64,000 nt of DNA, from the sequence record OZ335962.1, one strand, 5' to 3'. A program made the position numbers and the translations under genes. This document shows positions 1-64,000 of this stretch, one piece after another. This stretch comes from a phage. Within the stretch, counting starts at the first letter, position 1; every line of letters begins with the position of its first letter. The notes under the pieces are model-generated. The model searched no databases, was not told the DNA's origin, and saw nothing but the letters and a program-made list of their open reading frames with translations.

Positions 1-16
1 ACAATAAATTTAGGCA

Positions 17-865
17 TTAATCAACTGCTATTGGATGAATAGCATTAAACTTATGAAACGCTTCTGATTTTTCTTTGCGCGAAACACACATGCGAAGAAC
101 CTTTAATGGTTCGTCTTCTTCACCCAACGATTTTCTCTTTTCAATATTCAATGTTTTCCAACGAGCTTGCTCTGGAAACTCTCTATTGATTTGCTCAAGA
201 GCTCTATTATGTTTTGAATTACTACGAATTGAACTGCACCCGCCCGGAGCCTGTGCTTTTCCAGATACAACCAGATATTTGAACAAGGCCAAATGTGGAT
301 AACCTTGATTAATTAAATTGAGAAATGCATACATATCTTCGCATAAATCAATTTTTCCATACCCAATTTGTTCTGTCGTAAGTTTTCCGAGGTCATACCA
401 AGTATTCGTGAATCCATATGAATTTTCACGATAATTACCCCAAGATGAAGTAATTTTAAAAATAGGCAGACGAGCATGACCATGATAATACCCGCAATCC
501 ATGGCATCTTCAACGTATTGAATCAATTCATAGAACTGTTCACGAGTTAATTGATTAATTTTATCTACGCAGCGACGATCATCTTTCTTTCGCATTGAAC
601 TCATACGAATAGTAGTATCATCATCAATCATCCAAATTCGTTGACCTGCATACATATCAGTAATTGCTTTACGAGTACCAGCAATTCCGTTAACATCATC
701 AGGAATAGTTATAATTTTAGCTCTAGACCCGTAAGCGTCATAATAAGCCTTTTCTTCATGTTCACGTACTACAATATGTGGTTCATAATCAGTCGGAAAC
801 ATATCAAGGGCAGAAACTGCCCCTACGCGCTGATAGCTTGGAATTACGAATTGAATCATTTCCAC
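17..865 (-). CDS. GT-A fold glycosyltransferase, probable DNA hydroxymethylcytosine-glucose glycosyltransferase
   Basis: 282-aa ORF with N-terminal VIPSYQR and IDDD (DxD) motifs typical of family-2 glycosyltransferases; occupies the position of T4 beta-gt next to gene 42 but is not the GT-B beta-gt sequence, so possibly the beta-alpha-gt type of T2/T6-like phages (inference). Confidence 0.5.
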   Translation of the reverse strand: MEMIQFVIPSYQRVGAVSALDMFPTDYEPHIVVREHEEKAYYDAYGSRAKIITIPDDVNGIAGTRKAITDMYAGQRIWMIDDDTTIRMSSMRKKDDRRCVDKINQLTREQFYELIQYVEDAMDCGYYHGHARLPIFKITSSWGNYRENSYGFTNTWYDLGKLTTEQIGYGKIDLCEDMYAFLNLINQGYPHLALFKYLVVSGKAQAPGGCSSIRSNSKHNRALEQINREFPEQARWKTLNIEKRKSLGEEDEPLKVLRMCVSRKEKSEAFHKFNAIHPIAVD

Positions 866-1596
866 TCACCGTTATAATCTTTTTTCGCAATATGAGTTTC
901 GCCAGTTTTCCACCAATGGTCAACCAAATAAAAATGACGGGAATACACATGAAGGCTTCCGACATTCCATATAATGGAACCTGCTTTATACTGACGAGTT
1001 GAATCACCTGCATTCAAATCAGATACTAATTTATCTAGTACGTATTTTTGCCATGCATAATCATTACGGAATCCGAAGACCACGTCATTTGAACGCATGC
1101 TTACTACTGCATTGACTTTCTTATCACGAATCAGGTACTGTACTGTATTCGTACACATGAAATCTGACATACCATCTTTATTGTAGTCAAACTGCATGGA
1201 TGGACGAGTATAAATCATGATACCGCGTCGAGAATCAGGATTTTGACCAAGTTCAGCTAAACACATATCATACTGGGCATAGTTATCTTCTGACCAGATG
1301 GCCCAACCATAATTCGAGTTAATTTCGCCTTTAGAAGATGCTACCTGTTGCCAAATCTTTGGTGTTTCACCTGGAATATCTTTAACAAACAGACTTTGAG
1401 ACTTATACCATTCAAGTTCACGTTGAATGTATTCATCATTAAGAGCGCCAAAAATAAAAGGTTCATCTGCTACAAATGATGCACCAATAATTTCAATAGT
1501 TTTAACACCAGTTTTATCAATTACGAAATCTTTTTCCTTTAATGCAAGACCCAAATCAAGACGGATTTCTTCAACTGTCATATAATCGTTAATCAT
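856..1596 (-). CDS. 42: dCMP hydroxymethylase
   Basis: 246 aa, same length as T4 gp42; thymidylate-synthase-like fold implied by position between imm and the glycosyltransferase. Confidence 0.8.
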   Translation of the reverse strand: MINDYMTVEEIRLDLGLALKEKDFVIDKTGVKTIEIIGASFVADEPFIFGALNDEYIQRELEWYKSQSLFVKDIPGETPKIWQQVASSKGEINSNYGWAIWSEDNYAQYDMCLAELGQNPDSRRGIMIYTRPSMQFDYNKDGMSDFMCTNTVQYLIRDKKVNAVVSMRSNDVVFGFRNDYAWQKYVLDKLVSDLNAGDSTRQYKAGSIIWNVGSLHVYSRHFYLVDHWWKTGETHIAKKDYNGEWK

Positions 1597-1749
1597 TTAA
1601 ACCTCAATTGATGCATTCATATTTAACTTGTAACAGTAATAAACCCCAACCTATAATAAGTGTCGGAATCATACAAGGAACCGTTACGCTATAGTATATA
1701 CTTATTATAATCATCAAAATTAAAAGCAATACTGCTAAAATTTTGCTTT

Positions 1750-2001
1750 TCATTCCTTCTCTCTGATGATAATTACTTGGTTTTGCTGTGCAGATTTTTT
1801 AGTTTCACCCGCAATTGACCAAATAAATGTAATAAACCAACCAATAATTGACCAATTAAACAGTAAAGATGTGAAAAAGATTCCTACTGTCGATTTTGAC
1901 CCACGCATCAAGGCGATGAACCACGGAAGCATGTATATAATAATAGCCAACACGCCTGAAACTAAAACCATAAAAATTGAACCTGCTACTAAAGTTTCCA
2001 T
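1750..2001 (-). CDS. imm: Imm superinfection immunity membrane protein
   Basis: 83 aa (T4 Imm is 83 aa), two hydrophobic helices, located just downstream of gene 43. Confidence 0.75.
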   Translation of the reverse strand: METLVAGSIFMVLVSGVLAIIIYMLPWFIALMRGSKSTVGIFFTSLLFNWSIIGWFITFIWSIAGETKKSAQQNQVIIIREKE

Positions 2002-2008
2002 GTTTTCC

Positions 2009-2389
2009 TCACTTAGTCAAATTTTTTACACATGAATTATAAGAATTCACTACATACTCCATTGGAGCATTTTTACCAGTACGCCATTGGTAATTATTAG
2101 CCCAATTAGCCCAAAGTTCGGCGCAGTAGTTTTCAATTTTTTCTTCGCGTGTAATTACATCTGAATTACGATATGCTTGAGCAGATTCATCTGGACGAAT
2201 AGCTTCGTCAAAATTCGCCTGCATTTGTTCTACTGTCTGTTTTGGAGCTTCTTTATAACATTTAACATTAGGATTATAAAATTTGCTTGAACAGTTTACA
2301 ATTTTTCCTGCATCAGACTGATTTACTATCGGTCCTTGAGCTACACATCCAGTAAGACCTAATGCAATAACCAAAATAGCGATTTTCAT
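2009..2389 (-). CDS. putative lipoprotein
   Basis: Likely start at ATG 2389 (MKIAILVIALGLTGC: signal peptide plus lipobox) preceded by GGAGAA RBS; the track ORF extends further upstream through a promoter. Confidence 0.6.
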   Translation of the reverse strand: MKIAILVIALGLTGCVAQGPIVNQSDAGKIVNCSSKFYNPNVKCYKEAPKQTVEQMQANFDEAIRPDESAQAYRNSDVITREEKIENYCAELWANWANNYQWRTGKNAPMEYVVNSYNSCVKNLTK

Positions 2390-2423
2390 TTCATTCTCCA
2401 AATTTGTATTGGTTGATAGAGTA

Positions 2424-2453
2424 ATAGTACCACAGAGGAACAGTCTTGTAAAC
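2424..2453 (-). promoter_or_regulatory. early-type sigma70 promoter
   Basis: Minus strand reads GTTTAC -35, 18-bp spacer, TGGTACTAT extended -10, A/T-rich UP element; upstream of lipoprotein gene. Confidence 0.6.
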
Positions 2454-2532
2454 AGTTTTGTGAAAAAATTTTTAATGAATTTACAGGACCTAGAATCATC
2501 TATTTTTCCTAAGTATAGATTTATATTACTTG

Positions 2533-2558
2533 TATGAAAAAGGGACCCGGAGGTCCCT
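2533..2558 (-). terminator. intrinsic terminator hairpin downstream of gene 43
   Basis: AGGGACC-CGGA-GGTCCCT stem-loop followed on the minus strand by TTTTC. Confidence 0.6.
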
Positions 2559-2570
2559 AGATTTATTCTA

Positions 2571-5267
2571 TCAGCCAAACAGGAAGTCTAACGAAGCTTT
2601 TTCCTCATAGTCCATACCTGCCGATTCACACATGCCCGCAAGAGGTTTAACAAACGATTTTTGGAACAAAGTTGAGTAGTCAATCCAAGACAGTACGTCA
2701 GAACGAATTTCTTTTGGAAGTTCTGTGCCTGATGGCCAAGCAATGCACTTGTCACCAAATGGATTTCCTTCACGTAATGGAAGAACCATTACCTTATTTC
2801 CATCCAAAATTGGAGCTACACCTAAACCACTAACAGCTCGACGATAAGTTAGCACACCACGAATATGGAACGGACATTTAAATCCTGGCCAACCTTTATC
2901 ATCATATTTCGCTATATCGTTCGCAGTTTTTACTTCAGCAATAACTTTATAGTCAAGTTGACGATATTCTTTCTCAAAGTTCTTGTAGTATTCTTGGACA
3001 GACTCTTCACCTTCCTGAAGAATACGACGAATACTTTCTTCGAGGGCTTCTTGTACTGCTTTTGGTGTTGAACTCTGCTGAGTTTCCATACCCATGATTT
3101 TTAGATGCGGTTCAGCAAATCGCTTATCTTCCATATCATAAACGTTCAGAGCATAACGTTTTTTCGCTTTCCAAAATCCACCAACACCCTTTGAACCAAG
3201 TGGAGGGCAAGAAATAGCTTCACGGTCCATATGCATCAGATGCTCGCGGTTATTCATATAATCACATAACTCACGATATGCAACATCAATCATAGGTTCC
3301 ATCTTTTTCTTACCAAACTGATTCATGAATTCAACTAAATCATTTTGTTCTTTAAAGCGGTCAAGACCTACTTTTTCAATAACTTTATCTACACAAACAT
3401 ATACCGAATCAGTATCACCTGCTGCGATGAAATCTTCACCATTAGTTCCACACACTTTATTTAGATACTCATTAATTTTACGAGCAATCCATTGAATACC
3501 AACTTGACCGAAAATTGTGATAGCAGTAGCATTTCGCAAATCATAGTAACGGAAATGAATATTACCAAGAGCACCATAAAGACTGTTAATAAGAATTTTA
3601 CGGTTCAGCTGATTTGTGTTAGCAAGCGTAGCTGCTTTTTCACATTCTTCGATCAGACTATTAAGAACAGATTCGGTGTAATTCGATAATTTGTTTAAGA
3701 AATCATCATTGAACTTAACATATCGTTCAACTTCTGGTTTAGTTGAACAAGACCCTGCACCTTTCATAATAATCTTTTTAATAGCTTCGGCATTCATTTC
3801 TTCCGCGAACATTTTCTTTTTCCAATCTTTACGCTGGAAAAATACTTTAGCGATTTCCTTTGGAATGATACCTTCTTGGTGCTTATCATACATCCATCCA
3901 TTCGGAGAGCAAGAATATTCATCACTTGGCTTAGGAGCTGTTCCTGCGATATATTCATGAATTGGATGAACTTTAAACTGCCCACGAATAGTCTCAGGAC
4001 TAATGTTAACCTGACGAATAATGCTAGGATACAGAGACGTCAAGTCAAAACTCATAATGTATCTACGGGCAATCGGTTTAGGTTCAAACACAAATGCACC
4101 TGGAAAACTCTGTTTAACGTGCGAACCTTGTTGAGGAATAACCTTATGTTCACCTTTCAGTGAGTTAAAAATAATAGCATCCCAAGTTTTAATAGGACTC
4201 ATTACACCAGAAAAAGGCATTTTAGCGTAATAAGACATACTTAAAACTAGATCGATAAACCCACGAATTTTATCAATTGCTTGAACTGATTCTACGTCAA
4301 TGATGTTATAACTAATGTATCGTTGATGATTAGTCTCACGAAGTTTATTAATAGGACCATCATATGGTAATTTACCTTTTTTGGTTTCATGTTGAGCAAC
4401 TGATTCCAAAGAGAACGATGGCAAATTAGTAAATGCGAATTTCTTGTACAAATCTAAATAATCAAGAATAGATACGCCATCAATAGAATAAATTTCTTTG
4501 CTACCGTACATATTTTGAATTAGTTTAGATTTTACTCGACCGATTGGAGAGAAGCGTTTCATACTACGTTCGCCTAGAACCATTTTAACACGGTTCATGA
4601 TATACGGAACGTCAAATCCCTCAATATTCCAACCAGTAAAAATAGCGGGTCGTTTCTGTTCCCAGAGATTAATATATTCCATGAGCATATCACGCTCATT
4701 ATCAAATGGCATATAAATTACTCGGTCAAGAATTTCTTGAGGAACTTCATCACCACCTTCGCAGTCAAGCTTAGCAGCTAACTTTGCATCCCATTTTGAT
4801 ACTGAACCGTACATTGAATTCAATAAATCAAAGACGTAAAAACGATCGTCAATTGAATCATAATGAGTGATAGCATCAATTTCATATTCTGCTTTCATTG
4901 GGTCAGGAAATTTATCGCCAGTAACCTCAATGTCACAGTTAGCCACACGAACAAATTTTCGGTCATAAACAATTTCTGAACCATATGTATCACTGATATA
5001 AGCGAGTTTAAAATCGTTCATACCGAGAGCTTCGAGACCGATGTCTTCCATTCGCTTCATCCAGTCTCGCGCATCTTTCATTGATGGAAATTTTTGAGGA
5101 GCGCAATTTTTACCATAAATGTCTTTGTATTTTGACTCTTCCTTACAATGCCTAAACATAGTCGGAAGATATTCTACTTCACGGGTACGTTCCTTTCCAT
5201 TTTCATCAATATAACGCTCAACAATATTATTTCCGACTGTTTCGATAGAGATATAAAATTCTTTCAT
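2571..5267 (-). CDS. 43: DNA polymerase (family B)
   Basis: 898 aa, near-identical to recalled T4 gp43 (MKEFYISIETVGNNIVERY...; exonuclease and polymerase motifs including YGDTDS). Confidence 0.97.
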   Translation of the reverse strand: MKEFYISIETVGNNIVERYIDENGKERTREVEYLPTMFRHCKEESKYKDIYGKNCAPQKFPSMKDARDWMKRMEDIGLEALGMNDFKLAYISDTYGSEIVYDRKFVRVANCDIEVTGDKFPDPMKAEYEIDAITHYDSIDDRFYVFDLLNSMYGSVSKWDAKLAAKLDCEGGDEVPQEILDRVIYMPFDNERDMLMEYINLWEQKRPAIFTGWNIEGFDVPYIMNRVKMVLGERSMKRFSPIGRVKSKLIQNMYGSKEIYSIDGVSILDYLDLYKKFAFTNLPSFSLESVAQHETKKGKLPYDGPINKLRETNHQRYISYNIIDVESVQAIDKIRGFIDLVLSMSYYAKMPFSGVMSPIKTWDAIIFNSLKGEHKVIPQQGSHVKQSFPGAFVFEPKPIARRYIMSFDLTSLYPSIIRQVNISPETIRGQFKVHPIHEYIAGTAPKPSDEYSCSPNGWMYDKHQEGIIPKEIAKVFFQRKDWKKKMFAEEMNAEAIKKIIMKGAGSCSTKPEVERYVKFNDDFLNKLSNYTESVLNSLIEECEKAATLANTNQLNRKILINSLYGALGNIHFRYYDLRNATAITIFGQVGIQWIARKINEYLNKVCGTNGEDFIAAGDTDSVYVCVDKVIEKVGLDRFKEQNDLVEFMNQFGKKKMEPMIDVAYRELCDYMNNREHLMHMDREAISCPPLGSKGVGGFWKAKKRYALNVYDMEDKRFAEPHLKIMGMETQQSSTPKAVQEALEESIRRILQEGEESVQEYYKNFEKEYRQLDYKVIAEVKTANDIAKYDDKGWPGFKCPFHIRGVLTYRRAVSGLGVAPILDGNKVMVLPLREGNPFGDKCIAWPSGTELPKEIRSDVLSWIDYSTLFQKSFVKPLAGMCESAGMDYEEKASLDFLFG

Positions 5268-5317
5268 AGATATTCCTTAGTTTATAGCCCGAGTTATTAG
5301 GCTCTTGATATATTATA

Positions 5318-5341
5318 CTCCAAATAAGGGGCCGAAGCCCC
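5318..5341 (-). terminator. terminator-like hairpin between regA and 43
   Basis: GGGGC-UUCG-GCCCC tetraloop hairpin followed by TTATTT. Confidence 0.55.
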
Positions 5342-5345
5342 TTGC

Positions 5346-5714
5346 TTAATTACCAATCGTATATTTTGGAACGAGTTTCCATTCATGTTTTTGTTTAAAA
5401 GAAATAACTCGGAAGTTATTGGTTAAATCTTTCATAAAAGTTCTTTGACCAGGAACGATTTCAATCAGTCCCCAATCTTCTAACAGCCACGCAATCGAAT
5501 CACGGCGAACTTCATCTTCTTCTGTCATTTCAACCTGGCGACCATCCATACGAAGCATTTCTTTAAAATGAACGATATAGTATAGTCCTTTTTTCTGAAG
5601 AATATGGCAGGACTGATACAGAACTTTATCTTTATTATTAGCAATTCCCATACGAGTCAAGGTTTCTTTTACTTTCAGAAAATCTTCAGGTTTTTTAAGA
5701 GTAATTTCAATCAT
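5346..5714 (-). CDS. regA: RegA translational repressor of early genes
   Basis: 122 aa as in T4 RegA; position between 62 and 43. Confidence 0.9.
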   Translation of the reverse strand: MIEITLKKPEDFLKVKETLTRMGIANNKDKVLYQSCHILQKKGLYYIVHFKEMLRMDGRQVEMTEEDEVRRDSIAWLLEDWGLIEIVPGQRTFMKDLTNNFRVISFKQKHEWKLVPKYTIGN

Positions 5715-5715
5715 T

Positions 5716-6279
5716 TTACCATTCCAATGCTAGTTTTTTGAGTTGTTTCTGTTCTTTTACGTTCTTAGTCACTTCTTTCAAAAAATCATCCGTGACTAAA
5801 CCTTTTAGTTCTTTTAATACTAAAGGAAGTTTTCCATTTTTAGTAAGAATTGATTTATAGTTAATTGCATCATTTGTATTAACTTGATACCGCTTAGCAA
5901 GTAACTTAATAATCAATACTTCGGTAGAATCTTCGACCAGTTTTGCCCATTTACCGTATCTTTTACCCCGAGGAACGGCAGCCATCAGATAATTAAAATG
6001 GGCTTCATCGCTTAAACCTGATCCAATTAAATTCATCGCATATACAGCTGGCATGCATTCAGGAAATTGTGATAATGCATTCTCAACCATGTATTTTGAA
6101 TAATCTTTTTGAGCAATAGAGCATTTAGTTTTATTATTAATAGCTCCAATTATTTCAAAAAATTCATTTTCAGCTTTTTCCTTAAAAGAATCAGCAGCAG
6201 ATTGGACAGCTGTCCAATCTTTTGAATACCAAGCAACTTGATGCTCGTTTAATTGAATATCATCTTCAAATAAGCTCAT
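5716..6279 (-). CDS. 62: clamp loader small subunit
   Basis: 187 aa as in T4 gp62; adjacent to gene 44. Confidence 0.9.
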
Positions 6280-6280
6280 A

Positions 6281-7240
6281 TCACTTCCACTGCATTTCGC
6301 ATGCTAATTGAATGAAAAGATATGCTAAATGTAATTCAGTATTAGCCGCAATTCCATGATACTGGTTATTTTCACCAACAATTTCATACATACGAATAAT
6401 ACTTTGCGGAGTTACGCGTGTATAGATTTCTTCGGCAAGTTTACCTACGAACCACGAATAATCAGCTGCATATTTTGGTGCTAAAGCTCTGAGCTGTTTA
6501 ACATCTTTATTTTTGAGAGATTCAAGAACATCATCAATAGCACCACGATCGTTAGTAACCAGTGATAAAATACCAGCATCCAAAACACCTTTAGATGAAT
6601 AACTATCGAGCTCACCAATAGTTTTACGAAAATCAGGAAAATTCTTTTTAACTAAAGCTGCTACAACTTTCATATCAGCTATAGCAATTCCTTCATGCTT
6701 ACAGATTTCAGTCAATCGACGAATCATCTGCTTCATCATTTCAATTTTATCTTCATCGGTCGGTTGACCGAACGTAATAACTCGGCAGCGTGACTGAAGC
6801 GGTTTAATAATACCATCAATATTGTTAGCAGTAATAATAATACTACAGTTTGAACTATAAGCTTCCATAAAGGAACGAAGATGCCGCTGAGACTCTGCTA
6901 ACCCTGAACGGTCAAATTCATCAATAACGATTACTTTTTGACGACCATCAAATGAAGCTGCGCTAGCAAAATTAGTCAAAGGACCACGAACGAAATCAAT
7001 TTTACAATCTGACCCATTTACAAACATCATATCAGCATTTACATCATGACACAATGCTTTTGCTACAGTTGTTTTACCTGTTCCTGGAGAAGGAGAATGA
7101 AGAATAATATGTGGAATCTTACCTTTACTTGTAATAGATTTAAAGGTTTCTTTATCAAAGGCGGGAAGAATACATTCATCGATAGTAGATGGACGATATT
7201 TCTGTTCAAGAATGTGTTCTTTTTCATTTACAGTAATCAT
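6281..7240 (-). CDS. 44: clamp loader ATPase subunit
   Basis: Matches recalled T4 gp44 ([22 protein letters not shown]..., Walker A GTGKTT); likely start at ATG 7240 after GAGGAA RBS giving 319 aa, the track ORF starts 5 codons earlier. Confidence 0.93.
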
Positions 7241-7272
7241 AATTTCCTCATTCAAGTTTTAGTGTAAATTAT

Positions 7273-7290
7273 AAAGGGCCGAAGCCCTTT
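7273..7290 (-). terminator. hairpin between genes 45 and 44
   Basis: Palindromic AAAGGGC-CGAA-GCCCTTT; could function on either strand. Confidence 0.5.
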
Positions 7291-7291
7291 A

Positions 7292-7978
7292 TTAAAAATC
7301 GTGGGTAGAATCAGCTTCAAGAGCTACTACATAATTCGCATGTTCACCTTCAAATTTAGCAGCACCTTGTTTACCTTTTGCCCAGAGCAGAAGTTTATAA
7401 TTTCCTGGTTGCATTTTCATATTTGCCATATTGATAATGAAATTAAATGTATTTTCACCATCATAATCACCAAGAGTCAAAGAATATTTAACACGGGTCA
7501 AAGCAGAATCTTCTACTTTGTTAAAACCGTTAATTACGATTTTACCTTCTTTTACTGTGATAGCAATTGTATCAATCTGCAGACCACGAGATACACGCAA
7601 CAGCTGTTGAAGGTCTTCAGCTTTAATTTCGGTAACAACAGATGCTACCGGGAATGGAATTGGTTTATTAGGAGCAACTACTGTACTTGGATCGGCTGCT
7701 GGCCAAAAAATTGTTGAACGAGCATCAGCAATTTTAATATTTCCATCTTCTGACTGGGAAATTTCTGCATCGTCATTAACTAGGGACAGAATACCGAGAA
7801 AACCGTTCAAATCGTAAATTGCTACATCAAAATCAATAGTGTCAGAAATATTTGCTTCTGCATAAGTTGTACCATTAACTGCGCGAGTCATAATAAATTG
7901 ACCAGATTTAAGCATAATACCAGAGTTAATAGTAGCGAAATTTTTAAGCAGAGCAGTAGTATCTTTAGACAGTTTCAT
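7292..7978 (-). CDS. 45: sliding clamp processivity factor
   Basis: 228 aa, matches recalled T4 gp45 sequence. Confidence 0.95.
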   Translation of the reverse strand: MKLSKDTTALLKNFATINSGIMLKSGQFIMTRAVNGTTYAEANISDTIDFDVAIYDLNGFLGILSLVNDDAEISQSEDGNIKIADARSTIFWPAADPSTVVAPNKPIPFPVASVVTEIKAEDLQQLLRVSRGLQIDTIAITVKEGKIVINGFNKVEDSALTRVKYSLTLGDYDGENTFNFIINMANMKMQPGNYKLLLWAKGKQGAAKFEGEHANYVVALEADSTHDF

Positions 7979-8008
7979 GTAATTTCCTTCAATTCAAATG
8001 AGATTTAA

Positions 8009-8033
8009 TTTTATAACTAATTTAATAAAGCAA
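8009..8033 (-). promoter_or_regulatory. possible MotA-dependent middle promoter of gene 45
   Basis: Minus strand TTGCTTTA (MotA box) followed about 11 bp later by TATAAAAT; T4 gene 45 is known to have a middle promoter. Confidence 0.45.
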
Positions 8034-8423
8034 TTAACGATTAAAATCGGCAGCAATTGTTTCCGCAACAATTTGAGCAGCGACAATTAGGCGTTCATCT
8101 GCATTACCACAATAATCATCTTCAAGACGTTCACCGCATGAAGTCATAATAAATTTAGCACCAGCATTTAAAGATTCTGTCGTATGTTTGCGCATTAGTT
8201 CAATCCATTTATTGCTTACTTCACGATCGATAGCTTCATAATACGCATGACGAGCAGGTGCAGATTTAATTTTATTCTGAATAACTTCCATCGCGTTATC
8301 AGAAAGAGACAAAACCCATGCTCGACGAATTTTATTTTGATTTTGTGGATTTGATTCAGAACGCACGTGTTTTGGCTGAATATCTTTTACATCAACAGTA
8401 TAATTCACAGTAATTTTAGTCAT
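8034..8423 (-). CDS. rpbA: RNA polymerase binding protein RpbA
   Basis: 129 aa, position between 45 and 46 as in T4. Confidence 0.75.
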
Positions 8424-8432
8424 AATACACCT

Positions 8433-8621
8433 TTAGTCATAATAATCAGTAACAGTCCAAGCTTCATTTCTGTTGGACATTATTTTCGTATATTCTGCTT
8501 TAAATGCATTCTTAAGCATAGATTCAGTAACTATATGCTCTTCATTAGAAAAATTATTTCTCAGAATATATCGTTTTATTTCAGGAATAGTTAATAGATG
8601 CTGTCCAGTTGAATATTCCAT
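8433..8621 (-). CDS. hypothetical protein (45.2-like)
   Basis: 62-aa ORF in T4 45.2 position. Confidence 0.55.
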   Translation of the reverse strand: MEYSTGQHLLTIPEIKRYILRNNFSNEEHIVTESMLKNAFKAEYTKIMSNRNEAWTVTDYYD

Positions 8622-8676
8622 GTTTTTCCTCCATAGAGATTATACTCTAATAAATTAAAGCATAATCTCTTATAAA

Positions 8677-10359
8677 TTAAACCATTACAGTAAATCGACC
8701 AACTTTCTTCATTTGAAGATGCTGACCATATGCTTGTGGGTCGTGGTCTCTATGTGAAATAACAAAAACATTAGTATTTTTTAAACTATCTAAAATAGTT
8801 GAAATAGCTTTTACACCTTCAACGTCTGTTGCTGAATCAAAAACTTCATCAAGAATTAACGTGTTTATTTTAACACCTGAAACTTTTTCAGCAATATCAC
8901 GCCAAGTAAATAAAAGAGCAATATCAATTCGTGCTTTTTCGCCTTGACTGAATGAAGCATAACTAAAATCTTCACGACCACGGGATTTAATTGTCTCATT
9001 AAATTCTTCATCTAATGTAAACACATAATCCGCTTCCATTATTTTAAGATAATGATTAATCTGCTTATTAAATAACGGAATGTACTTTTTAATAATAGCA
9101 CCTTTAATACCAGAATCTTTGAGCATATCAGTCAAAATTCCTCTGTGGTATTTTTCCATTACTAAATTAGTTTTTGTCTTAACAATTTTATCAAGTTCTT
9201 CTTGAAGCAGTGCTATTTCATCAGCATGGTCAATAAACTCGGATGATGCTTTTTCTATAGCCGCTTTAACTTTTTTAGCTTTATCTACCGTCGTGATTAG
9301 AGATTGCTTTTTATTGCGAATATCATTCGCCAACGTCTGCTGGGTTTTAATATTATCTCGGTATTCATCAACAAGAACTTTTAAATTATCACGATGTGTT
9401 GAAAGCTGTTCGAACGAATGTGTGCATTCAGAAACTTTATCTTTAATTTTAGAAACAACTTTATCACCGGAACTTAATTGTGACAAACAGGTTGGACATA
9501 ATCCACCTTCGTGATACATATTAATGACTTTATTATACGAGTCAATTTTTGATTTAATTAAAAATGCTTCTTGACCGATTTTATTAAATGCATCAGTCGG
9601 GTCTTCATCCAAAACAATATTAACTAATCTTTCATTAGCTTCTTCTATTTCCGATTTTAACGTTCTAGCTTCTTTTGCCAAATCATCATACATATTCTGC
9701 AGACGAGTAAGGTTATCACCAGTTAATTTTTTCTGGCGTTCAACGTTATCATTATATATTTTAATTTGCTGGATAATACTATCTTTTTTAACATCAAGCA
9801 CTTGGTTTTGTGAATTTAATTCACGTATTAGTGCTTTATTAAGCTTATCCATTTCAGCTAATGTTCCTACCTCGAGTAGGTCTTCGACGAGTTTTCTTCT
9901 TGCAGGAGTGGATAAGCCCATAAAAGGGGTATATCCAGCCGTGCCGAGTACGACGATCTGTTTGAAACTGGCGTATGACATTCCGATAAGCTGTTCAAAT
10001 TCTGCTTGGAAATCTTTACTGCTGGCAGATTCATTAAGACGTGTACCGTTAACGGTGATTTCGAAAACATTCGGTTTTTGTCCTCTTTTGATATAGTACT
10101 TTTTCTCATCATATTCCATCCACAGTTCAACTAAAAGTTCTTTCTTATTTGTGCTGTTTATTAATTGACCTTTCTTTACATCACGAAATGGCTTGCCAAA
10201 AAGCCCAAATGTGATGGCTTCTAACATAGTAGACTTACCACCGCCATTTCGTCCAGTAATAAGAGTTTTTTGAACCTTATCTAGTTGAATGTCAATAGGA
10301 TTTCCACCTACTGACATTATATTTTGATACCTAACTCGGTTTAGTTTAAAATTCTTCAC
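8677..10359 (-). CDS. 46: recombination endonuclease subunit, SbcC/Rad50-like ATPase
   Basis: 560 aa as in T4 gp46; Walker A GRNGGGKST, long coiled-coil, C-terminal signature and D-loop. Confidence 0.92.
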   Translation of the reverse strand: MKNFKLNRVRYQNIMSVGGNPIDIQLDKVQKTLITGRNGGGKSTMLEAITFGLFGKPFRDVKKGQLINSTNKKELLVELWMEYDEKKYYIKRGQKPNVFEITVNGTRLNESASSKDFQAEFEQLIGMSYASFKQIVVLGTAGYTPFMGLSTPARRKLVEDLLEVGTLAEMDKLNKALIRELNSQNQVLDVKKDSIIQQIKIYNDNVERQKKLTGDNLTRLQNMYDDLAKEARTLKSEIEEANERLVNIVLDEDPTDAFNKIGQEAFLIKSKIDSYNKVINMYHEGGLCPTCLSQLSSGDKVVSKIKDKVSECTHSFEQLSTHRDNLKVLVDEYRDNIKTQQTLANDIRNKKQSLITTVDKAKKVKAAIEKASSEFIDHADEIALLQEELDKIVKTKTNLVMEKYHRGILTDMLKDSGIKGAIIKKYIPLFNKQINHYLKIMEADYVFTLDEEFNETIKSRGREDFSYASFSQGEKARIDIALLFTWRDIAEKVSGVKINTLILDEVFDSATDVEGVKAISTILDSLKNTNVFVISHRDHDPQAYGQHLQMKKVGRFTVMV

Positions 10360-10619
10360 AAAAGATTCCTTTTAATGTATCTTTTAGACCATTCTATCAT
10401 ATCATCATAATCTAAAAAGTATTCATCAAATTCAGCCATGCAAACAACACCTTGCGCTGCTTTTGATGTGATATAAATTATTCCAACATATCTAGAATCT
10501 TCTTCGGTGTAATCAATATTTGCTATGAATTCATCGTTAATGTCAAATGTCGAAAACTTCACAGTATGCATCCTTAATACAAGATACAGCCATATCTTGT
10601 AATGATTTAGGTGTGTCAT
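10356..10619 (-). CDS. hypothetical protein (46.1-like)
   Basis: 87-aa ORF between 46 and 47; start uncertain. Confidence 0.45.
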   Translation of the reverse strand: MTHLNHYKIWLYLVLRMHTVKFSTFDINDEFIANIDYTEEDSRYVGIIYITSKAAQGVVCMAEFDEYFLDYDDMIEWSKRYIKRNLL

Positions 10620-10806
10620 TATCTAAAATGTTGAAGTTAAAAGATACAGCCCAGTCAGTGCAGACCGTAACCTTTTTAATACAATTATCTTCAACCTCTA
10701 GCGGTTCAAACCAATATTCAATAATTTCTTTATGCCCAATATCATCTTTTACTTCGCATTCAAAATGCTGACTCATCATAACATTTTTAAATTCATCAAA
10801 AGTCAT
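10543..10806 (-). CDS. hypothetical protein (46.2-like)
   Basis: 87-aa ORF immediately downstream of gene 47. Confidence 0.45.
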   Translation of the reverse strand: MTFDEFKNVMMSQHFECEVKDDIGHKEIIEYWFEPLEVEDNCIKKVTVCTDWAVSFNFNILDNDTPKSLQDMAVSCIKDAYCEVFDI

Positions 10807-11822
10807 TGTGTTGCCTCTACATATAACTGATTTGCATATTGAATAAGTGCTTCGCGGTCAGAATCAGTGATGTCTGGAATTGCATTAATGTATTCTTCCA
10901 TCAACGTCTGAAGAGATTGAACTTCAACTTCTTCACTATCATCTGACTCGACAGAGTTATCAATCTTTGACACAACTCGTAATGAATGCACAACTTTTTC
11001 TAGTTCAGATTCGAACTTCGTTAGATTTTTGTCTACTTCAGTTACTATAACACGTACTGATAGATTTGTAAAATCTTTATAGTCAATTTTTCCCTTAAAT
11101 GGATATTGAATTCGACGATGCCAGGTGGTGTTGTTTGGAATAAATTCCATTCGTTCTGTTTCTGTATCAAACATCCAGAACCCGCGAGGGTCATTCTCGT
11201 CACCTGCAGTTAGTGTCCATGGTGTCCCAATATATCTGACGTTAGCAGCCTCAGAGATAGTATGGAAGTGACCAGACCACACCTCTTTATAAGTCTTAAG
11301 GAAATCAGGTTCAAGACCGTGAGATTTCATTCCTTTATAAAAATAAAATCCATTCAGTTCCCAGTGACCAACACAAAAAGAAGCAGATGAAGTTTTGATG
11401 TGTTCAAGAATTTCACCAGTATTTTCTTCGCACATCCAAGGAATTAAATCAATCAAACATCCGTCAAAATCTACTGTAGTAGGCTTATCATATACTTTAA
11501 CATTAGGATATTTAGCCAAAAGCTCAGTAGAAGCATTTGGAGTTAAAGTATTTTTAAAGTGCATATCATGGTTTCCTACAACAGTATGTAGGGTAATACC
11601 AGCATCATCAAGCATTTGAACTATTTCACGAGCGAACTCCATAGTTTTATGTGTGATTGCTTTTCGCACATCAAAAATATCGCCGTATTGAATCCATGTA
11701 GTAATTCCGTTTTTCTTAGAATATTCTATTGCTTGTTTAATTCCATCCAACTGAATGGATTGAACCCACTCATCATCAGCTTTAACACCTAAATGCCAAT
11801 CACCTAAATTTAAAATTTTCAT
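10803..11822 (-). CDS. 47: recombination endonuclease subunit, SbcD/Mre11-like phosphoesterase
   Basis: 339 aa as in T4 gp47; calcineurin-like phosphoesterase motifs (DWH, GDIFD, GNHD). Confidence 0.92.
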   Translation of the reverse strand: MKILNLGDWHLGVKADDEWVQSIQLDGIKQAIEYSKKNGITTWIQYGDIFDVRKAITHKTMEFAREIVQMLDDAGITLHTVVGNHDMHFKNTLTPNASTELLAKYPNVKVYDKPTTVDFDGCLIDLIPWMCEENTGEILEHIKTSSASFCVGHWELNGFYFYKGMKSHGLEPDFLKTYKEVWSGHFHTISEAANVRYIGTPWTLTAGDENDPRGFWMFDTETERMEFIPNNTTWHRRIQYPFKGKIDYKDFTNLSVRVIVTEVDKNLTKFESELEKVVHSLRVVSKIDNSVESDDSEEVEVQSLQTLMEEYINAIPDITDSDREALIQYANQLYVEATQ

Positions 11823-11959
11823 ATATCAAGAACCGTCATTGAAATGCAAAATAAAATTATTGAAATAAATCCATCTGGAGTGCTAAAGAACCCAATCCAA
11901 CATGCTCTAGTGAATAGATAAAATGCGAGAAAAAGTATCACATATCCAAGAAATATCAT
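11819..11959 (-). CDS. small hydrophobic protein (46 aa)
   Basis: Below the 60-aa track cutoff; ATG 11959 with GGAG RBS; stop overlaps gene 47 start in an ATGA coupling arrangement. Confidence 0.45.
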   Translation of the reverse strand: MIFLGYVILFLAFYLFTRACWIGFFSTPDGFISIILFCISMTVLDI

Positions 11960-11982
11960 TATATCAAACTCCGTATAAAGCT

Positions 11983-12000
11983 AAAGGGCCGAAGCCCTTT
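11983..12000 (-). terminator. hairpin at a-gt stop codon
   Basis: AAAGGGC-CGAA-GCCCTTT overlapping the a-gt stop. Confidence 0.5.
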
Positions 12001-13201
12001 ATTTTGTAATAATGTCAAACTGTTCTTTAAAGCAGAAGCTTGAATCTTGATGCTGATACAAAAATTCATAAGCTTTTTCGCGTTCACGGTCATAAAGAGC
12101 TCGGTCAGATGACAGTTCTTTAATACGTTCAAATGTTGATTCCATGTCATTTTCATCAAACCAAACGATACCGCTATCATGTGAAATTAACGGAGTATTA
12201 TCAACACGGAATTTTAAATTTTCACCAGTAGATTTCCAAAATACTGGAATTGTTCCACATGCACCAAGCTCGAGATGAGTATATTCTAAAGAACGCTGTA
12301 GATATTTTTTGTCCAACTTACTCAGCTGATAACCAAATCCGGATTTACTCATGCGTTCAAGCATTTCGCTATTTACATAACGGTCAAGAATTTGCGTTGG
12401 CAAATTAGGAGCAATTTTAATTTGGTCTACTTGATGAAGACGATAATACTCATATGGAATTCCTTTTTCTTTAATAGGAATGAACGCTGGAGAACGTTCC
12501 AGACCTTCCATAATAGTACTTAGCCCAGCAGGTTTAAGATGTTTTTCGTGAAAATCAAACATCTGATAAAAACCTTTCCATGTAGTCGTACGACCAATCC
12601 AACGGTTGACATTCATGTTAATTTCAGAAACATCTTTCCAGTAGGTTGATCGAACCTTAGCAATATCCATAGGAGGCTGAAAGTTGTATACAGTCGGTGC
12701 TTCTTCAATATCGTCAAACAGTGAAACAGTTTCTGGATACCATTCTTTCATCAGAACTTTATTAAAATCACCATTATCAGAATGACTAAAAATAACATCA
12801 GCTCGGCGAACAGTTTCTTCTAATCCCAAATTTCGGCGCAAAGAAAGAGAAGAATGGTCATGTTGATAAACTACAACACGAACCGAAGGTTTAATGTTAT
12901 CAATAATTTTTTTATAGTTATTAATAGTGTCTTCTTCGACTGAAGTAGCAGGAACTGAATTGATAATTAGAATATCACAATCATTTACCAGCTTAAGTGT
13001 TTTATCGTATTCTTTTGCCAATAAAACCGGAATTGAAAATGATTTATAATCATGCGCGCAATTACGGGTAAATGATTTATCTTTAGCATAAACCAAAGTT
13101 ACTTCATGACCATTTTTAATAAACCAATCACGTTGCTCAAGAGAAAATTTAGTTACGCCACAACCTTCAAGACCTCGAGCCATAAAAATGCATACTTTCA
13201 T
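11999..13201 (-). CDS. a-gt: DNA alpha-glucosyltransferase
   Basis: 400 aa, closely matches recalled T4 alpha-gt (..CIFMARGLEGCGVTKFSLEQRDWFIKNGHEVTLVYAKDKSF...). Confidence 0.93.
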   Translation of the reverse strand: MKVCIFMARGLEGCGVTKFSLEQRDWFIKNGHEVTLVYAKDKSFTRNCAHDYKSFSIPVLLAKEYDKTLKLVNDCDILIINSVPATSVEEDTINNYKKIIDNIKPSVRVVVYQHDHSSLSLRRNLGLEETVRRADVIFSHSDNGDFNKVLMKEWYPETVSLFDDIEEAPTVYNFQPPMDIAKVRSTYWKDVSEINMNVNRWIGRTTTWKGFYQMFDFHEKHLKPAGLSTIMEGLERSPAFIPIKEKGIPYEYYRLHQVDQIKIAPNLPTQILDRYVNSEMLERMSKSGFGYQLSKLDKKYLQRSLEYTHLELGACGTIPVFWKSTGENLKFRVDNTPLISHDSGIVWFDENDMESTFERIKELSSDRALYDREREKAYEFLYQHQDSSFCFKEQFDIITK

Positions 13202-13225
13202 TTAATATCCTCATTGTTTTGGTTT

Positions 13226-13250
13226 ATTTTACCAAAAATTTATAAAGCAA
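13226..13250 (-). promoter_or_regulatory. possible MotA-dependent middle promoter of a-gt
   Basis: Minus strand TTGCTTTA followed 11 bp later by TAAAAT, 25 bp upstream of a-gt start. Confidence 0.4.
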
Positions 13251-13251
13251 T

Positions 13252-13269
13252 ATAGGAGCCGAAGCTCCT
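13252..13269 (-). terminator. hairpin upstream of a-gt
   Basis: TAGGAGC-CGAA-GCTCCTA stem-loop. Confidence 0.4.
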
Positions 13270-13441
13270 ATCCGCATAATACACCATACAGAGGCTCATT
13301 AGAGCTTCTAAATTTTATGCGTTTATGTGTTATAGTTCCTGCTTTAGCTTTATCATGAGACTCTTTAAAGCGTCTCATCATTTCTACTTTAGAGGAACGA
13401 ATTTTATTATAATCTATTTCACAAGTCTGGGCGTTCATCTT

Positions 13442-13648
13442 TCACAGTTGCCACCATTTTTTGACTTGATAGGAATCAACCCACACTTTCATATTAGGGT
13501 CTGCTCTTACAATAGGAGGATTAACTTCTTTAATTGAACTATCGTGGTATTCTTTTTCAGAAATTTTCACACAAAGATGACCATTCAAAGATTCAGTAAA
13601 TCCTGCATTAATTTTAAGACGCTTGAATTTTACGTGTGTAAGCATCAA
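13442..13648 (-). CDS. hypothetical protein
   Basis: 68-aa ORF in a-gt/55 intergenic gene block. Confidence 0.4.
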   Translation of the reverse strand: MMLTHVKFKRLKINAGFTESLNGHLCVKISEKEYHDSSIKEVNPPIVRADPNMKVWVDSYQVKKWWQL

Positions 13649-13931
13649 TCATATCCTCAATCTGCGATCTAGTAGTCTTCCAAAGAATACTAATGAGTTC
13701 ATCGTTATATGGCTGTTTTAGAATATCCCGACTTTTCTTGATAGCATATTCGTATTGAGCAAAATTATTGTTTTCAGCTGCAATCTGAGCGTGCTTATAA
13801 AGACGGTTCAGTTCGCGTTTGTTTTTAGACAATAACTTATTTGCTTTTCTTTCTGCTTCAAGACGGTTCTTTTCTTCAAGAGAAGAAATAAGCTTTTCCA
13901 CTTCATCATTAATTTCGGGTTTATCAGTCAT
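13614..13931 (-). CDS. hypothetical protein
   Basis: 105-aa ORF, charged/coiled-coil rich. Confidence 0.5.
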   Translation of the reverse strand: MTDKPEINDEVEKLISSLEEKNRLEAERKANKLLSKNKRELNRLYKHAQIAAENNNFAQYEYAIKKSRDILKQPYNDELISILWKTTRSQIEDMIDAYTRKIQAS

Positions 13932-13932
13932 A

Positions 13933-14151
13933 TTATTTCTCTAATATAAAATAAAAATCATCATCTGTTAAATGATACCGATAATTTAATTCTACACCGT
14001 TAGATTTAAAAGCGGTATCATACGGATTTTCTGGATCAATATCAATGTCAAGAGCTAAAACTTCCCTGAGATACATTTTAAGTAAATAGGGAATAGCTTC
14101 AACTTCAGGTATTTCTTCCAAGAATCCGGAGAGGTTAATCGTTAGCCTCAT
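13933..14151 (-). CDS. hypothetical protein
   Basis: 72-aa ORF directly downstream of gene 55. Confidence 0.5.
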
Positions 14152-14692
14152 ATAAAAAATCCAAACTAGGAGAATCGTCTACAACACTTTTCTTTTCAGC
14201 CCCCGGTGTTCTATAGGTTGATTCTTCGTAATGCGTCATTTTATCGTAGATGTCTTGAATAAAAGTTTCATCTACTAACGCAACCATATCGTCGTCACGA
14301 CTGTCATAGACATTGTGAACGAAGTAACTATATTTCTTTGCAACTTCCTTACGTTCTTTTTTAATACGTTGGACGAATGCATTAAAACAAGCTTGAGTTA
14401 TATATGCATGTGGGTTTTTATATTTCGTTTCATCAAAATTATGAAGCCCCTTAATAGAAGCTTCTATACCATCTGCAATCATTTCTTGTTTCCAAGATTG
14501 GGTGTATCCTGAAAAGTTGAAACGTTTAGATAAGCCTTCTGCGATAAGCATAATGGCTAATCCGATAGTATCATTCTGACGAACTACTTTATTTGGGTCT
14601 TTATTATTTGCTAATTCTGTTTTCCAATCAATAATAGCTTGTAAAAGCTCTTTATTGTTTACGTAATTATATTTAGGCTTAGTTTCTGACAT
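14135..14692 (-). CDS. 55: late-transcription sigma factor
   Basis: Matches recalled T4 gp55 N-terminus ([23 protein letters not shown]); ATG 14692 after AAGAGGTG RBS gives 185 aa; the track ORF starts at an upstream GTG. Confidence 0.9.
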
Positions 14693-14713
14693 TTTCACCT
14701 CTTAGCTCAATTC

Positions 14714-14748
14714 ATAGATCTATTATATCATAATATTTGAAGATCTAT
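14714..14748 (-). promoter_or_regulatory. gene 55 upstream element: TATAAT flanked by perfect 8-bp inverted repeat
   Basis: ATAGATCT (14714-14721) and AGATCTAT (14741-14748) flank 19 bp containing minus-strand TATAAT, just upstream of the gene 55 RBS. Confidence 0.45.
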
Positions 14749-14770
14749 CTTAAAGCATAGAGGGTATCAG

Positions 14771-15040
14771 TTATCTAAGTAAGCAGTATGCTTGGAATAC
14801 TTTCTCCATCATCTTTTTAAATTCATGAATATCTATATAATGACTAGTTAAATCAGCATGATATAAAAAGTCTAAAAACTTTTCATGTGTGCTAACATAT
14901 TCACTTTCATTTAATTCAGAAACATGGCTTTCCCAATATCCAACACCAGTCTTATTTGGGAAAAATGAAATTTTCATATATTGGTCAACATAGAAAATTC
15001 CATAATTTTCAATAGTAATAGAAATATTAATAAATTTCAT
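14771..15040 (-). CDS. hypothetical protein
   Basis: 89-aa ORF, 55.x-like early ORF block. Confidence 0.45.
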   Translation of the reverse strand: MKFINISITIENYGIFYVDQYMKISFFPNKTGVGYWESHVSELNESEYVSTHEKFLDFLYHADLTSHYIDIHEFKKMMEKVFQAYCLLR

Positions 15041-15258
15041 ACATTCATCAACTTAGCCGCTTCAAGAGCTGCATCTAACGAATCAAACTGGTCAACGTAT
15101 TCAATCAATTCGCCATAATTAGCATATAACCACCATTGACTAAATTCATACTCAAGGATGAATCCATTTCCTTCAATTTGAGTTAAACCAATGCCGTTTG
15201 TATTTACTTCATATCCGGCAAGACGCAAATCGTTAATAAGAGCTTCGTTCATATTCAT
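15037..15258 (-). CDS. hypothetical protein
   Basis: 73-aa ORF, overlapping start/stop with neighbours. Confidence 0.45.
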   Translation of the reverse strand: MNMNEALINDLRLAGYEVNTNGIGLTQIEGNGFILEYEFSQWWLYANYGELIEYVDQFDSLDAALEAAKLMNV

Positions 15259-15581
15259 ACCTTAGCAATTTTCAGGTCAGCAAATTTTTTCTTGCGTTGA
15301 TTTTTCATACGACGAATAGTTTTATCAGAAATTTCATGCTTTTGATAAGCTTTAGATTCTACACCAAAAGCTTTAACATCAAATTCTGACAAGATATATT
15401 GAACCAACAATTCACGGACAGTATTGCGTCCAATTTTCTGATCATTCTGTTTCATCGTCTGATGAAGCTCTTTTTCCCATTTATCCAAAATTTGAGGAGT
15501 TACAATATCGCCTTTTTCTAGCAAAGAAACTACTTTATCATATGCGTAAGAATTGATGGCGTTTTTAATTTGAATAGTCAT
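15255..15581 (-). CDS. hypothetical protein
   Basis: 108-aa ORF. Confidence 0.5.
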   Translation of the reverse strand: MTIQIKNAINSYAYDKVVSLLEKGDIVTPQILDKWEKELHQTMKQNDQKIGRNTVRELLVQYILSEFDVKAFGVESKAYQKHEISDKTIRRMKNQRKKKFADLKIAKV

Positions 15582-15609
15582 ACATTATCCTCAATTACAT
15601 TAAAATTTT

Positions 15610-15635
15610 ATTATCCAAAAAGGGCCGAAGCCCTT
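15610..15635 (-). terminator. intrinsic terminator hairpin
   Basis: AAGGGC-UUCG-GCCCTT followed by TTTGG and A/T-rich run. Confidence 0.5.
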
Positions 15636-15834
15636 AGCTAAACTTTTTGGCACCCTTCCAGCCTTCGTACATCATTGCGACTGACAATGACAAAGCTCCT
15701 TCACATGCTGTATACTTATTATTCCAGAACCAATTTAGAAAAACTTCATCCTCAATACCATTATGTTTCATGTTCTGGAAAAATTTGGCACGTTCTTCAG
15801 CAATTCGTTGCGATAATTTAGATTCAGGATTCAT
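15634..15834 (-). CDS. hypothetical protein
   Basis: 66-aa ORF followed by a terminator hairpin. Confidence 0.45.
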   Translation of the reverse strand: MNPESKLSQRIAEERAKFFQNMKHNGIEDEVFLNWFWNNKYTACEGALSLSVAMMYEGWKGAKKFS

Positions 15835-16050
15835 TTAAATTTTCCAGTTACCATTTTCATCAATAAATTTAATCCAGTCATTTACTGACCACTTGATCGT
15901 ATCGCCCTTTGGAGCAACATTTAAAGTGTATAATCCTTGTTTAAAAAGCATGCGTTTGATATTCATATTTTCCTCAGCTGTAACGATAGCACTCGTTTGA
16001 TTTACGCTTAGCAACTCGTTGAGAAGTATTGTAATCAAAATCATCGTCAA
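15835..16050 (-). CDS. hypothetical protein
   Basis: 71-aa ORF with N-terminal hydrophobic segment. Confidence 0.45.
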   Translation of the reverse strand: MTMILITILLNELLSVNQTSAIVTAEENMNIKRMLFKQGLYTLNVAPKGDTIKWSVNDWIKFIDENGNWKI

Positions 16051-16267
16051 TGTAAACTGATTTTTTCAACTTTCTTACTTCACCGCGTAATTGGCGATTT
16101 AGCTCATCTTTAACTTCTGAATCAATGCCTTTCATTCTACGCCATTTATCAGAGCGAAAAATGTTTTCAACCATATCTTTATGACTTACACCATCAGGAG
16201 CTTTACGCTTTCCGAAATAGTCATAATCACGAACTTTCAAGTCTTTACGACGATACGTTTTACCCAT
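15974..16267 (-). CDS. hypothetical basic protein
   Basis: Likely start ATG 16267 (MGKTYRRKDLK...) with AAGGAAA RBS; lysine/arginine-rich. Confidence 0.45.
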   Translation of the reverse strand: MGKTYRRKDLKVRDYDYFGKRKAPDGVSHKDMVENIFRSDKWRRMKGIDSEVKDELNRQLRGEVRKLKKSVYIDDDFDYNTSQRVAKRKSNECYRYS

Positions 16268-16442
16268 GGAGTTTAATTTCCTTAGCAACTGAACTAAATA
16301 CAGCACGGTCACAAATCATCTGTTTATGTAACTTGAGTATAAGATAATAAACTTCAAAACCGTTTACATAAGTAACACGAACAACATTACCATTAATAAA
16401 ATAATATTGTCCCTTTTTAATTTCTTTATCAACCACAACCAT
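16260..16442 (-). CDS. hypothetical protein
   Basis: 60-aa ORF with GAGGA RBS directly downstream of an early-type promoter. Confidence 0.45.
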   Translation of the reverse strand: MVVVDKEIKKGQYYFINGNVVRVTYVNGFEVYYLILKLHKQMICDRAVFSSVAKEIKLHG

Positions 16443-16473
16443 ATCAAATCCTCAAAGGCAATTCATATGTTAA

Positions 16474-16502
16474 TAATACCACAGTTTGAACTTCTTGTAA
16501 AC
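16474..16502 (-). promoter_or_regulatory. early-type sigma70 promoter
   Basis: Minus strand GTTTAC -35, 18-bp spacer, TGGTATTAT. Confidence 0.55.
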
Positions 16503-16564
16503 AACTTTATGAAAATTATTTTAGGGAACGATAAGAAGGGAACGATAGCTTAGAATGGTAATAT

Positions 16565-16597
16565 ACAGAATGTGAGAAAGAAAGGCCCAGAGGGCCC
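16565..16597 (-). terminator. intrinsic terminator downstream of nrdH
   Basis: GGGCC-CUCU-GGGCC hairpin followed by TTTCTTTCT. Confidence 0.55.
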
Positions 16598-16600
16598 GTC

Positions 16601-16924
16601 TTAGTCTTCTATGATATCTCTATCATATCCAAGTGAAATGAGAGTTTCTTTGAAGTGTTTAATGTTCTTTTGTCTAGAATCATTAATGAAAATGACTGGA
16701 TAACGAATATTAAGAGATGTGAATCCAGCGCGTTTAGCAAGAGATACAATCAGTGGACGATCATACTCAATCTTACCATTATTTGTAAGAACTTTATAGA
16801 AAGTAAAAGGAGCATTGAGCTCCTTTAAAAGTTTTGTAACTGATTGACATCCAGGACAACGACCAACTTCATCTGGAATTCCATAGACTTCAATCTTATT
16901 CTTTAAGTTCGAGTTTTGTTCCAC
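16601..16924 (-). CDS. nrdH: NrdH-like glutaredoxin
   Basis: Redoxin core KIEVYGIPDEVGRCPGCQS (CxxC); no ATG in frame near the domain, so a GTG start at 16924 with AAGGAA RBS is proposed (inference). Confidence 0.55.
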   Translation of the reverse strand: MEQNSNLKNKIEVYGIPDEVGRCPGCQSVTKLLKELNAPFTFYKVLTNNGKIEYDRPLIVSLAKRAGFTSLNIRYPVIFINDSRQKNIKHFKETLISLGYDRDIIED

Positions 16925-17207
16925 GAGAAATAATTCCTTGATAAGCCCAATATGGCGGATTAACAGAATCCTCACCAGAATTTTCTTCAGGAAAATAAAC
17001 CTGGATAACAAATCCAGATGCATCAAAGGTAAAATAAACTGTAGGTAATTCACCTAACAATTCAGCACGATTATTAATTTCTTCGAGTTCTCGTTCACGT
17101 CCGGCCCAAAAACTAGGATTTAGACTACATTCATAGAAATAATAGTCATTACCGAACATATCAAAACCTTTCCAACTCTCTACCACATATCGCTCAAAAC
17201 TAATCAT
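16896..17207 (-). CDS. hypothetical protein
   Basis: 103-aa ORF between nrdG and nrdH. Confidence 0.45.
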   Translation of the reverse strand: MISFERYVVESWKGFDMFGNDYYFYECSLNPSFWAGRERELEEINNRAELLGELPTVYFTFDASGFVIQVYFPEENSGEDSVNPPYWAYQGIISRGTKLELKE

Positions 17208-17209
17208 AA

Positions 17210-17425
17210 TTAAGCCTTTTTATCAAGAACAGCATTCAGCTTGTTAGTAATTTTATCCAGGCGCTCATTGAACTCGCTAGAAGATAGACCTTTTTCTGGA
17301 GAAATCAAACTAATTACGAAAAATATAACAATAAAAGGAATAAGGAAAATAGCTCCAACTGCCATAAACAGAAAGAATGTTACAGTTGTAAGAAAATCAG
17401 CTAAACCTTTACGAAATTTATACAT
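17210..17425 (-). CDS. hypothetical membrane protein
   Basis: 71-aa ORF with one strong transmembrane helix. Confidence 0.45.
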   Translation of the reverse strand: MYKFRKGLADFLTTVTFFLFMAVGAIFLIPFIVIFFVISLISPEKGLSSSEFNERLDKITNKLNAVLDKKA

Positions 17426-17540
17426 ATTTTACCCTTAATTGATTAACCAAGCATTGATAAGCACTAAACTATATTGCGAATAAAATTCTGGACCAAAATG
17501 AAAAATCATATCATTTATAGTGTCCATAATATAATTCAAT

Positions 17541-18011
17541 TTAATCATGTTTCCACACCCCATCGGTATTTGACCAAAGTCGCTGATTATCTGATCCTCG
17601 CCACAGCTTTTTGGTCGGAAGATTTTTCTCATACTTCCCATCAATAATAACATCAACATATTTAAGCATTTCTAGTTGTTTAATATCTTCAAACTTATAT
17701 CCTGTCCACAACCAAATGCTTTTATTGGGATAAAGATTTTTTACTGTTTGAACAATGCAATGAATAACATCTCGGTTATCAGGATAAAGAGGGTCACCTC
17801 CAGTTATAGTTAATCCTTCTATATAATCATTATTCAAACATTCAATTAATTGTTCTAGTGTTTCACCAGTGAATGGAACGCCATTTCTAGCATTCCATGT
17901 TGATTTATTATAACACCCTTCGCATTTATGCAAACAACCTGTAACGAAAAGAACGACCCTGCATCCAGGGCCATTCACAAAATCGCAGGGATAAAATCTA
18001 TCGTAATTCAT
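17541..18011 (-). CDS. nrdG: anaerobic ribonucleotide reductase activating protein (radical SAM)
   Basis: 156 aa as in T4 NrdG; CxxxCxxC cluster (CLHKCEGC). Confidence 0.9.
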   Translation of the reverse strand: MNYDRFYPCDFVNGPGCRVVLFVTGCLHKCEGCYNKSTWNARNGVPFTGETLEQLIECLNNDYIEGLTITGGDPLYPDNRDVIHCIVQTVKNLYPNKSIWLWTGYKFEDIKQLEMLKYVDVIIDGKYEKNLPTKKLWRGSDNQRLWSNTDGVWKHD

Positions 18012-19825
18012 TGGTGTTTAACCCTATGCATGATTTCTTTATTTTTGCCGAGATTAAATCCGCGTTCGTTCGGATTTCCCAAATAACCACAAGTTCTTCT
18101 TATTGTGTTCATCTTTTTAGGATCAGTTTCTCCACAAATAGAACAAACAAATCCGTTTTCAGTAGGAGTCATTTCATGTGTACTTCCACACGTAAAACAT
18201 TTATCTACTGGCATATTAACACCAAAATAATCTAAATGTTGTGCAGCATAATCCCATACAGCCTCAAGACCTTTTAGGTTATTTTTCATATCAGGAAGTT
18301 CAACATAAGAAATGTGACCACCTGTCGCAATGAAATGATATGGTGCTTCTCGAGAAATCTTTTCAAACGGAGTAATATTTTCTTCTACTGAAACGTGGAA
18401 ACTATTAGTGTACCATCCTTTATCAGTAACATCTTTTACACTTCCATATTTCTCAGTATCAAGTTTACAGAAGCGATAGCACAGATTTTCAGCAGGTGTA
18501 GAATACAAACTAAAAGCAAAACCGGTTCTTTCAGTCCACTGTTTAAGACGAGCATTCATTTTAGTTAAAATTTCCTGTCCAATATCACGACCGACAAGAA
18601 TATTCAATTCGTGAATACCAATGTATCCTAAGGACACTGAACTTCTACCGTTTTTAAATAACTCAATTATGTCGTCATCAGGTTTAAGACGAACCCCGAA
18701 TGCACCTTCTTGGTAAAGAATAGGAGCAACAATCGCTTTAACTCCTTTTAAGGAACTAATTCTACACATCAAAGCTTCAAAACACAAATCCATTCGTTCA
18801 TTGAACAATTCGGCAAATTTCTGTTCATTGAATTGTGTTCCAATATAAGAATCTAACGCAATACGAGGAAGATTCAGTGTTACAACACCAAGATTATTAC
18901 GTCCATCAAGAATTTCATTACCAGTCGAATCTTTCCATACGCTTAAGAAACTACGGCAACCCATTGGAGAAACAGGAATAGATGAACCGGTGATAGCTTT
19001 ATTGTTCTTAGCTGAAATAATATCAGGATACATTCTTTTGCTTGCACACTCTAAAGCAAGCTGCTTAATATCATAGTTCGGATCATCTTTATAAAGATTA
19101 ACACCTTCTTCAACGAACATAACAAGTTTAGGGAAAATAGGAGTTATCCCATCGCGACCAAGGCCTTTAATACGATTTTTCAGAATTGCTTTCTGAATCA
19201 TTCGTTCAGTCCAGTCAGTTCCAGTACCAAATGTAATTGTTACAAAAGGCGTTTGTCCGTTTGAACTAAAGAGAGTATTTACTTCATATTCATAAGCTTG
19301 GAATGCATCGTATACGTCTTTTTCTGTTTTAGATTGGGCGTAATTCAACGCATCAGCGATTTGCCATTTTTCTGCATCCTCAATATGTTTTGCATAGGTG
19401 CGTTTAACATAAGGAGAAAGTACTTTATCTACATTCGCAAAAGTCGTTCCACCATATTGATGAGAAGCAACCTGCGCAGTAATTTGTGCCATAATTGCAG
19501 TAGCAACGCCGATTGATTTAGGAGTTTCAATCTGCGCATTACCGAGCTTAAATCCATTCTCAAGCATTCCTTTTAAATCTACTAAACAGCAATTAGTAAA
19601 TGGAAGAGCAGGTGAATAATCAATATCATGGAAATGAATAATTCCGCTTTCATGCGCTTTCATAATAAAAGACGGGACCATATTTTTGGCAATGTGTTTA
19701 GACACAATACCAGCCATAAGGTCCCGTTGAGTTGGAAAAACACGAGAATCTTTATTAGCATTCTCGTTTAAAAGGTCTTTATTAGTTTTATGAATCAATC
19801 CTTCAATTTCTTTTTCAATTGTCAT
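18008..19825 (-). CDS. nrdD: anaerobic ribonucleoside-triphosphate reductase
   Basis: 605 aa as in T4 NrdD; C-terminal glycyl-radical motif RTCGYLG and Zn ribbon CxxC..CxxC; the ORF is continuous, with no intron. Confidence 0.95.
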   Translation of the reverse strand: MTIEKEIEGLIHKTNKDLLNENANKDSRVFPTQRDLMAGIVSKHIAKNMVPSFIMKAHESGIIHFHDIDYSPALPFTNCCLVDLKGMLENGFKLGNAQIETPKSIGVATAIMAQITAQVASHQYGGTTFANVDKVLSPYVKRTYAKHIEDAEKWQIADALNYAQSKTEKDVYDAFQAYEYEVNTLFSSNGQTPFVTITFGTGTDWTERMIQKAILKNRIKGLGRDGITPIFPKLVMFVEEGVNLYKDDPNYDIKQLALECASKRMYPDIISAKNNKAITGSSIPVSPMGCRSFLSVWKDSTGNEILDGRNNLGVVTLNLPRIALDSYIGTQFNEQKFAELFNERMDLCFEALMCRISSLKGVKAIVAPILYQEGAFGVRLKPDDDIIELFKNGRSSVSLGYIGIHELNILVGRDIGQEILTKMNARLKQWTERTGFAFSLYSTPAENLCYRFCKLDTEKYGSVKDVTDKGWYTNSFHVSVEENITPFEKISREAPYHFIATGGHISYVELPDMKNNLKGLEAVWDYAAQHLDYFGVNMPVDKCFTCGSTHEMTPTENGFVCSICGETDPKKMNTIRRTCGYLGNPNERGFNLGKNKEIMHRVKHQ

Positions 19826-20295
19826 TTTAAACTCTTTCTAAGCTGCTTCTTAAATGAAGCTATTAATTGTGTTTTAGTGTCAGATTCATTATATTCAAAT
19901 CCTCTTTGAAGCATCTCAGCCATCATTTCCTCTTTTCCTAAACGAGAAAATTCCTTTGATTTATCTCCAACGAAGTTAGGGTGAATATTATTTTGGGTGT
20001 AATCGGATTTTAAATAAGTAAGTAAATTTTCTAACCATTCAAGATAATCAACGCCTTGTCCCTTTAAGCCAGAACGATTAAATTTGTGCTTCATTTGACC
20101 TTCCGCTGCATTGCAAAGATTACAGAGCAATCCACGTACCTTTCCTGCTTTTGGTCCATTTAATTCATGGTCATGGTCAAGGTGATTAGCTTGAACATCA
20201 GGATTTAGTTCTCGTTGGCAAATTAAGCATTTACCGTTTTGTGCGTTATAAAATTTTTGTTTTTCTTCTTTATATAATTTGCCAGTCAATAACAT
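19822..20295 (-). CDS. 49: endonuclease VII (Holliday junction resolvase)
   Basis: 157 aa, essentially identical to recalled T4 endonuclease VII (MLLTGKLYKEEKQKFY..CLICQRELNPDVQANHLDHDHELNG..). Confidence 0.96.
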   Translation of the reverse strand: MLLTGKLYKEEKQKFYNAQNGKCLICQRELNPDVQANHLDHDHELNGPKAGKVRGLLCNLCNAAEGQMKHKFNRSGLKGQGVDYLEWLENLLTYLKSDYTQNNIHPNFVGDKSKEFSRLGKEEMMAEMLQRGFEYNESDTKTQLIASFKKQLRKSLK

Positions 20296-20297
20296 AA

Positions 20298-20330
20298 TAA
20301 ACCCTTACCTTAAATAGATAAGGGTATTTA
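20298..20330 (-). promoter_or_regulatory. RBS-sequestering hairpin upstream of gene 49
   Basis: Minus strand ACCCTTA...TAAGGGT stem includes the gene 49 Shine-Dalgarno (AAGGTAAGGG); T4 gene 49 translation is known to be controlled by such a hairpin. Confidence 0.45.
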
Positions 20331-20512
20331 TTATTTTCAAGTATTGTAAAACATTCGATGCAATCGCTTATATTGTCGAATCATCTTTTTAGTAGGACGA
20401 GAATAAGTTCCTACACAAGTGGTCATATTAGGGTCTGTAGAATTTCCTTTAATAAAAAGTTTCCAGACTTTACCACCATTTAGCTTTTCAGTATAAATCA
20501 ATTCAGTTTTCA

Positions 20513-20977
20513 TTAGAATGGCCTATCAGAAAAAGAAATTTGAGTTTCAAGCCATTCAATATATTCTGCCGCAGCTTGCATCAAATTTCCTTCATAACCA
20601 TCGTTATTTTCTTGTGCAGCTAATTTAGCTAATGCGTATGAAATGCGTTCACCTTGAAAAGCGGCTTTAGGTTTATGAATAACTTGATCAACTCGTTCTA
20701 CAACTTCTTCAATTTCGCCATTTTCTGCTGATTCAGTATTCCACAAGCACCAATATGTAATTGGCTTATCATAGATGTTAATAATCTTTCCATCAGAAAG
20801 TTCAATTTCAATAATTCCAGTATCAGGTTCTATGTCATCTTCACATTCTTTTACAAGTTCACGAACTTTAAAGACAGTACCTGCACTAAGTTCCGGCCAG
20901 TAATTACACAGCCCTTTATCAGCACGATTAATTCTAAACCACTTATCTACTGCAATCATGTCCCATCTCCATATCAA
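20513..20977 (-). CDS. hypothetical protein at the T4 pin position
   Basis: 154-aa acidic ORF immediately downstream of gene 49 where T4 encodes Pin; identity not verifiable from sequence alone. Confidence 0.4.
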   Translation of the reverse strand: MIWRWDMIAVDKWFRINRADKGLCNYWPELSAGTVFKVRELVKECEDDIEPDTGIIEIELSDGKIINIYDKPITYWCLWNTESAENGEIEEVVERVDQVIHKPKAAFQGERISYALAKLAAQENNDGYEGNLMQAAAEYIEWLETQISFSDRPF

Positions 20978-21082
20978 TTAAGTCGTTTATCGTCGGTTCA
21001 TTATATACTGTTTCTTCATCAGTGTAAACCGGTTCTTCCGGCTCTGGCTCTACAGTTTCCCATCTAGCCGCCCACCAAGGTT

Positions 21083-21430
21083 TTATAGCGTAATCCATTC
21101 TCGTACTGTCTGAGTTACTACACGTTCACGGGGCTCGACTAGTTCAACAGTCGGAACTGCATAATACCAGTCAGAATGATAAGAACCTGAGCGAGATTCA
21201 TTTACAGACACATGAACGTTATGTTTTGGACTAAAATAAATGCACTGCCGGTATTGACATTTGCCGTCTTGTACCCAATCTTCTATTTCGATAGGTTTAA
21301 GATAATCTGAAAAATCGAAATCATAATTTTCTGAAAATGCATCATGGTCTTCAATGATTTCACCCAGAACTGCATCAACATCGTAAATCATATTTACCCC
21401 AGTTTGACCATACAATCGCCATATTTCCAT
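21083..21430 (-). CDS. hypothetical protein
   Basis: 115-aa ORF (49.x-like). Confidence 0.45.
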   Translation of the reverse strand: MEIWRLYGQTGVNMIYDVDAVLGEIIEDHDAFSENYDFDFSDYLKPIEIEDWVQDGKCQYRQCIYFSPKHNVHVSVNESRSGSYHSDWYYAVPTVELVEPRERVVTQTVREWITL

Positions 21431-21609
21431 TTAGAAATAGACTTTTCACCATTAAAATAATAAACTTCGAGTTTAGCACGATTATTTTTAATTTGAATAA
21501 CCTTGGCTGTCATCAAAGTTCCATACCCATAATAAACTGCAACCTCATCACCTACATATACCGCGCTTCCGCGGTAGTCATGGATATAATCAGTTCCTTC
21601 GAGCATCAT
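21394..21609 (-). CDS. hypothetical protein
   Basis: 71-aa ORF (49.x-like). Confidence 0.4.
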   Translation of the reverse strand: MMLEGTDYIHDYRGSAVYVGDEVAVYYGYGTLMTAKVIQIKNNRAKLEVYYFNGEKSISKWKYGDCMVKLG

Positions 21610-21869
21610 TTAAAATATTCCCGCAATTGGTCAAATCCACCAATATAACTTCCATCAGGAGCAAATACTTGTGGCATCGTCAAACCAATTTGAGTATCAC
21701 GACCTAGTTTCGTCAGAAGCTCAGCGATTTTCTCATCATCAAAAACACCTTTTTCTGGCATAATGTTGATAAATTCAAACGGCTGTTTCTTCACAGCCAA
21801 AAGACGTTTTGCATTATCGCAATACACACATTTATGGATACTGCTATCATAACCATATACTTTAAACAT
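21606..21869 (-). CDS. nrdC: thioredoxin/glutaredoxin NrdC
   Basis: 87 aa as in T4 NrdC; active site CVYC. Confidence 0.85.
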   Translation of the reverse strand: MFKVYGYDSSIHKCVYCDNAKRLLAVKKQPFEFINIMPEKGVFDDEKIAELLTKLGRDTQIGLTMPQVFAPDGSYIGGFDQLREYFK

Positions 21870-21870
21870 A

Positions 21871-22128
21871 TTATTCCTTAATTCCTAGTACTTGTTTAAA
21901 AGTCTCGTCGTAATCAAGACTTTGGCCCGTTTGTTCTTTATGTTTGTATATAATATCACTTATTTCTGATAGCATATTTTTATATGAACGAGTTAAAGCA
22001 GATTTAAGCACGCTGTATCTATCAGGAAATTTACCGTGTTCATTATAATACGCTATTGCTAATTCACGGACTGCCTTTTCAGCAATCTCCATATATTCTT
22101 TACGCTTGGTCATTTTCTTCTCGGTCAA
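21871..22128 (-). CDS. hypothetical protein
   Basis: 85-aa ORF. Confidence 0.45.
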
Positions 22129-22417
22129 ATCGGTGTTTGCAATGACGGCATTTATAACGAAGATTACTAGTCTGCCAATGAACTAATTGTACCTGTTCAG
22201 TACCGCATTCAGGACAATTAGGAACGTTTTTAGAAGCCCTTTCGCGACGTTCAACCATAGCCATAATGGCATCCCAAGCTGGAGGTTTAAAATCTAAATC
22301 GTCACAACCATGAATCTTTCCACGCATTTCCAGATCGTCTTCTTCACCAGCCATAATAATTTTAATTAGACTGGAATTACTTGAAGCTGCAATATCTTCT
22401 AATAGACGCTTTTTCAT
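22100..22417 (-). CDS. hypothetical zinc-ribbon protein
   Basis: 105-aa ORF with CPECG...CRHCKH cysteine pairs. Confidence 0.45.
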
Positions 22418-23343
22418 TTCAGCACCTCAATAGCATTACGTAAACCATTTGCTTTTGCATTAAGAGCTTTTAACAATTTGGTGTGTTCGGCAATCTGGGC
22501 TTCAACTTCAATCAAACGAGCATTGAGATATTCACGTTCTTCGCTCAAGTTATCAATCTTTTCTACTTTAGGCTCTTTTACAACTGTCTTATATGTATTA
22601 GGGTTCTTCAGTTTAATTAGAATGCGTGAACTGTATAACATTGAACCATTATCTTCGGTTTCGTCATACATTTCTACTACGTCCATGATTTTTAACATCA
22701 TGCGAAGTTTATAAGACAACGAACGAATAGTTTTGTTGTGCTTATTAATTTCTTTAGAGTTCATGGTGCCGAGATTACGTGAGTAATAATAAGGAACCTG
22801 GATATTAATTAATACTGATGAACCACCTGGCTTGTGTGTTACTTCATCAGCAATAACCCAGTCCTTAACATGAACTGTATTTGTACGGTCATCACCCGCG
22901 GTAAACAGTTTGCGAGCATGCTTAAAAAGCATATTCACTTGGGTATTGAATTGACAAGCAAATTTATCAGCAAATTTAGTTTCAGGAATGGTAGATAGCC
23001 AATCAGCTAAATGGGTCTTTTTAACATCGTTAACAATAGTAAATTCAACCAAATCGGTTATAGATGTCGCAGATTTAATGAAGCTCGGCTTCATAAAGTT
23101 TTTAATGTTATCACGAGCTACAGTAGAAGATAACATACGAGAACGTTTAAACCATTCAAGCAAATTGCCTAATGAATGAGAATAGGCGTTCTGAGTATCT
23201 TTACAGATATGATTTTCCTGGCCAACATATTGAAGGAAATCACGAAGAATATTATTGATTACTGCTCTGTGTCCGATCTGATAATTACGATGTTTAGTAA
23301 TAAGACTGTCAAAATAATCAATATAATGTTTACGAGTTTTCAT
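22414..23343 (-). CDS. paralog-family protein 1 with C-terminal coiled-coil
   Basis: 309 aa; N-terminus MKTRKHYIDYF resembles that of the ORF at 24455-25480; C-terminal heptad-rich segment. Confidence 0.55.
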   Translation of the reverse strand: MKTRKHYIDYFDSLITKHRNYQIGHRAVINNILRDFLQYVGQENHICKDTQNAYSHSLGNLLEWFKRSRMLSSTVARDNIKNFMKPSFIKSATSITDLVEFTIVNDVKKTHLADWLSTIPETKFADKFACQFNTQVNMLFKHARKLFTAGDDRTNTVHVKDWVIADEVTHKPGGSSVLINIQVPYYYSRNLGTMNSKEINKHNKTIRSLSYKLRMMLKIMDVVEMYDETEDNGSMLYSSRILIKLKNPNTYKTVVKEPKVEKIDNLSEEREYLNARLIEVEAQIAEHTKLLKALNAKANGLRNAIEVLK

Positions 23344-23395
23344 GTTCTTCTCACTTGGTTAATGATTTATGCTCCGAGCCATCCTTGGCTTTAAA

Positions 23396-24427
23396 TTACT
23401 TAATTAATTGTAAAGCTTGTTCAAGACGATCTAGGCGATTAACAGATTCTTCCCAAATCCTTTTAGCCTGCTCATAATCTTTCTGCGCTTTATTAGAAAT
23501 TTCTAGAACTTCTTTATAAGCTTTTTCTAGTGCAATAACTTCTGGACGAATTTCTACCGGTTCAGGTGAATCGTCAAGACATTCCATTAGTTCCTCAAGG
23601 GTAGTTTCTTCTTTAGGAGTATTCACAATTTCATCACATTTTTGTTGGTAAATTTCTTTATCAGTCGGTGAGTACGCACACTTTACTTCACGGAGACTAA
23701 CTACAATTTTATATCCTTCCCAACCGCATATATTCTTAAAAGGATAAGTATGAATATTTTCTACTGTTTCCATACAAAGTAATGCGGTCTCTAACTGACG
23801 AGTTATATCGCTAGCAATTGAGAAAAATTTATTAATGTTCTTTTGATTAGCTTCTGGTGTAAAAAATTCATAATTCACAAAAATAGCTGCTTTATTTTTA
23901 TCAAGCTCATATTCTTTTATGATAATCATATCAGAAGCCCAAGGATGGATTTGACGATAATCACCATAGCATAATTTAGAAGCTGATTTTAGAAGTTGCT
24001 TCTTGAAAAGTCTGAAATTACTAATCCAACGACGAGTAAAAATATTCTCAGGGTCTTCTTTATTATTAAGATGATAAGAATTAACATCACCGAACCAATT
24101 ATATCCTACTACATCTTTAGTTCGTTTAATTTCTTTCCCAAATTTACTAAGAATATCTCTGTTGACTAAGTATGAAAGAAGACGAGAACCTTTAAAGGTT
24201 TCCTTAATATCATCTTTATATTCGCAACTAGAAATTTTATGAACTTCATGAATAAATTTGTCGGAAGAAACAATACTTGCATCAGTATTGTTGAGCCACT
24301 GATTGATAATAGAAAGAACACTATTCTGACTAGACATAGATTTAACTTTATCATCAATAACGCTATTGAATGATTTGATATATTCGTTACGAGTCATATT
24401 AATCTCCTCAGTAGAAAGTAAGAACAT
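23396..24427 (-). CDS. paralog-family protein 2 with C-terminal coiled-coil
   Basis: 343 aa; shares the W..F..F(K/R)KQL...AS(K/R)L block and C-terminal coiled-coil with neighbours. Confidence 0.55.
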   Translation of the reverse strand: MFLLSTEEINMTRNEYIKSFNSVIDDKVKSMSSQNSVLSIINQWLNNTDASIVSSDKFIHEVHKISSCEYKDDIKETFKGSRLLSYLVNRDILSKFGKEIKRTKDVVGYNWFGDVNSYHLNNKEDPENIFTRRWISNFRLFKKQLLKSASKLCYGDYRQIHPWASDMIIIKEYELDKNKAAIFVNYEFFTPEANQKNINKFFSIASDITRQLETALLCMETVENIHTYPFKNICGWEGYKIVVSLREVKCAYSPTDKEIYQQKCDEIVNTPKEETTLEELMECLDDSPEPVEIRPEVIALEKAYKEVLEISNKAQKDYEQAKRIWEESVNRLDRLEQALQLIK

Positions 24428-24454
24428 TATACCACATCCTTGTGGCGAAGTAAA

Positions 24455-25480
24455 CTAGTTTAGTGCATTTAGTGCATTGTTCAGTTTAGAACGTTGCTTC
24501 GTGAGATTTTTGACTTTTTCTTGAGCTTTTTCTAGTATCTTTTCAGCTTCTAACACTTCATTAGTTGCTTTAATGAGTTCATCATCTACTGCCTTGATAG
24601 ACTTCTCAATCGCATCTGCATGCCATTTTTCAACAGGTTTAAGACTCGGATTTTCAACAGGAAGAAAATTCGCTTTATTGAATTTCCATGCATCCTTATT
24701 ACCTGAACTATACATCCAAAATTTAGGATCGTTTGATGAGTAATTGGATAAATTTAAGTTATAGTTATCTTGTACTTCCTGCTTTTTCTCTTGCGGGATT
24801 TCGTCCTTTCTCAAAAAATCATATTTAAATGAAACGATCATATCAAGTTCATACGTTGTTGTATGTTCCCAATTTCGCTCAAAATGAGGTAAAATCTTAG
24901 ACTGAACCGCGGCAACTACATCCATATACTTAAATGCTTCTGTCAACTGTGATTTAAGGCATTCACAAATTGAAAGAGAATTTTTTGTATTAGGTTTAAA
25001 GCTAATTCGTGCAGTTCTGTTATTTTCTTTTAATGGTCTTACTTCCATCTGAAGAGTATAACCATCAAATTTCAGATTCTTTAAGTTAATATCAGAACCT
25101 TTTAATCGACTCGCAATTGATAAAATTTGTTTTAATTGTTTACGGAATAGAGCAATAAATCTCCATTCAATACGATAATGATTTGGATTGAAAAATCCAG
25201 ATGATAAATCGACCTTACTTTGACCAACGCCTTGAACAAATAGAGGATTTTTATAATCAATAGTTTTACAGAAATCGGTGAGCTGCTCACGAGCAGTCAT
25301 TTGTGTAATATACCCCGCTTTACTAAAATGACGTAACCATTCACTGCTATTCATATATTTAAAGTGAATATCACTATTAACTTTATCAGGGTCTAAATTA
25401 TTTTGACACAAAAATGTCATAACATCACGAGTATAGCTGGCATTACGAACCATATCTTCAATTTGAGAACGAGTTTTCAT
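24455..25480 (-). CDS. paralog-family protein 3 with C-terminal coiled-coil
   Basis: 341 aa; conserved block RIEWRFIALFRKQLKQILSIASRL and C-terminal coiled-coil. Confidence 0.55.
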   Translation of the reverse strand: MKTRSQIEDMVRNASYTRDVMTFLCQNNLDPDKVNSDIHFKYMNSSEWLRHFSKAGYITQMTAREQLTDFCKTIDYKNPLFVQGVGQSKVDLSSGFFNPNHYRIEWRFIALFRKQLKQILSIASRLKGSDINLKNLKFDGYTLQMEVRPLKENNRTARISFKPNTKNSLSICECLKSQLTEAFKYMDVVAAVQSKILPHFERNWEHTTTYELDMIVSFKYDFLRKDEIPQEKKQEVQDNYNLNLSNYSSNDPKFWMYSSGNKDAWKFNKANFLPVENPSLKPVEKWHADAIEKSIKAVDDELIKATNEVLEAEKILEKAQEKVKNLTKQRSKLNNALNALN

Positions 25481-25488
25481 GGTGTTCC

Positions 25489-26400
25489 TTAAGATTTAAG
25501 TAAATCAACAATTTTAATTAACTTTTCACGCTCAGATTTAGCTTTACTACTCAGTCCAGATAGTCTGAAAATTTCATCATCATATTGTTGAATGGAAATA
25601 TTCAGCTCTTCAATCTGTTTATTAAAATAATCAATTTGTTCAGAATGTTTTTCGTTACTACGAACTGGTACAGGTTTCGTAGGCAATGTAGTTGAACTGG
25701 ATTCATCCGGGCGATAAATTAAAATACAACTTGAACCAATAGGGCATTTTGCACCAGATGAATATTCTAATGTTCCAGCTTCTTTTAAAACTTCAAAAGC
25801 TAAACAGAGATGATGCCCCATATTAACATAATCTGTGGAGCGAGCTCTGATGTAATAATCATCGCCACGAATACTAAATTTAAAGCATTTAAGGTCTTCC
25901 GTATTATTGGTCTTAAAAATCATTTGTTTATCTAGACCTTTAGCTAATCGAGCGCCTAATGCTAATAATCGTCGTTGATTTTCCCACAAATCCACAATCA
26001 TTTGATCGAATGATAATTTCGGCATTAGTCGACCATAAAGGTCATATCCTTTATTATAATTACGAAGGATTTCACTCGCGTTAATACGAGACAATGCTCC
26101 AATTTTATTAAGAGCTTTCATAATGCGATTAGATAAACTCATTCCAGACCCATTTGTTCGCTGTAAATGTTTTTCTAATCCAAATCCAATATCAACTTTA
26201 AACTTATCTAAAATTTCTGCATGAACATCTCTGTCGATAACATTCAAATCCAAAGTTGGGTTAAATCTATGAAAAAATTTATCTGGCTCTGCACTGCGAA
26301 ATACAGTCCATTCATTCATCATTTTTTTATTAACTAAAGATTTAATTACTGCATTGACATTATTAATTACTACTGACATATTTTCCTCACTCAATTTCAA
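25489..26400 (-). CDS. paralog-family protein 4 with C-terminal coiled-coil
   Basis: 303 aa; block LWENQRRLLALGARLAKGL and C-terminal coiled-coil. Confidence 0.5.
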   Translation of the reverse strand: MKLSEENMSVVINNVNAVIKSLVNKKMMNEWTVFRSAEPDKFFHRFNPTLDLNVIDRDVHAEILDKFKVDIGFGLEKHLQRTNGSGMSLSNRIMKALNKIGALSRINASEILRNYNKGYDLYGRLMPKLSFDQMIVDLWENQRRLLALGARLAKGLDKQMIFKTNNTEDLKCFKFSIRGDDYYIRARSTDYVNMGHHLCLAFEVLKEAGTLEYSSGAKCPIGSSCILIYRPDESSSTTLPTKPVPVRSNEKHSEQIDYFNKQIEELNISIQQYDDEIFRLSGLSSKAKSEREKLIKIVDLLKS

Positions 26401-26794
26401 TTTTACTAAATATACAGAATAAGATGGAACAGACTATATAAGCACCACACACAGATTGAACTAATACCATTCCAAAGAACCAAACAATATTATCAAACAA
26501 TGTCTGTTTTACGTCGAAAGGACGTAAACTTACAGTAATATTATCACCTTTTTCTATTGAAGAATACATCTCTGGGGAAATATATTCACTAAATCTATAA
26601 CCGTCTTTGAGTTCATATACGGCAATAAACGATAAACTAGACCCTTTTCCTTGCGTTCCTGTAATGGTATTAACTACAGTAACATCATAATCTTTATAAT
26701 GCATATAATCATTAATTGCGTAATAACCATATGCAATTACTACACATAAACAACATATCAATAAATTCAATCTTTTAATTATCAACTGTTTCAT
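26387..26794 (-). CDS. hypothetical membrane protein
   Basis: 135 aa, N- and C-terminal transmembrane helices. Confidence 0.5.
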   Translation of the reverse strand: MKQLIIKRLNLLICCLCVVIAYGYYAINDYMHYKDYDVTVVNTITGTQGKGSSLSFIAVYELKDGYRFSEYISPEMYSSIEKGDNITVSLRPFDVKQTLFDNIVWFFGMVLVQSVCGAYIVCSILFCIFSKIEIE

Positions 26795-26849
26795 AATAAT
26801 CTCAATTAAAAGGGCTTAGAACCATTATACCATCCTTGGTATAAAGCGG

Positions 26850-27377
26850 TTATGCGAGTACCGTCTTTAACCGTTCTTCAAACTTCCGAAGAGTATTTTG
26901 GCGTTCAGCTCTTTGCTTTTTGTAAGTTTCAATACGCTCTGAAATGAGAGTGTATCGTTCATTTACTGATTCTTTCATAAAATCAGGAATTTCACGAGAA
27001 GCTTTAATCTCGTCAAATTTATCAATAACAGCTTGCTCTTCAGCAATTAAGTTATCATACATTAAAATATCTTTCTTGATGAACTCAATATCTTCTTGAG
27101 TTACACGAGATAATTTAGATGCTTTATCCTTTTTGTACTGTTCGTTAGTATCACGAGACCAGTGTAATGTACGATTTTTATTCGTATTTTTGTAAATTTC
27201 TACAATACCGATCTCATCAATAATAACGATCCAATTCCAACGGGATTTGTAAATTTGTCCTCCATCAACAGTGATTTCACCTCCGATTGAGATGTCATTA
27301 AAGAACTTGCTTTGTGCCTCAGATTTAAATTTACCATCGTTGTAATTTACCAAGTTGAAAATATCTTTAGCGTTCAT
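26850..27377 (-). CDS. hypothetical protein
   Basis: 175-aa ORF directly downstream of an early-type promoter. Confidence 0.55.
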   Translation of the reverse strand: MNAKDIFNLVNYNDGKFKSEAQSKFFNDISIGGEITVDGGQIYKSRWNWIVIIDEIGIVEIYKNTNKNRTLHWSRDTNEQYKKDKASKLSRVTQEDIEFIKKDILMYDNLIAEEQAVIDKFDEIKASREIPDFMKESVNERYTLISERIETYKKQRAERQNTLRKFEERLKTVLA

Positions 27378-27405
27378 TTTCTGTTCCTCCGTAGTTGATA
27401 GGGTA

Positions 27406-27435
27406 ATAGTACCACAGAGGAACAGTCTTGTAAAC
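27406..27435 (-). promoter_or_regulatory. early-type sigma70 promoter
   Basis: GTTTAC -35, 18 bp, TGGTACTAT; upstream of ORF 26850-27377. Confidence 0.6.
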
Positions 27436-27437
27436 CA

Positions 27438-27752
27438 CTAAAAGAAACTTCTTTCACAATTTTTTCCACTGAACCATGCACTCACTGCTTTCTTAGTCTC
27501 AGGAGCAGTGTTATCCATAAACCATTCAAAGGCAGCCTTTTTATGATTCTGGAGGGCTTCTCGGGCTTTAATCTGCTCACGGTCTATTAACACTAACATA
27601 TGAGCCTTTCTTGTCACCATGGGCTTCTTATGATTTTTTGAATACTCCCAGTCATTTGTCCATCGCATTGTCGTTGCGAACTTAAATACTTCTTCTTTAA
27701 TTTTAGTTTCGTAAATTTCACGAGCCTTTGAGTATAACATCATTACCTCCAT
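27438..27752 (-). CDS. hypothetical protein
   Basis: 104-aa ORF. Confidence 0.45.
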   Translation of the reverse strand: MEVMMLYSKAREIYETKIKEEVFKFATTMRWTNDWEYSKNHKKPMVTRKAHMLVLIDREQIKAREALQNHKKAAFEWFMDNTAPETKKAVSAWFSGKNCERSFF

Positions 27753-27841
27753 TCACCAGTTTAATTCTAGTCATCTTTTTAATGGCAGTCCATATAATCT
27801 ATTTCTGAACTGCCTTTTTGTCATAGAAGTCCTCTTATGAA

Positions 27842-28828
27842 TTATTTCAGAAGAGTAACCTCAGCGATTTCTTCCCAACCGTTTTTGTCGGTCATAATAA
27901 AGTCAGCAAGATAAAGAGCAGTACGCAGTGAAACATTGCGTAAACGATTAACATTAACTTTCATCCATGATAATGCTTTATAAGTTTCTTCATCAGAAAG
28001 ACCGCGCTTTTGCATCATGTCAGTTGAAAGAATAACATCTTCAACCCTGACCATAATTTCTTCATTAGTATGAACACCCAAATCCAAATAAACTGAGCGG
28101 GACACTAATGCTTGTAAATGTGGAGCAAGTTTAGTACCGCGGTCTAATTCGCGGTCAATGTCAACGTTTGTGATAAAAACAATCGTTCCTTTAAATTCAA
28201 ACTCACGCTCAATGCCTTTTTCTTCTAAGTAAGAAGACGCAGTGCTCCAGCAGACTTTACGGGTCTCTCCAGTGTCCAGAGCGGCTTTTAGAAGATTAAG
28301 AATGTCCATATCAGAGAAAACATCCACATCATCAATCAAAAGGACAGAATTCTCTTCACGATTATTCCAAAGCTGCTCATAAAGACCAATACCAGAGATT
28401 TTACCATTAATGCTTTTATATTCAATGTATCCAATATCATTTGCTTTATTCAAAGCTTTATCTAAAGAATACGTTTTACCAATACCTGCTGCACCAGAGA
28501 TAATCAATGAACGAATATTTCCATTAATAATACCATTCGTCATCATTCCCATAACATTAAATCTTTTATTAATGCGGGTTTTCATATCTTCATACGATTC
28601 TTTAACTTCTTCAACTTTTACACCATCATATGAAATATCTGATTTGTAAACCCAAACACCGCGACGTTTACCGTCAATTTCAACAAAAACTTTACCATCT
28701 CCTTGTGCATCTACCGGAGCATTATCTGGGAACCATTCGCCTAAGAGCTCAAAAGTTCCAGAGATTTCTTTACCGAAGTAGATACCCTTATTGATAGTTA
28801 CAGTTTTCATTTTATTCTCCAATTTCAC
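27842..28828 (-). CDS. AAA+/P-loop ATPase
   Basis: 328 aa; Walker A GAAGIGKT and Walker B VLLIDDVD; own early-type promoter upstream. Confidence 0.65.
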   Translation of the reverse strand: MKLENKMKTVTINKGIYFGKEISGTFELLGEWFPDNAPVDAQGDGKVFVEIDGKRRGVWVYKSDISYDGVKVEEVKESYEDMKTRINKRFNVMGMMTNGIINGNIRSLIISGAAGIGKTYSLDKALNKANDIGYIEYKSINGKISGIGLYEQLWNNREENSVLLIDDVDVFSDMDILNLLKAALDTGETRKVCWSTASSYLEEKGIEREFEFKGTIVFITNVDIDRELDRGTKLAPHLQALVSRSVYLDLGVHTNEEIMVRVEDVILSTDMMQKRGLSDEETYKALSWMKVNVNRLRNVSLRTALYLADFIMTDKNGWEEIAEVTLLK

Positions 28829-28846
28829 ATTTGTTTTGATAGGGTA

Positions 28847-28876
28847 ATAGTATCACACTACTACCCTACTGTAAAC
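28847..28876 (-). promoter_or_regulatory. early-type sigma70 promoter
   Basis: GTTTAC -35, 18 bp, TGATACTAT; upstream of the AAA+ ATPase gene. Confidence 0.55.
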
Positions 28877-28879
28877 AAT

Positions 28880-29143
28880 TTATTTTAATGTTTGCCAAAT
28901 TTTTACTGCTTCGCGACGAGATACTTCTACAGCTCCAAGTTCTACGGCTTTTTGGCGTCGGCGAGCATGTAAGTCATAATGTTTAATGCGTTTATCTTGA
29001 AACCAAGAACGTTTCATTCCTATTGCTTCTGCCATTTTATGAAGCTCTTCAATATCTCCATCAGTGAACATATGACAATTTTTAGTTGGATGACCGCGAA
29101 GTTTCCATCCATGATTCATTAAAACATCTACGTAAACTGTCAT
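28880..29143 (-). CDS. hypothetical protein
   Basis: 87-aa ORF, conserved-looking small domain (VYVDVL..GW..RGHP..CHM). Confidence 0.45.
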   Translation of the reverse strand: MTVYVDVLMNHGWKLRGHPTKNCHMFTDGDIEELHKMAEAIGMKRSWFQDKRIKHYDLHARRRQKAVELGAVEVSRREAVKIWQTLK

Positions 29144-29290
29144 TGATTCTGCTCCAAATATGTTTCTATAATTTTCTGAGCGAGATAAACTGCGTTATCT
29201 TCAGTTGCATCTTCTAAGAAATTTTCAAAATAAGCTGAAATTTCTTCTGTATCAATCAACTTTTTTACTTCAATTAACGTAGTTTTCATT
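29141..29290 (-). CDS. small acidic protein (49 aa)
   Basis: Below track cutoff; ATG 29290 directly downstream of an early-type promoter; translated by eye as MKTTLIEVKKLIDTEEISAYFENFLEDATEDNAVYLAQKIIETYLEQNQ. Confidence 0.4.
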
Positions 29291-29323
29291 TTATTCCCCA
29301 AATCCGTATCAGTTGATAGTTGT

Positions 29324-29353
29324 ATAGTACCATAAAGCTTTATGCTTGTAAAC
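29324..29353 (-). promoter_or_regulatory. early-type sigma70 promoter
   Basis: GTTTAC -35, 18 bp, TGGTACTAT; directly downstream of a terminator hairpin. Confidence 0.6.
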
Positions 29354-29361
29354 CGTTTTGT

Positions 29362-29401
29362 GAAAAAATTTTGAAATAAAAAAGGGAGCCCGAAGGCTCC
29401 C
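29362..29401 (-). terminator. intrinsic terminator downstream of the nucleotidyltransferase gene
   Basis: GGGAGCC-UUCG-GGCUCCC hairpin followed by TTTTTTATTT. Confidence 0.7.
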
Positions 29402-29403
29402 TA

Positions 29404-30417
29404 TCATTTATAATAACTTCGATGGTTTTCAAGATAAATCCTCTCAAGGAAGTCATCCCAGAAACCCATGTCTACTTTTTGCTGCATACCGTTCTTAGAA
29501 GCTTCAATGGAAGCTGCTTCTACTTGATCGACTACATCTTCCAAAAACTCTTGAACAGTTTTAAATGGATGTTTACCCAACTTCACGTCGAGAATAAATG
29601 GAGCATCTTGAAGTGGATAGACTAAGTCACCAGTTTTGTAAATTTCCAATAGTTGGAGTCCACCACGGCAAGCATGACTCAGAGCTTTCCAGTCAATGCC
29701 CTCATTAGCTTCGGCCTTACGAGCGCGTTCGCCGTATTCAGCATCAAGTTTATTCAAAGATTGCTTAAGCTCGATAAGAGAAAGCGTTGTTTGATATTTA
29801 CGACCCAACACGGTGTAGAACGTTTGTGGTCCTGTTTTCTCATGATTATGGAATACCCATTCACAGAATTCGTTCTCTGGAAGACGATGCTTAATATCTT
29901 CAACTTTAGTTCGACGCTGCTTAATGGAACCGTCTTCTTGGTAATCAACCCATTGCTCAGGGATTTGATTAACTACTTTCAATACATCACGTAATGCGGC
30001 CAAACGAGAACCCTTGACACCATATTTAGAAGCTTGCTTGCGAACATATCCTAAATAGGATTTCATGTTAGTCGTATAAAAACGAGAACGATTGTCTTGA
30101 ATAAACTTCCATACATCAGGCAAATCAGATTTAACTACCAGTTCAGGTGGAGTATGGAGCATATCCAATGCTACAGTTTCACCATCTGCTGCTAATTTAA
30201 AGAAATACTTAAGACTGTATAGTTCATGGTCAATATCATCTTTAGTGTTTTTAGATGATGTGTTGTTAGTGTTTTTACTCATATGCTCTTTAACATTTCC
30301 GATAAGAATATCACGAGCAGGAGGAACAAAGATTTCTTTAAAATCTACATCAGATTCTGGAGTAGAAGTTCCATAAAGATGACTACCAAAATAGCTTTTC
30401 ATTACTGTTTTCATCAT
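29404..30417 (-). CDS. putative nucleotidyltransferase (Pol-beta superfamily-like)
   Basis: 337 aa; N-terminal GSHLYGTSTPESDVDF resembles the GS...DxD nucleotidyltransferase motif; terminator hairpin downstream. Confidence 0.45.
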   Translation of the reverse strand: MMKTVMKSYFGSHLYGTSTPESDVDFKEIFVPPARDILIGNVKEHMSKNTNNTSSKNTKDDIDHELYSLKYFFKLAADGETVALDMLHTPPELVVKSDLPDVWKFIQDNRSRFYTTNMKSYLGYVRKQASKYGVKGSRLAALRDVLKVVNQIPEQWVDYQEDGSIKQRRTKVEDIKHRLPENEFCEWVFHNHEKTGPQTFYTVLGRKYQTTLSLIELKQSLNKLDAEYGERARKAEANEGIDWKALSHACRGGLQLLEIYKTGDLVYPLQDAPFILDVKLGKHPFKTVQEFLEDVVDQVEAASIEASKNGMQQKVDMGFWDDFLERIYLENHRSYYK

Positions 30418-30875
30418 TCAGCCTTATATTCAATAACAGGACATACTTTAGCTTTACGCGCTTTTAAAAATTCGACGATAATAGATTTCTTGGGTTGAAT
30501 AGGAGGTAAACCTTTATACGCCCTATCAATATTTTCTACATGTAAAGCATAATCCTTTTTCCATTTATAATCTTTATATTTTTCATGCAGTTGTGCAGGA
30601 ATAACAAATGAACCAATAATAAGTAAAACAAGCAAAATGGCAAGTATAAATGCTGATGGAATAAGAGTCCATAAACTACCAAAAATAAGCCATTTCTGTA
30701 TGATTTCTGCACAGATAATAGTTAGACCTGCGAGTATAGTACATCCGAAAAAAGAAACGAAAAATGCAGGGATAACAATAGACCAAAAATATGCACAAAG
30801 TGTCTTAGGTCGTTTCCATTCGTCGTTAAACATTTTGAATAATTTATAATGCCAAGAGTTTTCATTAATAATCAT
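30414..30875 (-). CDS. hypothetical membrane protein
   Basis: 153 aa with 2-3 predicted transmembrane helices. Confidence 0.5.
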   Translation of the reverse strand: MIINENSWHYKLFKMFNDEWKRPKTLCAYFWSIVIPAFFVSFFGCTILAGLTIICAEIIQKWLIFGSLWTLIPSAFILAILLVLLIIGSFVIPAQLHEKYKDYKWKKDYALHVENIDRAYKGLPPIQPKKSIIVEFLKARKAKVCPVIEYKAE

Positions 30876-30877
30876 AA

Positions 30878-31399
30878 TTATCCTTTCATTGAAGGTGTAA
30901 CAGTTGTTAAATACTTAATCATAGCTTCAGCTTCTGATTTTGATAATGAAATTTCTCCATTATTTTGACGAATAGAAATAAAATCCGGATGACGGTCACC
31001 ACCAGCTTTTAAAACACACATATAAGTATCAGTTTCATCTTCAATATTTGAAATGATTGAAGCAGTTCCACATGAATGTGGTTTTTGATAAACTAATACA
31101 GCTTTTCTTCCACCGTTTGACTGTTCATAAACTTTTAATACATCAAACAAATCACTTCTTTTATCAATAGCTAAGATGTTGTTTTCATCTTCAATGTTAA
31201 ATCCTTCGGATACTTCATAAAGTGTCACCCATAAATCGCCAATATCAATAACAGCGTTCACTTTTCCATGACTTTCAAGAGCATGACAAATTTTCTTGAT
31301 TTCATCATAACTCATTTTAATAATATCATCTCCTTGAATAAGAAAGATGTCATTTTTAAATTCAACACGAATTAAACCGCTTTCACTTGAAATAAACAT
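30878..31399 (-). CDS. hypothetical protein, paralog of the next ORF
   Basis: 173 aa; C-terminal EAEAMIKYLTTVTPSM resembles EAIALKTYLDSVIPTM of the upstream ORF. Confidence 0.5.
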   Translation of the reverse strand: MFISSESGLIRVEFKNDIFLIQGDDIIKMSYDEIKKICHALESHGKVNAVIDIGDLWVTLYEVSEGFNIEDENNILAIDKRSDLFDVLKVYEQSNGGRKAVLVYQKPHSCGTASIISNIEDETDTYMCVLKAGGDRHPDFISIRQNNGEISLSKSEAEAMIKYLTTVTPSMKG

Positions 31400-31405
31400 A
31401 TTTCC

Positions 31406-31963
31406 TCACTTTGAAATCATAGTTGGAATGACAGAATCAAGATAAGTCTTTAGCGCAATAGCTTCGTCTTTGGTAAATGTGACAATATGTGATCGAAAAT
31501 CATCAATTTGACGAATAGTTAAGACATCTCCATCTTCATAACATTTTGATAAATTTAAAACAGTTTCATCATTTTGATTGCAAGCGTTAGTAATAATAGC
31601 ATTGCAATTTTTGAGCCATTTTAAACTATGTTTTCTTTCATTAGAATAATAAAAATATTTAATCTTATCTATAAAACTATCCCAATGGATAACTGATAAA
31701 CACATTGACTCACTTTTAATATTAAATCCTGGGCATGAAGAATAAAAATGAATTTTGTGCTCATCATTGATGCTTACTATTTTATCAGTATAAGGATATT
31801 CAATTTGGGTTAAATGAATGATTTCACTAGGCGTAAAATATAGCATATCGTCTTCTTGTGTCAAACGATACATATTATTTACTTTTTCTATAGCTAATTC
31901 ACCAAAAAGCGGACTAACTTCTAATACTAATCGTTTCATATTGATTCTCTTCGACTCACTCAC
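31406..31963 (-). CDS. hypothetical protein, paralog of the previous ORF
   Basis: 185 aa; shared C-terminal motif with ORF 30878-31399. Confidence 0.5.
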   Translation of the reverse strand: MSESKRINMKRLVLEVSPLFGELAIEKVNNMYRLTQEDDMLYFTPSEIIHLTQIEYPYTDKIVSINDEHKIHFYSSCPGFNIKSESMCLSVIHWDSFIDKIKYFYYSNERKHSLKWLKNCNAIITNACNQNDETVLNLSKCYEDGDVLTIRQIDDFRSHIVTFTKDEAIALKTYLDSVIPTMISK

Positions 31964-32100
31964 AATTACATACTCCTTTGAATAATATCAATAATGTTGT
32001 TCACCAGATTATAAGTAAACATTGGATAATTATATTGAATCATCACATACACAACAAACAAAACTTTCATTCTCTTCTCCTTGGCAGTTGACAAGATTAC

Positions 32101-32119
32101 TATATCATAACCTTGCCAA
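32101..32119 (-). promoter_or_regulatory. early-type sigma70 promoter
   Basis: GTTTAC -35 and TATAGT -10 in a 330-bp intergenic region. Confidence 0.4.
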
Positions 32120-32293
32120 CTTGTAAACCATTAAATGACGTTTTCAATAAAATTCTGAAGCTTTGTGTGAGCATCAACCATGATTTTCATTTCTTCCTTT
32201 GCGAAAGCTGTACCTCTTTCCCTAGCAGAATACTCATAGTCAGAAACTGCGTTAGCATATTCTTCAATTAGCTTCATTAAAAACATCTGCTTT

Positions 32294-32488
32294 TCAGTTT
32301 TCATTATTCCACCTAATCATTTCAAGATATTGAACTAACTTAGCTTTGGATTTATCCAAATCCTTTTTAGCTGCTTCTATACCATCGTATGAGTATCCTT
32401 CACAATGCTCAACTGCTAATTGATATGAATCTATTTCAACATCACGTGCTAATTTAATAATTTTTTCAAACTGTTCACGTGTTAGCAT
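32294..32488 (-). CDS. hypothetical protein
   Basis: 64-aa ORF. Confidence 0.4.
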   Translation of the reverse strand: MLTREQFEKIIKLARDVEIDSYQLAVEHCEGYSYDGIEAAKKDLDKSKAKLVQYLEMIRWNNEN

Positions 32489-32490
32489 AC

Positions 32491-32730
32491 TTAAACTCTC
32501 GTATTATGATCGATAATTTCATCAAGAAACATATCTAAAGCTTCTACAGCATTATCAACTTTAGCTTCAAATTTTTCAATACCTTTATTTGCAATGCCTG
32601 CCGAAAACCAAGCAAAGTCACTAAGTTCCTCATCTGCTTTGCGAATTAAAGCTACCAATTCTTTAATTTTATCTGCTTGTTCAATTCTAGTCATTATTCC
32701 ACCACATATGAAAGAGAGAATATTGCACAC
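32491..32730 (-). CDS. hypothetical protein
   Basis: 79-aa ORF. Confidence 0.4.
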
Positions 32731-32882
32731 GCCATATGAGTTGCAGCTTCATCACACATATCATAACGTTTCTTAAGAAGTTCTACAAGTTCTTCACTAG
32801 TAACTTCATCCATGTCGACGAAAAAATCACCATTAATGATGACATAGATATTTCCTTCTTGATTGAGTGCTTCAATTTTCAT
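32694..32882 (-). CDS. hypothetical protein
   Basis: Likely start ATG 32882 ([10 protein letters not shown]...) with GAGGAGA RBS just downstream of an early-type promoter. Confidence 0.45.
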
Positions 32883-32910
32883 GATGTTCTCCTCTTTATC
32901 CGATGGTTGT

Positions 32911-32940
32911 ATAGTATCACAGCTCAAATTGAAAGTAAAC
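32911..32940 (-). promoter_or_regulatory. early-type sigma70 promoter
   Basis: GTTTAC -35, 18 bp, TGATACTAT; between a terminator and ORF 32694-32882. Confidence 0.55.
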
Positions 32941-32944
32941 CGGT

Positions 32945-32972
32945 AAAATGAAAAAAGTCTCCCGAAGGAGAC
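32945..32972 (-). terminator. intrinsic terminator
   Basis: GUCUCC-UUCG-GGAGAC hairpin followed by TTTTTTC. Confidence 0.7.
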
Positions 32973-32977
32973 TAATG

Positions 32978-33364
32978 TTATTCGAGGGAAAGAAGATATT
33001 TACTCTGGTAAAACATCCCAGTGATATCATCTATCGTGCTTTGAATGGCTGGAGGCATTTCTTTATAAATGCTGTTAGATTGATCTAGTATGTGATCAAT
33101 CATTTTAATTGTATCGGTAGGAAGTTTACTGGCGTCTGGAATAGAAGGCGTGTATTTTCTACCAGAATACCCTAAATATTGCTCACCAAATTTATCAATC
33201 AAATCTGGCAATTCAGAGAAAATAAAATCGTATGCTTTGTGTCTAGCATAACTTTTAGTTTCAAAATGTGCAGAATGAAAATAAGCTTGTGCAGCCATTA
33301 ATAAACCTAAGTATTCATCTGCCTTTGAAGGTTTTCCACTTTGTGAAAAGTCGCTGAATTTCAT
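32978..33364 (-). CDS. hypothetical protein (rI.-1 position)
   Basis: 128-aa ORF downstream of rI, followed by a UUCG-loop terminator. Confidence 0.5.
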
Positions 33365-33654
33365 TCAGTCTCCAATTTAATGTTCATAATTCTAGCGTAT
33401 GATTGTGCCATCTCCGCGCCTCGCTCTATACATTCAAAATCGGAAGAGCACGGGTCATTTTTATAAGTCGTTCGCATAAAACTATAGAACTGTTCAGATG
33501 ATTCTACGCTTTTATTTTCAAAAAGCATATAAACGTGTCTAATACCAGATTCCATAAATTTATCAAAATGAGGATCGACATTCGCTTCAATTGGTGGAGA
33601 TAAAGCAAACGCTAATCCTAGCATGGCAAATAGTGCCGTTGCTTTTAAGGCCAT
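33361..33654 (-). CDS. rI: lysis inhibition regulator rI
   Basis: 97 aa as in T4 RI; N-terminal signal-anchor MALKATALFAMLGLAFA; located upstream of tk as in T4. Confidence 0.8.
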   Translation of the reverse strand: MALKATALFAMLGLAFALSPPIEANVDPHFDKFMESGIRHVYMLFENKSVESSEQFYSFMRTTYKNDPCSSDFECIERGAEMAQSYARIMNIKLETE

Positions 33655-33666
33655 AAAGGCCTCCTA

Positions 33667-33879
33667 TCATTTTTGTCCTGTATTTACTTTATGCCGATGC
33701 ACGGCCTTAACTTTATCAAGGTATTTTTCAAAATTTCGCAATCTAGTATAGTCTGCCGGAGATTGGTTGAGTGATACTTCTCGACGCAAAGCTGAAATGA
33801 TATTTCCAACTTCCCTACGAATTTCATCTAATTGAAGAACAGTAAGATTGCGAAGTTGCTTTTCAGTTAATTGTAGCAT
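33667..33879 (-). CDS. hypothetical protein (rI.1 position)
   Basis: 70-aa ORF between tk and rI. Confidence 0.45.
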
Positions 33880-33921
33880 ATATACCCCTTTAGTTAGATA
33901 AACCTATTTATAACTTTTGCA

Positions 33922-34503
33922 CTAACCGAGCTTTTTAGTTAATTCATTCCAATGTTTTCTACACAAAGAAACATAAATTTCATCACCAATACAGATTTGA
34001 TTACCTTCTTTAACCGGTGTTCCATCTTCCATTAATCGAGCTGTCATAATAGCCTTTTTACCACAATGACAAACTGCCTTTAGTTCAATAAGTTTATCTG
34101 CAATCGCCAAAAGTTCTTTAGAACCTTCAAATAATTTTCCAGCGAAATCAGTCCTTAGTCCATAAGCCATAACAGGAACACTATATGTATCAACAATTCG
34201 GCTTAATTGATGCACCTGTTTAGTTTTTAAAAACTGGGCTTCATCTACAAATACACAATGAATATCTTTTTGTGCTTCAGCCCATTTATAGAACTCAAAA
34301 ATATCCATATCATCCGTAATAATATTCGCTTCCTGCTTAATTCCAATGCGAGAAACGACTTCACAGACAGAATCACGAGTATCAATAGCAGGCTTAAGAA
34401 CTAATACACCCATTCCGCGTTCTTTATAATTATGTGCAGCAGTCAAAAGAGAAGCAGATTTTCCAGCATTCATTGCTGCGTAAGTAAAAATTAAACTCGC
34501 CAT
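33922..34503 (-). CDS. tk: thymidine kinase
   Basis: 193 aa as in T4 Tk; P-loop NAGKSASLL and C-terminal zinc-binding cysteines. Confidence 0.9.
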   Translation of the reverse strand: MASLIFTYAAMNAGKSASLLTAAHNYKERGMGVLVLKPAIDTRDSVCEVVSRIGIKQEANIITDDMDIFEFYKWAEAQKDIHCVFVDEAQFLKTKQVHQLSRIVDTYSVPVMAYGLRTDFAGKLFEGSKELLAIADKLIELKAVCHCGKKAIMTARLMEDGTPVKEGNQICIGDEIYVSLCRKHWNELTKKLG

Positions 34504-34512
34504 ATCACCTTC

Positions 34513-34698
34513 TTAAAGCGTATTCACATAAGCTATTAATTCGTTTTCTTTCTTATCAAACCGATCAGCAAATTCTTCTTGCTGATCGGGAGATAGCGGG
34601 CCGTATTCATCATAAAAGGTGTTTGCTTCTGTATGCTCATCTAGAAGTTCATGGATAAGCTCAAACAATTTATCTTTTTGTTCTTTACTCAGACTCAT
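34513..34698 (-). CDS. hypothetical protein
   Basis: 61-aa acidic ORF. Confidence 0.4.
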   Translation of the reverse strand: MSLSKEQKDKLFELIHELLDEHTEANTFYDEYGPLSPDQQEEFADRFDKKENELIAYVNTL

Positions 34699-34868
34699 AT
34701 ATTAATTTCCAGGAGTTTTAAAATAATTCGCTTTTGCTTAAATATTTCCATAGTTAAATGACCAGTATCTTTTTGACCGATTCCAATGGCAAAACCTTTA
34801 TTGACAGCGAGTTCAATTAAATTATCAAGCTCACGTAACACTTCATATTGTAACTCAAAACTATTCAT
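34696..34868 (-). CDS. small protein (57 aa)
   Basis: Below track cutoff; start and stop overlap neighbours in ATGA-type coupling. Confidence 0.35.
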
Positions 34869-35092
34869 TTCGGTTTACCTTCTTTAACGAAATCGGGATA
34901 AGGATAAAATCCTGAATAAAATCCTTCACCTTTATGATTGATGCATCCTTTATTAGAACAATAGCACCAATAATCGAAATCACAAGCCATTTCATCATTA
35001 CATAAAGCAAAAACAACTGGCCATTCACACTTTTCGCAGTGGGCATTTTTAAGAATACTTGTTTGGCTCATAACCATGTAACCTTTAAACAA
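34865..35092 (-). CDS. cysteine-rich putative zinc-binding protein
   Basis: 75 aa with CxxC and multiple further cysteines. Confidence 0.45.
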   Translation of the reverse strand: MFKGYMVMSQTSILKNAHCEKCEWPVVFALCNDEMACDFDYWCYCSNKGCINHKGEGFYSGFYPYPDFVKEGKPK

Positions 35093-35280
35093 TATTCTTC
35101 TACGTGTTGTTTACGACCTTTCTTATCAATAAAGGTATATTCAACGAATGTTCCAATATAGTCTTTATCTACACCATGTGGACTATTAATTGGGCATTTA
35201 GTACGGCAAATGCGTTCCCATTGACGAATAATTTCCACTTTGTTTTTAGGATCAAACGGATGCGGGTAATGTACTTTCAT
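35068..35280 (-). CDS. hypothetical protein
   Basis: 70-aa ORF. Confidence 0.4.
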   Translation of the reverse strand: MKVHYPHPFDPKNKVEIIRQWERICRTKCPINSPHGVDKDYIGTFVEYTFIDKKGRKQHVEEYCLKVTWL

Positions 35281-35731
35281 AATCCATCACTATTAAATCA
35301 ATATCAGGAGTAAACATGTCGATTAATTTAGAAACCTTATCCCAATCGCCGCCAGCAATACCGCAACCTATACGTGGAATGTAAATTACTGGTTTAAACA
35401 AAAGGGTTTCTGCCTGTAGATTTAATTCTATCATGCAGTTTACTAAAGCACCATAATCAAGATTAGGACCCGGTTCGTATTGTGTATACAGGTTATAGCA
35501 TATACCAAATCCCGTAGGGCTATGTTTAAAAACAATAGACATATCGCCTAATTTATCACGAGAACCGTACTCGGTAGTGGTTTTATCTATTTCTAAAATT
35601 TTGGGATAGGCTCTTGCTAATTGACCCGCTACGCCAGAGCCCATTGTGTGGAAGCAATTGCACCCGTGCGCAATAATATTACCTTGAAGAAATAGGGCGA
35701 CAATATCGCCCTTGATATATTTTACAATCAT
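35252..35731 (-). CDS. macro-domain-like protein (putative ADP-ribose binding/hydrolase)
   Basis: 159 aa; glycine-rich motifs HTMGSGVAGQLARAYP and IPRIGCGIAGGDWD resemble macro-domain signatures (by eye only). Confidence 0.5.
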   Translation of the reverse strand: MIVKYIKGDIVALFLQGNIIAHGCNCFHTMGSGVAGQLARAYPKILEIDKTTTEYGSRDKLGDMSIVFKHSPTGFGICYNLYTQYEPGPNLDYGALVNCMIELNLQAETLLFKPVIYIPRIGCGIAGGDWDKVSKLIDMFTPDIDLIVMDYESTLPASV

Positions 35732-36075
35732 CTAGTACTCAATCCTCGATTATAAGAATCTACTAAACGGTCAACCATTGAATGACAAGCGGCTTTATCT
35801 TTCTCCTCCGCAACTGAACATTCTAAAGTATTCCACTTTTTAGCATATCGTTTTAACAATGTATCATTTTTGTATCTGCTTGATTTATCTCTTTCTCCGT
35901 CTTTATATGCATATATTAATTTCTGCGCAAATTCAGCTTGGCATGCTTTATTTTTCCCACAATAATCCGCGGCAGTACGGTTTACATACTCTCTAATTTC
36001 AGTATATGATGTATCTGCTAACGCAGAAGCAGAAAATGAAATTAATCCTATACATAAAACCAAAATTTTAGTCAT
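35728..36075 (-). CDS. vs: valyl-tRNA synthetase modifier Vs
   Basis: 115 aa as in T4 Vs; N-terminal signal peptide; position upstream of tk block. Confidence 0.6.
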   Translation of the reverse strand: MTKILVLCIGLISFSASALADTSYTEIREYVNRTAADYCGKNKACQAEFAQKLIYAYKDGERDKSSRYKNDTLLKRYAKKWNTLECSVAEEKDKAACHSMVDRLVDSYNRGLSTR

Positions 36076-36613
36076 TTACTATTTCCAAAAGTTTATTATT
36101 TTTAAGGTAATTAGCCTTTTCTAGGACTTCAGAAGCATATTTAGAACCTGCTTTAACATTCCATCCCGAATTATAAGAGGATATCGCCTTTCTTATATCG
36201 CCCTTATGTATATTTAACCAATAAGAAAGTTCAATGTACGCCCAGGAAGCTGAATTGGACCGTTTATTCAACATTCTTTTTATTTCAGCATCGGTCATAT
36301 TATAACCAAGTTCCTTAACTCTTGCTCGCATAGTAGGCAAATAATTTTGGAACATTCCATAGGCATGATGCTTTGGTTTAGATTTTAAATTAACTCCGGC
36401 AGAGCTTTCTTGCCATAAAATAGCAGCCATTATATGACCTAATCCGCTCTTGTGGATATTTTTGTGTGTTTTATATTTTCCATCCTTAGAAAATTGTTCC
36501 CCGAATTGATACGCGTAACGCATGTTATCGAGTTGGACATTACTGAAAGTATGCTCGGAGCTATGCGCCATCATTGAAATGGCCAATAGACCAGCGAGTA
36601 GTGCTTTTCTCAT
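36068..36613 (-). CDS. lytic transglycosylase-like protein
   Basis: 181 aa with signal peptide and Slt-type motifs (ES...GMFQ...YN); T4 vs.1 position. Confidence 0.6.
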   Translation of the reverse strand: MRKALLAGLLAISMMAHSSEHTFSNVQLDNMRYAYQFGEQFSKDGKYKTHKNIHKSGLGHIMAAILWQESSAGVNLKSKPKHHAYGMFQNYLPTMRARVKELGYNMTDAEIKRMLNKRSNSASWAYIELSYWLNIHKGDIRKAISSYNSGWNVKAGSKYASEVLEKANYLKNNKLLEIVND

Positions 36614-36620
36614 GCTTACC

Positions 36621-37082
36621 TCATTGAGTTTTAATTACTGCTTTAGAAGCCTTTCCTGGTAAACGACGACTGTTGATAATTGCCATCCTGCATTGAAGCG
36701 ACGGGTCTTTGAACTTCGCATTAGGTTTACAAACTGTAAATCCAAGCCAAAGATTTCCATCTGTGATTTCTAAACGTCCAGGACGGTATTCAACCCCATC
36801 AATAAAATCCTCATCAATGTCAGGACGCGGAGGCATACTCAGGAATTCATTAACTTCTAAAACATGGTCTTTTATTTTGTGGAATAATTCAAAAACATAT
36901 GTCTCATCAATCTCCCGTTGAATTGCACGATCAAGAAGATGCTGAGAATATTTTAGATGAAACGATGAGACCCCTGCTGCTTTTGATGCCTCACGAATCT
37001 CATTGTTAATTTGACGAAACTCCGACTCAAAGTGACGACGAAGCTTATTTCGACGGATAAAAACTTCTGTGTTGATAGTCAT
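36621..37082 (-). CDS. regB: RegB site-specific endoribonuclease
   Basis: 153 aa as in T4 RegB; own early promoter with TGGTATAAT extended -10 directly upstream. Confidence 0.8.
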   Translation of the reverse strand: MTINTEVFIRRNKLRRHFESEFRQINNEIREASKAAGVSSFHLKYSQHLLDRAIQREIDETYVFELFHKIKDHVLEVNEFLSMPPRPDIDEDFIDGVEYRPGRLEITDGNLWLGFTVCKPNAKFKDPSLQCRMAIINSRRLPGKASKAVIKTQ

Positions 37083-37109
37083 GTTATTCTCCTCTTAACT
37101 GATAGAAAA

Positions 37110-37139
37110 ATTATACCACAGTCAAGAGGAAAAGTAAAC
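37110..37139 (-). promoter_or_regulatory. early promoter of regB
   Basis: GTTTAC -35, 18 bp, TGGTATAAT consensus extended -10, 28 bp upstream of regB ATG. Confidence 0.65.
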
Positions 37140-37141
37140 AG

Positions 37142-37420
37142 TTATTCTTTAAATCTAATCAATTTATTCATAGACTTTGAAACTTCTGCACGGACCTCAT
37201 GTAGGTTTTTAAGCTGTTCAAGACGCTGCTCATAGTAAGCAATTTCATCTTCTTCGAGACAGTCCTGTGAATCTTCTTTAAGATAACGTGCATAGTCCTG
37301 GAAAGCTTTACGGACTACTTCTTGGAAGTCATCAAGACTTTGAATTTTCTTAGGAGCAACAGATACACGACGAGGGGCAGTATAATACTCATAACCAAAC
37401 CCTGCGCTTAATTGAGCCAT
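37142..37420 (-). CDS. hypothetical protein
   Basis: Likely start ATG 37420 ([13 protein letters not shown]...) with GAGGAAA RBS. Confidence 0.45.
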
Positions 37421-37686
37421 TAATATTTTTCCTCTGGTTGGAACACAGCACGACAAGCCCACATACTAGCTTCTTTGAGTTTCGTTTTAGCAATAGTTAA
37501 CTGATCGAGGCTTTCAGCATAATTCTTTGCGAATTCGTAGTCTTCACAATTATCTAGTGCTTCCCAGAATTCATCATATAAAGCGTCAAAGATAAGTCCT
37601 AAACGAACTTCAGCGTCTTTGATAGCATTCACTTTATCGATTTTCTCTTCAGTGTGCGGCTTATAACCTTTAATATCTTCAATCAT
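37420..37686 (-). CDS. hypothetical protein
   Basis: Likely start ATG 37686 with GAGGAAG RBS. Confidence 0.45.
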
Positions 37687-37900
37687 ATTTGACTTCCTCG
37701 CCCGTTCCCAAATCATATTCAACTAAACGAATAGGTTCATGAATGCCATATCCCTGAACAGAAATTTCTGTCGTAGGATAAATTCCACTAATATCACCCA
37801 TATTCCACGCTTCATTAAATTGCTGTTCGCCTGAATTACTAAACCATTCTGCGAAAGCATTTAACACATCTTTAGAACCTTCAATAATTATCTTTGCCAT
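37679..37900 (-). CDS. hypothetical protein
   Basis: 73-aa ORF immediately downstream of the glycyl-radical cofactor gene. Confidence 0.45.
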   Translation of the reverse strand: MAKIIIEGSKDVLNAFAEWFSNSGEQQFNEAWNMGDISGIYPTTEISVQGYGIHEPIRLVEYDLGTGEEVKYD

Positions 37901-38262
37901 TACAAGCTCTCAGTAAAGGTACGAGCGATAACGTCGCGCTGCTGTTCCGGAGTCAGAGAGTTAAAGCGAACTGCATAACCGGATACACGGATGGTCAGCT
38001 GCGGATATTTTTCCGGATGCTTAACTGCATCTTCCAGAGTTTCACGACGCAGAACGTTAACGTTCAGGTGTTGACCACCCTCAATTTTAACTGTAGGTTG
38101 TGTTTCAATTTCAATTTCACGGGCATGCAAACCATAGAAAATTTCTGGGTCTACAAAAGAGTCCTCTTTAAAGGTTTTAGAGACAATAATTCGTGCTTGA
38201 ATACCATCTTCAAAATAAATAGTACCTCTATGTGTGCCTTCAAGAATTTGATATGCTTTCAT
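37900..38262 (-). CDS. autonomous glycyl radical cofactor (GrcA/YfiD-like)
   Basis: 120 aa; C-terminal glycyl radical motif [15 protein letters not shown]; T4 is known to encode a YfiD-like spare-part protein. Confidence 0.8.
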
Positions 38263-38268
38263 ATAACC

Positions 38269-38598
38269 TCAATTAGAAAATAAATTTATCCAAGATTGTT
38301 CTTTAATTAAAAATGGCTCAGAATCATATGCCATTAAACTTTGTGTGATTAGTCCTTTAAAAGGCCCATCAATAAATTCCATAGTAAAATATGGAATTTT
38401 ATTCATTAGTCGTGCATTAGGAGCAGTGCACAAAACTCTGCATCCTTTGAATACGCCTTTTTGTAATTTGTACTGCTTAGGATAAAATTCGCTCAAGACG
38501 TTATTATTTGCCAAAATTTCAAAATGATTCACCAACTTATTTTTAATAGTTTTTGGTGAAAAATAAAGATATTCGAAAAGCTGTGTGTCTGTCATCAT
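38269..38598 (-). CDS. hypothetical protein
   Basis: ORF with probable internal ATG start (MMTDTQLF...). Confidence 0.4.
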   Translation of the reverse strand: MMTDTQLFEYLYFSPKTIKNKLVNHFEILANNNVLSEFYPKQYKLQKGVFKGCRVLCTAPNARLMNKIPYFTMEFIDGPFKGLITQSLMAYDSEPFLIKEQSWINLFSN

Positions 38599-39182
38599 TG
38601 CATTCCAATCACAAAAAATTGAGGACGAGTAATACCGCCAATGCAGCATTTACTGTTGCAGCAGTGTTGCACAGTTTCAATATGAATATCATAAATTTTA
38701 TCCATATCAGGAGATTTAACAGGCTCATCGATTATATACAAGATTCGAGAAAGCGATAAACCTCTGAACTTGCTACCTCTATTACCAATAAAACTACGGA
38801 CAGAATCGGTAAATAAGCGGAATCGGATATCATCGCTAGAATAACGAGAAAATTCTTTTTTAATGTGGCCTGCAGAAATTTTAGCGTAAGCTGAAGTGTT
38901 AGAAAGAACAATAACTGTTCCACCATCATACAGCCAATTAGCAGCAAAATTAGTCACAGCAGTTGATTTACCGGATTGACGTCCACCATCTAGTCGAAGT
39001 GTACAATACTGTTTGAGCAAGTCTTCAAATGGTAGGATATAATCGTTTTTACAAATTTCTTCTACTCTAGCATCAGAATGGTGTGTAAAAGCATTCATCA
39101 GGGATAGATAAGGACCAGTTAAAAATGTTCTCATTTTATTCTCTCTAAATTTGGGCCATTCCATGGCGCGTGAATTGTCCAT
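38595..39182 (-). CDS. putative P-loop NTPase
   Basis: 195 aa; Walker-A-like GGRQSGKST and hhhhDE-like ILYIIDEP. Confidence 0.45.
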   Translation of the reverse strand: MDNSRAMEWPKFRENKMRTFLTGPYLSLMNAFTHHSDARVEEICKNDYILPFEDLLKQYCTLRLDGGRQSGKSTAVTNFAANWLYDGGTVIVLSNTSAYAKISAGHIKKEFSRYSSDDIRFRLFTDSVRSFIGNRGSKFRGLSLSRILYIIDEPVKSPDMDKIYDIHIETVQHCCNSKCCIGGITRPQFFVIGMQ

Positions 39183-39287
39183 TTCTGTATTTACCCATTA
39201 CCGCACTTGGGCTCGACCTTATTACAGGTTGGCGGGAATCCCTCATAGAATCATGAAGTCCAGCTTGTTCCCATATTTCTTATTTGC

Positions 39288-39761
39288 TTATTTGAATGAT
39301 TTGACGTACTGAATAGAGCCTTTGCTATTCACGAAAGCGATTTTACCATTTTTGTTATACATGGTAGCAGTACGCTGATAGCCATAAGTTTGCTTACCAG
39401 ATTGATAACCAACTAGTGCGAAATTATCTTCACCCATTTTATTCTGCTTAGCGCGGATACGTTCATGACCGTGCGCCATAAGAACCTTAGCATCACCAGT
39501 TGCAATGGATCTACGAGTTTTTTCATCTTCAACTGTATTAACAAAGTCGTCAAATGAATCAAATTTAGCATGAGATTTATTATACAGTTTTCCATCTACT
39601 GCATAATTATATCCCTGTACATCCATCTCAACTTCTGTACCATCATCTAATACAGCAGTGATTTTTTGACCTTTTTTAAATTTCAAAAGATCAGTAAAAG
39701 ATTCAGCAATAATTTGAGAATTAATAGCTGCTTCAGTGATAAATTCTTGATATGTTTTCAT
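39288..39761 (-). CDS. internal protein (capsid-targeted, CTS-bearing)
   Basis: 157 aa beginning MKTYQEFITEA, the capsid targeting sequence consensus of T4 internal proteins; adjacent to denV and e like the T4 ipII/ipIII locus. Confidence 0.7.
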   Translation of the reverse strand: MKTYQEFITEAAINSQIIAESFTDLLKFKKGQKITAVLDDGTEVEMDVQGYNYAVDGKLYNKSHAKFDSFDDFVNTVEDEKTRRSIATGDAKVLMAHGHERIRAKQNKMGEDNFALVGYQSGKQTYGYQRTATMYNKNGKIAFVNSKGSIQYVKSFK

Positions 39762-39770
39762 GTGTTTCCT

Positions 39771-40187
39771 TTAAATGTAAATATTTTTGCCGTAGTATTT
39801 ATACCAGTGTGGCTTCATTAAAATTTTTTCATCGAGTCGTTGTTGACTCAATTTAATAGCCGATTTGCATTGGTTATAATCATTTTTCCATTCTGCTGGA
39901 ATATCGCTGATGTCAGGAACTTCAGTATCTTTTATACTAAACCCACGTTTTAAGCATTCCGCTATAATGTCTGATTGACGCTTTCGCAAAAATTCTAACT
40001 TATCATAAAAGAACGTAACATGACCAGAACCTAAAATAAACTCGGAAGATATTTTAAAATCTTTAACCCGCTTACCATTTGCCACATGTTTACGAACTAT
40101 ACCAAAAACACGTGGCAATTCACGGTATTCTGCGATTAAATGTTGATCAGCAAGTTCAGATACTAAAGTCAAATTAATACGAGTCAT
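39771..40187 (-). CDS. denV: endonuclease V (pyrimidine dimer DNA glycosylase)
   Basis: 138 aa, matches recalled T4 endonuclease V ([33 protein letters not shown]..). Confidence 0.93.
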
Positions 40188-40200
40188 TTTATCCCTCCTA

Positions 40201-40241
40201 GAATTGTGAATATACTATCACAATTCTAGGAGAAAGTAAAC
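40201..40241 (-). promoter_or_regulatory. early promoter of denV with palindrome over the -10
   Basis: GTTTAC -35 (40236-40241), -10 TAGTAT; perfect 9-bp inverted repeat GAATTGTGA/TCACAATTC (40201-40209, 40218-40226) brackets the -10. Confidence 0.55.
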
Positions 40242-40245
40242 AACT

Positions 40246-40776
<531 letters not shown>

Positions 40777-41232
40777 TTAAAAGAGGCTGTTCATTATTCG
40801 GTAAAGTGAAGGACCCATCACATATTGCCACTGAGTACGAGGAATAAGAGCAAAAGCATCCATCTCTGGAATCATAACGCCATCTTTATTTTCAAAATAA
40901 GACTCGCAATGGCAATTTCTAAACATCTCATGCTCTACTGGAATCGTATAATAAAATAACTGTAAGTCTTTATTACTAGAATATTTAAATACACCTAAGT
41001 CTTCTAGAAGGTCTGGATTATAATCGATAAAACCAGTCTCTTCTGAGCATTCTCTTTTTGCAGCTTCCAGTGCATTCAAATCAGAACTTTCTACACGCCC
41101 CTTTGGAATATCCCAGCGATGTGCCATCATTCCAGGTTTACGAGAACCGGTAACTCGTCCCATAAATAAATCTTTATCTTCTGTCATAAAGATAATACCA
41201 GCTGATAATGTTTTCATTTTAATTTCCTGCAT
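40777..41232 (-). CDS. nudE: Nudix hydrolase
   Basis: 151 aa as in T4 NudE; Nudix box GRVESSDLNALEAAKRECSEETG. Confidence 0.85.
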   Translation of the reverse strand: MQEIKMKTLSAGIIFMTEDKDLFMGRVTGSRKPGMMAHRWDIPKGRVESSDLNALEAAKRECSEETGFIDYNPDLLEDLGVFKYSSNKDLQLFYYTIPVEHEMFRNCHCESYFENKDGVMIPEMDAFALIPRTQWQYVMGPSLYRIMNSLF

Positions 41233-41702
41233 TCAGTGATAAAATTATTTAAATTTTGAGCATATTTCTTTTCATCAAAAATCTTTTGTTGTCTGCGCAT
41301 CCGCCATGGCATTTCAATGAACATGTACCATATTCCTGATAATATTGATGCTGTAAAAATATTAACAAGTATAATTAAAAGAATCCAATCTCCCGTTCTG
41401 CCTACTGGACTTTCTCCAAAGAAGCAAAATACAAATGATGTCACAGGAAAACTAATAATATACCACAGAATCATAATCTTATCTGTGAACCAATCAGCGT
41501 TCGTTAATTTAGCGCGACCGTTTCGAATACACACGAATTTATCATCTGTCGCAGTAGATGGCTTAGCTGCTTGATATCCCATTCTAAACTCCCTAATTAA
41601 TCGTTTCTTTGTATCTTCAGAACAGCCGCTCCAGTCAACTCTATCAACTGAAATGCCATCGTCCCCATCATCTAAATCATACCAGCGAGTTTTTAAAATC
41701 AT
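41214..41702 (-). CDS. hypothetical membrane protein (complete copy)
   Basis: 162 aa with C-terminal transmembrane helices; its first 84 codons are exactly duplicated upstream. Confidence 0.6.
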   Translation of the reverse strand: MILKTRWYDLDDGDDGISVDRVDWSGCSEDTKKRLIREFRMGYQAAKPSTATDDKFVCIRNGRAKLTNADWFTDKIMILWYIISFPVTSFVFCFFGESPVGRTGDWILLIILVNIFTASILSGIWYMFIEMPWRMRRQQKIFDEKKYAQNLNNFITECRKLK

Positions 41703-41964
41703 TTAATTTATAATATACCACAGAATCATAATCTTATCTGTGAACCAATCAGCGTTCGTTAATTTAGCGCGACCGTTTCGAATACACACGAATTTATCAT
41801 CTGTCGCAGTAGATGGCTTAGCTGCTTGATATCCCATTCTAAACTCCCTAATTAATCGTTTCTTTGTATCTTCAGAACAGCCGCTCCAGTCAACTCTATC
41901 AACTGAAATGCCATCGTCCCCATCATCTAAATCATACCAGCGAGTTTTTAAAATCATTTAATTT
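41455..41964. repeat. exact 255-bp tandem duplication (2 copies)
   Basis: Copy 1 41455-41709 and copy 2 41710-41964 appear base-for-base identical by direct reading; in frame, creating a truncated gene copy. Confidence 0.85.
41703..41957 (-). CDS. truncated duplicate of the downstream gene (N-terminal 84 aa)
   Basis: Encodes the identical first 83 residues of ORF 41214-41702 then N-stop; product of a 255-bp tandem duplication. Confidence 0.5.
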   Translation of the reverse strand: MILKTRWYDLDDGDDGISVDRVDWSGCSEDTKKRLIREFRMGYQAAKPSTATDDKFVCIRNGRAKLTNADWFTDKIMILWYIIN

Positions 41965-42316
41965 TCCTACAATCACTCACAAACTCTTCCATTGATTCTT
42001 TTTCAATATAAGACATATAGCTATTATATTCCTTTAATTGTATTTTGTAATCCTTTTTTCTTTGCCAATTTATTTTAAAATTATCATAATGAAAATATAA
42101 CATGGTACCAAAGAATGAAAATAATGAAATCGCTATAGTAAAACGAAGTTCACTCCAAACCTCTATTATAATTACTGTGCCGTCGATGTTTAAAATAAAA
42201 CAGTCAATTAACAATCCAATAAGACTACCCGCAAGAGCTGCAAATACTGATACAGCAAGAATTAATAGTGCCTCAGGAAACGAATATTTGACTTTATTTA
42301 GTTTTGGCTTTTGCAT
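41954..42316 (-). CDS. hypothetical membrane protein
   Basis: 120 aa with two transmembrane helices. Confidence 0.5.
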   Translation of the reverse strand: MQKPKLNKVKYSFPEALLILAVSVFAALAGSLIGLLIDCFILNIDGTVIIIEVWSELRFTIAISLFSFFGTMLYFHYDNFKINWQRKKDYKIQLKEYNSYMSYIEKESMEEFVSDCRKIK

Positions 42317-42690
42317 CGTGATTCCTTAACAAATTTCATAATTTCATCAAATTCATACATATCTAGCTTAAGCTGGTGTTCCTTTTTAATCTTTTTACAC
42401 TGAGCTTTCCAATCACGTACACGTTTACGATAATGTCTTCCTTGATACCAGTATCCTACCCAATTTACAGGTACTAATAAAAGCGGAACTACCAATGGAA
42501 GAATTAGTGTTGCTCCAAATATTACACCAGATTCAATATCAGTCATAACGTCTATAACCATTCCAGCAATCACCAAAATCACAAATGATACAGCTACCAC
42601 AGGACCTATTAACACATCAGTAGAAATTAGCTGACGCTTTGGTTCATACTTCACAGGTTTACTTGGAAGGTATAGTGATGGCTTTGACAT
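42298..42690 (-). CDS. hypothetical membrane protein
   Basis: Likely start ATG 42690 with AAGGAA RBS; two transmembrane helices. Confidence 0.5.
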   Translation of the reverse strand: MSKPSLYLPSKPVKYEPKRQLISTDVLIGPVVAVSFVILVIAGMVIDVMTDIESGVIFGATLILPLVVPLLLVPVNWVGYWYQGRHYRKRVRDWKAQCKKIKKEHQLKLDMYEFDEIMKFVKESRCKSQN

Positions 42691-43273
42691 ATTCTCTACA
42701 TTCCTTAACAAATTTTTCTAATAATAAATCACTTTCAAAATTGGGATTTTCTACGAATTTATCAAAAAGATCATCAACAATAGTTAAGATATTCTTTTTA
42801 CTAAGAATACGCTTATTTTCATATTTTGTTTCAGAGTCAACTATAAGAGTAAAGAAATATTTCTTTCCCTGAAATTTTACCGTAGTATCAATATAAAATA
42901 AATTTGATTTTTGTAAATTACGTTTAAACCATGCATCACTTAAACTATAAACGCCAAGATAATCATAATCGTCGTTTAAATAACAAACCGTCCATTCAGG
43001 AGAAATGAAATCAGTAAATTCAACATCAAAATCACACGTCAATGAATGAATTGATTCAATACTGTTAATGAGTATTCCAGGACGTATTAAAGACTTTTTA
43101 CCTCTAGAAAATCTTCCGGAAAGGCTTTCATCAGTTTCATATGAAGACCCCCAATAGTAATTACGTCCTTCTGCCATGCGTTTAAGAGCATTTAGTAATT
43201 GGTCTGGAACATCAACCTGTCTTTGGAACTCTTCAAACATTGAATTGAAATCACTTTGCATTTTCATTTTCAT
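42659..43273 (-). CDS. hypothetical protein
   Basis: 204-aa ORF with GGAG RBS. Confidence 0.55.
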   Translation of the reverse strand: MKMKMQSDFNSMFEEFQRQVDVPDQLLNALKRMAEGRNYYWGSSYETDESLSGRFSRGKKSLIRPGILINSIESIHSLTCDFDVEFTDFISPEWTVCYLNDDYDYLGVYSLSDAWFKRNLQKSNLFYIDTTVKFQGKKYFFTLIVDSETKYENKRILSKKNILTIVDDLFDKFVENPNFESDLLLEKFVKECREYVKAITIPSK

Positions 43274-43292
43274 TCCTATTTACTCCAAGTAT

Positions 43293-43310
43293 AAGGGGCC
43301 GAAGCCCCTT
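43293..43310 (-). terminator. terminator-like hairpin
   Basis: AAGGGGC-CGAA-GCCCCTT between ORFs 43315-43908 and 42659-43273; weak U-tract. Confidence 0.45.
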
Positions 43311-43314
43311 ATCA

Positions 43315-43908
43315 TTATTTCAGAGAATTAATGTATTCCTGAACATCGGCAGAGGTAGTTTCAACCCCAGAAATATTACCATTAAAGGTTTCAACTCGAG
43401 CAAGGGTATCTTCAATATCAACCTTAGTCAGTGCTGCAATTTCAACTACATCATCGGCAGTACTAATTCCAAGGGCATTTGCCGCACGAGTTTCACGGAT
43501 ATATTCCAATTTAACTGCAAGCTCTTGACGAGCATCATCTAACTCAACTACTTTCTTGGCGATTTCAATTCGCATTTCAGCATAACCGTCAGCCTTAGTA
43601 GTCAACTGCTCAGCTGTTCGACGATATAGTAAACCGAGTTTAGCATGCATTGTTACATCTTGGCCTTCGGAAAGAAGTTTACGAATTTCACGCTCTTTTG
43701 ATTCGGCCTGTCGATTCTTTTCGATAACAAGTTCACGAATACGTTTTTCTTCGTTAATAGATTTAACAGAAGCAGTTTTTAGATCTTTAATTTTATCAAG
43801 TAGTTTTGCTGCTGCAGCAGTATACTGTTCTTCGACAGATAGATTTTTAGCCATAGCAGAACCAAGTTTAGTGCGAATAAACTCAACAATTTTCTTCAGT
43901 GTGTTCAT
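43315..43908 (-). CDS. hypothetical coiled-coil protein
   Basis: 197 aa, alanine/glutamate-rich helical sequence. Confidence 0.5.
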
Positions 43909-44012
43909 AGTATTTCCTTAGGTTGATTAAGATTTAAAATCCGTAAAAGTAGTATTATACTCTATCATCAAGTTACAGGCTCATAATATCTCAATCATGA
44001 GCCTATGTAAAC

Positions 44013-44276
44013 TTATTTCATATTATTGAAATATTCTTCTGCGATTTCGTCGTTATCGTGGTAAACTTTAGAAGACAGTTTAACATAACCTTCTGCTGTG
44101 AACATATTAATCACAACCTTTACAGTATACCACTGTCCGTCTTCATTACCCATTACTGCGTAAGTTTCAAACATCGGATGGTCAGGACCGATAACTTTAA
44201 TATCATTCACTGTACGACCGAAATCTTCTGAAACGCATTTCATAAAGAAGTTGAACAGTTCGCCGTAATTATCCAT
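44013..44276 (-). CDS. hypothetical protein
   Basis: Likely start ATG 44276 (MDNYGELFNFF...) with GGAGAA RBS downstream of an early-type promoter. Confidence 0.5.
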   Translation of the reverse strand: MDNYGELFNFFMKCVSEDFGRTVNDIKVIGPDHPMFETYAVMGNEDGQWYTVKVVINMFTAEGYVKLSSKVYHDNDEIAEEYFNNMK

Positions 44277-44320
44277 TTCATTCTCCAAGTTGTTTTTCTG
44301 TATCAGTAGTTGATAGTTGT

Positions 44321-44350
44321 ATAGTACCATGGAAGAACAGGGATGTAAAC
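44321..44350 (-). promoter_or_regulatory. early-type sigma70 promoter
   Basis: GTTTAC -35, 18 bp, TGGTACTAT; upstream of ORF 44013-44276. Confidence 0.6.
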
Positions 44351-44483
44351 CGTTTTGTGAAAAAATTTTTAAAAAGTTTTATGGAATTCTGGGGCAGGGA
44401 GGGGCAATTAAAAGGTAGGATAATATATTATAAAGGGTATAAACTAAATGATGCCTAGAGAGGCCCGGAAAGGCCTAGATACC

Positions 44484-44514
44484 AAAAAGCCCCAACCTTT
44501 TGGTCGGGGTTAAG
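44484..44514 (-). terminator. intrinsic terminator downstream of the ip-like gene
   Basis: CCCCGACC/GGTTGGGG stem followed by TTTTTGG on the minus strand. Confidence 0.6.
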
Positions 44515-44518
44515 AATG

Positions 44519-44992
44519 TTATTTGATTTGTTTAGCAGACCAAATGCGGTCTTTAATAATTTTTTGAATGTCTTCAACATACTCAAGAGAGTGAACGTGT
44601 GGATTATCTTTGAAACTATAAGCACGGGCTAACTTTTGGCCTTCGGTTTTGATTACTAAAAGCTCTTTAAGGATAGCTTCATATTTAGCGATAATTCCTT
44701 TAACGATATTTTTTTCTTGTGCCGCTTTAGGATCTGCTTTAGGAGCAGGTTTACCCGAAGGCTTTGCAAAAGCAGCTCCAGTAGCAACTAAACTTTTCCA
44801 GGCCATACTAACTGCATTTCCCGTAAATCCTTCTGCTTTCATGTCGCGAGCAAATTGGAATCGTGATTCGTCAGAAGCATCTTTATAGGAATATTTACCC
44901 GCTGCAATGGCTGCTTTTGCGACAGCTTGAATTTCGGTGCTAGATGCTTCATTTAACACCGCTTCATTTAAAAATTGAGCATATGATTTCAT
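44519..44992 (-). CDS. internal-protein-like (CTS-bearing) protein
   Basis: 157 aa beginning MKSYAQFLNEA (CTS-like); flanked by near-identical terminator hairpins and preceded by a TATAAATA late promoter. Confidence 0.6.
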   Translation of the reverse strand: MKSYAQFLNEAVLNEASSTEIQAVAKAAIAAGKYSYKDASDESRFQFARDMKAEGFTGNAVSMAWKSLVATGAAFAKPSGKPAPKADPKAAQEKNIVKGIIAKYEAILKELLVIKTEGQKLARAYSFKDNPHVHSLEYVEDIQKIIKDRIWSAKQIK

Positions 44993-45032
44993 CTTATTTC
45001 CTGTTTTAATTCGTGGATTTAATATACTACTA

Positions 45033-45040
45033 TATTTATA
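45033..45040 (-). promoter_or_regulatory. late promoter (TATAAATA)
   Basis: Minus-strand TATAAATA 41 bp upstream of the ip-like gene start at 44992. Confidence 0.5.
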
Positions 45041-45042
45041 CT

Positions 45043-45073
45043 AAAAAGCCCCAACCTTTCGGTCGGGGCTAAG
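45043..45073 (-). terminator. intrinsic terminator upstream of the ip-like cassette
   Basis: Near-identical copy of the 44484-44514 hairpin, followed by CTTTTTAG. Confidence 0.6.
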
Positions 45074-45075
45074 CC

Positions 45076-45376
45076 TTGCGGCAACCTTGTCGGGGTTCCA
45101 CCTGCTAAGGCAAGTGTTTGTACGAAACGCCGGGATTCGAACCCGGTTATTAAGTAGTTGACGCTACTCAATATTTTTAAAAGGCCATATCTCGACCATA
45201 TCCGAACGTTCCGTCAAAAACGCTACTCGGCTTACGGCAAAGATATTTCCTCGAATCGATAATTCGGTGCGCCGTTTCAGCTGTGATAGTAAAGAACCAG
45301 AACACAGTAAAACTGTGGGAGGAACTATACTCCAGGGAACATCAGTCCGACGACTTACCGGTAACGACCCGGTTTC
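45076..45376 (-). ncRNA. candidate stable RNA / tRNA-like element
   Basis: Non-coding 300 bp containing a perfect T-arm (CCGGG-TTCGAAT-CCCGG) and a possible acceptor pairing CGGAACG/CGTTTCG but no canonical cloverleaf; T4 encodes stable RNAs of unknown function near its tRNA cluster. Confidence 0.3.
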
Positions 45377-45727
45377 TTAATATTCTTTTAAAGTATCAAT
45401 CTGTTCACGACGTTTACGCCATAAATCAATTGCTTCATACGCAGATTCAGCATTTCTAATTAGTCGGCATTTGTGTAAAGACTTATGATTTTGATATTGT
45501 GTAGATAACGGAATTTTATCTAAAAGGTCTTTACGTTCAAAGTATTCATAACCATCTAAGCCAAATGAACGATTTTTAAGAAATTGCCAATGACCGTATT
45601 CGTTTTCGACATAAACATAATCTGCGTGCTGATAAAGCAAATTAATTACACGTTCAGAAATAACAGTGTCATTATGATTAAAATAGAATGTTAAATCATG
45701 AACTACTAAATAAACATTACCTTTCAT
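45377..45727 (-). CDS. hypothetical protein
   Basis: 116-aa ORF immediately downstream of tRNA-Arg. Confidence 0.45.
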   Translation of the reverse strand: MKGNVYLVVHDLTFYFNHNDTVISERVINLLYQHADYVYVENEYGHWQFLKNRSFGLDGYEYFERKDLLDKIPLSTQYQNHKSLHKCRLIRNAESAYEAIDLWRKRREQIDTLKEY

Positions 45728-45743
45728 ATTTTCCTCACTTAAT

Positions 45744-45819
45744 TGGTCGAGGCAGTAGGGATCGAACCTACGACCCAGGACTTAGAAGGTCCTTGCTCTT
45801 CCTTCTGAGCTATGCCTCG
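45744..45819 (-). tRNA. tRNA-Arg (anticodon UCU)
   Basis: 76-nt cloverleaf folded by eye: anticodon loop CTTCTAA, T-loop TTCGATC, CCA encoded. Confidence 0.9.
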
Positions 45820-45823
45820 GATT

Positions 45824-45898
45824 TGGCGGACGTGATAGGATTCGAACCTATAACCAATCGCTTAACAGGCGATCGCTCTGCCATTGAGCTACACATCC
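45824..45898 (-). tRNA. tRNA-Asn (anticodon GUU)
   Basis: 75-nt cloverleaf: acceptor GGATGTG/CACGTCC, anticodon stem ATCGC/GCGAT, loop CTGTTAA, T-loop TTCGAAT, CCA encoded. Confidence 0.8.
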
Positions 45899-45902
45899 AA
45901 AT

Positions 45903-45989
45903 TGGTGGGGAGTGATGGAGTCGAACCACCCGAGTCGCAATGACAATGGATTTACAGTCCACACCGCTACCTCTACGGGATAACTCCCC
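45903..45989 (-). tRNA. tRNA-Tyr (anticodon GUA), class II
   Basis: 87 nt: acceptor GGGGAGT/ACTCCCC, anticodon loop CTGTAAA, long variable arm, T-loop TTCGACT, CCA encoded. Confidence 0.75.
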
Positions 45990-45998
45990 AAATTAATT

Positions 45999-46073
45999 TG
46001 GTGGCCCTGGGTGGAATTGAACCACCATCTGGCGATTATGAGTCGCTTGCTTGAACCTTCCAGCTACAGGGCC
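45999..46073 (-). tRNA. tRNA-Ile (anticodon CAU, AUA-reading type)
   Basis: Matches recalled T4 tRNA-Ile (GGCCCTGTAGCTGGAAGG...CTCATAATCG...). Confidence 0.9.
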
Positions 46074-46074
46074 T

Positions 46075-46150
46075 TGGTGCTGATTGACGGAATCGAACCG
46101 CCGACCTTCTCATTACAAGTGAGTTGCTCTACCTACTGAGCTAAATCAGC
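46075..46150 (-). tRNA. tRNA-Thr (anticodon UGU)
   Basis: Matches recalled T4 tRNA-Thr (GCTGATTTAGCTCAGTAGG...). Confidence 0.92.
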
Positions 46151-46155
46151 AAAAC

Positions 46156-46245
46156 TGGCGGAGGCGATAGGATTTGAACCTATGAGTCGCCGGAGCGACT
46201 GCCGGTTTTCAAGACCGGTGCATTAAACCACTCTGCCACGCCTCC
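46156..46245 (-). tRNA. tRNA-Ser (anticodon UGA), class II
   Basis: 90 nt with long variable arm; anticodon loop CTTGAAA. Confidence 0.88.
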
Positions 46246-46247
46246 AG

Positions 46248-46321
46248 TCTCCATACAAGGATTTGAACCTTGGACCTCCTGATCCCAAATCAGGCGCTCT
46301 ACCAAACTGAGCTACACGGAG
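46248..46321 (-). tRNA. tRNA-Pro (anticodon UGG)
   Basis: Matches recalled T4 tRNA-Pro; anticodon loop TTTGGGA; 3' CCA not encoded. Confidence 0.88.
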
Positions 46322-46331
46322 TAAATTAAAT

Positions 46332-46405
<74 letters not shown>

Positions 46406-46410
46406 AAATT

Positions 46411-46497
46411 TGGTGCGAGAAGTGGGACTCGAACCCACAAGGAAATCATTCCGCAGCATTTTAAGTGCTGTGCCTTTACCAATTTGACCATTCTCGC
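46411..46497 (-). tRNA. tRNA-Leu (anticodon UAA), class II
   Basis: Matches recalled T4 tRNA-Leu (GCGAGAATGGTCAAATTGG...). Confidence 0.92.
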
Positions 46498-46498
46498 G

Positions 46499-46571
46499 CT
46501 GGGAATAAAGGACTCGAACCTTTGCATCCTGGAATCAAAATCCAGTGCCTTACCAACTTGGCTAATTCCCA
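46499..46571 (-). tRNA. tRNA-Gln (anticodon UUG)
   Basis: Cloverleaf with anticodon loop TTTTGAT; abuts tRNA-Leu as a dimeric precursor; CCA not fully encoded. Confidence 0.88.
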
Positions 46572-46657
46572 ATTATTAACAAAGGCTCTTAAGCAAGAAC
46601 CCTTGATGATAGAGGGTATTAATCAGTGCGATATGAGTTAATAATAACAAATAATTC

Positions 46658-47173
46658 TTAAAGCAAATTAAACATTTTAACGGTCGGCAAAACAATTTCT
46701 TCTTCTATATAAGAGTATTTAACACTCTCAACTACACGCAAAAAATCATAATCATAATACTCAGAAGCATTACCTAAAATATTAATAAGTCCTTCAAGCA
46801 CTTTATTACCATTCACAAAAAATAAGTCAAATACACGTTCTTCATCTTCTTCAGATTTATTACCAAGATCAACTTCTATGCGAAAGACCTTTTTAATGAA
46901 TTCTGGATAAAGCTGGTCTGAGAACAGTCCTTCAACCAAGTATTCATAAATAAAAAGAGATTGCTCGCTGAACAAACCATTACCGCAATAGCGCTCAATT
47001 TTAGTACTAGAATATCTGCTTTTAAATTTCTTTAAAAGATACTGAAATTGTAAGATTTCATGCTCTTCTACGCCAAACAGTGTTTTAGTTTTATAGTTGT
47101 CACCATCATTTTCCCAGGTAGTGACATCAATTACGTAGCCCTGCGGAATTGTAGTACCTAAACAAATATTCAT
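46658..47173 (-). CDS. hypothetical protein
   Basis: 171-aa acidic ORF between the ip locus and the tRNA cluster. Confidence 0.5.
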   Translation of the reverse strand: MNICLGTTIPQGYVIDVTTWENDGDNYKTKTLFGVEEHEILQFQYLLKKFKSRYSSTKIERYCGNGLFSEQSLFIYEYLVEGLFSDQLYPEFIKKVFRIEVDLGNKSEEDEERVFDLFFVNGNKVLEGLINILGNASEYYDYDFLRVVESVKYSYIEEEIVLPTVKMFNLL

Positions 47174-47176
47174 TTT

Positions 47177-47467
47177 TCACCACGCTGCGTTAATGTAAGT
47201 ATATTTAATACATTCAAGACCCAAAGGATTCTTGAAAATATCATATTCAAGAGGACCTTTTTCTGTTTCAATAAAGAAATCAAAATTTACTGTATTAAAT
47301 TTACGTTCTTCCTTCACTAATTTAACTTGAGAAGATGAACGGTCAATGTAAACCTTTTCAACTTCAAAACATGTTAAAATGCCATAATCATCAATCAAAG
47401 CTTTAGCCGCGTCTTGATCATATTTATATCCATTTTCAATGGATGATACTTTCGCATAAAGAATCAT
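47177..47467 (-). CDS. hypothetical protein
   Basis: 96-aa ORF. Confidence 0.45.
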   Translation of the reverse strand: MILYAKVSSIENGYKYDQDAAKALIDDYGILTCFEVEKVYIDRSSSQVKLVKEERKFNTVNFDFFIETEKGPLEYDIFKNPLGLECIKYTYINAAW

Positions 47468-47469
47468 TA

Positions 47470-47868
47470 TCAGCCTTCATCAACAATAGTGTGAGTATTG
47501 GCATTTACGATTTGCCACCAATCAAAGCGATTAGAATCCATCGGTTTGTTTTCATTTTCTTTGATAATGTCACGGAGTTCATCTTCAGAGAATGCTTTAG
47601 CAATTAAATCGGTATACCCACCACGGGGATAATAATTATCACCTGCAAACAAAAGGAAATTTACCTTCCCGGAAGGAACATATGCTTCCTTAGGATACTT
47701 GTTTCCTGCGTGGTCAACCACTTCAATATAACGGTAAGGAATATCGGTTCTTTCAACCCATTGCCATGCCGCTGCAGGGGAATCGAAAGCATCTACACCT
47801 AAACGATTATCTTCATCTTTAGACGGATTATTTTCGTAATCCGCATATACATAATATTCAACGTTCAT
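47470..47868 (-). CDS. hypothetical protein
   Basis: 132-aa ORF. Confidence 0.5.
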   Translation of the reverse strand: MNVEYYVYADYENNPSKDEDNRLGVDAFDSPAAAWQWVERTDIPYRYIEVVDHAGNKYPKEAYVPSGKVNFLLFAGDNYYPRGGYTDLIAKAFSEDELRDIIKENENKPMDSNRFDWWQIVNANTHTIVDEG

Positions 47869-48053
47869 TATTCACCTTTAGAAATTTTATCCATAACAAT
47901 AGCAATTAAACCAATTAAAAATGCTACTACAAGTGAAAAAACATTTTCTGCCGTAGTCAATAATCCGCATATAAATCCAACAAACATTGAAAAACTGAAA
48001 GCGGAAGCAGAAATTGCAATAGCAACATTTCGAATTAATTCACAACGTTTCAT
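47868..48053 (-). CDS. small membrane protein (61 aa)
   Basis: Likely start ATG 48053 (MKRCELIRNVAIAIS...) with GAGGAGA RBS downstream of an early-type promoter; one transmembrane helix. Confidence 0.5.
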   Translation of the reverse strand: MKRCELIRNVAIAISASAFSFSMFVGFICGLLTTAENVFSLVVAFLIGLIAIVMDKISKGE

Positions 48054-48081
48054 TTTATTCTCCTCAGTAGTTGATAGGGTA

Positions 48082-48111
48082 ATAGTATCACTACCCCATC
48101 TAAAAGTAAAT
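48082..48111 (-). promoter_or_regulatory. early-type promoter (weaker -35 ATTTAC)
   Basis: ATTTAC, 18 bp, TGATACTAT; upstream of the 61-aa membrane ORF. Confidence 0.45.
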
Positions 48112-48345
48112 TTATTTTTTACGAAAAATTGATTTATTTTCTGCTGCCCATTTTTCAATAACTGCAGCAGGACCAGTAACAACAATTTTATCACCGTAAT
48201 CTTCTGCGGCGAGTTGACCGAAATTATCTAATGCATCACGAAGAACTCCATGAGGCATTTCACCCATTTTATCTTTCTTGCCGGTGTAAATAAACTCAAC
48301 TTTTACATCAGAAGATTCAGCGATAAATTCTTGATAAGTTTTCAT
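48112..48345 (-). CDS. internal protein (CTS-bearing), ipI-locus gene A
   Basis: About 77 aa from MKTYQEFIAESS (CTS consensus); own early-type promoter upstream; position next to 57B as T4 ipI. Confidence 0.65.
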   Translation of the reverse strand: MKTYQEFIAESSDVKVEFIYTGKKDKMGEMPHGVLRDALDNFGQLAAEDYGDKIVVTGPAAVIEKWAAENKSIFRKK

Positions 48346-48382
48346 TTTAGTTTCCATTCGATTGTTTTGTTTTGATAGGGTA

Positions 48383-48412
48383 ATAGTATCACAACTAAAA
48401 CCGTATGTAAAC
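48383..48412 (-). promoter_or_regulatory. early-type sigma70 promoter of ip gene A
   Basis: GTTTAC -35, 18 bp, TGATACTAT. Confidence 0.6.
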
Positions 48413-48424
48413 AACTTTGTGAAA

Positions 48425-48682
48425 TTATTTTAAATCTTCTAATCGTTTCTTCATCTTAGAACCATTTTTAGCAATTTCTCCTGCATCGGAGCATAATGCT
48501 AAAAGTGCTTTAACTTTCGTTTGGTCTCCTTTAAAAGATGAAGGATCTACTGCAGCAGCAAGTTCTTTAATACGAGAGAAAAGACGCTCAGCTTCAGCTA
48601 AAGCCATTCCAAGCTTTACTTCCATACCGTGGGAAGATTCAGTGATAGTAGTTTTTGCAGCAAACTCTTTGAAAGTTTTCAT
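48425..48682 (-). CDS. internal-protein-like (CTS-like), ipI-locus gene B
   Basis: 85 aa beginning MKTFKEFAAKT; AGGAAA RBS; own early-type promoter upstream. Confidence 0.6.
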   Translation of the reverse strand: MKTFKEFAAKTTITESSHGMEVKLGMALAEAERLFSRIKELAAAVDPSSFKGDQTKVKALLALCSDAGEIAKNGSKMKKRLEDLK

Positions 48683-48712
48683 TTTATTTTCCTAATTAAT
48701 TTTGATGAGGTA

Positions 48713-48742
48713 ATAGTATCACTACCTCATCAGCATGTAAAC
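48713..48742 (-). promoter_or_regulatory. early-type sigma70 promoter of ip gene B
   Basis: GTTTAC -35, 18 bp, TGATACTAT; -10 embedded in inverted repeat GATGAGG...CCTCATC. Confidence 0.6.
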
Positions 48743-48754
48743 AACTTTGTGAAA

Positions 48755-49439
<685 letters not shown>

Positions 49440-49440
<1 letters not shown>

Positions 49441-50165
49441 TATAGTACCTTTAGTGTATTTTTAATTTTAGAAAAAAGTTCTTCAAGAGAACCATCGTTT
49501 GTAATTACTAAATCGCCATCACGAATTGGCAATCCAGCTTCTGTAATATGAGTATCATTGGATTTTTGACCAGGACGAACTACATGAATTACTGTAGCAC
49601 CCATCGCCCTAGCCGCATCCATTTCATGATCTTGACGAGTATCAGGAACGATATAATAATCATAACCTGAGTTAAATTTATCAAGATAATCTAAAGCAAA
49701 TAATTTTACCCAATACATGCGGTCGAAGTTATTAACAATCAAATCCGTACCTAGGGCTTGCATCAGACGACGGATTGACCATTGATCTTCAATATTATTT
49801 ATAACGTCAGCAATCTTGTTAAATGCTACGAAATTAACTGATTCTTTTCCTTCGTCATCAAAAACAAACACACCTTTAATTGGGCTTTTACTATTAAGAT
49901 AGCAAAATGCTTGTTCCATAATCGTAATTACTTCTAATTTAGTCAGATTTAAATTAGTCTCACGATCATAGTCAATTCCTTCAAACTCTCTACGAGTTAA
50001 GCAAGGATAGTCAGTGTTTGCTGCAAATACAGACCATGCATAAGCCAATGCATCCTTAATAGGACCAGCAAGTTGATATTTAACTGCAGAATAATTATTC
50101 ATGATAAAATCTGCAGTAGTATCTTTTCCACTACGCTTTACACCACTTAAAAAGATTAGTTTCAT
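49440..50165 (-). CDS. 1: deoxynucleoside monophosphate kinase
   Basis: 241 aa as in T4 gp1; P-loop GVKRSGKDT. Confidence 0.9.
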
Positions 50166-50214
50166 ATGTTTCTCCTCAAATTTAGTTAAGATTATAACAC
50201 ATGAAACTGAAGCA

Positions 50215-50745
50215 TTAAACTTCTGCTATAATTTTACCATCTTTTTCTACTTGAAAATACGTATAAGGAATCGTTGCTGTGCATACTAAAGCTGGGTCTG
50301 AATCTTCCGTGTAGCTGAATTCTACTTCAGATAGGTCAGAAACCCAGGGCTTATAAAAATTTATTGACATCACGATTTCAGTTTTACTATTATCTAAAAT
50401 GTAAAGCGTAATGTATTCAGGACCTGTTTTTTGGGCAGTATTTTCACCTGTAAGATAGTTACTAGTTCCTAGCATCCATTCATACATTCCTATCCACGAC
50501 TTAAGCTCTTCATCAACTATAAATCTCACGATGAGTGGATCGTACTCAAATGTAACTCCTGGACGTTGTGCTCTACCTAGTCCAAACGGCCCAGTCACGG
50601 TATCAGTAACAGGTATCCTAATTCCTGGAATAGGAACTGACTGAGCATTTAAAGTAAAAGCAGATGTAGTATTACTATGCGGTATTGATACTACAAAGTT
50701 AGTTGTATTTGCTTGGTTAAAAATTTGTTGTAGTGCTTGCGACAT
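50215..50745 (-). CDS. 3: tail completion and sheath stabilizer protein
   Basis: Start placed at ATG 50745 (MSQALQQIFNQ...) after GAGGAA RBS giving 176 aa as in T4 gp3. Confidence 0.8.
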   Translation of the reverse strand: MSQALQQIFNQANTTNFVVSIPHSNTTSAFTLNAQSVPIPGIRIPVTDTVTGPFGLGRAQRPGVTFEYDPLIVRFIVDEELKSWIGMYEWMLGTSNYLTGENTAQKTGPEYITLYILDNSKTEIVMSINFYKPWVSDLSEVEFSYTEDSDPALVCTATIPYTYFQVEKDGKIIAEV

Positions 50746-50851
50746 ATATTCCTCATAATGCTTCATAAATGTTGGTGGTATAATGGGTCTAAGTCCCTTC
50801 CATTCAATTCCAATTAGAACAAACAATAGAAAAGAATGGAAGATAATAGAA

Positions 50852-51676
50852 TTAGATATTTGACCAGACTTTGTTTGCAGAGAAACGTTTTCCTTTTGAA
50901 ACGAACTGCTGAAGTGGCATTAACACAACGTTCGCCCAGTCTTTCGGGGCGATTTCAACAAGGCTACCCATAATATTACCGGGTATATATGCCTTAATCA
51001 TTTGGTCTGCACCCCTAAATCCTTTCACTTGACTCCAATCAATTTTTAATTTCGTTTTATTAGTAATAGTAGGCGTATTTGAATATTGCTTTAAAAGCTC
51101 TTCTAGAAACTGTTGACGAGCTTTAGGTGGAATATAGTGCAAGTTCAATCCATACATTAAATTGTGTTTACCTAAACCGAGGTAAATTATCAAAGGAAAT
51201 TTATCCCAATAAGGAAGAGTTTCCTTGTGTTTAGCATCATAAGCAAAAGCATATATTCGTCCCGGCTGCGGGCGAACAACTTTGTGTCCTTTTACTTGCT
51301 TGATAGTTTCAGCAAACCACTTTCTGGTTTTATTATTAATTGCTGCGCCTTCATTACGAATTTTATCACGCAATGTTTGCCTGAATGAATTTATCATAAG
51401 CAGTTGTCTTTCTTGCTTATTGAGTTTATTCATTGGTTTTGATTCAAGCTTTTGAATCTTTTCAGCTGTTTTAATTCCTGAAGCATATTTTGACATTGCT
51501 GAAGTAAACGTAGAGTATTTGATTCCTCTTTCTTCGGCAAATTGCTTTCCTGTCATTCCTTTTGCTTTGGCCTTTTTGTATTCAAGACCTATCTGAATCC
51601 ATTTCTTTTCGTTTAATGATTGCTTAACCTTTGGAACTTGGGGAGTGCTTTCATTAATTATTTGAAAAATAGCCAT
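50852..51676 (-). CDS. 2: DNA end protector protein
   Basis: 274 aa as in T4 gp2; position between 3 and 4. Confidence 0.85.
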
Positions 51677-52128
51677 TATGCCCCCTTAAAGCCAAGAGCT
51701 CGTAATCCATCTTCTGTTAAAATTCTAAATTTTATTCCACGCTTTTCAGCTAAAGATTGCGCTGCTTTCCATTTGTCAGTATTAACGGAATATGTATAAA
51801 TTTCATTCATAAATCTTTTCTTCGCTGCAGTTGTTAGATGTGCCGGTTTAACTGGTGGTTGTGTTTCTTTTTTAGGTTTTATTTCAATAAAAAATTCTTG
51901 TCCAGAAGAATCTTTCATCCAAATATCCATGAAGTATCTACGTTTTTTCCCTTCTGCATTACAAAAATAAGGAATTACTGCTGTTTCACTACCCCATGCA
52001 ATAATTTCTGGATTTTTATCTAACCATTCAAAAAAGAATTTTTCCCAATTTGATCTATACGTAATTTTTTTAGGGTCACCTCTATATTTTGATATATTTT
52101 TAGGAACCCATTTTCCAGAATATGCCAT
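51676..52128 (-). CDS. 4: head completion protein
   Basis: 150 aa as in T4 gp4; divergent late promoters between 4 and 53. Confidence 0.85.
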
Positions 52129-52139
52129 TGGATTCTCCT

Positions 52140-52147
52140 TATAAATA
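52140..52147 (+). promoter_or_regulatory. late promoter (TATAAATA) of gene 53
   Basis: Exact TATAAATA 29 bp upstream of gene 53 ATG. Confidence 0.7.
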
Positions 52148-52154
52148 GATAATA

Positions 52155-52162
52155 TATTTATA
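52155..52162 (-). promoter_or_regulatory. late promoter (TATAAATA) of gene 4
   Basis: Minus-strand TATAAATA 27 bp upstream of gene 4 ATG; divergent with the gene 53 promoter. Confidence 0.65.
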
Positions 52163-52175
52163 AACAGGAGGGCCC

Positions 52176-52766
52176 ATGCTCTTTACATTTTTTGATCCGA
52201 TTGAATATGCGGCCAAAACGGTGAATAAAAACGCGCCGACTATTCCTATGACAGATATTTTTAGAAACTATAAAGACTATTTCAAACGTGCTCTTGCAGG
52301 ATACCGCTTACGCACTTATTATATTAAAGGTTCACCACGTCCGGAAGAATTAGCAAATGCTATATATGGAAATCCGCAGTTGTATTGGGTTTTATTGATG
52401 TGTAATGATAATTATGATCCGTATTATGGATGGATTACTTCGCAAGAAGCTGCTTATCAAGCATCTATACAAAAATACAAAAACGTAGGTGGAGACCAAA
52501 TAGTATATCATGTGAATGAGAACGGTGAAAAATTTTATAATTTAATATCATACGATGATAATCCATATGTTTGGTATGACAAAGGCGATAAAGCTAGAAA
52601 ATATCCTCAATATGAAGGAGCACTTGCTGCGGTCGATACGTATGAAGCTGCTGTTCTTGAAAATGAAAAACTTCGTCAAATAAAAATAATAGCAAAATCA
52701 GACATCAATTCATTTATGAACGACCTTATACGTATAATGGAGAAATCTTATGGAAATGATAAGTAA
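52176..52766 (+). CDS. 53: baseplate wedge subunit
   Basis: 196 aa as in T4 gp53; TATAAATA late promoter about 30 bp upstream. Confidence 0.88.
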   Translation: MLFTFFDPIEYAAKTVNKNAPTIPMTDIFRNYKDYFKRALAGYRLRTYYIKGSPRPEELANAIYGNPQLYWVLLMCNDNYDPYYGWITSQEAAYQASIQKYKNVGGDQIVYHVNENGEKFYNLISYDDNPYVWYDKGDKARKYPQYEGALAAVDTYEAAVLENEKLRQIKIIAKSDINSFMNDLIRIMEKSYGNDK

Positions 52767-54477
52767 TAACCTTAATTGGTTTGTTGGTGTTGTTGAAGAT
52801 AGAATGGACCCATTAAAATTAGGTCGTGTTCGTGTTCGTGTAGTTGGTCTGCATCCACCTCAAAGAGCACAAGGCGACGTAATGGGTATTCCAACTGATA
52901 AATTACCATGGATGTCAGTTATTCAACCTATAACTTCTGCAGCAATGTCTGGAATTGGAGGCTCCGTTACTGGTCCGGTAGAAGGAACTAGAGTCTATGG
53001 TCATTTTTTAGACAAATGGAAAACTAACGGAATTGTCCTTGGCACGTATGGTGGAATAGTTCGCGAAAAACCTAATAGACTTGAAGGATTTTCTGATCCG
53101 ACTGGACAGTATCCTAGACGTCTAGGAAATGATACTAACGTATTAAACCAAGGCGGAGAAGTAGGATATGATTCGTCTTCTAATATTATCCAAGATAGCA
53201 ATCTAGACACTGCGATAAATCCTGATGATAGACCGCTATCAGAAATTCCAACTGATGATAATCCAAATATGTCAATGGCTGAAATGCTTCGCCGCGATGA
53301 AGGATTAAGACTAAAAGTTTATTGGGATACTGAAGGATATCCGACAATTGGTATTGGTCATCTTATCATGAAGCAGCCAGTGCGTGATATGACCCAAATT
53401 AATAAAGTTTTATCAAAACAAGTTGGTCGTGAAATTACCGGAAATCCAGGTTCTATTACAATGGAAGAATCGGTAACTTTATTTGAACGCGATTTGGCTG
53501 ATATGCAACGTGACATTAAATCACATTCTAAAGTTGGCCCAGTTTGGCAAGCAGTTAATCGTTCTCGTCAAATGGCATTAGAAAATATGGCATTTCAGAT
53601 GGGCGTTGGCGGTGTAGCTAAATTTAACACAATGTTAACTGCTATGTTAGCCGGAGATTGGGAAAAGGCATATAAAGCTGGTCGTGATTCATTGTGGTAT
53701 CAACAAACAAAAGGCCGTGCATCTCGTGTTACCATGATTATTCTTACAGGTAATTTGGAATCATACGGTATTGAAGTGAAAACACCGTCTAGGTCTTTGT
53801 CAGCAATGGCTGCTACTGTAGCAAAGTCTTCTGATCCAGCTGACCCTCCTATTCCGAATGATTCGAGAATTTTATTTAAAGAACCTGTTTCTTCATATAA
53901 AGGTGAATATCCGTATGTTCATACAATGGAAACTGAAAGCGGTCATATTCAGGAATTTGATGATACCCCTGGGCAAGAACGATACAGATTAGTTCATCCG
54001 ACTGGAACATATGAGGAAGTATCACCCTCAGGAAGAAGAACAAGAAAAACTGTTGATAATTTGTATGATATAACAAATGCTGATGGTAATTTTTTGGTAG
54101 CCGGTGATAAAAAGACTAACGTCGGTGGGTCAGAAATTTATTACAACATGGATAATCGTCTCCACCAAATAGATGGAAGCAATACAATATTTGTACGTGG
54201 CGATGAAACTAAGACGGTTGAAGGTAATGGAACTATCCTAGTCAAAGGTAATGTTACTATTGTAGTTGAAGGTAATGCTGACATTACAGTTAAAGGAGAT
54301 GCTACCACTTTAGTTGAAGGAAATCAGACTAATACAGTAAATGGAAATCTTTCTTGGAAAGTTGCTGGTACAGTTGATTGGGACGTTGGTGGTGATTGGA
54401 CAGAAAAAATGGCATCTATGAGTTCTATTTCATCTGGTCAATACACAATTGATGGATCGAGGATTGACATTGGCTAA
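52750..54477 (+). CDS. 5: baseplate hub subunit and tail lysozyme
   Basis: 575 aa as in T4 gp5; N-terminal OB-fold, central lysozyme domain (MAEMLRRDEGLRLKVYWDTEGYPTIGIGH), C-terminal VxGxxxxx beta-helix repeats. Confidence 0.96.
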   Translation: MEMISNNLNWFVGVVEDRMDPLKLGRVRVRVVGLHPPQRAQGDVMGIPTDKLPWMSVIQPITSAAMSGIGGSVTGPVEGTRVYGHFLDKWKTNGIVLGTYGGIVREKPNRLEGFSDPTGQYPRRLGNDTNVLNQGGEVGYDSSSNIIQDSNLDTAINPDDRPLSEIPTDDNPNMSMAEMLRRDEGLRLKVYWDTEGYPTIGIGHLIMKQPVRDMTQINKVLSKQVGREITGNPGSITMEESVTLFERDLADMQRDIKSHSKVGPVWQAVNRSRQMALENMAFQMGVGGVAKFNTMLTAMLAGDWEKAYKAGRDSLWYQQTKGRASRVTMIILTGNLESYGIEVKTPSRSLSAMAATVAKSSDPADPPIPNDSRILFKEPVSSYKGEYPYVHTMETESGHIQEFDDTPGQERYRLVHPTGTYEEVSPSGRRTRKTVDNLYDITNADGNFLVAGDKKTNVGGSEIYYNMDNRLHQIDGSNTIFVRGDETKTVEGNGTILVKGNVTIVVEGNADITVKGDATTLVEGNQTNTVNGNLSWKVAGTVDWDVGGDWTEKMASMSSISSGQYTIDGSRIDIG

Positions 54478-55006
54478 TATACTTCCAATGAGCGCTGATT
54501 TAGGAGAATCCATGGAAGGTTCTTCTATCGACGTCACCTTTACTGCTCAATTAGAAACAGGTGAAACGTTAGTATCTATAAATATAACTAGTTACGAAGA
54601 AACTCCTGGGGTTTTAGTAGAAGAAAATCGTTTATATGGAACGTATGAATCCGTGTTTGGATTCGGAAATGATGCGTTGAAATATCGTTTAGATAATGAA
54701 TTTAAAACCGCTGCTTCATGGGAAGACCTTCCAACTGATTCTAATACTCAGTTATATTTATGGAAAGCTCCTCAGAACCTCCAGAAGACATTCACTTACG
54801 AAGTAACATTAATATATGACTACCAAGAACAAAGTGAATCTGGAGGTTCTGGCAGTAATTCTAGGTCATCTTCTGATACTACTGAACCAACGGATCCTCC
54901 TGCTCCAATAAGAAAAACTCTTGTTAAAAATTACACAAAAACTATAGTTGGAAATTGGAGTCGTTGGGCTAATAAATTGAGAAGCTACGTATATGAGAGG
55001 CAATAA
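54449..55006 (+). CDS. baseplate-associated protein (5.1-like)
   Basis: 185-aa ORF between 5 and 5.4, serine-rich. Confidence 0.6.
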   Translation: MMDRGLTLANILPMSADLGESMEGSSIDVTFTAQLETGETLVSINITSYEETPGVLVEENRLYGTYESVFGFGNDALKYRLDNEFKTAASWEDLPTDSNTQLYLWKAPQNLQKTFTYEVTLIYDYQEQSESGGSGSNSRSSSDTTEPTDPPAPIRKTLVKNYTKTIVGNWSRWANKLRSYVYERQ

Positions 55007-55300
55007 ATGTCAGGATTAAGTTATGATAAGTGTGTTACTGCTGGCCATGAAGCATGGCCTCCAACAGTTGTGAATGCTACACAAAGTAAAGTATTCACTG
55101 GAGGAATTGCTGTTCTCGTAGCAGGTGATCCAATTACGGAACATACAGAAATTAAAAAGCCATATGAAACACATGGCGGAGTGGCACAACCTAGAACTTC
55201 TAAGGTATATGTCACTGGAAAGAAAGCTGTTCAAATGGCTGATCCAATATCATGCGGTGATACTGTGGCTCAGGCATCATCTAAAGTATTCATTAAATAG
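55007..55300 (+). CDS. 5.4: PAAR-repeat spike tip protein
   Basis: 97 aa as in T4 gp5.4; PAAR-like repeats. Confidence 0.85.
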
Positions 55301-55308
55301 GATTTAAA

Positions 55309-57291
55309 ATGGCAAATACCCCTGTAAATTATCAATTAACAAGAACAGCAAATGCTATTCCCGAGATATTCGTCGGGGGTACATTTGCTGAAATAAAACA
55401 AAACCTCATTGAATGGCTTAATGGCCAAAATGAATTTTTGGATTATGATTTTGAAGGCTCAAGATTAAACGTTCTGTGTGACCTTTTGGCTTATAATACA
55501 TTGTACATTCAGCAGTTTGGTAATGCTGCCTTGTATGAAAGCTTTATGCGTACTGCTAATTTGCGTAGTTCAGTAGTTCAAGCTGCACAAGATAATGGAT
55601 ATTTACCTACTTCAAAATCAGCTGCTCAAACTGAAATTATGCTAACTTGCACAGACGCATTGAATAGAAATTACATTACTATTCCTCGCGGTACTCGCTT
55701 TTTAGCATATGCAAAAGATACTTCCGTTAATCCTTATAACTTTGTATCTACTGAAGATGTTATTGCTATTCGCGATAAAAATAACCAATATTTTCCGCGT
55801 TTAAAATTAGCCCAGGGGCGTATAGTAAGAACTGAAATCATTTATGATAAATTAACACCTATTATCATTTATGACAAAAATATAGATAGAAACCAAGTTA
55901 AGCTGTATGTTGATGGAGCAGAATGGATTAACTGGACAAGAAAGTCAATGGTTCATGCTGGTTCTACATCAACAATTTACTACATGCGTGAAACTATTGA
56001 TGGAAATACTGAGTTTTATTTTGGCGAAGGCGAGATTTCTGTTAATGCGGCAGAAGGAGCATTGACTGCTAATTATATTGGAGGTCTTAAACCTACCCAG
56101 AACTCTACGATTGTTATTGAGTACATCAGTACTAACGGTGCAGATGCGAATGGCGCAGTCGGATTTTCATATGCAGATACATTAACAAATATAACTGTCA
56201 TCAACATTAATGAAAATCCAAACGACGACCCAGATTTTGTTGGAGCAGACGGCGGCGGTGACCCAGAAGATATTGAGCGTATTCGCGAATTGGGTACTAT
56301 TAAACGCGAAACCCAACAACGCTGCGTAACTGCGACTGATTATGATACATTCGTTTCAGAGAGATTTGGTTCTATTATTCAAGCAGTTCAGACGTTCACT
56401 GATTCTACAAAACCCGGTTATGCATTTATTGCTGCTAAACCTAAATCAGGTCTGTATTTAACTACTGTACAGCGTGAAGATATTAAAAATTATCTCAAAG
56501 ACTATAATTTAGCTCCTATTACACCATCAATTATTTCTCCTAATTACCTTTTTATTAAGACTAATTTAAAAGTCACATATGCTTTAAATAAGCTGCAAGA
56601 ATCTGAACAGTGGCTTGAAGGTCAAATAATTGATAAAATTGATCGTTATTATACCGAAGACGTAGAAATTTTTAACTCATCTTTCGCTAAATCTAAGATG
56701 TTGACATATGTAGATGATGCAGATCATTCTATCATTGGCTCATCAGCGACAATTCAAATTGTTCGTGAAGTACAAAACTTCTATAAAACGCCTGAAGCAG
56801 GTATTAAATACAATAATCAAATAAAAGACCGTTCTATGGAATCTAATACGTTTTCATTTAATTCTGGACGAAAGGTTGTAAATCCTGATACTGGTTTAGA
56901 AGAAGATGTATTATATGACGTTCGCATAGTATCAACAGACCGAAATTCTAAAGGAATTGGTAAAGTTATTATTGGTCCATTTGCTTCTGGCGATGTTACA
57001 GAAAATAAAAACATTCGTCCATATACAGGCAACGATTTTAATAAATTAGCAAATTCTAGTGGACGCGACAAATACTATGTTATCGGTGAAATAAATTATC
57101 CAGCTGATGTGATTTATTGGAATATCGCTAAAATTAATTTAACATCTGAAAAATTTGAAGTTCAGACTATTGAATTATATTCTGACCCAACCGATGATGT
57201 TATCTTTACTCGCGATGGTTCACTGATTGTATTTGAAAATGACTTACGTCCACAATACTTAACTATCGATTTGGAGCCTATATCACAATGA
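55309..57291 (+). CDS. 6: baseplate wedge subunit
   Basis: 660 aa as in T4 gp6. Confidence 0.92.
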   Translation: MANTPVNYQLTRTANAIPEIFVGGTFAEIKQNLIEWLNGQNEFLDYDFEGSRLNVLCDLLAYNTLYIQQFGNAALYESFMRTANLRSSVVQAAQDNGYLPTSKSAAQTEIMLTCTDALNRNYITIPRGTRFLAYAKDTSVNPYNFVSTEDVIAIRDKNNQYFPRLKLAQGRIVRTEIIYDKLTPIIIYDKNIDRNQVKLYVDGAEWINWTRKSMVHAGSTSTIYYMRETIDGNTEFYFGEGEISVNAAEGALTANYIGGLKPTQNSTIVIEYISTNGADANGAVGFSYADTLTNITVININENPNDDPDFVGADGGGDPEDIERIRELGTIKRETQQRCVTATDYDTFVSERFGSIIQAVQTFTDSTKPGYAFIAAKPKSGLYLTTVQREDIKNYLKDYNLAPITPSIISPNYLFIKTNLKVTYALNKLQESEQWLEGQIIDKIDRYYTEDVEIFNSSFAKSKMLTYVDDADHSIIGSSATIQIVREVQNFYKTPEAGIKYNNQIKDRSMESNTFSFNSGRKVVNPDTGLEEDVLYDVRIVSTDRNSKGIGKVIIGPFASGDVTENKNIRPYTGNDFNKLANSSGRDKYYVIGEINYPADVIYWNIAKINLTSEKFEVQTIELYSDPTDDVIFTRDGSLIVFENDLRPQYLTIDLEPISQ

Positions 57292-60200
57292 CAGTAAAAG
57301 CACCTTCAGTCACTAGTCTCAGAATTTCCAAGTTATCCGCAAATCAGGTGCAAGTACGCTGGGATGACGTTGGTGCTAATTTCTACTATTTTGTAGAAAT
57401 CGCTGAGACAAAAACAAACTCGGGGGGAAATCTCCCGAGTAATCAATACCAATGGATTAACTTAGGATATACTGCAAATAACAGCTTCTTTTTTGATAAT
57501 GCTAATCCATTGACATCGTACATTATTAGAGTAGCTACAGCTGCGCAGGATTTTGAGCAATCTGATTGGATTTATACCGAAGAGTTTGAAACTTTTGCTA
57601 CAAACGCTTATACATTTCAAAACATGATTGAAATGCAATTAGCTAATAAATTCATTCAGGAAAAATTTACTCTTAATAATTCTGACTATGTTAATTTTAA
57701 TAATGACACTATAATGGCTGCATTGATGAATGAATCATTCCAATTCAGCCCATCATATGCTGATGTTTCATCAATAAGTAATTTTATTATTGGTGAAAAT
57801 GAGTATCATGAAATACAAGGTTCTATTCAGCAAGTATGTAAGGATATTAACCGAGTTTATTTGATGGAATCAGAAGGGATTCTATATCTTTTTGAGCGCT
57901 ATCAGCCTGTAGTTAAAGTATCCAATGATAAAGGACAAACCTGGAAAGCTGTAAAGCTCTTCAATGACCGTGTAGGATATCCTTTATCTAAGACTGTATA
58001 TTACCAATCTGCGAGCACAACATATGTTCTAGGATACGACAAGATTTTCTATGGCCGCAAATCTACTGATGTTAGATGGTCAGCTGATGATGTCAGATTT
58101 AGTTCGCAGGACATAACATTCGCTAAACTTGGTGATCAACTTCATTTGGGATTTGATGTTGAAATCTTTGGTACTTATGCTACATTACCTGCAAATGTGT
58201 ATCGTATAGCTGAAGCTATTACTTGCACCGATGATTACATTTACGTTGTCGCCAGAGACAAAGTTAGATATATAAAAACGAGCAATGCACCTATAGATTC
58301 TGATCCATTATCTCCAACATATTCAGAAAGGCTATTTGAACCTGATACAATGACTATAACTGGAAATCCTAAAGCAGTATGCTATAAAATGGATTCTATT
58401 GGTGATAAAGTTTTTGCTCTTATTATCGGTGAAGTTGAAACATTAAATGCTAATCCTAGAACGTCAAAAATAATTGATTCTGCTGATAAAGGAATATATG
58501 TTTTAAATCATGACACAAAAACGTGGAAAAGAGTTTTTGGCAACACTGAAGAAGAAAGAAGACGTATTCAACCTGGGTATGCGAATATGTCAACTGATGG
58601 TAAATTAGTTTCTCTATCTTCGAGTAATTTTAAATTTTTAAGTGATAATATTGTTAATGACCCTGAAACTATAGCAAAATATCAGTTAATCGGTGCCGTT
58701 AAATATGAATTTCCTCGTGAATGGTTAGCTGATAAGCATTATCATATGATGGCATTTATAGCAGATGAAAAGTCTGATTGGGAAACCTTTGCTCCACAAC
58801 CAATGAAATATTATGCTGAACCTTTCTTTAACTGGTCTAAAAAGTCTAATACACGGTGCTGGATAAACAACTCTAATAGGGCTGTGGTAGTTTATGCAGA
58901 TTTAAAATATACTAAAGTTATTGAAAATTTTCCAGAAACATCGCCAGATAGATTAGTTCATGAATACTGGGATGACGGCGATTGCACTATAGTAATGCCA
59001 AACGTTAAATTCACGGGATTTAAAAAATATGCGTCTGGGATGCTTTTTTATAAATCCTCTGGTGAAATAATTTCTTATTATGATTTTAACTATCGAGTGA
59101 GAGACACGGTTGAAATAATTTGGAAGCCAACTGGAATATTTTTAAAAGCATTTTTACAAAACCAAGAGCATGAAACTCCTTGGTCACCAGAAGAAGAGCA
59201 TGGATTAGCTGACCCTGATTTAAGACCATTGATTGGCACAATGATGCCTGATTCTTATTTACTGCAAGATTCGAATTTTGAGGCATTTTGCGAAGCATAT
59301 ATTCAGTATCTTTCTGATGGATATGGAACTCAGTATAACAATTTACGAAATTTAATTCGTAACAAATATCCACGAGAAGAGCATGCATGGGAATATTTGT
59401 GGTCAGAGATATATAAAAGAAACATTTATTTAAATGCTGACAAACGTGATGCTGTTACAAGATTTTTCGAATCACGTAGCTATGATTTTTATTCTACTAA
59501 AGGAATTGAAGCATCATACAAATTTCTTTTTAAAGTTCTTTATAATGAAGAGGTTGAAATTGAAATCGAATCTGGGGCTGGTACTGAATATGATATAATC
59601 GTTCAATCTGATTCTTTGACTGAAGACTTAGTAGGACAAACGATTTATACGGCTACGGGAAGATGTAATGTTACTTATATAGAAAGAAGCTATTCTAATG
59701 GTAAATTGCAATGGACCGTAACTATTCATAATCTTTTGGGAAGATTAATTGCTGGTCAAGAAGTTAAAGCAGAAAGACTTCCGAGTTTTGAAGGCGAAAT
59801 TATTCGTGGGGTTAAAGGAAAGGATTTGCTTCAAAATAATATAGACTATATTAATAGAAGCCGATCATATTATGTAATGAAAATTAAATCCAATTTACCT
59901 TCTTCCCGCTGGAAATCTGACGTTATTCGTTTTGTTCATCCAGTAGGATTTGGATTTATAGCAATTACCCTTTTAACGATGTTTATTAATGTTGGTTTAA
60001 CTCTTAAACATACAGAGACTATAATTAATAAATATAAAAACTACAAATGGGATTCTGGATTGCCTACTGAATATGCTGATAGAGTAGCTAAATTGACTCC
60101 AGCTGGTGAAATTGAACATGATTCAGTAACAGGCGAAGCAATTTATGAACCTGGCCCAATGGCTGGTGTAAAATATCCTCTTCCTGATGACTATAATGCT

Positions 60201-60386
60201 GAAAATAATAATTCAATATTTCAAGGTCAATTGCCTTCTGAACGACGCAAATTAATGAGTCCTCTATTTGACGCATCTGGAACAACATTTGCACAGTTTA
60301 GGGATTTAGTTAATAAACGTCTAAAAGATAATATAGGAAATCCAAGAGACCCTGAAAATCCAACACAGGTTAAAATAGATGAATGA
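57288..60386 (+). CDS. 7: baseplate wedge initiator
   Basis: 1032 aa as in T4 gp7. Confidence 0.92.
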   Translation: MTVKAPSVTSLRISKLSANQVQVRWDDVGANFYYFVEIAETKTNSGGNLPSNQYQWINLGYTANNSFFFDNANPLTSYIIRVATAAQDFEQSDWIYTEEFETFATNAYTFQNMIEMQLANKFIQEKFTLNNSDYVNFNNDTIMAALMNESFQFSPSYADVSSISNFIIGENEYHEIQGSIQQVCKDINRVYLMESEGILYLFERYQPVVKVSNDKGQTWKAVKLFNDRVGYPLSKTVYYQSASTTYVLGYDKIFYGRKSTDVRWSADDVRFSSQDITFAKLGDQLHLGFDVEIFGTYATLPANVYRIAEAITCTDDYIYVVARDKVRYIKTSNAPIDSDPLSPTYSERLFEPDTMTITGNPKAVCYKMDSIGDKVFALIIGEVETLNANPRTSKIIDSADKGIYVLNHDTKTWKRVFGNTEEERRRIQPGYANMSTDGKLVSLSSSNFKFLSDNIVNDPETIAKYQLIGAVKYEFPREWLADKHYHMMAFIADEKSDWETFAPQPMKYYAEPFFNWSKKSNTRCWINNSNRAVVVYADLKYTKVIENFPETSPDRLVHEYWDDGDCTIVMPNVKFTGFKKYASGMLFYKSSGEIISYYDFNYRVRDTVEIIWKPTGIFLKAFLQNQEHETPWSPEEEHGLADPDLRPLIGTMMPDSYLLQDSNFEAFCEAYIQYLSDGYGTQYNNLRNLIRNKYPREEHAWEYLWSEIYKRNIYLNADKRDAVTRFFESRSYDFYSTKGIEASYKFLFKVLYNEEVEIEIESGAGTEYDIIVQSDSLTEDLVGQTIYTATGRCNVTYIERSYSNGKLQWTVTIHNLLGRLIAGQEVKAERLPSFEGEIIRGVKGKDLLQNNIDYINRSRSYYVMKIKSNLPSSRWKSDVIRFVHPVGFGFIAITLLTMFINVGLTLKHTETIINKYKNYKWDSGLPTEYADRVAKLTPAGEIEHDSVTGEAIYEPGPMAGVKYPLPDDYNAENNNSIFQGQLPSERRKLMSPLFDASGTTFAQFRDLVNKRLKDNIGNPRDPENPTQVKIDE

Positions 60387-61383
60387 TTCAAGTGTTATCT
60401 ATCGTGCGATAGTTACTTCAAAATTTAGAACAGAAAAAATGTTGAATTTTTATAATTCAATTGGGAGTGGTCCGGATAAAAACACTATCTTTATCACATT
60501 TGGAAGATCAGAACCGTGGTCATCAAATGAAAATGAGGTGGGCTTTGCTCCACCTTATCCAACTGATTCTGTATTGGGTGTAACTGACATGTGGACTCAT
60601 ATGATGGGAACCGTAAAGGTTCTTCCATCTATGCTTGATGCGGTTATTCCTCGTAGAGATTGGGGAGATACTAGATATCCGGATCCATACACATTTAGAA
60701 TTAACGATATTGTAGTGTGTAACTCAGCTCCTTACAATGCTACTGAATCAGGCGCAGGCTGGCTAGTATATCGTTGTTTAGATGTTCCTGACACAGGAAC
60801 ATGCTCAATAGCATCTTTGACTGACAAGGATGAATGTATTAAGTTAGGTGGAAAATGGACTCCTTCTGTTAGGTCAATGACTCCTCCTGAAGGTCGAGGA
60901 GACGCGGAAGGAACAATCGAACCTGGAGACGGATATGTTTGGGAATATCTTTTTGAGATTCCGCCTGATGTATCTATAAATAGATGCACAAATGAATATA
61001 TCGTAGTTCCTTGGCCTGAGGAATTAAAAGAAGACCCAACTAGATGGGGGTATGAAGATAATCTCACTTGGAAACAAGATGATTTTGGATTAATTTATCG
61101 CGTTAAGGCAAACACTATACGTTTTAAAGCATATTTAGATTCAGTTTACTTTCCTGATGCTGCATTACCGGGAAATAAAGGATTTAGACAAATATCAATA
61201 ATCACCAATCCTCTTGAAGCTAAAGTTCATCCAAATGACCCAAACGTTAAAGCTGAAAAGGATTATTATGATCCGGAAGATTTAATGAGGCATTCGGGCG
61301 AAATGATTTATATGGAAAATAGGCCACCTATTATCATGGCAATGGATCAAACAGAAGAAATCAATATTCTGTTTACATTTTAA
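60379..61383 (+). CDS. 8: baseplate wedge subunit
   Basis: 334 aa as in T4 gp8; followed by terminator hairpin and late promoter. Confidence 0.92.
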   Translation: MNDSSVIYRAIVTSKFRTEKMLNFYNSIGSGPDKNTIFITFGRSEPWSSNENEVGFAPPYPTDSVLGVTDMWTHMMGTVKVLPSMLDAVIPRRDWGDTRYPDPYTFRINDIVVCNSAPYNATESGAGWLVYRCLDVPDTGTCSIASLTDKDECIKLGGKWTPSVRSMTPPEGRGDAEGTIEPGDGYVWEYLFEIPPDVSINRCTNEYIVVPWPEELKEDPTRWGYEDNLTWKQDDFGLIYRVKANTIRFKAYLDSVYFPDAALPGNKGFRQISIITNPLEAKVHPNDPNVKAEKDYYDPEDLMRHSGEMIYMENRPPIIMAMDQTEEINILFTF

Positions 61384-61388
61384 ATTAA

Positions 61389-61413
61389 GGGAGCCCATAG
61401 GCTCCCTTTTTTC
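61389..61413 (+). terminator. intrinsic terminator downstream of gene 8
   Basis: GGGAGCC-CATA-GGCTCCC followed by TTTTTTCTTT on the plus strand. Confidence 0.7.
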
Positions 61414-61415
61414 TT

Positions 61416-61423
61416 TATAAATA
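61416..61423 (+). promoter_or_regulatory. late promoter (TATAAATA) of gene 9
   Basis: Exact TATAAATA 25 bp upstream of gene 9 ATG. Confidence 0.7.
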
Positions 61424-61447
61424 CTATAAACTCATAAGGAAACCGCT

Positions 61448-62314
61448 ATGTTCATTCAAGAACCAAAGAAATTGATTGATACCGGCGAAATTGGTAACGC
61501 TTCTACTGGTGATATCTTATTCGACGGTGGTAATAAAATTAATAGTGATTTTAACGCAATTTATAATGCGTTTGGCGATCAGCGCAAAATGGCAGTAGCA
61601 AATGGCACTGGAGCAAATGGCCAAATTATCCATGCTACTGGATATTATCAAAAGCACTCTATAGCAGAGTATGCAACTCCAGTAAAAGTTGGCACTAGAC
61701 ATGATATTGATACCTCTACTGTAGGTGTTAAAGTTATCATTGAAAAAGGCGAACTTGGCGACTGTGTTGAATTTATTAACTCAAATGGGTCAATATCAGT
61801 TACTAATCCTTTAACAATTCAGGCTATTGATTCAATCAAAGGTGTTTCGGGTAATTTGGTAGTAACTAGCCCATATAGTAAAGTTACTTTACGATGTATT
61901 TCATCTGATAATTCTACGTCTGTTTGGAATTATTCTATTGAAAGTATGTTTGGCCAAAAGGAATCACCGGCCGAAGGTACATGGAATATTTCTACGTCTG
62001 GATCAGTTGACATTCCGCTATTTCATCGTACTGAATATAATATGGCTAAATTGTTAGTTACATGCCAATCAGTAGATGGAAGAAAAATTAAAACAGCAGA
62101 AATAAATATTCTTGTAGATACTGTTAATTCAGAGGTCATTTCTTCTGAATATGCTGTCATGCGAGTTGGGAATGAAACTGAAGAAGACGAAATCGCTAAT
62201 ATTGCATTTAGTATTAAAACAAATTATGTAACAGCGACTATAAGTTCTTCAACTGTCGGTATGAGAGCAGCAGTTAAAGTTATCGCTACGCAGAAAATCG
62301 GGGTGGCTCAATAA
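61448..62314 (+). CDS. 9: baseplate wedge tail fiber connector
   Basis: 288 aa as in T4 gp9. Confidence 0.92.
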   Translation: MFIQEPKKLIDTGEIGNASTGDILFDGGNKINSDFNAIYNAFGDQRKMAVANGTGANGQIIHATGYYQKHSIAEYATPVKVGTRHDIDTSTVGVKVIIEKGELGDCVEFINSNGSISVTNPLTIQAIDSIKGVSGNLVVTSPYSKVTLRCISSDNSTSVWNYSIESMFGQKESPAEGTWNISTSGSVDIPLFHRTEYNMAKLLVTCQSVDGRKIKTAEINILVDTVNSEVISSEYAVMRVGNETEEDEIANIAFSIKTNYVTATISSSTVGMRAAVKVIATQKIGVAQ

Positions 62315-64000
62315 TGAAACAAAATATTAATATCGGTAATGTTGTTGATGATGGTACCGGTGACTACCTGCGTAAAGGTGGTATAAAAATAAATGAAAAC
62401 TTTGATGAACTTTATTATGAACTCGGTGATGGAGATGTTCCATATTCAGCCGGTGCCTGGAAAACTTATAATGCTTCATCTGGTCAAACACTAAAAGCTA
62501 AGTGGGGAAAATCATACGCTATTAATACCTCTTCTGGAAGAGTAACTTTACAACTTCCTAAAGGAACTGTTAATGATTATAATAAAGTAATTAGAGCTAG
62601 GGATGTATTTGCAACATGGAACATTAATCCAGTTACTTTAGTAGCTGCTTCTGGAGATACAATTAAAGGGTCGTCATCGTCAGTTGAAATTAATATTCAA
62701 TTTAGTGATTTAGAGCTCGTTTATTGCGCACCAGGACGTTGGGAGTATGTCAAAAACAAACAAATTGATAAAATTATTAGTTCAGATATTAGTAATGTAG
62801 CTCGCAAAGAATTTTTAGTAGAAGTTCAAGGACAAACTGACTTTTTAGATATTTTCCGTGGAACTAGTTATAATGTTAATAACATAAGAGTAAAACATCG
62901 CGGTAACGAATTATATTACGGCGATGTATTTAGTGAAAACAGTGACTTTGGCTCTCCAGGGGAAAATGAAGGTGAATTAATTCCTCTTGATGGATTTAAT
63001 ATTAGGTTAAGACAGCCTTGTAATATTGGTGACACTGTTCAAATTGAAACATTTATGGATGGTGTATCACAATGGAGAAGTTCATATACAAGACGCCAAA
63101 TAAAAGTACTAGATTCAAAACTAACATCAAAGACTTCTTTAGAAGGAAGCATTTATGTTACTGATTTATCGGCGATGAAATCAATTCCATTTTCTGCATT
63201 TGGATTAATTCCTGGTGAACCCATTAATCCTAATTCTCTTGAGGTTCGTTTTAATGGAATTTTACAGCAGCAGGCTGGAACAGCTGGATATCCTCTGTTT
63301 TTGTGCGAAGGCGCTAATTCAGATACGCAAGAAGGATGTATATCTCTTGGTGGCGAATGGAAAGAATCAAACACCGATTATTCTATAGAATATGAAGACG
63401 GAAAACCTATCAGTCTTTTATTTGATAGAAAATTTGAATCCGGCGACATTATCGTTATAACATGGTTCAATAACGATTTAGGAACTCTTTTAGAAAAAGA
63501 TGACATCATTGAATTGACTGATGACCGTTATGTTAGCAAAGGATCATCTACCGAGGTTACTGGTGATGTAGCCTTAACGGATTTTGATAAAATTGGTTGG
63601 CCAAATGTTGAAAAAGTTGATTCTTATACTAGAACGTATAATTCAATATCATCTATTTTCGACAGCATTTATCCAGTTGGTTCAATTTATGAAAATGCTA
63701 TAAACCCAAATAATCCAGTGACTTATATGGGATTTGGTTCGTGGAAATTATTTGGTAAAGGACAAGTTTTAGTAGGATGGAACGATGATGTTACAGATCC
63801 AAACTTTGCATTAAACAATAATGATTTAGATTCTAGCGGAAATCCTTCACATACTGCAGGTGGAACAGTTGGAACAACATCAGTAACGCTTGAAAACGCA
63901 AATCTTCCTGCGACTAAAACTGATGAAAGAGTTTTAATTGAAGACGAAAATGGATCAGTTATTATTGGAGGTTGTCAATATGACCCAGATGAAACTGGTC
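62314..64000 (+). CDS. 10: baseplate wedge subunit and tail pin (5' partial, runs off window end)
   Basis: ATG at 62314 overlapping the gene 9 stop (TAATG); open frame continues to the window end; T4 gp10 is about 602 aa. Confidence 0.8.
   Translation, partial: MKQNINIGNVVDDGTGDYLRKGGIKINENFDELYYELGDGDVPYSAGAWKTYNASSGQTLKAKWGKSYAINTSSGRVTLQLPKGTVNDYNKVIRARDVFATWNINPVTLVAASGDTIKGSSSSVEINIQFSDLELVYCAPGRWEYVKNKQIDKIISSDISNVARKEFLVEVQGQTDFLDIFRGTSYNVNNIRVKHRGNELYYGDVFSENSDFGSPGENEGELIPLDGFNIRLRQPCNIGDTVQIETFMDGVSQWRSSYTRRQIKVLDSKLTSKTSLEGSIYVTDLSAMKSIPFSAFGLIPGEPINPNSLEVRFNGILQQQAGTAGYPLFLCEGANSDTQEGCISLGGEWKESNTDYSIEYEDGKPISLLFDRKFESGDIIVITWFNNDLGTLLEKDDIIELTDDRYVSKGSSTEVTGDVALTDFDKIGWPNVEKVDSYTRTYNSISSIFDSIYPVGSIYENAINPNNPVTYMGFGSWKLFGKGQVLVGWNDDVTDPNFALNNNDLDSSGNPSHTAGGTVGTTSVTLENANLPATKTDERVLIEDENGSVIIGGCQYDPDETG

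Follow-up and report, generated by a model that had tools for sequence, protein, structure and literature searches.

The first gene in the 64,000-nucleotide stretch of phage DNA analysed here (sequence record OZ335962.1, hereafter the window) almost certainly encodes a T2/T6-type beta-glucosyl-HMC-alpha-glucosyltransferase (ba-gt), an enzyme with a GT-A fold that belongs to the Pfam TAGT family. It is a cassette that occupies the slot of segA and beta-gt in T4, since homology to T4 starts only at nucleotide 874. Gene, family, fold and synteny are all already known, and so is the effect on DNA modification. The gene described here is an ordinary one, because it is about 98–99% identical to characterised copies and is found in hundreds of sequenced T4-like phages. 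The original cloning paper is reportedly that of Winkler and Ruger from 1993. The finding opens no new question; its practical value lies in a correct annotation and a predicted modification type, for restriction enzymes, sequencing chemistry and host range.

An earlier sequence-only reading had pointed to an open reading frame of 282 amino acids at 17–865, next to gene 42. The frame is present in the list of open reading frames and in the translation read directly, on the minus strand and starting with GTG. The GTG at 865 is probably not the start and was set aside; the ATG at 859–857, which leads to a protein of 280 amino acids and a stop codon at 17–19, was preferred. The gene does adjoin gene 42: the gene 42 stop codon (TGA, 858–856) and this ATG are joined in a four-nucleotide overlap, ATGA (856..859, minus strand), and the junction reads GGTGAGTGGAAATGATTCAA. 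The identical ATG, a coding sequence of 843 nucleotides and the four-nucleotide overlap are annotated in phages ime09, T2, Solly, Geo and EL, and because the annotators of these five use them, the 280-residue protein is most likely the real product. The overlap suggests co-transcription and translational coupling of ba-gt with gene 42. The frame is not a chance one, since 691 phage records contain it as a conserved gene. Features of the window are collected in Table 1.

Table 1. Location of ba-gt, its motifs, its partner genes and other features in the window.
Feature	Position	Strand	Evidence or remark
ba-gt / ggt / TAGT (beta-glucosyl-HMC-alpha-glucosyltransferase)	17..859	-	280 aa + stop
PSYQR, N-terminal motif, residues 7-11	827..841	-	family alignment and model
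D79-D80-D81 (GAT GAT GAT), DXD-type metal/UDP-binding motif	617..625	-	alignment and model
E174-D175 ('CEDMY')	335..340	-	D175 invariant in family alignment
Gene 42, dCMP hydroxymethylase	856..1596	-	Pfam Thymidylat_synt, E=1.1e-15
49-aa hydrophobic ORF, gap between gene 42 and imm	1604-1753	-	150-nt 'phage protein' in Solly, Geo and EL
alpha-gt, DNA alpha-glucosyltransferase (GT-B, GT72), 400 aa	11999..13201	-	Pfam AGT PF11440, E=5.2e-236
Gene 1, dNMP kinase (phosphorylates hm-dCMP)	49440..50165	-	tblastn with T4 gp1, 97.5% over 241 aa
Other internal-virion-protein genes at IP loci	48112-48345, 48425-48682, 39288-39761, 44519-44992	-	PHROG 8111, 3499, 3155, possibly 2280
tRNA cluster, ten genes (Arg, Asn, Tyr, Met, Thr, Ser, Pro, Gly, Leu, Gln)	45744-46571	-	
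T4 homing-endonuclease loci	13192-13217, 17991-18011, 19287-19290, 30419-31380, 45378-46053, 55003-55008		genes absent

A megablast search with nucleotides 1–1600 returned 505 phage records, 475 of which span most of the query at 90–98% identity. Tequatrovirus phages of Escherichia, Shigella and Yersinia account for nearly all of them, and the frame is labelled 'beta-glucosyl-HMC-alpha-glucosyl-transferase' in many; the best database matches are about 97% identical to the window in nucleotide sequence. With the protein as tblastn query, 473 of the 691 records showed at least 90% identity, and a second group at about 64–66% identity was made up of T4-like phages of Klebsiella, Enterobacter and Salmonella. 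The protein matches PHROG 842 (beta-glucosyl-HMC-alpha-glucosyl-transferase) with an E-value of 4.6e-89, residues 2–277 being covered, and Pfam PF20691, 'TET-Associated Glycosyltransferase' (TAGT), with 38.8 bits against a cutoff of 27.5, over positions 2–205 of the 205 in the profile. The proposal that it is a second glucosyltransferase of the T2/T6 type, to be checked by alignment, is borne out by these matches, by synteny and by identities over the 280 residues of 98.2% to the T2 enzyme and 97.5% to that of T6.

Identity to the Solly protein is 98.9%, and the ime09 protein differs at one position. Going from the window to T2 there are five substitutions (R11H, K92R, I101V, L237S and P251S), identical in two independent T2 records, and going to T6 there are six (Y40N, D55G, K92R, I101V, R106H and L237S). 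The three that separate it from Solly (K92R, I101V and L237S) are all at non-conserved positions. Leucine 237 is absent from every compared sequence; it sits in a variable, low-confidence carboxy-terminal stretch and does not point to a new property.

The motifs VIPSYQR and IDDD, which had drawn attention to the frame, are residues 5–11 and 78–81 of the 280-residue form, as read from the translation. The homologue search returned 11 clusters, and nine sequences were fed to the structure model. In the family alignment of ba-gt with eight homologues of 29–78% identity, the invariant columns include P7, S8, Y9, R11, D79, D80, D81, D175, G206, G207, S209 and R212. The PSYQR motif, located in the model in strand E3-7 and the loop that follows, is presumed to be the nucleotide-sugar binding start of the GT-A fold. 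The three aspartates of the DDD motif, encoded as GATGATGAT (nucleotides 617–625), are invariant down to 29% identity. Like PSYQR and DDD, a GG.S..R motif is common to the window, T2 and T6 enzymes. By analogy with the 'ED' catalytic-base motifs of GT2 enzymes, we infer that D175 is a candidate for the catalytic base of an inverting GT-A enzyme.

The predicted structure is of moderate confidence, with a mean pLDDT of 72.5 and a pTM of 0.74. The amino-terminal two thirds are confident; values below 50 are found at residues 135–151 and 195–211. Its fold matches are WrtF (10.3), BcsA (10.1), RmlT (9.6) and TarP (PDB entry 6H1J; 9.4), with GlfT2, hyaluronan synthase, TarS and SpsA lower among them. 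In the model the acidic DXD-type motif comes directly after the strand of residues 74–77, which is the usual place of the DXD in GT-A enzymes, and the fold prediction thus confirms the GT-A assignment made from sequence. The accompanying label 'family-2' stood in part only. At the level of the fold it is apt, the enzyme belonging to a structural sister group of GT2. Strict membership of glycosyltransferase family 2 was rejected, since hmmscan against Pfam at E<=1 gave only TAGT and a sub-threshold RNA_binding match and no Glycos_transf_2 (PF00535). A sequence search of the PDB with the 280-residue protein found no relative, only a single chance match with an E-value of 0.44. In a 2026 NAR paper, the T2/T6 enzyme is placed in PF20691 and its AlphaFold3 model is described as GT-A, sister to GT2, with TarP (6H1J) closest (PMC13216743).

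The gene lies immediately downstream of gene 42, while the uvsX side of the locus lies outside the window. The TAGT position is syntenic with that of T4 beta-GT (PMC13390438), and this shared place beside gene 42 is all that speaks for a divergent T4 beta-gt (GT-B, GT63) attaching beta-glucose directly to hmC. Such an identity has practically no likelihood, being refuted by four comparisons. T4 beta-gt finds no tblastn match anywhere in the 64-kb window at E<=10, in line with the earlier description of the frame as unlike T4 beta-gt. The contrast in length, likewise noted before, also holds, with 351 amino acids (a coding sequence of 1056 nucleotides) in T4 against 280, or 282 from the GTG, here. 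The fold is GT-A, and the window has nucleotide homology to T4 only from nucleotide 874, at the end of gene 42, with none to the left of it.

The window also contains gene 42 and alpha-gt, the two enzymes that a T2/T6-type transferase needs for its acceptor. Gene 42 aligns colinearly with its T4 counterpart, with 94.8% nucleotide identity from nucleotide 874 on, and is annotated likewise in the matching phages. The alpha-gt gene had been recognised as T4-like, correctly so: its product matches the AGT profile over its full length (1–355 of 355) and is 98.8% identical to the T2, 99.2% to the Solly and about 91% to the T4 and T6 proteins (a range of 90.8–98.8% across T4, T6 and T2). The T-even alpha-gt proteins form two allele groups about 91% identical to each other, one with the window, T2 and Solly and the other with T4, T6, Geo and EL. 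A further glycosyltransferase was sought in the segments of the window without T4 homology and none was found; the frames examined there all belong to known PHROG families, of internal virion proteins or of unknown function. The combination of TAGT with alpha-GT (or beta-GT) is the usual one; only six phages, T4 among them, have alpha-GT with beta-GT, and only one of 753 phages has all three types (PMC13216743).

In the proposed pathway, gene 42 would supply hm-dCMP, which the gene 1 product would phosphorylate, and hmC would enter the DNA at replication. Alpha-gt would then attach a glucose in alpha linkage to the hmC of duplex DNA, providing the acceptor for ba-gt, whose expression would be tied to that of gene 42 by the ATGA overlap. 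Ba-gt would add a second glucose from UDP-glucose, beta-1,6 onto the first, resulting in alpha-gentiobiosyl-hmC. This transfer is assigned by orthology, from the literature on the orthologues. From the fold and from the formation of a beta product from UDP-alpha-glucose, we infer an inverting, metal- and DXD-dependent mechanism, with DDD 79–81 as the motif and D175 as probable base. Deletion of ba-gt from T6 leaves DNA with alpha-glucosyl-hmC only, which is more sensitive to the Brig1 glycosylase (PMC11078745); the same deletion mutant was used in a later preprint. Ten Tequatroviruses with alpha-GT and TAGT, and no beta-GT, contain hmdC, alpha-glucosyl-mdC and alpha-gentiobiosyl-mdC, and no beta-glucosyl form (2026 AEM, PMC13390438).

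It is very improbable that the protein is a GT-A enzyme with a different donor or acceptor, one that would place another sugar on hmC, act directly on bare hmC (a proposal made for TET-associated TAGTs) or have a non-DNA target. The TAGT family is diverse, some phages having distant TAGTs but neither alpha- nor beta-GT (PMC13216743), and the Pfam score is modest; however, only 3–7 differences, at non-conserved positions, separate the protein from those of Solly, T6 and T2, phages in which gentiobiosyl DNA has been measured. In addition, about 25–33% of the hmC stays bare in gentiobiosyl phages, so ba-gt is evidently inactive on bare hmC.

How much of the hmC carries two glucoses differs between phages with nearly the same genes. 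The DNA of Solly (Escherichia phage vB_Eco_Solly, from the Durham collection) contains about one third 5hmdC and about two thirds alpha-gentiobiosyl-mdC, with mono-glucosyl forms at background only (PMC13390438). T2 DNA contains about 70% mono-alpha-glucosyl and about 5% gentiobiosyl forms (PMC11078745, PMC13390438). The DNA of the window phage is probably like that of Solly or T6, heavily diglucosylated, rather than like that of T2. Because alpha-gt and ba-gt hardly differ from their Solly counterparts and Arg11 is unchanged, gentiobiosyl-hmC is predicted to be the main form in its virion DNA, with about one third of the hmC bare and little mono-alpha-glucosyl-hmC. No beta-glucosyl-hmC is predicted, a statement based on the 64-kb window, which is part of the genome. 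As a deduction from sequence, the quantitative pattern is a weak prediction, since T2 has a nearly identical gene pair and only its small gentiobiosyl fraction.

The T2 composition itself, the T2 allele type of the window alpha-gt (98.8% identity to T2 against 91% to T6) and the close similarity of the two ba-gt proteins would fit a ba-gt that works as weakly as in T2, leaving about 70% mono-alpha-glucosyl-hmC and a few percent gentiobiosyl-hmC. We consider this rather unlikely. The window protein has R11 and P251, where both T2 records (AP018813, 2283-3125(-); PV648363, 201-1043(+), positions in the compared stretches) have H11 and S251. R11 is invariant in the family down to 29% identity, and at both T2-specific positions the window matches Solly, not T2. 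Solly combines an alpha-gt of the T2 type (99.5% identical) with a consensus ba-gt and reaches about two thirds gentiobiosyl.

R11H and P251S are the only differences between the ba-gt proteins of Solly and T2. It is possible, as a tentative reading, that the ba-gt allele sets the ratio of mono- to di-glucosylated hmC and that the low gentiobiosyl content of T2 comes from a hypomorphic R11H enzyme. The Durham phages Geo, EL and BGP have an intermediate composition despite an intact R11 (PMC13390438; R11 from sequence comparison), so determinants beyond these residues exist. If the allele does set the ratio, sequence alone would predict the window phage, with R11 and P251, to be T6/Solly-like; this would add a modest point on the structure and function of an enzyme already known and would not make the window gene a new one.

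Both public T6 genome records contain an apparent lesion in ba-gt. In MH550421 (2138-2980(-)) codon 10 is changed from CAG to an amber TAG, and the gene is annotated from Met20, with 261 amino acids. In AP018814 (2135-2974(-)) one aspartate of the invariant DDD is missing (WMI-DDTT), which leaves 279 amino acids. As T6 is the textbook 72%-gentiobiosyl phage, the stocks may be attenuated or the records in error. The sequences suggest that laboratory stocks may repeatedly attenuate the second glucosylation.

Which of the host defences can detect the phage DNA depends on the pattern of sugars that hmC carries. The Brig1 glycosylase does not cut gentiobiosyl-hmC, which is also resistant to the BapA deglucosylase, while mono-alpha-glucosyl-hmC is sensitive (PMC11078745; bioRxiv 10.64898/2026.02.25.707755), and GmrSD/BrxU-type enzymes cut all these hmC forms (PMC13390438). 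The hmC that stays bare, roughly 25–33%, remains a target for hmC-specific enzymes.

The T4 internal proteins IPI, IPII and IPIII have homology in the window only in their first 10–26 residues, the capsid-targeting peptide of the MKTYQEFIAE type, and other internal-virion-protein genes are found at their loci. Proteins of the IPI type are inhibitors of GmrSD enzymes directed against glucosylated hmC DNA, and the replacement of the internal proteins therefore bears on GmrSD-type sensitivity. The span contains none of its T4 homing-endonuclease genes: mobB, mobC, mobD, segB, segC and I-TevII are missing, the last together with the nrdD group I intron. Where T4 has mobD, the window has two unrelated frames, 30414-30875 (a membrane protein, PHROG 944) and 30878-31399 (PHROG 1502). 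Scans of the window for Rfam families and tRNAs gave the tRNA cluster only. The T4 set comprises eight tRNAs; Asn and Tyr are additional in the window, segB is absent from the cluster, and a tRNA with anticodon CAT (Met according to ARAGORN) is located at the position of the T4-annotated tRNA-Ile. Between gene 42 and imm, where the window has a frame for a 49-residue hydrophobic protein, T4 has a gap of 153 nucleotides and no annotation.

When ba-gt is compared with known glucosyltransferases, the T4 beta-glucosyltransferase (GT63, PDB entry 1JG7) occupies the same slot beside gene 42 and is likewise a UDP-glucose-dependent, inverting DNA glucosyltransferase that forms a beta linkage, properties that are ascribed to ba-gt by orthology and from its fold. 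The T4 enzyme differs in being GT-B, larger and without sequence similarity, and in acting on bare hmC (PMC13216743), where the acceptor of ba-gt would, by orthology, be alpha-glucosyl-hmC. Cellular GT-A enzymes of the GT2 family, such as TarP (6H1J), BcsA and SpsA, are 7–17% identical to ba-gt; unlike them, ba-gt would have as its acceptor a sugar on duplex DNA. The ba-gt proteins of T2 and T6 have the same length of 280 residues, the same position after gene 42 with the ATGA overlap and the same partner, alpha-gt. Solly, an isolate different from the window phage, has the same gene order, with 99.2% identity in alpha-gt and 98.9% in ba-gt; its DNA composition is a measured one, that of the window phage a predicted one. 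Nothing suggests a functional difference between the window ba-gt and that of T6 or Solly.

Follow-up and report, generated by a model that had tools for sequence, protein, structure and literature searches.

The tandem genes nrdC.3–nrdC.6 of a Tequatrovirus: probable common descent and a likely role in phage counter-defence

What are the four tandem genes of about 300–340 codons that stand side by side in this phage genome, are they related to one another, and what might they do? The window, 64,000 nucleotides of sequence record OZ335962.1, derives from a Tequatrovirus and is collinear with T4 from nrdG to vs.1. A first-pass annotation had reported four same-strand ORFs here, and they are indeed present at those positions, on the minus strand; it had also held that they were not a T4 gene set, which is wrong. 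Each ORF (A to D below) has a one-to-one best match in T4, in the same order and on the same strand between nrdC.2 and nrdC.7, and by sequence and synteny the four are assigned to the Tequatrovirus genes nrdC.3, nrdC.4, nrdC.5 and nrdC.6. In BLASTP comparisons, A is 61% identical to NrdC.3 (E = 1e-134), B is 91% identical to NrdC.4, C is 91% identical to NrdC.5, and D is 97% identical to NrdC.6 over 259 aa. A and B match phrog_1435 (1.2e-116 and 3.2e-164, respectively; relatives of B carry PF26897), C matches DUF7235 (PF23882) over its full length (410 bits, cutoff 30; protein residues 1–341, profile positions 1–307 of 307), and D matches phrog_2257 (1.9e-151; relatives of D carry PF26899). 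True differences from T4 are found elsewhere in the window, which lacks mobC, mobD and the nrdD intron and carries a few additional small ORFs. One-to-one orthology with characterised nrdC.x genes of T4 had been named as a finding that would speak against the earlier reading of the array; orthology holds for all four genes, and characterisation for only one of them.

All coordinates that follow refer to the minus strand. A, the window-type allele of nrdC.3, spans 22414–23343 (309 aa), and C spans 24455–25480 (341 aa). The ORFs first listed for B (23396–24427, 343 aa) and D (25489–26400, 303 aa, TTG start) are probably a few codons too long, judging from the translation signals. In D, a GAGGAAA Shine-Dalgarno sequence lies 4 nt before ATG 26379, giving a protein of 296 aa (25489–26379) that begins MSVVINN, the same start as in T4. 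In B, GAGGAG precedes ATG 24397, giving a protein of 333 aa (23396–24397) that begins MTRNEY, also as in T4. Between C and B, a promoter scan and inspection of the sequence point to a promoter of the T4 early type (24426–24454), GTTTAC-N18-TATAAT read from 24454 to 24426, with gtgg before the −10 element. In phage ASO78A, the annotation likewise marks an early promoter at this site. ATG 24427 lies inside the −10 element, and the longer B ORF that starts there is probably not used. The MKTR N-terminus noted earlier in two members belongs to A and C, while B begins with MTR when read from its probable start. Downstream of the array lies a conserved neighbour, nrdC.2 (22100–22417), which encodes a 105-aa zinc-ribbon protein, as judged from weak Pfam matches. 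The end of the last family member and the beginning of nrdC.2 overlap by 4 nt, and the identical overlap is seen in T4, PD112, dhabil, C6, IME523, Marfa, PM2 and KP1.

In many GenBank records these genes are labelled "thioredoxin", a label that appears to have been copied from the name nrdC.x. These names are positional only, and A–D have no thioredoxin or reductase domain in Pfam. Thioredoxin and glutaredoxin families gave no Pfam match to A–D even at E up to 1, and a thioredoxin fold is contradicted by the predicted secondary structure of the C and D models.

For nrdC.3, nrdC.4 and nrdC.5, sequence comparison makes a firm case for paralogy. Direct BLASTP among the four proteins links A to B (E = 2.6e-8 over 226 aa) and, marginally, B to C (E = 0.04), and comparison of family profiles by hhalign gives probabilities of 98% for A–B, 84% for B–C and 66% for A–C. 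Removal of the coiled coil leaves the A–B profile match at 98.3%. Four blocks are common to an alignment of A, B and C, and the shared block quoted in the first-pass annotation does align (RRWISNF.../EWRFIALF..., plus LWENQRRLLALGARLAKG). We also built a profile whose only members were the single-copy relatives found in other genera of phage and searched it against all 185 window ORFs of at least 70 aa. At E ≤ 1 it retrieved A–D and nothing else (C, 9.5e-13; B, 2.9e-9; A, 1.9e-6; D, 1.7e-4), and the same four alone were found when the coiled coil was left out (B, 4.5e-9; C, 1e-8; A, 4.5e-7; D, 3.4e-4). Zero matches to this profile were obtained among 3,700 shuffled ORFs used as a control. The earlier view of four tandem paralogs, each ending in a coiled coil, is supported.

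Whether nrdC.6 belongs to the same family is less obvious. D is the most divergent of the four; its BLASTP comparisons with A, B and C are not significant, direct hhalign comparisons yield probabilities of 0.3–15%, and the single-copy profile gives it only 14 bits. PHROGs and Pfam, moreover, place D in a separate family. One might suppose, then, that nrdC.6 is no true paralog, that its layout of helical part, small sheet and coiled coil arose by convergence, and that the array is a three-member family with an unrelated neighbour. We consider this rather improbable, and nrdC.6 probably a paralog of the other three, on the strength of bridging single-copy relatives, profile comparisons and predicted structure. 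The bridging proteins are significant against both sides. An HMM of the D family matches the IME523 protein (28 bits) and the PM2 protein (23 bits); the IME523 protein matches that of Marfa in BLASTP (1e-15 over 257 residues); and HMMs of the B and C families match the Marfa protein at 23–28 bits. A bridge profile without the coiled coil matches B at 96.6%, C at 94.6% and D at 91.8%, and an A/B/C profile extended by bridge sequences matches D at 86%, aligned on two conserved helix-pair motifs. In Foldseek searches of BFVD, the model of D retrieves full-length proteins of PM2, IME523, Acj9, Acj61, Cronus, Mineola and fHe-Yen9-01 (E = 2e-6 to 1e-3), the same single-copy proteins that match members of the A/B/C families by sequence, and secondary-structure elements follow the same order in the AlphaFold2 (AF2) models of C and D. 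In addition, D is the sole other ORF of the window that the single-copy profile finds, and it always adjoins the others, with strand and gene order unchanged. The link from D to A/B/C is nevertheless transitive and modest.

The four proteins are predicted to be built alike, with some 225 globular residues followed by a variable linker modelled at low confidence and an amphipathic C-terminal helix of about 50 residues. In the model of C (pLDDT 71), the globular part (residues 1–227; 24800–25480) comprises two subdomains, the first helical and the second beta-beta-alpha-beta-beta, the linker (residues 228–284; 24629–24799; pLDDT 26–49) is presumably disordered, and a long C-terminal helix or coiled coil occupies residues 285–340 (24461–24628; heptad score 0.85). 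In the model of D (pLDDT 77), the C-terminus forms a helical hairpin or coiled coil (residues 243–295; 25495–25653) with helices at 243–272 and 278–295, and in A heptad scoring marks a C-terminal segment at about residues 259–309 (22417–22569). Heptad scores are positive at all four C-termini, as the first-pass annotation had supposed, and AF2 predicts long helices in both C and D. Alignment gaps show that the linker differs in length and sequence among the paralogs, whereas a terminal L..A(L/I)..LK motif is common to A, B, C and the single-copy relatives. In P0235, an nrdC.5-type helix is fused to an unrelated N-terminal part, which suggests that this helix is a portable interaction module. 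In the T4 reference, the C-terminal helical part of nrdC.6 has been lost by a 1-nt deletion. In the superfamily alignment, 80% identity is reached at just two positions, both leucines, and no polar residue is conserved, although this could partly reflect the difficulty of the alignment. We found no PDB sequence match for the superfamily, and no related NCBIfam family or Pfam family of known function. A weak resemblance to the N-terminal SAM-like domain of tyrosine recombinases, seen in A only (Pfam E = 0.07; NCBIfam 18 bits against a cutoff of 279), was reproduced in just 1 of 28 family members and was rejected.

To judge from database searches, the superfamily is confined to T4-like phages: the A/B/C profile yields 18 hits among 1.84 billion representative proteins. 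Copy number ranges from one to four. Kanagawavirus, Mosugukvirus, Marfavirus and Jiaodavirus each carry one copy in the corresponding position, immediately upstream of nrdC.2; Mosigvirus, Dhakavirus and Gaprivervirus have three; and Tequatrovirus has up to four. Tandem duplication and divergence therefore built up the array. The array also evolves faster than its neighbours, with dN/dS of 0.09–0.34 for nrdC.3–.5 and 0.05–0.13 for nrdC.6, compared with 0.00–0.08 for nrdD, 49, nrdC.8, nrdC.10 and nrdC.11, save one nrdD comparison at 0.17. The duplication had been described as "diversifying", and relaxed or faster evolution agrees with that term; gene-wide dN/dS is everywhere below 1 (0.05–0.34), which does not. 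Three allele classes exist for nrdC.3, and the alleles are 61% identical, with dS of about 1, within flanks that are 87–99% identical; the window and T4 alleles differ to this degree (61%). Chimeras, deletions and frameshifts occur in the array as well. For example, nrdC.4 is absent from PD112 and RB69, only nrdC.6 is intact in ACG-C40, nrdC.4 is split in L016, and nrdC.6 is frameshifted in T4. Most sampled Tequatrovirus genomes retain all four genes intact and under purifying selection, and each lineage is kept across genera at 40–50% identity. The range of copy number, raised dN/dS, deep nrdC.3 alleles and chimeras fit arms-race-like dynamics; nrdC.6, being more conserved, matches that pattern less closely.

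Most likely, the four genes encode a small family of proteins by which the phage counters bacterial immunity. Supplied in trans, the early T4 gene nrdC.5 suffices to restore plating on cells that carry Dsr1, a defence protein of the SIR2 NADase type (Srikant et al., eLife 2022, PMC9391042), and Dsr1 of E. coli has a TPR sensor triggered by the phage major capsid protein (PMC12803255). The first-pass annotation had guessed at an anti-defence role, and that guess accords with the nrdC.5 result and with the dynamics of the locus. The array also lies about 1 kb from 49.2, whose product inhibits OLD (PMC13096335), and from pin, which the annotation describes as inhibiting the host protease Lon. We lean towards a reading, for the array as a whole, in which the proteins are made early, are non-enzymatic and oligomerise, and act by binding and blocking defence proteins. 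An enzymatic role is improbable, since the superfamily lacks any conserved polar residue; the proteins would instead act as stoichiometric binders early in infection, probably oligomerising through the C-terminal helix. NrdC.5 would most likely bind Dsr1 directly and block either its activation or its hydrolysis of NAD+, and the analogy of DSAD1 acting on DSR2 favours the TPR sensor as its binding site. We infer anti-defence roles for nrdC.3, nrdC.4 and nrdC.6 too, as diverged copies that may neutralise other variants of Dsr1 defence or other defences.

It is also conceivable, if unlikely, that only nrdC.5 acts in counter-defence and that the duplicates nrdC.3, nrdC.4 and nrdC.6 serve other functions or are near-neutral copies in the course of being lost. 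In the literature searched, we found no phenotype for these three genes and nothing that ties them to defence, nor any published mechanism for nrdC.5, and copies are often missing, split or frameshifted, as in the five phages listed above. Against this stand the four intact genes under purifying selection in most Tequatrovirus genomes sampled (dN/dS 0.05–0.34) and the persistence of each lineage across genera at 40–50% identity; patchy presence is, moreover, a usual trait of genes for host range or anti-defence. Less probable still is that the paralogs join through their C-terminal helices into one hetero-oligomeric complex that works as a unit. The similar amphipathic helix in all members, with its shared L..A(L/I)..LK ending, the P0235 fusion, and the co-transcription of these neighbouring genes early in infection would suit such a complex. 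However, plasmid-borne nrdC.5 was enough by itself to rescue the deletion phage on cells with Dsr1, in a study that does not state which other copies the phage retained (PMC9391042); phages manage with one, three or four copies in varied combinations; and the T4 reference lacks the nrdC.6 helix. Independent inhibitors remain our preferred reading.

Finally, the location of the genes between nrdD/nrdC and tk might hint at host takeover, either by docking on RNA polymerase via a fold like the alpha-subunit dimerisation domain or as accessories of the nucleotide-synthesis complex to which the name nrdC alludes. We regard this as highly implausible. The alpha-type match covers only the small beta-beta-alpha-beta-beta sandwich at 8–15% identity, and de novo designed sheets and phage tail terminators rank alongside it, which points to a generic fold; the model of D does not reproduce it. 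The positional names, with no thioredoxin or reductase domain behind them, lend nothing to a nucleotide-synthesis role, and the Dsr1 rescue is direct evidence of a role related to defence (PMC9391042).

How does the array compare with known systems? The closest counterpart is T4 NrdC.5 itself, to which C is 91% identical, at the same position and with a full-length DUF7235 match. The Dsr1 phenotype is that of the T4 protein, whereas C of the window is known by its sequence. In T4, nrdC.5 is dispensable in laboratory hosts and needed on a host that carries Dsr1, and the paper that reports this gives no mechanism and does not mention kinship to nrdC.3, nrdC.4 or nrdC.6 (PMC9391042). A, B and D are orthologues of T4 NrdC.3 and NrdC.4 (PHROG 1435; PF26897, "Phage_T4_Y04OP") and of NrdC.6 (PHROG 2257; PF26899). 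Databases already group nrdC.3 with nrdC.4 and keep three separate families of unknown function; what we propose here is that all three are linked to one another and to DUF7235 through bridging single-copy proteins, profiles and predicted structure. DSAD1 offers a parallel from outside the T4 group: it, too, is a phage product that counters a SIR2 NADase defence, much as T4 NrdC.5 acts against Dsr1. In structures of the two proteins, DSAD1 reportedly occupies the C-terminal sensor of DSR2. Encoded by phage SPbeta, it has been reported to counteract DSR2 and to repress its NADase activity (PMC10981675, PMC11087589), and we found no similarity of sequence or fold between it and the array proteins. 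Like the counter-defence clusters of T-even phages (the dmd-tifA-adfA "anti-TA island", 49.2 against OLD, pin against Lon), the array is early, non-essential and variable and lies in a hyperplastic region. Those clusters, however, consist of small, mutually unrelated genes, whereas here large paralogs with a common multi-part architecture stand in tandem.

The four tandem genes on the minus strand of the window, at 22414-23343 (A), 23396-24427 (B), 24455-25480 (C) and 25489-26400 (D), are one-to-one orthologues of T4 nrdC.3, nrdC.4, nrdC.5 and nrdC.6, with 61%, 91%, 91% and 97% identity, respectively (the last over 259 aa). T4 and the window are collinear all the way from nrdG to vs.1. The first-pass annotation was therefore mistaken in not taking this for a T4 gene set. 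The phage is a Tequatrovirus, and the 3,987-bp array segment matched 657 phage records by megablast, with a top identity of 97%. It had also been proposed that gene content here differs from that of T4. This fails at nrdC.3-nrdC.6, where the orthologues are present, but holds elsewhere. Compared with T4, nrdD lacks both the intron and I-TevII, and mobC and mobD are absent. A 71-aa ORF (21394-21609) replaces 49.3, a DUF4031 ORF (87 aa) and an ORF of ~50 aa are inserted between nrdC.10 and nrdC.11 (28880-29301), and two ORFs of 153 and 173 aa (30414-31399) occupy the position of the T4 homing endonuclease gene mobD.

Two gene starts are revised. D most likely begins at the ATG at 26379, preceded by the ribosome-binding site GAGGAAA, giving a product of 296 aa; B most likely begins at the ATG at 24397, preceded by GAGGAG. 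Between C and B lies a T4 early-type promoter, GTTTAC-N18-TATAAT (24454..24426), which overlaps the upstream ATG at 24427, and the annotation of phage ASO78A carries the same promoter. Once the starts are revised, an M(K)TR N-terminus is found in three of the four proteins. Many GenBank phage records label nrdC.3-nrdC.6, nrdC.8, nrdC.10 and nrdC.11 as thioredoxin. We reject this identity for A-D, since none of the four contains a supporting domain, and the label on the array genes thus looks like propagation from the name NrdC.x.

That the four ORFs form a tandem family, as read earlier from the sequence, is borne out for A and B by BLASTP and for C by profiles, and is very likely for D through bridging proteins. 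A and B are clearly paralogs (BLASTP E 2.6e-8; hhalign probability 98%), and both match phrog_1435. For C, kinship with both is seen by profile comparison (hhalign 84% for B-C, 66% for A-C), and alignment reveals four collinear blocks plus a C-terminal helix common to all three; there is little doubt that A, B and C form one family. Direct profile comparison of D with A/B/C gives a probability of at most 15%, with no detectable similarity, and intermediates were therefore sought. Searching 1.84 billion representative proteins with the A/B/C profile returned only 18 matches, two of which are divergent full-length proteins, P0237 (from a Klebsiella Marfavirus) and P0239. By tblastn and locus retrieval, one such gene each is found in Marfa, IME523 (Kanagawavirus), PM2 (Mosugukvirus) and KP1 (Jiaodavirus), in every case adjoining the nrdC.2 homologue on its upstream side. 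The D-family HMM matches the single-copy proteins of IME523 (28 bits) and PM2 (23 bits), the B- and C-family HMMs match that of Marfa (23-28 bits), and the IME523 protein matches those of Marfa (1e-15) and PM2 (2e-19). Conceivably, D resembles A/B/C by convergence rather than homology. However, with the linker and coiled coil removed, a profile of the bridging proteins still matches D at 91.8% (B, 96.6%; C, 94.6%), and D matches an extended A/B/C profile, trimmed in the same way, at 86%, aligned on two helix-pair motifs. We consider convergence improbable, and D very likely to be a distant member of the A/B/C superfamily. A profile built from the single-copy proteins only, run against all 185 window ORFs, retrieves exactly A, B, C and D, with no further copies elsewhere in the window, and finds no match among 3,700 shuffled ORFs. 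Two sets of candidates for extra paralogs proved unrelated: the ~260-aa ORFs that precede the single-copy genes of IME523, Marfa, PM2 and KP1, and the ORF preceding P0239.

The predicted structures of C and D have a common layout. In the AF2 model of C (pLDDT 71), a helical subdomain is followed by a beta-beta-alpha-beta-beta subdomain, a low-confidence linker (residues 228-284) and a helix (residues 285-340). The model of D (pLDDT 77) runs through these elements in the same order and ends in a helical hairpin. When the D model was searched against viral models with Foldseek, nrdC.6 orthologues ranked first, followed by full-length uncharacterised proteins of PM2, IME523, Acj9, Acj61, Cronus, Mineola and fHe-Yen9-01 (E 2e-6 to 1e-3), which belong to the same group that is tied to A/B/C by sequence. 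The superfamily is distributed in T4-like phages only, and searches of PDB sequences with both family profiles gave nothing at E<0.1. Weak single-sequence Pfam/NCBIfam matches were obtained for A (PHL and Phage_int_SAM_1/XerD), B (DUF3905) and C (Cas6b_C); they did not recur across the family and were rejected. Across 27 aligned superfamily sequences, identity of at least 80% is seen at two leucines only, both in the terminal helix, and no polar residue is conserved, which argues against these proteins being enzymes.

Gene order is invariant (nrdC.6, nrdC.5, nrdC.4, nrdC.3, then nrdC.2), and copy number varies. Four copies are present in T4, the window and most Tequatrovirus loci; three in PD112 and RB69, which lack nrdC.4, and in Dhakavirus and Gaprivervirus, which lack nrdC.3; and one in four other genera. 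ACG-C40 retains a single intact copy, nrdC.6, beside an N-terminal remnant of nrdC.5 and a C-terminal remnant of nrdC.3 (6790-7219 of its locus, L008). The protein P0119 is an nrdC.5::nrdC.3 chimera, and nrdC.4 is split into two ORFs in an IMG/VR phage (L016, 7923-8982). The array tends to undergo internal deletion. Reference T4 nrdC.6 (NC_000866; L001, 14067-14894) has a 1-nt deletion, GAGCTG-ATATTTC versus GAGCTGAATATTTC, and the frameshift removes the C-terminal coiled coil (275 versus 296 aa; window 25489-25640), although the helix can still be read in another frame of the T4 DNA downstream. In RB69 nrdC.5 (L007, 5973-6875), the last 55 residues fail to align with the coiled coil found in the rest of the family; this end looks frameshifted, perhaps a further case of natural helix loss. 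In P0235 (173 aa), an unrelated N-terminal part of ~108 residues is joined to an nrdC.5-type C-terminal helix nearly identical to that of the window, a hint that the helix can travel as a module.

For nrdC.3 (window 22414-23343), the alleles fall into three deeply diverged classes that are 95-99%, 75-78% or 60-62% identical to the window protein. The most distant allele (61%), carried by T4, T2 and T6, has a dS of ~1, whereas its flanks are 87-99% identical, suggesting allele replacement or an old polymorphism. Our population-scale sample comprises nine Tequatrovirus loci, because an IMG/VR scan with nrdC.6 yielded four. Measured against the window, dN/dS is 0.09-0.34 for nrdC.3-nrdC.5 and 0.05-0.13 for nrdC.6, compared with 0.00-0.08 for nrdD, 49, nrdC.8, nrdC.10 and nrdC.11, save one nrdD comparison at 0.17. 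Hence the array genes evolve faster than their neighbours; dN/dS is below 1 in all four, with no gene-wide positive selection.

The last family gene overlaps the start of nrdC.2, a zinc-ribbon gene (22100-22417), by 4 nt (22414-22417). The same overlap is seen in T4, PD112, dhabil, C6, IME523, Marfa, PM2 and KP1, and the two genes are probably a translationally coupled pair conserved across genera. About 1-2 kb downstream of the array lie orthologues of gp49.2 (21083-21430; 96% identity to T4) and of Pin (20513-20959), annotated as a Lon protease inhibitor. The T6 49.2 protein has been shown to inhibit the OLD defence nuclease (PMC13096335). The block around the array is rich in host-interaction and counter-defence genes.

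A T4 clone carrying a deletion lost plating on ECOR17 owing to Dsr1, and the early gene nrdC.5 defeats this defence (Srikant et al., PMC9391042). According to a 2026 preprint (PMC12803255), E. coli Dsr1 combines a SIR2 effector with a TPR sensor that shares homology with the Avs7 sensor; the trigger of Dsr1 is the phage major capsid protein, recognised by the sensor, which is common to many other defence proteins. In our literature search, neither the mechanism of NrdC.5 nor nrdC.3, nrdC.4, nrdC.6 or the relatedness of these genes was the subject of any paper, and queries on how Dsr1 is inhibited or activated, and by accessions or DUF7235, returned nothing relevant. What is already known is the genes themselves and the phenotype of one. 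What appears new is the union of nrdC.3-nrdC.6 and their single-copy relatives in one superfamily of defined architecture, and the functional prediction that follows from it. The anti-defence role suggested for the family in the first-pass annotation is plausible, with a phenotype known for nrdC.5 only.

We propose that the array proteins act by stoichiometric binding and are on hand ahead of the late capsid protein, and that the terminal helix probably oligomerises them. That the paralogs assemble into one hetero-oligomer seems highly improbable, and a role serving RNA polymerase or nucleotide metabolism scarcely credible. NrdC.5 would most likely sit on Dsr1, blocking activation or NAD+ hydrolysis, and the other three would have diverged toward other variants or other systems. 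We lean toward this duplicated family of early binders as a whole, and give anti-defence roles for all four paralogs about an even chance. That nrdC.5 alone matters for defence, as the one gene with a known phenotype, is unlikely. Membership of one family with the anti-Dsr1 gene nrdC.5 makes nrdC.3, nrdC.4 and nrdC.6 of reference phage T4 three concrete candidate counter-defence genes, with a shared architecture to dissect (a predicted globular recognition part, linker and oligomerising helix) and natural variants at hand: a pair of deeply diverged nrdC.3 alleles, T4 nrdC.6 with its frameshift, and phages carrying one, three or four copies. The superfamily assignment would also correct annotation in several hundred phage genomes.

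Since the Dsr1 sensor is common to many defence proteins, this family might reveal how capsid sensors as a class can be blinded by a phage. In a bolder and rather doubtful version, NrdC.3-NrdC.6 would be pseudo-ligands that do not activate, each directed at its own branch of the capsid-sensing TPR sensors of Dsr1, Avs7 and related defence proteins, whose effectors are NADases, nucleases or kinases. Phage duplication and allele replacement would track sensor diversification in Enterobacteriaceae, and the nrdC.2 zinc-ribbon protein might be a partner. As for the site of NrdC.5 on Dsr1, the TPR sensor is the most plausible candidate, and direct sensor binding is a tentative suggestion made by analogy. 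The phage protein DSAD1, an inhibitor of the defence sirtuin DSR2, reportedly acts on the DSR2 sensor. The likeness we propose between DSAD1/DSR2 and NrdC.5/Dsr1 is that each phage protein would occupy the sensor of a defence sirtuin.

Follow-up and report, generated by a model that had tools for sequence, protein, structure and literature searches.

A known, dispensable early-gene block of T4-like phages containing a predicted RlaP-family nucleotidyltransferase and a separate AAA+ ATPase

The phage DNA analyzed here (OZ335962.1; a stretch of 64,000 nucleotides, hereafter the window) contains a block of ten minus-strand open reading frames, all of which are present at the coordinates given by the first-pass annotation (Table 1). 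The block runs in the order nrdC.7, nrdC.8, nrdC.9, nrdC.10, a cassette comprising a 49-aa ORF and a DUF4031 gene, nrdC.11, a pair of genes encoding a 153-aa protein (TM153) and a y05I-family paralog, and finally mobD.1. The six proteins common to the window and T4 share 86-99% amino acid identity, and their gene order and strand are the same as in T4 (NC_000866, 52.9-57.8 kb), which by sequence comparison makes the block a direct ortholog of T4 nrdC.7,.8,.9,.10,.11 and mobD.1. At least 80% of the block is found in 412 phage records, from T-even phages. It is an already known, dispensable early-gene block of T4-like phages and not a newly found multi-gene signaling system. Domain predictions made for T4 in 2006, which assigned nrdC.10 to AAA and nrdC.11 to the COG3541 nucleotidyltransferases (PMC1524935), agree with those made for the window. 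In several cases the longest ORF probably begins too far upstream: CDS lengths in NC_054914.1 place the probable starts of nrdC.9 at 27740 (100 aa), of mobD.1 at ATG 31939 (177 aa) and of the small ORF at ATG 29289 (49 aa), and an alignment of homologs indicates ATG 28810 (322 aa) as the likely start of nrdC.10.

Table 1. Genes and transcription signals of the block, in window coordinates
Feature	Position	Strand	Evidence
Whole block, ten ORFs	26387-31963	-	
nrdC.7 ortholog, 135 aa, two predicted TM helices	26387..26794	-	92% identity to T4; phrog_2547 E 1e-67
MotA-type middle-promoter-like site, upstream of nrdC.7	26824..26848	-	CGCTTTA-N12-TATAAT, read in the nrdC.8-nrdC.7 gap
nrdC.8 ortholog, 175 aa	26850..27377	-	99% identity to T4; phrog_2274 E 7e-111
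Early-type promoter, upstream of nrdC.8	27406..27434	-	TTTACA-17-TACTAT, extended -10 TG; "predicted early promoter" in LR215724.1
nrdC.9 ortholog (DUF7203), 100-104 aa	27438..27752	-	97% identity to T4
nrdC.10 ortholog, predicted AAA+ ATPase, N-terminal beta-rich domain (~residues 1-75)	27842..28828	-	
Early-type promoter, upstream of nrdC.10	28847..28875	-	Sequence; LR215724.1 annotation
DUF4031 protein, 87 aa	28880..29143	-	Pfam DUF4031 76.7 bits vs cut-off 25.6
49-aa ORF (ATG 29289; 53 aa from TTG)	29140..29301	-	phrog_6888 E 6e-28
Early-type promoter, upstream of 49-aa ORF/DUF4031 cassette	29324..29352	-	Sequence; LR215724.1 annotation
Intrinsic terminator	29383..29402	-	Directly 3' of nrdC.11 stop; LR215724.1 annotation
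nrdC.11 ortholog, predicted RlaP-family Pol-beta nucleotidyltransferase, 336-337 aa	29404..30417	-	98% identity to T4 nrdC.11
TM153, 153 aa, two predicted TM helices	30414..30875	-	phrog_944/22816 E ~1e-49
y05I-family protein, 173 aa, MobD.1 paralog	30878..31399	-	T4_y05I_N E 9e-34, T4_y05I_C E 1.5e-23
mobD.1 ortholog (y05I family), 177-185 aa	31406..31963	-	86% identity to T4 mobD.1

The two proteins proposed at first pass to be membrane proteins, NrdC.7 and TM153, each display two hydrophobic helices in Kyte-Doolittle profiles (residues 4-22 and 110-128 in the former, 33-51 and 74-92 in the latter). No Pfam match was obtained for NrdC.7 and no Pfam family for NrdC.8, and NrdC.9 matches DUF7203 at 54.9 bits (cut-off 27). 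The proposed paralogy of the last two ORFs is likewise apparent: they share 27% identity (E 7e-10), and each has matches to Pfam T4_y05I_N and T4_y05I_C, with E values of 2e-39 and 4e-21, respectively, for MobD.1.

The window departs from T4 at two positions. Between nrdC.11 and nrdC.10 it adds the cassette, with its own early promoter, in which the stop of the 49-aa ORF overlaps the DUF4031 start; no counterpart of either gene was found in T4. This cassette is present whole in 153 phage records and absent from about 385 related ones, and in other phages the 49-aa ORF immediately precedes DUF4031, at two distinct sites in the genome. The second difference is the presence of TM153 and the 173-aa y05I paralog, both absent from T4, where the HNH homing endonuclease gene mobD is found instead; TM153 occupies part of the mobD slot. 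The two genes occur together in 423 phage records, and at the mobD site the arrangement in the window is commoner than that of T4 among sequenced T-even phages. Both differences are insertion/replacement polymorphisms common among T-even phages.

Three near-identical early-type promoter cassettes (GTTTACA-N17-TGnTACTAT...CTATCAA) reside on the minus strand in intergenic gaps, and the terminator that follows nrdC.11 consists of an 8-bp stem with 6 GC pairs capped by a UUCG loop (GGGAGCC-UUCG-GGCUCCC) and followed by T6. At homologous positions, the depositors of the Yersinia phage fPS-65 independently annotated the same three early promoters along with the terminator and a middle promoter; the last of these, a "predicted middle promoter" in LR215724.1, corresponds to the MotA-type site upstream of nrdC.7, a putative promoter. 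The three early promoters, the strong terminator and the transcriptional modularity described at first pass are therefore borne out by the sequence and by the fPS-65 annotation.

NrdC.10 carries the Walker A and B motifs previously reported (GAAGIGKT and VLLIDDVD), and these are invariant in an alignment of homologs. Scores of the window protein against the Pfam AAA families all fall below the cut-offs. Its predicted model is confident, and profile, structure and conservation tests together uphold the assignment as a P-loop ATPase. As modeled, NrdC.10 is a genuine AAA+ ATPase whose fold is nearest to the MoxR, NtrC and MCM types. A conserved partner is lacking: no neighbor is common to more than 5 of 27 distant loci, antisense ORFs overlapping nrdC.10 itself excepted. 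Its identity to MoxR-type and related pre-sensor-1-insert proteins (NorQ, CbbQ, NtrC/PspF, MCM) is only 10-16%, it differs from them in having its own N-terminal beta-domain, and the VWA-domain partner typical of MoxR is not nearby.

The GS...DxD motif noted in NrdC.11 is present and reads FGSHLYGTSTPESDVDF. RlaP (PF10127) is the sole Pfam family above its cut-off (43.7 bits vs 23), with the match confined to residues 7-135, the N-terminal nucleotidyltransferase (NTase) core. In alignments that include canonical bacterial RlaPs, G11, D23, D25 and D63 do not vary and S12 varies very little, and the catalytic residues are invariant across 28 NrdC.11 sequences with identity down to 47%. The AF2 model (pLDDT 86.9) displays an NTase domain and, after it, a helical domain, an architecture shared with RlaPs such as those of Pseudomonas fluorescens and P. 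aeruginosa, and its G-S...DxD...D residues align with those of canonical RlaPs. Canonical RlaP (267 aa) is only 11-18% identical to NrdC.11, which exceeds it by about 70 aa, with a beta-rich stretch inserted at about residues 155-209 and a longer helical region at the C-terminus. The best matches among solved structures are KNTase/MNT-class enzymes (3c18, kanamycin NTase, HalB and MNT). These matches are weak (E 3e-3 to 0.3, TM about 0.25), reflecting a minimal NTase core in common. Profile, structure and conservation tests thus sustain the nucleotidyltransferase assignment, and NrdC.11 is classified from its sequence as an RlaP-family Pol-beta nucleotidyltransferase with intact catalytic motifs. 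Identification as a CD-NTase was considered and rejected: the protein is RlaP/KNTase-like, sharing with CD-NTases only the very general Pol-beta nucleotidyltransferase fold; there was no PADLOC match; and no cGAS or CD-NTase structure was present among the 50 fold matches listed.

It had been proposed that the ATPase, the nucleotidyltransferase and the membrane proteins constitute one nucleotide-signaling or anti-defense system, comparable to CBASS, Thoeris or the inhibitors of either. The genes are adjacent, enterobacterial and Acinetobacter T4-like phages retain their order, the neighboring T4 region has proven anti-defense genes, and the TM153 stop overlaps the nrdC.11 start, such that the two are predicted to be translationally coupled. 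Against this, nrdC.11 and nrdC.10 are parted by the strong terminator and each has a separate promoter; NrdC.10 is missing within 10 kb in 40 of 78 viral loci with NrdC.11, and NrdC.11 in 27 of 36 loci with NrdC.10, although these counts, from scans of +/-10 kb, are not independent events because many of the loci stem from phages that are close relatives. Two phage contigs contain both genes at least 40 kb apart. TM153 is upstream of NrdC.11 in 46 of the 78 viral loci but is absent from T4 itself, and the bacterial NrdC.11-type loci lack NrdC.10-like as well as TM153-like neighbors (77 loci surveyed, one nrdC.10 match set aside). That single match is assumed to sit in a phage-like contig (L118-L120). 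Neither CD-NTase/SMODS proteins nor known phage inhibitors of such signaling (Acb1, Acb2, Tad1) gave a PADLOC or Pfam match in the block, PADLOC returned nothing at all for it, and an effector-like partner is not conserved. Linkage of the ATPase gene to the nucleotidyltransferase gene is not conserved either, nothing in the block resembles CD-NTase signaling, and a single system of this kind is very unlikely. The first-pass annotation had itself counted orthology to T4 nrdC.x genes without catalytic motifs as evidence against its reading; the orthology was found, whereas the motifs proved intact. Within a narrower clade, cooperation may nonetheless occur, given the coupling of TM153 and a kept gene order: nrdC.11 precedes nrdC.10 in T4, in fFiEco06 and in all nine viral loci of the NrdC.10 scan whose NrdC.10 shares 66% or more identity with that of the window, and among these TM153 is missing solely in T4.

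Full-length NrdC.11-type genes were surveyed at 77 loci on genome contigs, which are mostly bacterial (L118-L120 resemble T4-type phage contigs). Canonical RlaP lies immediately downstream of the NrdC.11-type gene in 35-42 of these loci, Pnkp or an RtcB ligase within 6 kb in 16, Hen1 in seven and Ro60 in five. Full-length bacterial relatives reside in Hen1-Pnkp or RtcB-Ro60 RNA-repair operons; in Asticcacaulis solisilvae, Hen1, Pnkp, the NrdC.11-type gene and RlaP occur in that order with overlapping stops and starts. Two Pseudomonas RlaPs have been found to add 1-2 NMP onto RNA 3'-OH ends, restoring the function of over-damaged tRNA, and T4 NrdC.11 has already been assigned as an RlaP to PF10127 cluster 5 (bioRxiv 10.64898/2025.12.29.696909). 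The most likely role of NrdC.11 is to act alongside T4 tRNA repair by adding nucleotides where RNA 3' ends are damaged, as suggested by family membership and by the gene neighborhoods of bacterial relatives with only 26-40% identity. Unlike the RNA ligase-associated RlaPs, phage NrdC.11, whose activity is predicted, adjoins no ligase, neither pseT nor rnlA being next to it. Substrate specificity may also differ, in view of the restricted RlaP match, the beta-rich insertion and the longer C-terminus.

Conceivably, NrdC.11 could instead nucleotidylate a protein or small molecule, or make an oligonucleotide, and so inactivate or mimic a host defense component without any part in RNA repair. Such an activity would resemble that of kanamycin nucleotidyltransferase, MntA-type AMPylases or Hailong HalB. 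The best solved-structure matches are 3c18, kanamycin NTase, HalB and MNT, there is a faint NCBIfam match to MntA (E 0.06), and the RlaP profile spans the NTase core only. This seems rather unlikely, since the fold matches are weak, RlaP alone exceeds its Pfam cut-off, the bacterial relatives lie in Pnkp/Hen1 and RtcB/Ro60 operons beside canonical RlaP, and characterized RlaPs act, among E. coli macromolecules, on RNA only. A role in phage NAD+ or nucleotide salvage is more improbable still. In distant T4-like loci, an NMNAT-Nudix gene is found ~2.9 kb upstream of nrdC.11 (in 13 of 34 loci) and a NAMPT gene ~3.5 kb downstream (in eight loci), and the T4 neighbor nrdC.5 counters the NADase Dsr1 (PMC9391042). 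However, the NAD genes are non-adjacent, occur in a minority of loci and are absent from the window block, bacterial NrdC.11 relatives associate with RNA ligases rather than NAD enzymes, and a ProQ_C-like, RNA-chaperone-type protein is encoded immediately upstream of nrdC.11 in eight loci.

Of two genome-wide screens in T4, transposon sequencing scored all six genes as "Non-essential" and CRISPRi-ART scored them as "Not Fit"; the nrdC.11-mobD.3 segment of T4 can be deleted (PMC9825161). Together with the splitting of nrdC.11 into two CDS in fPS-65 and the two insertion/replacement hot spots, this could be taken to mean that the block is inert filler, made up of decaying or selfish ORFs kept by hitch-hiking. 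Such an explanation is scarcely credible given that, across phages of Escherichia, Serratia, Acinetobacter, Aeromonas and Vibrio, identity stays at 55-79% for NrdC.10 and at 47-88% for NrdC.11 and the catalytic residues are invariant, a pattern that indicates purifying selection, and that neighboring "dispensable" genes turned out to be conditional anti-defense factors. Indeed, the block sits in the T4 region that holds the counter-defense genes nrdC.5 and nrdC.1, the latter of which counters Septu (bioRxiv 10.1101/2025.11.20.689424). An anti-defense role is accordingly plausible for individual genes of the block, and this part of the original proposal stands, whereas its extension to one system is unsupported.

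Overall, it seems reasonably probable that the block consists of separate dispensable genes, among which NrdC.11 acts in RNA 3'-end addition and NrdC.10 is an independent AAA+ ATPase. Expressed early or middle from at least four separate promoters, these individually dispensable genes would form no single machine. NrdC.10 would be a stand-alone member of the pre-sensor-1-insert group, most likely ring-forming, that uses ATP to remodel a protein or nucleic-acid target independently of NrdC.11. NrdC.11 would extend damaged RNA at its 3'-OH by one or a few nucleotides, after which T4 Pnkp and RNA ligase could reseal tRNAs shortened by a host anticodon nuclease; the proposed triggers are RloC-type "smart" ribotoxins, anticodon nucleases that remove nucleotides from tRNAs. 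If this is true, NrdC.11 would be a counter-defense enzyme that cooperates with genes elsewhere in the phage genome.

The block is ordinary T-even gene content that has been sequenced hundreds of times and is already known. Matches to its 5.6 kb occur in 775 phage records; in 412 of these, coverage reaches 80% or more at 95-99% identity, and the 412 come almost entirely from Tequatrovirus-type phages that infect Escherichia, Shigella and Yersinia. NC_000866 and NC_054914 carry annotations that agree in identifying the ORFs as nrdC.7, nrdC.8, nrdC.9, nrdC.10, nrdC.11 and mobD.1, which occur in T4 order and orientation between nrdC.6 and mobD.2, with rI and tk downstream of the block. All ten minus-strand ORFs, together with the motifs ascribed to them in the first-pass annotation, are found in the sequence, as are two strongly hydrophobic helices in each of the two proposed membrane proteins. 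The first-pass description is thereby confirmed, save that some start codons probably lie a few codons too far upstream; for nrdC.9, nrdC.10 and mobD.1 the alignments of homologues and curated records favor a later ATG (see table). The two ORFs described as paralogous are indeed 27% identical (E 7e-10), and both contain the T4_y05I_N and T4_y05I_C Pfam domains (PF24449 and PF24448) above cut-off, with E values from 1e-21 to 2e-39; Pfam labels this family "Putative transcription factor". For the upstream genes nrdC.4, nrdC.5 and nrdC.6, which had been read as a paralog array, BLASTP detects no similarity between any two of the three proteins at E < 0.01, so that any paralogy, judged from sequence, would have to lie at a remote level.

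Features of the block (minus strand) and its surroundings, with start codons and protein identity to T4 by tblastn against the T4 region
Feature	Coordinates	Longest-ORF start (probably not real)	Likelier start	Identity to T4 (%)
nrdC.4/nrdC.5/nrdC.6	23396-26400
nrdC.7				92
MotA-box-like element, nrdC.8-nrdC.7 gap	26824-26848
nrdC.8				99
nrdC.9		ATG 27752	ATG 27740	97
nrdC.10-nrdC.9 spacer with hairpin	27753-27841
nrdC.10 (AAA+ ATPase)	27842-28828	GTG 28828	ATG 28810	99
49-aa ORF and DUF4031 pair	28880-29301
Predicted terminator	29402-29383
nrdC.11 (nucleotidyltransferase)	29404-30417			98
TM153	30414-30875
y05I paralogue	30878-31399
mobD.1 (y05I family)	31406-31963	GTG 31963	ATG 31939	86

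Within the block, the window differs from T4 at two sites. In T4, the slot between nrdC.11 and mobD.1 is occupied by mobD, catalogued there as a free-standing HNH endonuclease (PMC2988022), a homing enzyme, whereas in the window it contains TM153, a 153-aa predicted two-helix membrane protein, and the second y05I paralogue, which is the commoner arrangement (423 records). Between nrdC.11 and nrdC.10, T4 has a short spacer alone, whereas the window contains two small genes, a 49-aa ORF and one for an 87-aa DUF4031 protein (PF13223, 76.7 bits against a Pfam cut-off of 25.6). The stop of the first overlaps the start of the second, and the pair is served by its own early promoter. The full cassette is present in 153 phage records, and approximately 385 related records match the terminator/promoter part only. 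In T4-like phages the pair occupies two positions, either the nrdC.11-nrdC.10 gap or a site downstream of nrdC.9; at the loci L005, L051, L053, L055 and L056 it lies about 4-5 kb downstream of NrdC.11. Given this variable placement, it behaves as a mobile two-gene cassette. Most of the 3193 representative clusters of the DUF4031 family are stand-alone proteins with lengths of 85-130 aa; among ten long members, nine have no second Pfam domain and one carries DUF1643.

The transcription signals proposed for the block are borne out by closer inspection. The three early-type promoters are near-identical cassettes (GTTTACA-N17-TGnTACTAT followed by CTATCAA) located in three of the five sizeable intergenic gaps, and the strong terminator, with a UUCG loop and six Ts, lies directly 3′ of the nrdC.11 stop codon. 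The depositors of Yersinia phage fPS-65 (LR215724.1) annotated the same promoters and terminator, as well as a middle promoter before nrdC.7, at homologous places. The terminator and two early promoters are predicted to separate nrdC.11 from nrdC.10, and the block is transcriptionally modular in that nrdC.11 ends in its own terminator while the 49-aa ORF/DUF4031 cassette and nrdC.10 each have their own promoter. Upstream of nrdC.7, a MotA-box-like CGCTTTA, a 12-nt interval and TATAAT suggest a middle promoter for this and the downstream genes. The 89-nt spacer between nrdC.10 and nrdC.9 contains a hairpin (GGCAGT...ACTGCC, 19-nt loop) with neither a T-tract nor a promoter match, which could be an RNA processing or stability element. 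An Rfam scan of positions 26000-32300 returned L20_leader as its sole match (29.8 bits against a threshold of 58.7), which we take as chance.

Much of this region has been described before, and the AAA assignment of nrdC.10 and the nucleotidyltransferase assignment of nrdC.11 were published in 2006 (PMC1524935). The genes from nrdC.11 to mobD.3 were lost spontaneously in a genome-reduced T4 (PMC9825161). In T4 transposon sequencing, nrdC.7 to nrdC.11 and mobD.1 are non-essential (saturation 0.96-1.0), with no change recorded for them in one conditional comparison, and in CRISPRi-ART they are "Not Fit". In fPS-65, nrdC.11 is annotated as two CDS (3578-3823, 246 bp; 3827-4588, 762 bp of that locus), which suggests inactivation by a frameshift or stop and fits dispensability. 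Elsewhere in the same T4 region, nrdC.5 inhibits the Dsr1 defence (PMC9391042) and nrdC.1 counters Septu (bioRxiv 10.1101/2025.11.20.689424). Since these neighbors are conditional anti-defence factors, a counter-defence role is a reasonable idea for the region, gene by gene. Overall, the genes of this known T-even accessory region are non-essential and independent of one another. The functional statements made here about its phage proteins are all inferred.

The ATPase assignment of NrdC.10 is upheld. Walker A (G112-A-A-G-I-G-K118-T119) and Walker B (L-L-I-D166-D167) are invariant in 20 homologues with identities down to 55%, as are N221, R244 and R297/R302. By position alone, N221 (following strand 215-220) is the candidate sensor 1, and R244 and R297/R302 are the candidate arginine finger/sensor 2. 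NrdC.10 itself scores below every Pfam AAA cut-off (best match AAA_14, 23.5 bits against 27), and distant members of its family pass PF00004 (37.8 and 28.9 bits against 21.2). The structural model (pLDDT 89) displays an N-terminal beta domain, then an alpha-beta-alpha ASCE core that is interrupted by an insertion after helix 3 and before strand 4, and finally a helical lid; Foldseek matches it to a broad mix of AAA+ proteins. The NrdC.10 family is a true AAA+ family, and its conservation is striking: proteins from phages of several host genera share 55-79% identity. In viral contigs of 130-376 kb (L027-L037), distant relatives of about 500-545 aa have an extra N-terminal region of approximately 250 aa that lacks a Pfam match and replaces the 75-aa beta domain of T4-like phages.

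The neighborhoods of NrdC.10 do not point to a partner. When neighbors were clustered at 27 distant loci, none recurred at more than five, barring antisense ORFs that overlap the gene; the best cluster (five loci) has members without a Pfam family, and the others include an RNase T-like exonuclease (four loci) and a weak, sub-threshold radical-SAM-like match (four loci). No VWA-domain protein was found among the neighbors scanned at these loci, long homologues contain AAA matches alone rather than informative fusions, and NrdC.10 has no MoxR/AAA_5 Pfam match, its likeness to MoxR being structural only. A phage MoxR ATPase has been reported as an anti-defence gene in another phage (bioRxiv 10.1101/2025.11.20.689424), which for NrdC.10 is a lead only. 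The best available guess is a ring-shaped remodelling ATPase. As a well-conserved orphan phage AAA+ protein, NrdC.10 would be a sensible choice for screens of conditional essentiality on natural hosts.

The nucleotidyltransferase assignment of NrdC.11 can be made more specific. The protein matches RlaP (PF10127) with 43.7 bits against a cut-off of 23 (E 3.5e-11) over residues 7-135 only, and this domain is carried by all NrdC.11 homologues among the matches listed. The Pol-beta signature (hG[GS], DxD and a third carboxylate on the next strand) is present, and across 28 phage sequences with identities down to 47% there is no variation at G11, S12, D23, D25 and D63. In an alignment that includes four canonical bacterial RlaPs, G11, G16, S22, D23, D25 and D63 remain invariant, and S12 nearly so. 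Because D63 falls in a predicted strand (62-68), the catalytic triad is likely D23, D25 and D63; D85, the first candidate for the third carboxylate, was set aside in favor of D63 on the basis of the predicted strands and of the canonical-RlaP alignment. In the AlphaFold (AF2) model (pLDDT 86.9), the nucleotidyltransferase core is followed by a beta-rich insert (155-209) and then by helices (214-336). The published PfRlaP structure has an N-terminal nucleotidyltransferase domain and a C-terminal helical domain, to which, by comparison of domain order, the NrdC.11 model would add the insert.

Fold comparison bears on the proposal that NrdC.11 belongs to a nucleotide-signalling system. Its best matches among solved structures are weak, and they are minimal nucleotidyltransferases with a helical domain, namely 3c18, kanamycin nucleotidyltransferase, Hailong HalB and MNT; the fold matches listed include no cGAS or CD-NTase structure. 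A search of a PDB copy for an RlaP structure by sequence and by fold found none, and single-sequence and profile searches of PDB sequences with NrdC.11, NrdC.10 and DUF4031 gave nothing usable. A CD-NTase/CBASS test likewise returned no cGAS/DncV-like fold or profile: RlaP is the sole Pfam family of NrdC.11, and the listed folds are of the KNTase, MNT and HalB types. NrdC.11 is classed as an RNA-repair-type RlaP and not as a signalling enzyme.

The bacterial relatives of NrdC.11 gave the most informative result. A scan of the GTDB genome collection identified 77 loci, mostly from Alphaproteobacteria, that encode full-length relatives with 26-40% identity over residues 2-328; three of them (L118-L120) look like T4-type phage contigs. 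A canonical 267-aa RlaP (PF10127, E 1e-68) lies immediately downstream at 35-42 of the 77, and Pnkp or the RNA ligase RtcB lies within 6 kb at 16. Hen1 and an HD phosphohydrolase are each found at seven loci, and Ro60/TROVE at five. On a chromosome of Asticcacaulis solisilvae (L188, 2088-7790), the genes for Hen1, Pnkp, an NrdC.11-type nucleotidyltransferase and canonical RlaP follow one another with overlapping stops and starts. Many bacteria have tandem RlaP paralogues, a 327-aa NrdC.11-type protein and then the 267-aa canonical one, often after Hen1-Pnkp or near RtcB-Ro60. The two enzymes may cooperate or may each serve a different end, and in T4-like phages the long type alone is kept. The association with RNA ligases and RNA repair is found for the bacterial full-length relatives and is absent inside the phage block itself. 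In T4, Pnkp (pseT) and RNA ligases (rnlA) are encoded elsewhere in the genome.

A different association appears in distant T4-like viral contigs (L083-L111), where NAD+ salvage genes lie within about 4 kb of the NrdC.11 homologue: NMNAT-Nudix at 13 of 34 loci and NAMPT at eight. A ProQ C-terminal-like protein directly precedes the homologue at eight loci, and a Dcm-type cytosine methylase is encoded downstream. As a main reading of NrdC.11, a link to NAD salvage was rejected, because it is loose and is missing in bacteria.

RNA repair is also the setting in which the family has been studied. According to a 2025 preprint (bioRxiv 10.64898/2025.12.29.696909), the name RlaP reflects the link of the family to RNA ligases, and two RlaPs from Pseudomonas extend an RNA 3′-OH by one or two NMPs and rescue tRNAs from which nucleotides are missing. 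In the preprint, T4 NrdC.11 is listed as an uncharacterised RlaP of cluster 5, and RlaP is proposed as an antidote to "smart" ribotoxins such as RloC. RloC is reported to remove the wobble nucleotide from the tRNA that it attacks (PMC2610378, PMC3458546), and the preprint questions whether tRNA shortened in this way can be repaired and remain active. Taken together, family membership, bacterial operon context and the RlaP/RloC literature make RNA 3′-end nucleotide addition in aid of tRNA repair the most likely function of NrdC.11, with its activity, substrate and trigger read from family and context. NrdC.11 would then supply a missing step, allowing T4 Pnkp and RNA ligase to cope with anticodon nucleases that remove nucleotides rather than merely cleaving the tRNA.

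Whether NrdC.11 performs this role with its neighbors is a separate matter. The first-pass annotation had combined the ATPase, the nucleotidyltransferase and the membrane proteins into a plausible signalling or anti-defence system. The evidence argues instead for independent genes. NrdC.10 is missing within 10 kb of NrdC.11 at 40 of 78 viral loci with an NrdC.11 relative, including close relatives with nrdC.9 directly after nrdC.11, and, among the matches listed, NrdC.11 is missing within 10 kb of NrdC.10 at 27 of 36 viral loci and present at the nine closest only; the loci spanned ±10 kb and many are from closely related phages, so these counts do not represent independent events. In a contig of 183,104 bp the two genes lie 40 kb from each other, and in one of 173,591 bp the distance is about 110 kb, or over 60 kb should the map be circular. 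T4 does without TM153, and no NrdC.10-like or TM153-like neighbor occurs at the bacterial NrdC.11-type loci, the single nrdC.10 and DUF4031 matches among the 77 being assumed to fall in the phage-like contigs L118-L120. A PADLOC search with the ten proteins yielded no match at E <= 1e-3, and PADLOC and NCBIfam gave chance-level matches only. Gene order is of little weight, being conserved only inside a clade that is syntenic across the whole region. TM153 shows translational coupling to nrdC.11 and is encoded upstream of it at 46 of the 78 viral loci, which leaves a small probability of cooperation within that clade. Conceivably, in the T4-like phages of enterobacteria and Acinetobacter, where the order TM153, NrdC.11, NrdC.10 is maintained, the three proteins could work together at the membrane as a machine for RNA repair or counter-defence, a proposal that we regard as very improbable. 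The AAA+ ATPase would in that case deliver or remodel damaged tRNA, or strip off the host nuclease, for the RlaP nucleotidyltransferase, and RNA repair would thereby be elaborated in a way peculiar to phages and absent from every bacterial RlaP operon.

For NrdC.11 as an independent RNA-repair enzyme, the operon contexts of its bacterial relatives strengthen the tRNA-repair idea already raised in the 2025 preprint. The useful product of the analysis is a sharper case that NrdC.11 may extend tRNA repair in T4.

Follow-up and report, generated by a model that had tools for sequence, protein, structure and literature searches.

The tk.4 gene and its neighbourhood

The 64-kb window, i.e., the whole stretch of phage DNA that we have analysed, belongs to a Tequatrovirus (T4-like phage). 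The ORF studied here (35252..35731, minus strand) runs from an ATG to a stop codon and encodes a 159-aa protein with a single macrodomain, as judged from the reading frame, a Pfam match, synteny, and an AF2 model. The 2.2 kb around it are 99.0–99.6% identical to many Tequatrovirus phages of Escherichia, Shigella, and Yersinia. The record of the 99.6%-identical Shigella phage vB_SsoM_113 labels the same ORF tk.4, within the gene order tk - tk.2 - two small ORFs - tk.3 - tk.4 - vs - vs.1 - regB. In T4, too, tk.4 lies between vs and tk.3, with the annotation "phosphatase; contains A1pp phosphatase motif", and the A1pp (macro) match of tk.4 orthologues has been on record since 2006 (PMC1524935). 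We identify the ORF as tk.4 (adfM) of a T4-like phage. A preliminary description of this DNA had already reported the 159-aa ORF, without giving its strand, and assigned it to the tk-vs block; both the reading frame and the placement proved correct.

The start codon of tk.4 overlaps the stop codon of vs in an ATGA sequence (35728..35731, minus strand, from the ORF coordinates and the sequence), which probably couples the translation of both genes. At its other end, tk.4 overlaps the start of tk.3 by 29 nt (35252..35280, minus strand), versus 4 nt in T4, and this allele has a 4-aa C-terminal extension. The tk.4 gene is real, since tblastn finds matches in 2784 phage records, its dN/dS is 0.07 (see below), it shares the ATGA overlap with vs, and its N-terminal 29 residues hold G8, H22, G23, N25, and C26, which are invariant in the family. 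Some records place the start at Met30, giving a product of 130 aa (P0002) that has lost the invariant H22-N25 motif, and several deposited records (OQ446694 Killian, OR125554 BW-1, and others) carry wrong labels in this block, e.g., "MazF family toxin-antitoxin", "tail fibers protein", and "ABC transporter ATP-binding protein".

A promoter and terminator scan of positions 33500-38500 returned 17 promoter-like sites versus 19.8 expected from shuffled sequences; with no such excess, we make no claim for a dedicated tk.4 promoter. The best promoter-like site of the scan lies upstream of regB. An 8-bp GC-rich hairpin (AGGGCGATATTGTCGCCCT; 35694-35712, minus strand) spans codons 7-13 of tk.4 and is 100% conserved in T4. 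The scan flagged it as terminator-like, and the surrounding 91 nt fold no better than their shuffles (z = -1.0).

Several other features of the window differ from T4 or deserve mention. The tk.1 gene of T4 is absent, and the region 34695-35092 (minus strand) holds instead two small ORFs homologous to RB32ORF110c and 111c; the second one, rich in cysteines (CEKCEW...CNDEMACDFDYWCYCSNKGCINH), may encode a small zinc-binding protein. A cluster of 10 tRNA genes (45744-46571, minus strand) comprises Gln, Leu, Gly, Pro, Ser, Thr, Met/Ile(CAT), Tyr, Asn, and Arg. T4 has 8 tRNAs, and tRNA-Tyr and tRNA-Asn would be the extra ones in the window. The vs (35728-36075) and vs.1 (36068-36613) genes, both on the minus strand, encode proteins with Sec-signal-peptide-like starts (MTKILVLCIGLISFSASALA in Vs and MRKALLAGLLAISMMAHS in Vs.1). 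Such a start suits Vs.1, a protein with an SLT transglycosylase match, and is odd for Vs, the "valyl-tRNA synthetase modifier". In T4, vs is the strongest minimal-medium-specific fitness gene (HIDEN-SEQ, 10.1101/2025.11.20.689424).

Macrodomain fold and active site

The macro domain anticipated in the preliminary description is borne out. Tk.4 matches Pfam Macro PF01661 above its gathering score (E = 1.3e-7, 32 bits versus 22, profile positions 2-117 of 118) and PHROG 335 (E = 5.7e-71), and its sequence matches in the PDB are BT1257 (2AFC/2FG1), yeast Poa1p, SCO6735, DarG, and TARG1, so that the similarity to macrodomains is far beyond chance. A family profile built from 46 homologues finds BT1257 (1.8e-18), TARG1 (1.4e-17), SCO6735 (2.6e-15), and DarG (2.7e-12), its PDB matches spanning E = 1.8e-18 to 3.4e-10. 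The AF2 model obtained from the 46-sequence alignment, in which P0015 (86% identical to T4 Tk.4) stands for the T4 type, reaches a pLDDT of 94.6 and a pTM of 0.89, and we have discarded in its favour the model from the single sequence (pLDDT 34.4). The three-layer alpha/beta/alpha fold of macrodomains is present. The tk.4 product is a stand-alone ALC1-like macrodomain, of the class of TARG1, DarG, SCO6735/BT1257, and Poa1p, clearly apart from the MacroD, viral nsp3, and PARG types. It resembles yeast Poa1p (ADP-ribose-1''-phosphate phosphatase) in sequence and fold, the sequence similarity being as strong as that to SCO6735.

Residue conservation was counted in 118 homologues of the window protein. 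The HGCNC motif (residues 22-26; 35654..35668, minus strand) contains His22 and Asn25, the equivalents of SCO6735 His24 and Asn27; H22, G23, N25, and C26 are invariant (118/118), and BT1257 aligns "HICN" there. The two glycine-rich motifs that the preliminary description had likened to ADP-ribose-binding loops can be read directly from the sequence, and they would form the two loops that hold ADP-ribose by its diphosphate and distal ribose. According to the alignments, motif 1, HTMGSGVAGQLARAYP (residues 28-43; 35603..35650, minus strand), corresponds to the first glycine-rich substrate-binding loop plus helix 1, with G33 and A35 invariant and M30 and G31 nearly so, the aligned stretch of TARG1 being "CRMGAGIAVLF". 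Motif 2, IPRIGCGIAGGDWD (residues 118-131; 35339..35380, minus strand), corresponds to the phosphate-binding loop, keeps P119, G122, G124, and W130 in 117-118 of the 118 homologues, and aligns with "PRIGCGLAGGKW" of BT1257 and "PRIGCGLDRLQW" of TARG1. The loop glycines Gly33, Gly122, and Gly124 are likewise kept in 117-118 of the 118, and in the alignments the nearly invariant stretches M30-G31-S32-G33 and G122-C-G124-I-A-G-G128 fall on the corresponding loops of BT1257 and TARG1. The NLYTQ motif (residues 80-84; 35480..35494, minus strand) ends in Gln84, present in all the homologues (118/118) and located at the position of TARG1 Lys84, DarG Lys80, and SCO6735 Gln85; the HMM alignments set nlYtq against YLITK of TARG1 and NMIGQ of BT1257.

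Tk.4 does not have the catalytic dyad of human TARG1/OARD1 (Lys84/Asp125; PDB 4J5R/4J5S), since Gln84 aligns with the Lys and Ala126 occupies the position of the Asp. In SCO6735, Gln85 takes the structural place of TARG1 Lys84 and DarG Lys80; the Q85A or Q85E changes abolish the cleavage of thymidine-linked ADP-ribose, Asn27 holds Gln85 in place, the N27S variant is nearly inactive, and a water-mediated mechanism has been proposed (PMC9411070). This arrangement of a Gln held by an Asn is found in Tk.4, where Q84 and N25 are invariant, and the aligned BT1257 has Gln and Asn as well. As read from the sequence, the active site of Tk.4 is of the SCO6735 type, with Gln84 and Asn25 in place of the Lys of DarG and TARG1.

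SCO6735 from Streptomyces coelicolor (PDB 5E3B) and BT1257 from Bacteroides (2FG1/2AFC), which are the best sequence and fold matches of the window protein, are orphan macrodomains of the ALC1-like class, and they remove thymidine-linked ADP-ribose from DNA (PMC9411070). Tk.4 resembles them in being a stand-alone domain of ~160 aa, in having Gln for the catalytic Lys with the supporting Asn and His kept, and in its phosphate loop of the GCG[IL]AGG.W type. In contrast, the identity is ~29%, Tk.4 is phage-encoded and probably serves counter-defence and not the self-protection of a host, and the Tk.4 family does not have the mobile-loop extension of ~5 residues that is the hallmark of the SCO6735/BT1257 subclass (PMC9411070). 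The mobile loop of Tk.4 is not 5 residues longer than that of DarG and TARG1: the family profile has a 6-column gap against BT1257 right after the Gln, and the single-sequence alignment gaps there too. The Tk.4 family, by these alignments, appears to combine the SCO6735 catalytic residues with the short DarG/TARG1 loop. Because the Lys, the Asp, and the longer mobile loop are missing, the mechanism of neither model enzyme can simply be transferred to Tk.4.

DarG was the sole PADLOC match (model positions 3-144 of 329), and the DarG model NF048014 was the best of three NCBIfam matches, with 27.7 bits versus a cut-off of 250. This match spans positions 2-143 of 338, the macrodomain end, and the C-terminal DarT-binding domain of DarG is absent from the 159-aa window protein, which therefore does not show the two-domain architecture of DarG above the equivalog cut-off. 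In addition, DarG (DarG2; PDB 5M3I, 5M3E, 7OMU) has Lys80 where Tk.4 has Gln, and tk.4 adjoins vs and tk.3 and no darT gene. Membership in the DarG family is ruled out by the architecture, the absent catalytic Lys, and the lack of a darT neighbour.

A Dhakavirus-type allele in T4-like flanks

T4 Tk.4, or AdfM (anti-DarT factor Macrodomain; NP_049723), is encoded in the same slot and orientation as the window protein and is homologous to it over its full length (155 aa in T4 versus 159 aa here; 57% identity over 155 aa, E = 3e-70). Both proteins begin with the same 14 residues and contain H22, N25, and Q84. The phosphate loop follows the family consensus in the window protein (IGCGIAGGDW) and deviates from it in T4 (IGAGIGKGNW). 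The 60-nt windows of a blastn alignment to T4 delimit a divergent allelic cassette (35247..35693), where nucleotide identity to T4 is 45-78%, versus 97-100% in vs, vs.1, and regB and 85-97% in tk.3. The divergence starts right after codon 13 of tk.4, directly past the conserved hairpin.

Per-gene protein identities, computed against T4, G8, JS98, and UGJNEcP4, point in the same direction. The products of tk, vs, vs.1, and regB are 98-99% identical to those of T4 and 45-70% to those of Dhakavirus JS98, whereas Tk.4 is 57% identical to T4 and 92% to JS98. The tk.2 gene (34513-34698, minus strand) is a second mosaic gene of the block, its product being 54% identical to T4 and 89% to JS98, next to a tk gene 98% identical to that of T4. 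In this phage, tk.4 is a sharply bounded swapped cassette, a Dhakavirus-type allele in T4-like flanks. Compared with the JS98 allele, the dN/dS is 0.07 at a dS of 0.68, revealing purifying selection; thus, the gene is functional, and JS98 itself has not been its recent donor. In the phage collection, this allele (≥90% identity) is present in ~313 records and intermediate alleles (60-90%) in ~97, while the band below 60% holds 2374 records from phages of all kinds, T4-type alleles (~57%) included. The exchange of an anti-defence cassette fits an arms race, and it is also ordinary for plastic regions of T4-like genomes.

The 2784 phage records with homologues include, among other groups, T4-like, FelixO1-like, Vi1/Cba120-like, and rV5-like phages and Pseudomonas Pakpunavirus. 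A bacterial homologue, from Pelagimonas, is an orphan among housekeeping genes with no DarT adjoining, as is the case for SCO6735. We have not retained the idea that the family arose from the antitoxin gene of a DarT operon in bacteria: the only bacterial locus inspected is this orphan, although a single locus is not decisive. An unrelated phage contig of 110-200 kb encodes a Tk.4-family macrodomain ~4.5 kb downstream of an Acb5 (PF26761) anti-CBASS gene (L008 1541-1888 and 6001-6447, and the same in L010). A gene for an AAA/nSTAND-like NTPase is located nearby, and the locus may be an anti-defence neighbourhood.

Proposed role of Tk.4 against DarTG2

The anti-defence function suggested in the preliminary description finds support in T4. 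When a T4 transposon library was analysed by HIDEN-SEQ on a DarTG2 host, a significant result was obtained for tk.4 alone, and its clean deletion rendered T4 sensitive to DarTG2, for which the gene was renamed adfM; on plain K-12, T4 can do without the gene, which becomes necessary only with DarTG2 (10.1101/2025.11.20.689424). The authors propose the enzymatic removal of ADP-ribose from DNA, with genetic support from this one 2025 preprint (10.1101/2025.11.20.689424). T4 lacking adfA and adfN was still resistant to DarTG2, and further factors had been predicted (PMC11825919), a gap that the tk.4 result fills. The anti-defence role of tk.4 is, thus, already published, and the present analysis adds refinements to it. 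DarTG2 protection is known for the T4 allele only, and by analogy the 57%-identical allele described here probably has the same activity and target.

Phages of other lineages also encode counters to DarT-type DNA ADP-ribosylation, i.e., PhiKZ gp104 "AdfM" and other chimallivirus DarG2-like macrodomains (PMC13309987) and AdfB of ICP1 (PMC11481870). In biochemical assays PhiKZ AdfM, a protein imported into the phage nucleus, frees DarT2-modified DNA from its ADP-ribose, an activity that needs the conserved Asn, and the protein protects against DarTG2 (PMC13309987). The name AdfM arose independently in two papers, for T4 Tk.4 and for PhiKZ gp104, and we pair both proteins by function, not by sequence. 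Among the characterised relatives, SCO6735 is the closest in sequence; it relieves the toxicity of DarT, and in vitro its cleavage of thymidine-ADP-ribose outpaces that by DarG or TARG1 (PMC9411070).

The reading that we favour, to which we give a probability of about 70% by analogy with these enzymes, is that Tk.4 is a SCO6735-type, lysine-independent DNA ADP-ribosyl-glycohydrolase countering DarTG2. As part of the regB-vs-tk transcription unit, its gene would be expressed early in infection. The host toxin DarT2 of the DarTG2 defence ADP-ribosylates thymidines of single-stranded phage DNA, and Tk.4 would strip this thymidine-linked ADP-ribose, so that replication of the phage DNA could proceed. 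Gln84, held by Asn25, would position the distal ribose, and with no catalytic Lys or Asp at hand we propose that hydrolysis takes place via an activated water and not through a lysine nucleophile. The invariance of Gln84, Asn25, His22, and the glycine loops in the 118 homologues suggests selection on catalysis or ADP-ribose binding. The purifying selection on the gene and the Acb5 gene near a homologue also count in favour of this reading. Against it count the absence of the catalytic Lys, of the TARG1 Asp, of the longer mobile loop, and of the DarT-binding domain, as well as the similarity to Poa1p.

Since Tk.4 is as similar to Poa1p as to SCO6735, it might instead be a small-molecule enzyme, either an Appr-1''-p phosphatase (Poa1p-like) or an O-acetyl-ADP-ribose deacetylase (YmdB/MacroD-like), processing NAD-derived metabolites and not DNA adducts. 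We consider such an enzyme quite improbable, and there is correspondingly little chance that the historical "phosphatase" annotation, compatible as it remains with the Poa1p similarity, describes the activity. That name was transferred from the A1pp domain match and not from an assay, and the NCBIfam model for O-acetyl-ADP-ribose deacetylase reaches only 15.7 bits versus a cut-off of 291. To our knowledge, no Tpt1-type pathway yielding Appr-1''-p is known in T4-like phages, which also counts against a metabolic substrate. Moreover, the effect of the knock-out in T4 is confined to DarTG2 (10.1101/2025.11.20.689424). It seems equally doubtful that the protein acts not on DNA but on proteins or RNA, removing ADP-ribose from them, the marks being left by phage Alt, ModA, or ModB or by a host defence that targets proteins or RNA. 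T4-like phages encode three ADP-ribosyltransferases, which would provide such marks, but the Alt and Mod enzymes modify arginine, and we know of no macrodomain that cleaves that linkage. TARG1 and SCO6735 do act on protein-linked ADP-ribose too (PMC9411070); however, tk.4 is needed by T4 only when DarTG2 is present (10.1101/2025.11.20.689424), and T-even phages are still sensitive to CmdTAC, an mRNA ADP-ribosyltransferase (PMC11618068).

Tk.4 could also act as an antitoxin mimic, neutralising DarT2 mainly by binding, with hydrolysis secondary or absent, in which case the divergent alleles would be matched to different variants of DarT2. The catalytically dead Q85A variant of SCO6735 still inhibits DarT, more than the mutants of DarG or TARG1 do (PMC9411070), the sharply bounded cassette has been exchanged between genera within flanks 97-100% identical to T4, and the differences between alleles in the alignments concentrate outside the active-site motifs. 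Yet the active-site residues and glycine loops are invariant in the 118 homologues, the DarT-binding domain of DarG is missing, and the activity of PhiKZ AdfM depends on its conserved Asn (PMC13309987), for which we regard neutralisation by binding as improbable. The degradation or sequestration of an ADP-ribose-derived immune signal (e.g., gcADPR of Thoeris), or some other way of countering NAD-depleting defences, has hardly any likelihood, given that the corresponding fold match is much weaker than those of the DarG/SCO6735/TARG1 group and that DarTG2 is behind the sole conditional phenotype reported for T4 tk.4 (10.1101/2025.11.20.689424).

A bolder version of the DarTG2 reading holds that Tk.4/AdfM is a hot-swappable counter-defence cassette whose alleles are not interchangeable and differ in target range, with a third type of ALC1-like active site; we think this rather unlikely. 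If it were so, the Dhakavirus-type allele might counter other DarT2 variants by direct recognition of the toxin or, alternatively, it might act on another nucleic-acid ADP-ribosylation.

What this analysis adds to the literature examined is the lysine-free, SCO6735-like active site of Tk.4 and the exchange of the cassette between the Tequatrovirus and Dhakavirus lineages. Owing to this exchange, allele swaps offer an easy way to ask whether the specificity of the counter-defence varies. In hundreds of Tequatrovirus records, the labels "phosphatase" or "hypothetical" should be replaced by "AdfM-like macrodomain, probable anti-DarTG2". The erasure of DNA ADP-ribosylation by phage macrodomains has recently come to be recognised as a form of counter-defence, and it would explain the resistance of T-even phages to DarTG2.
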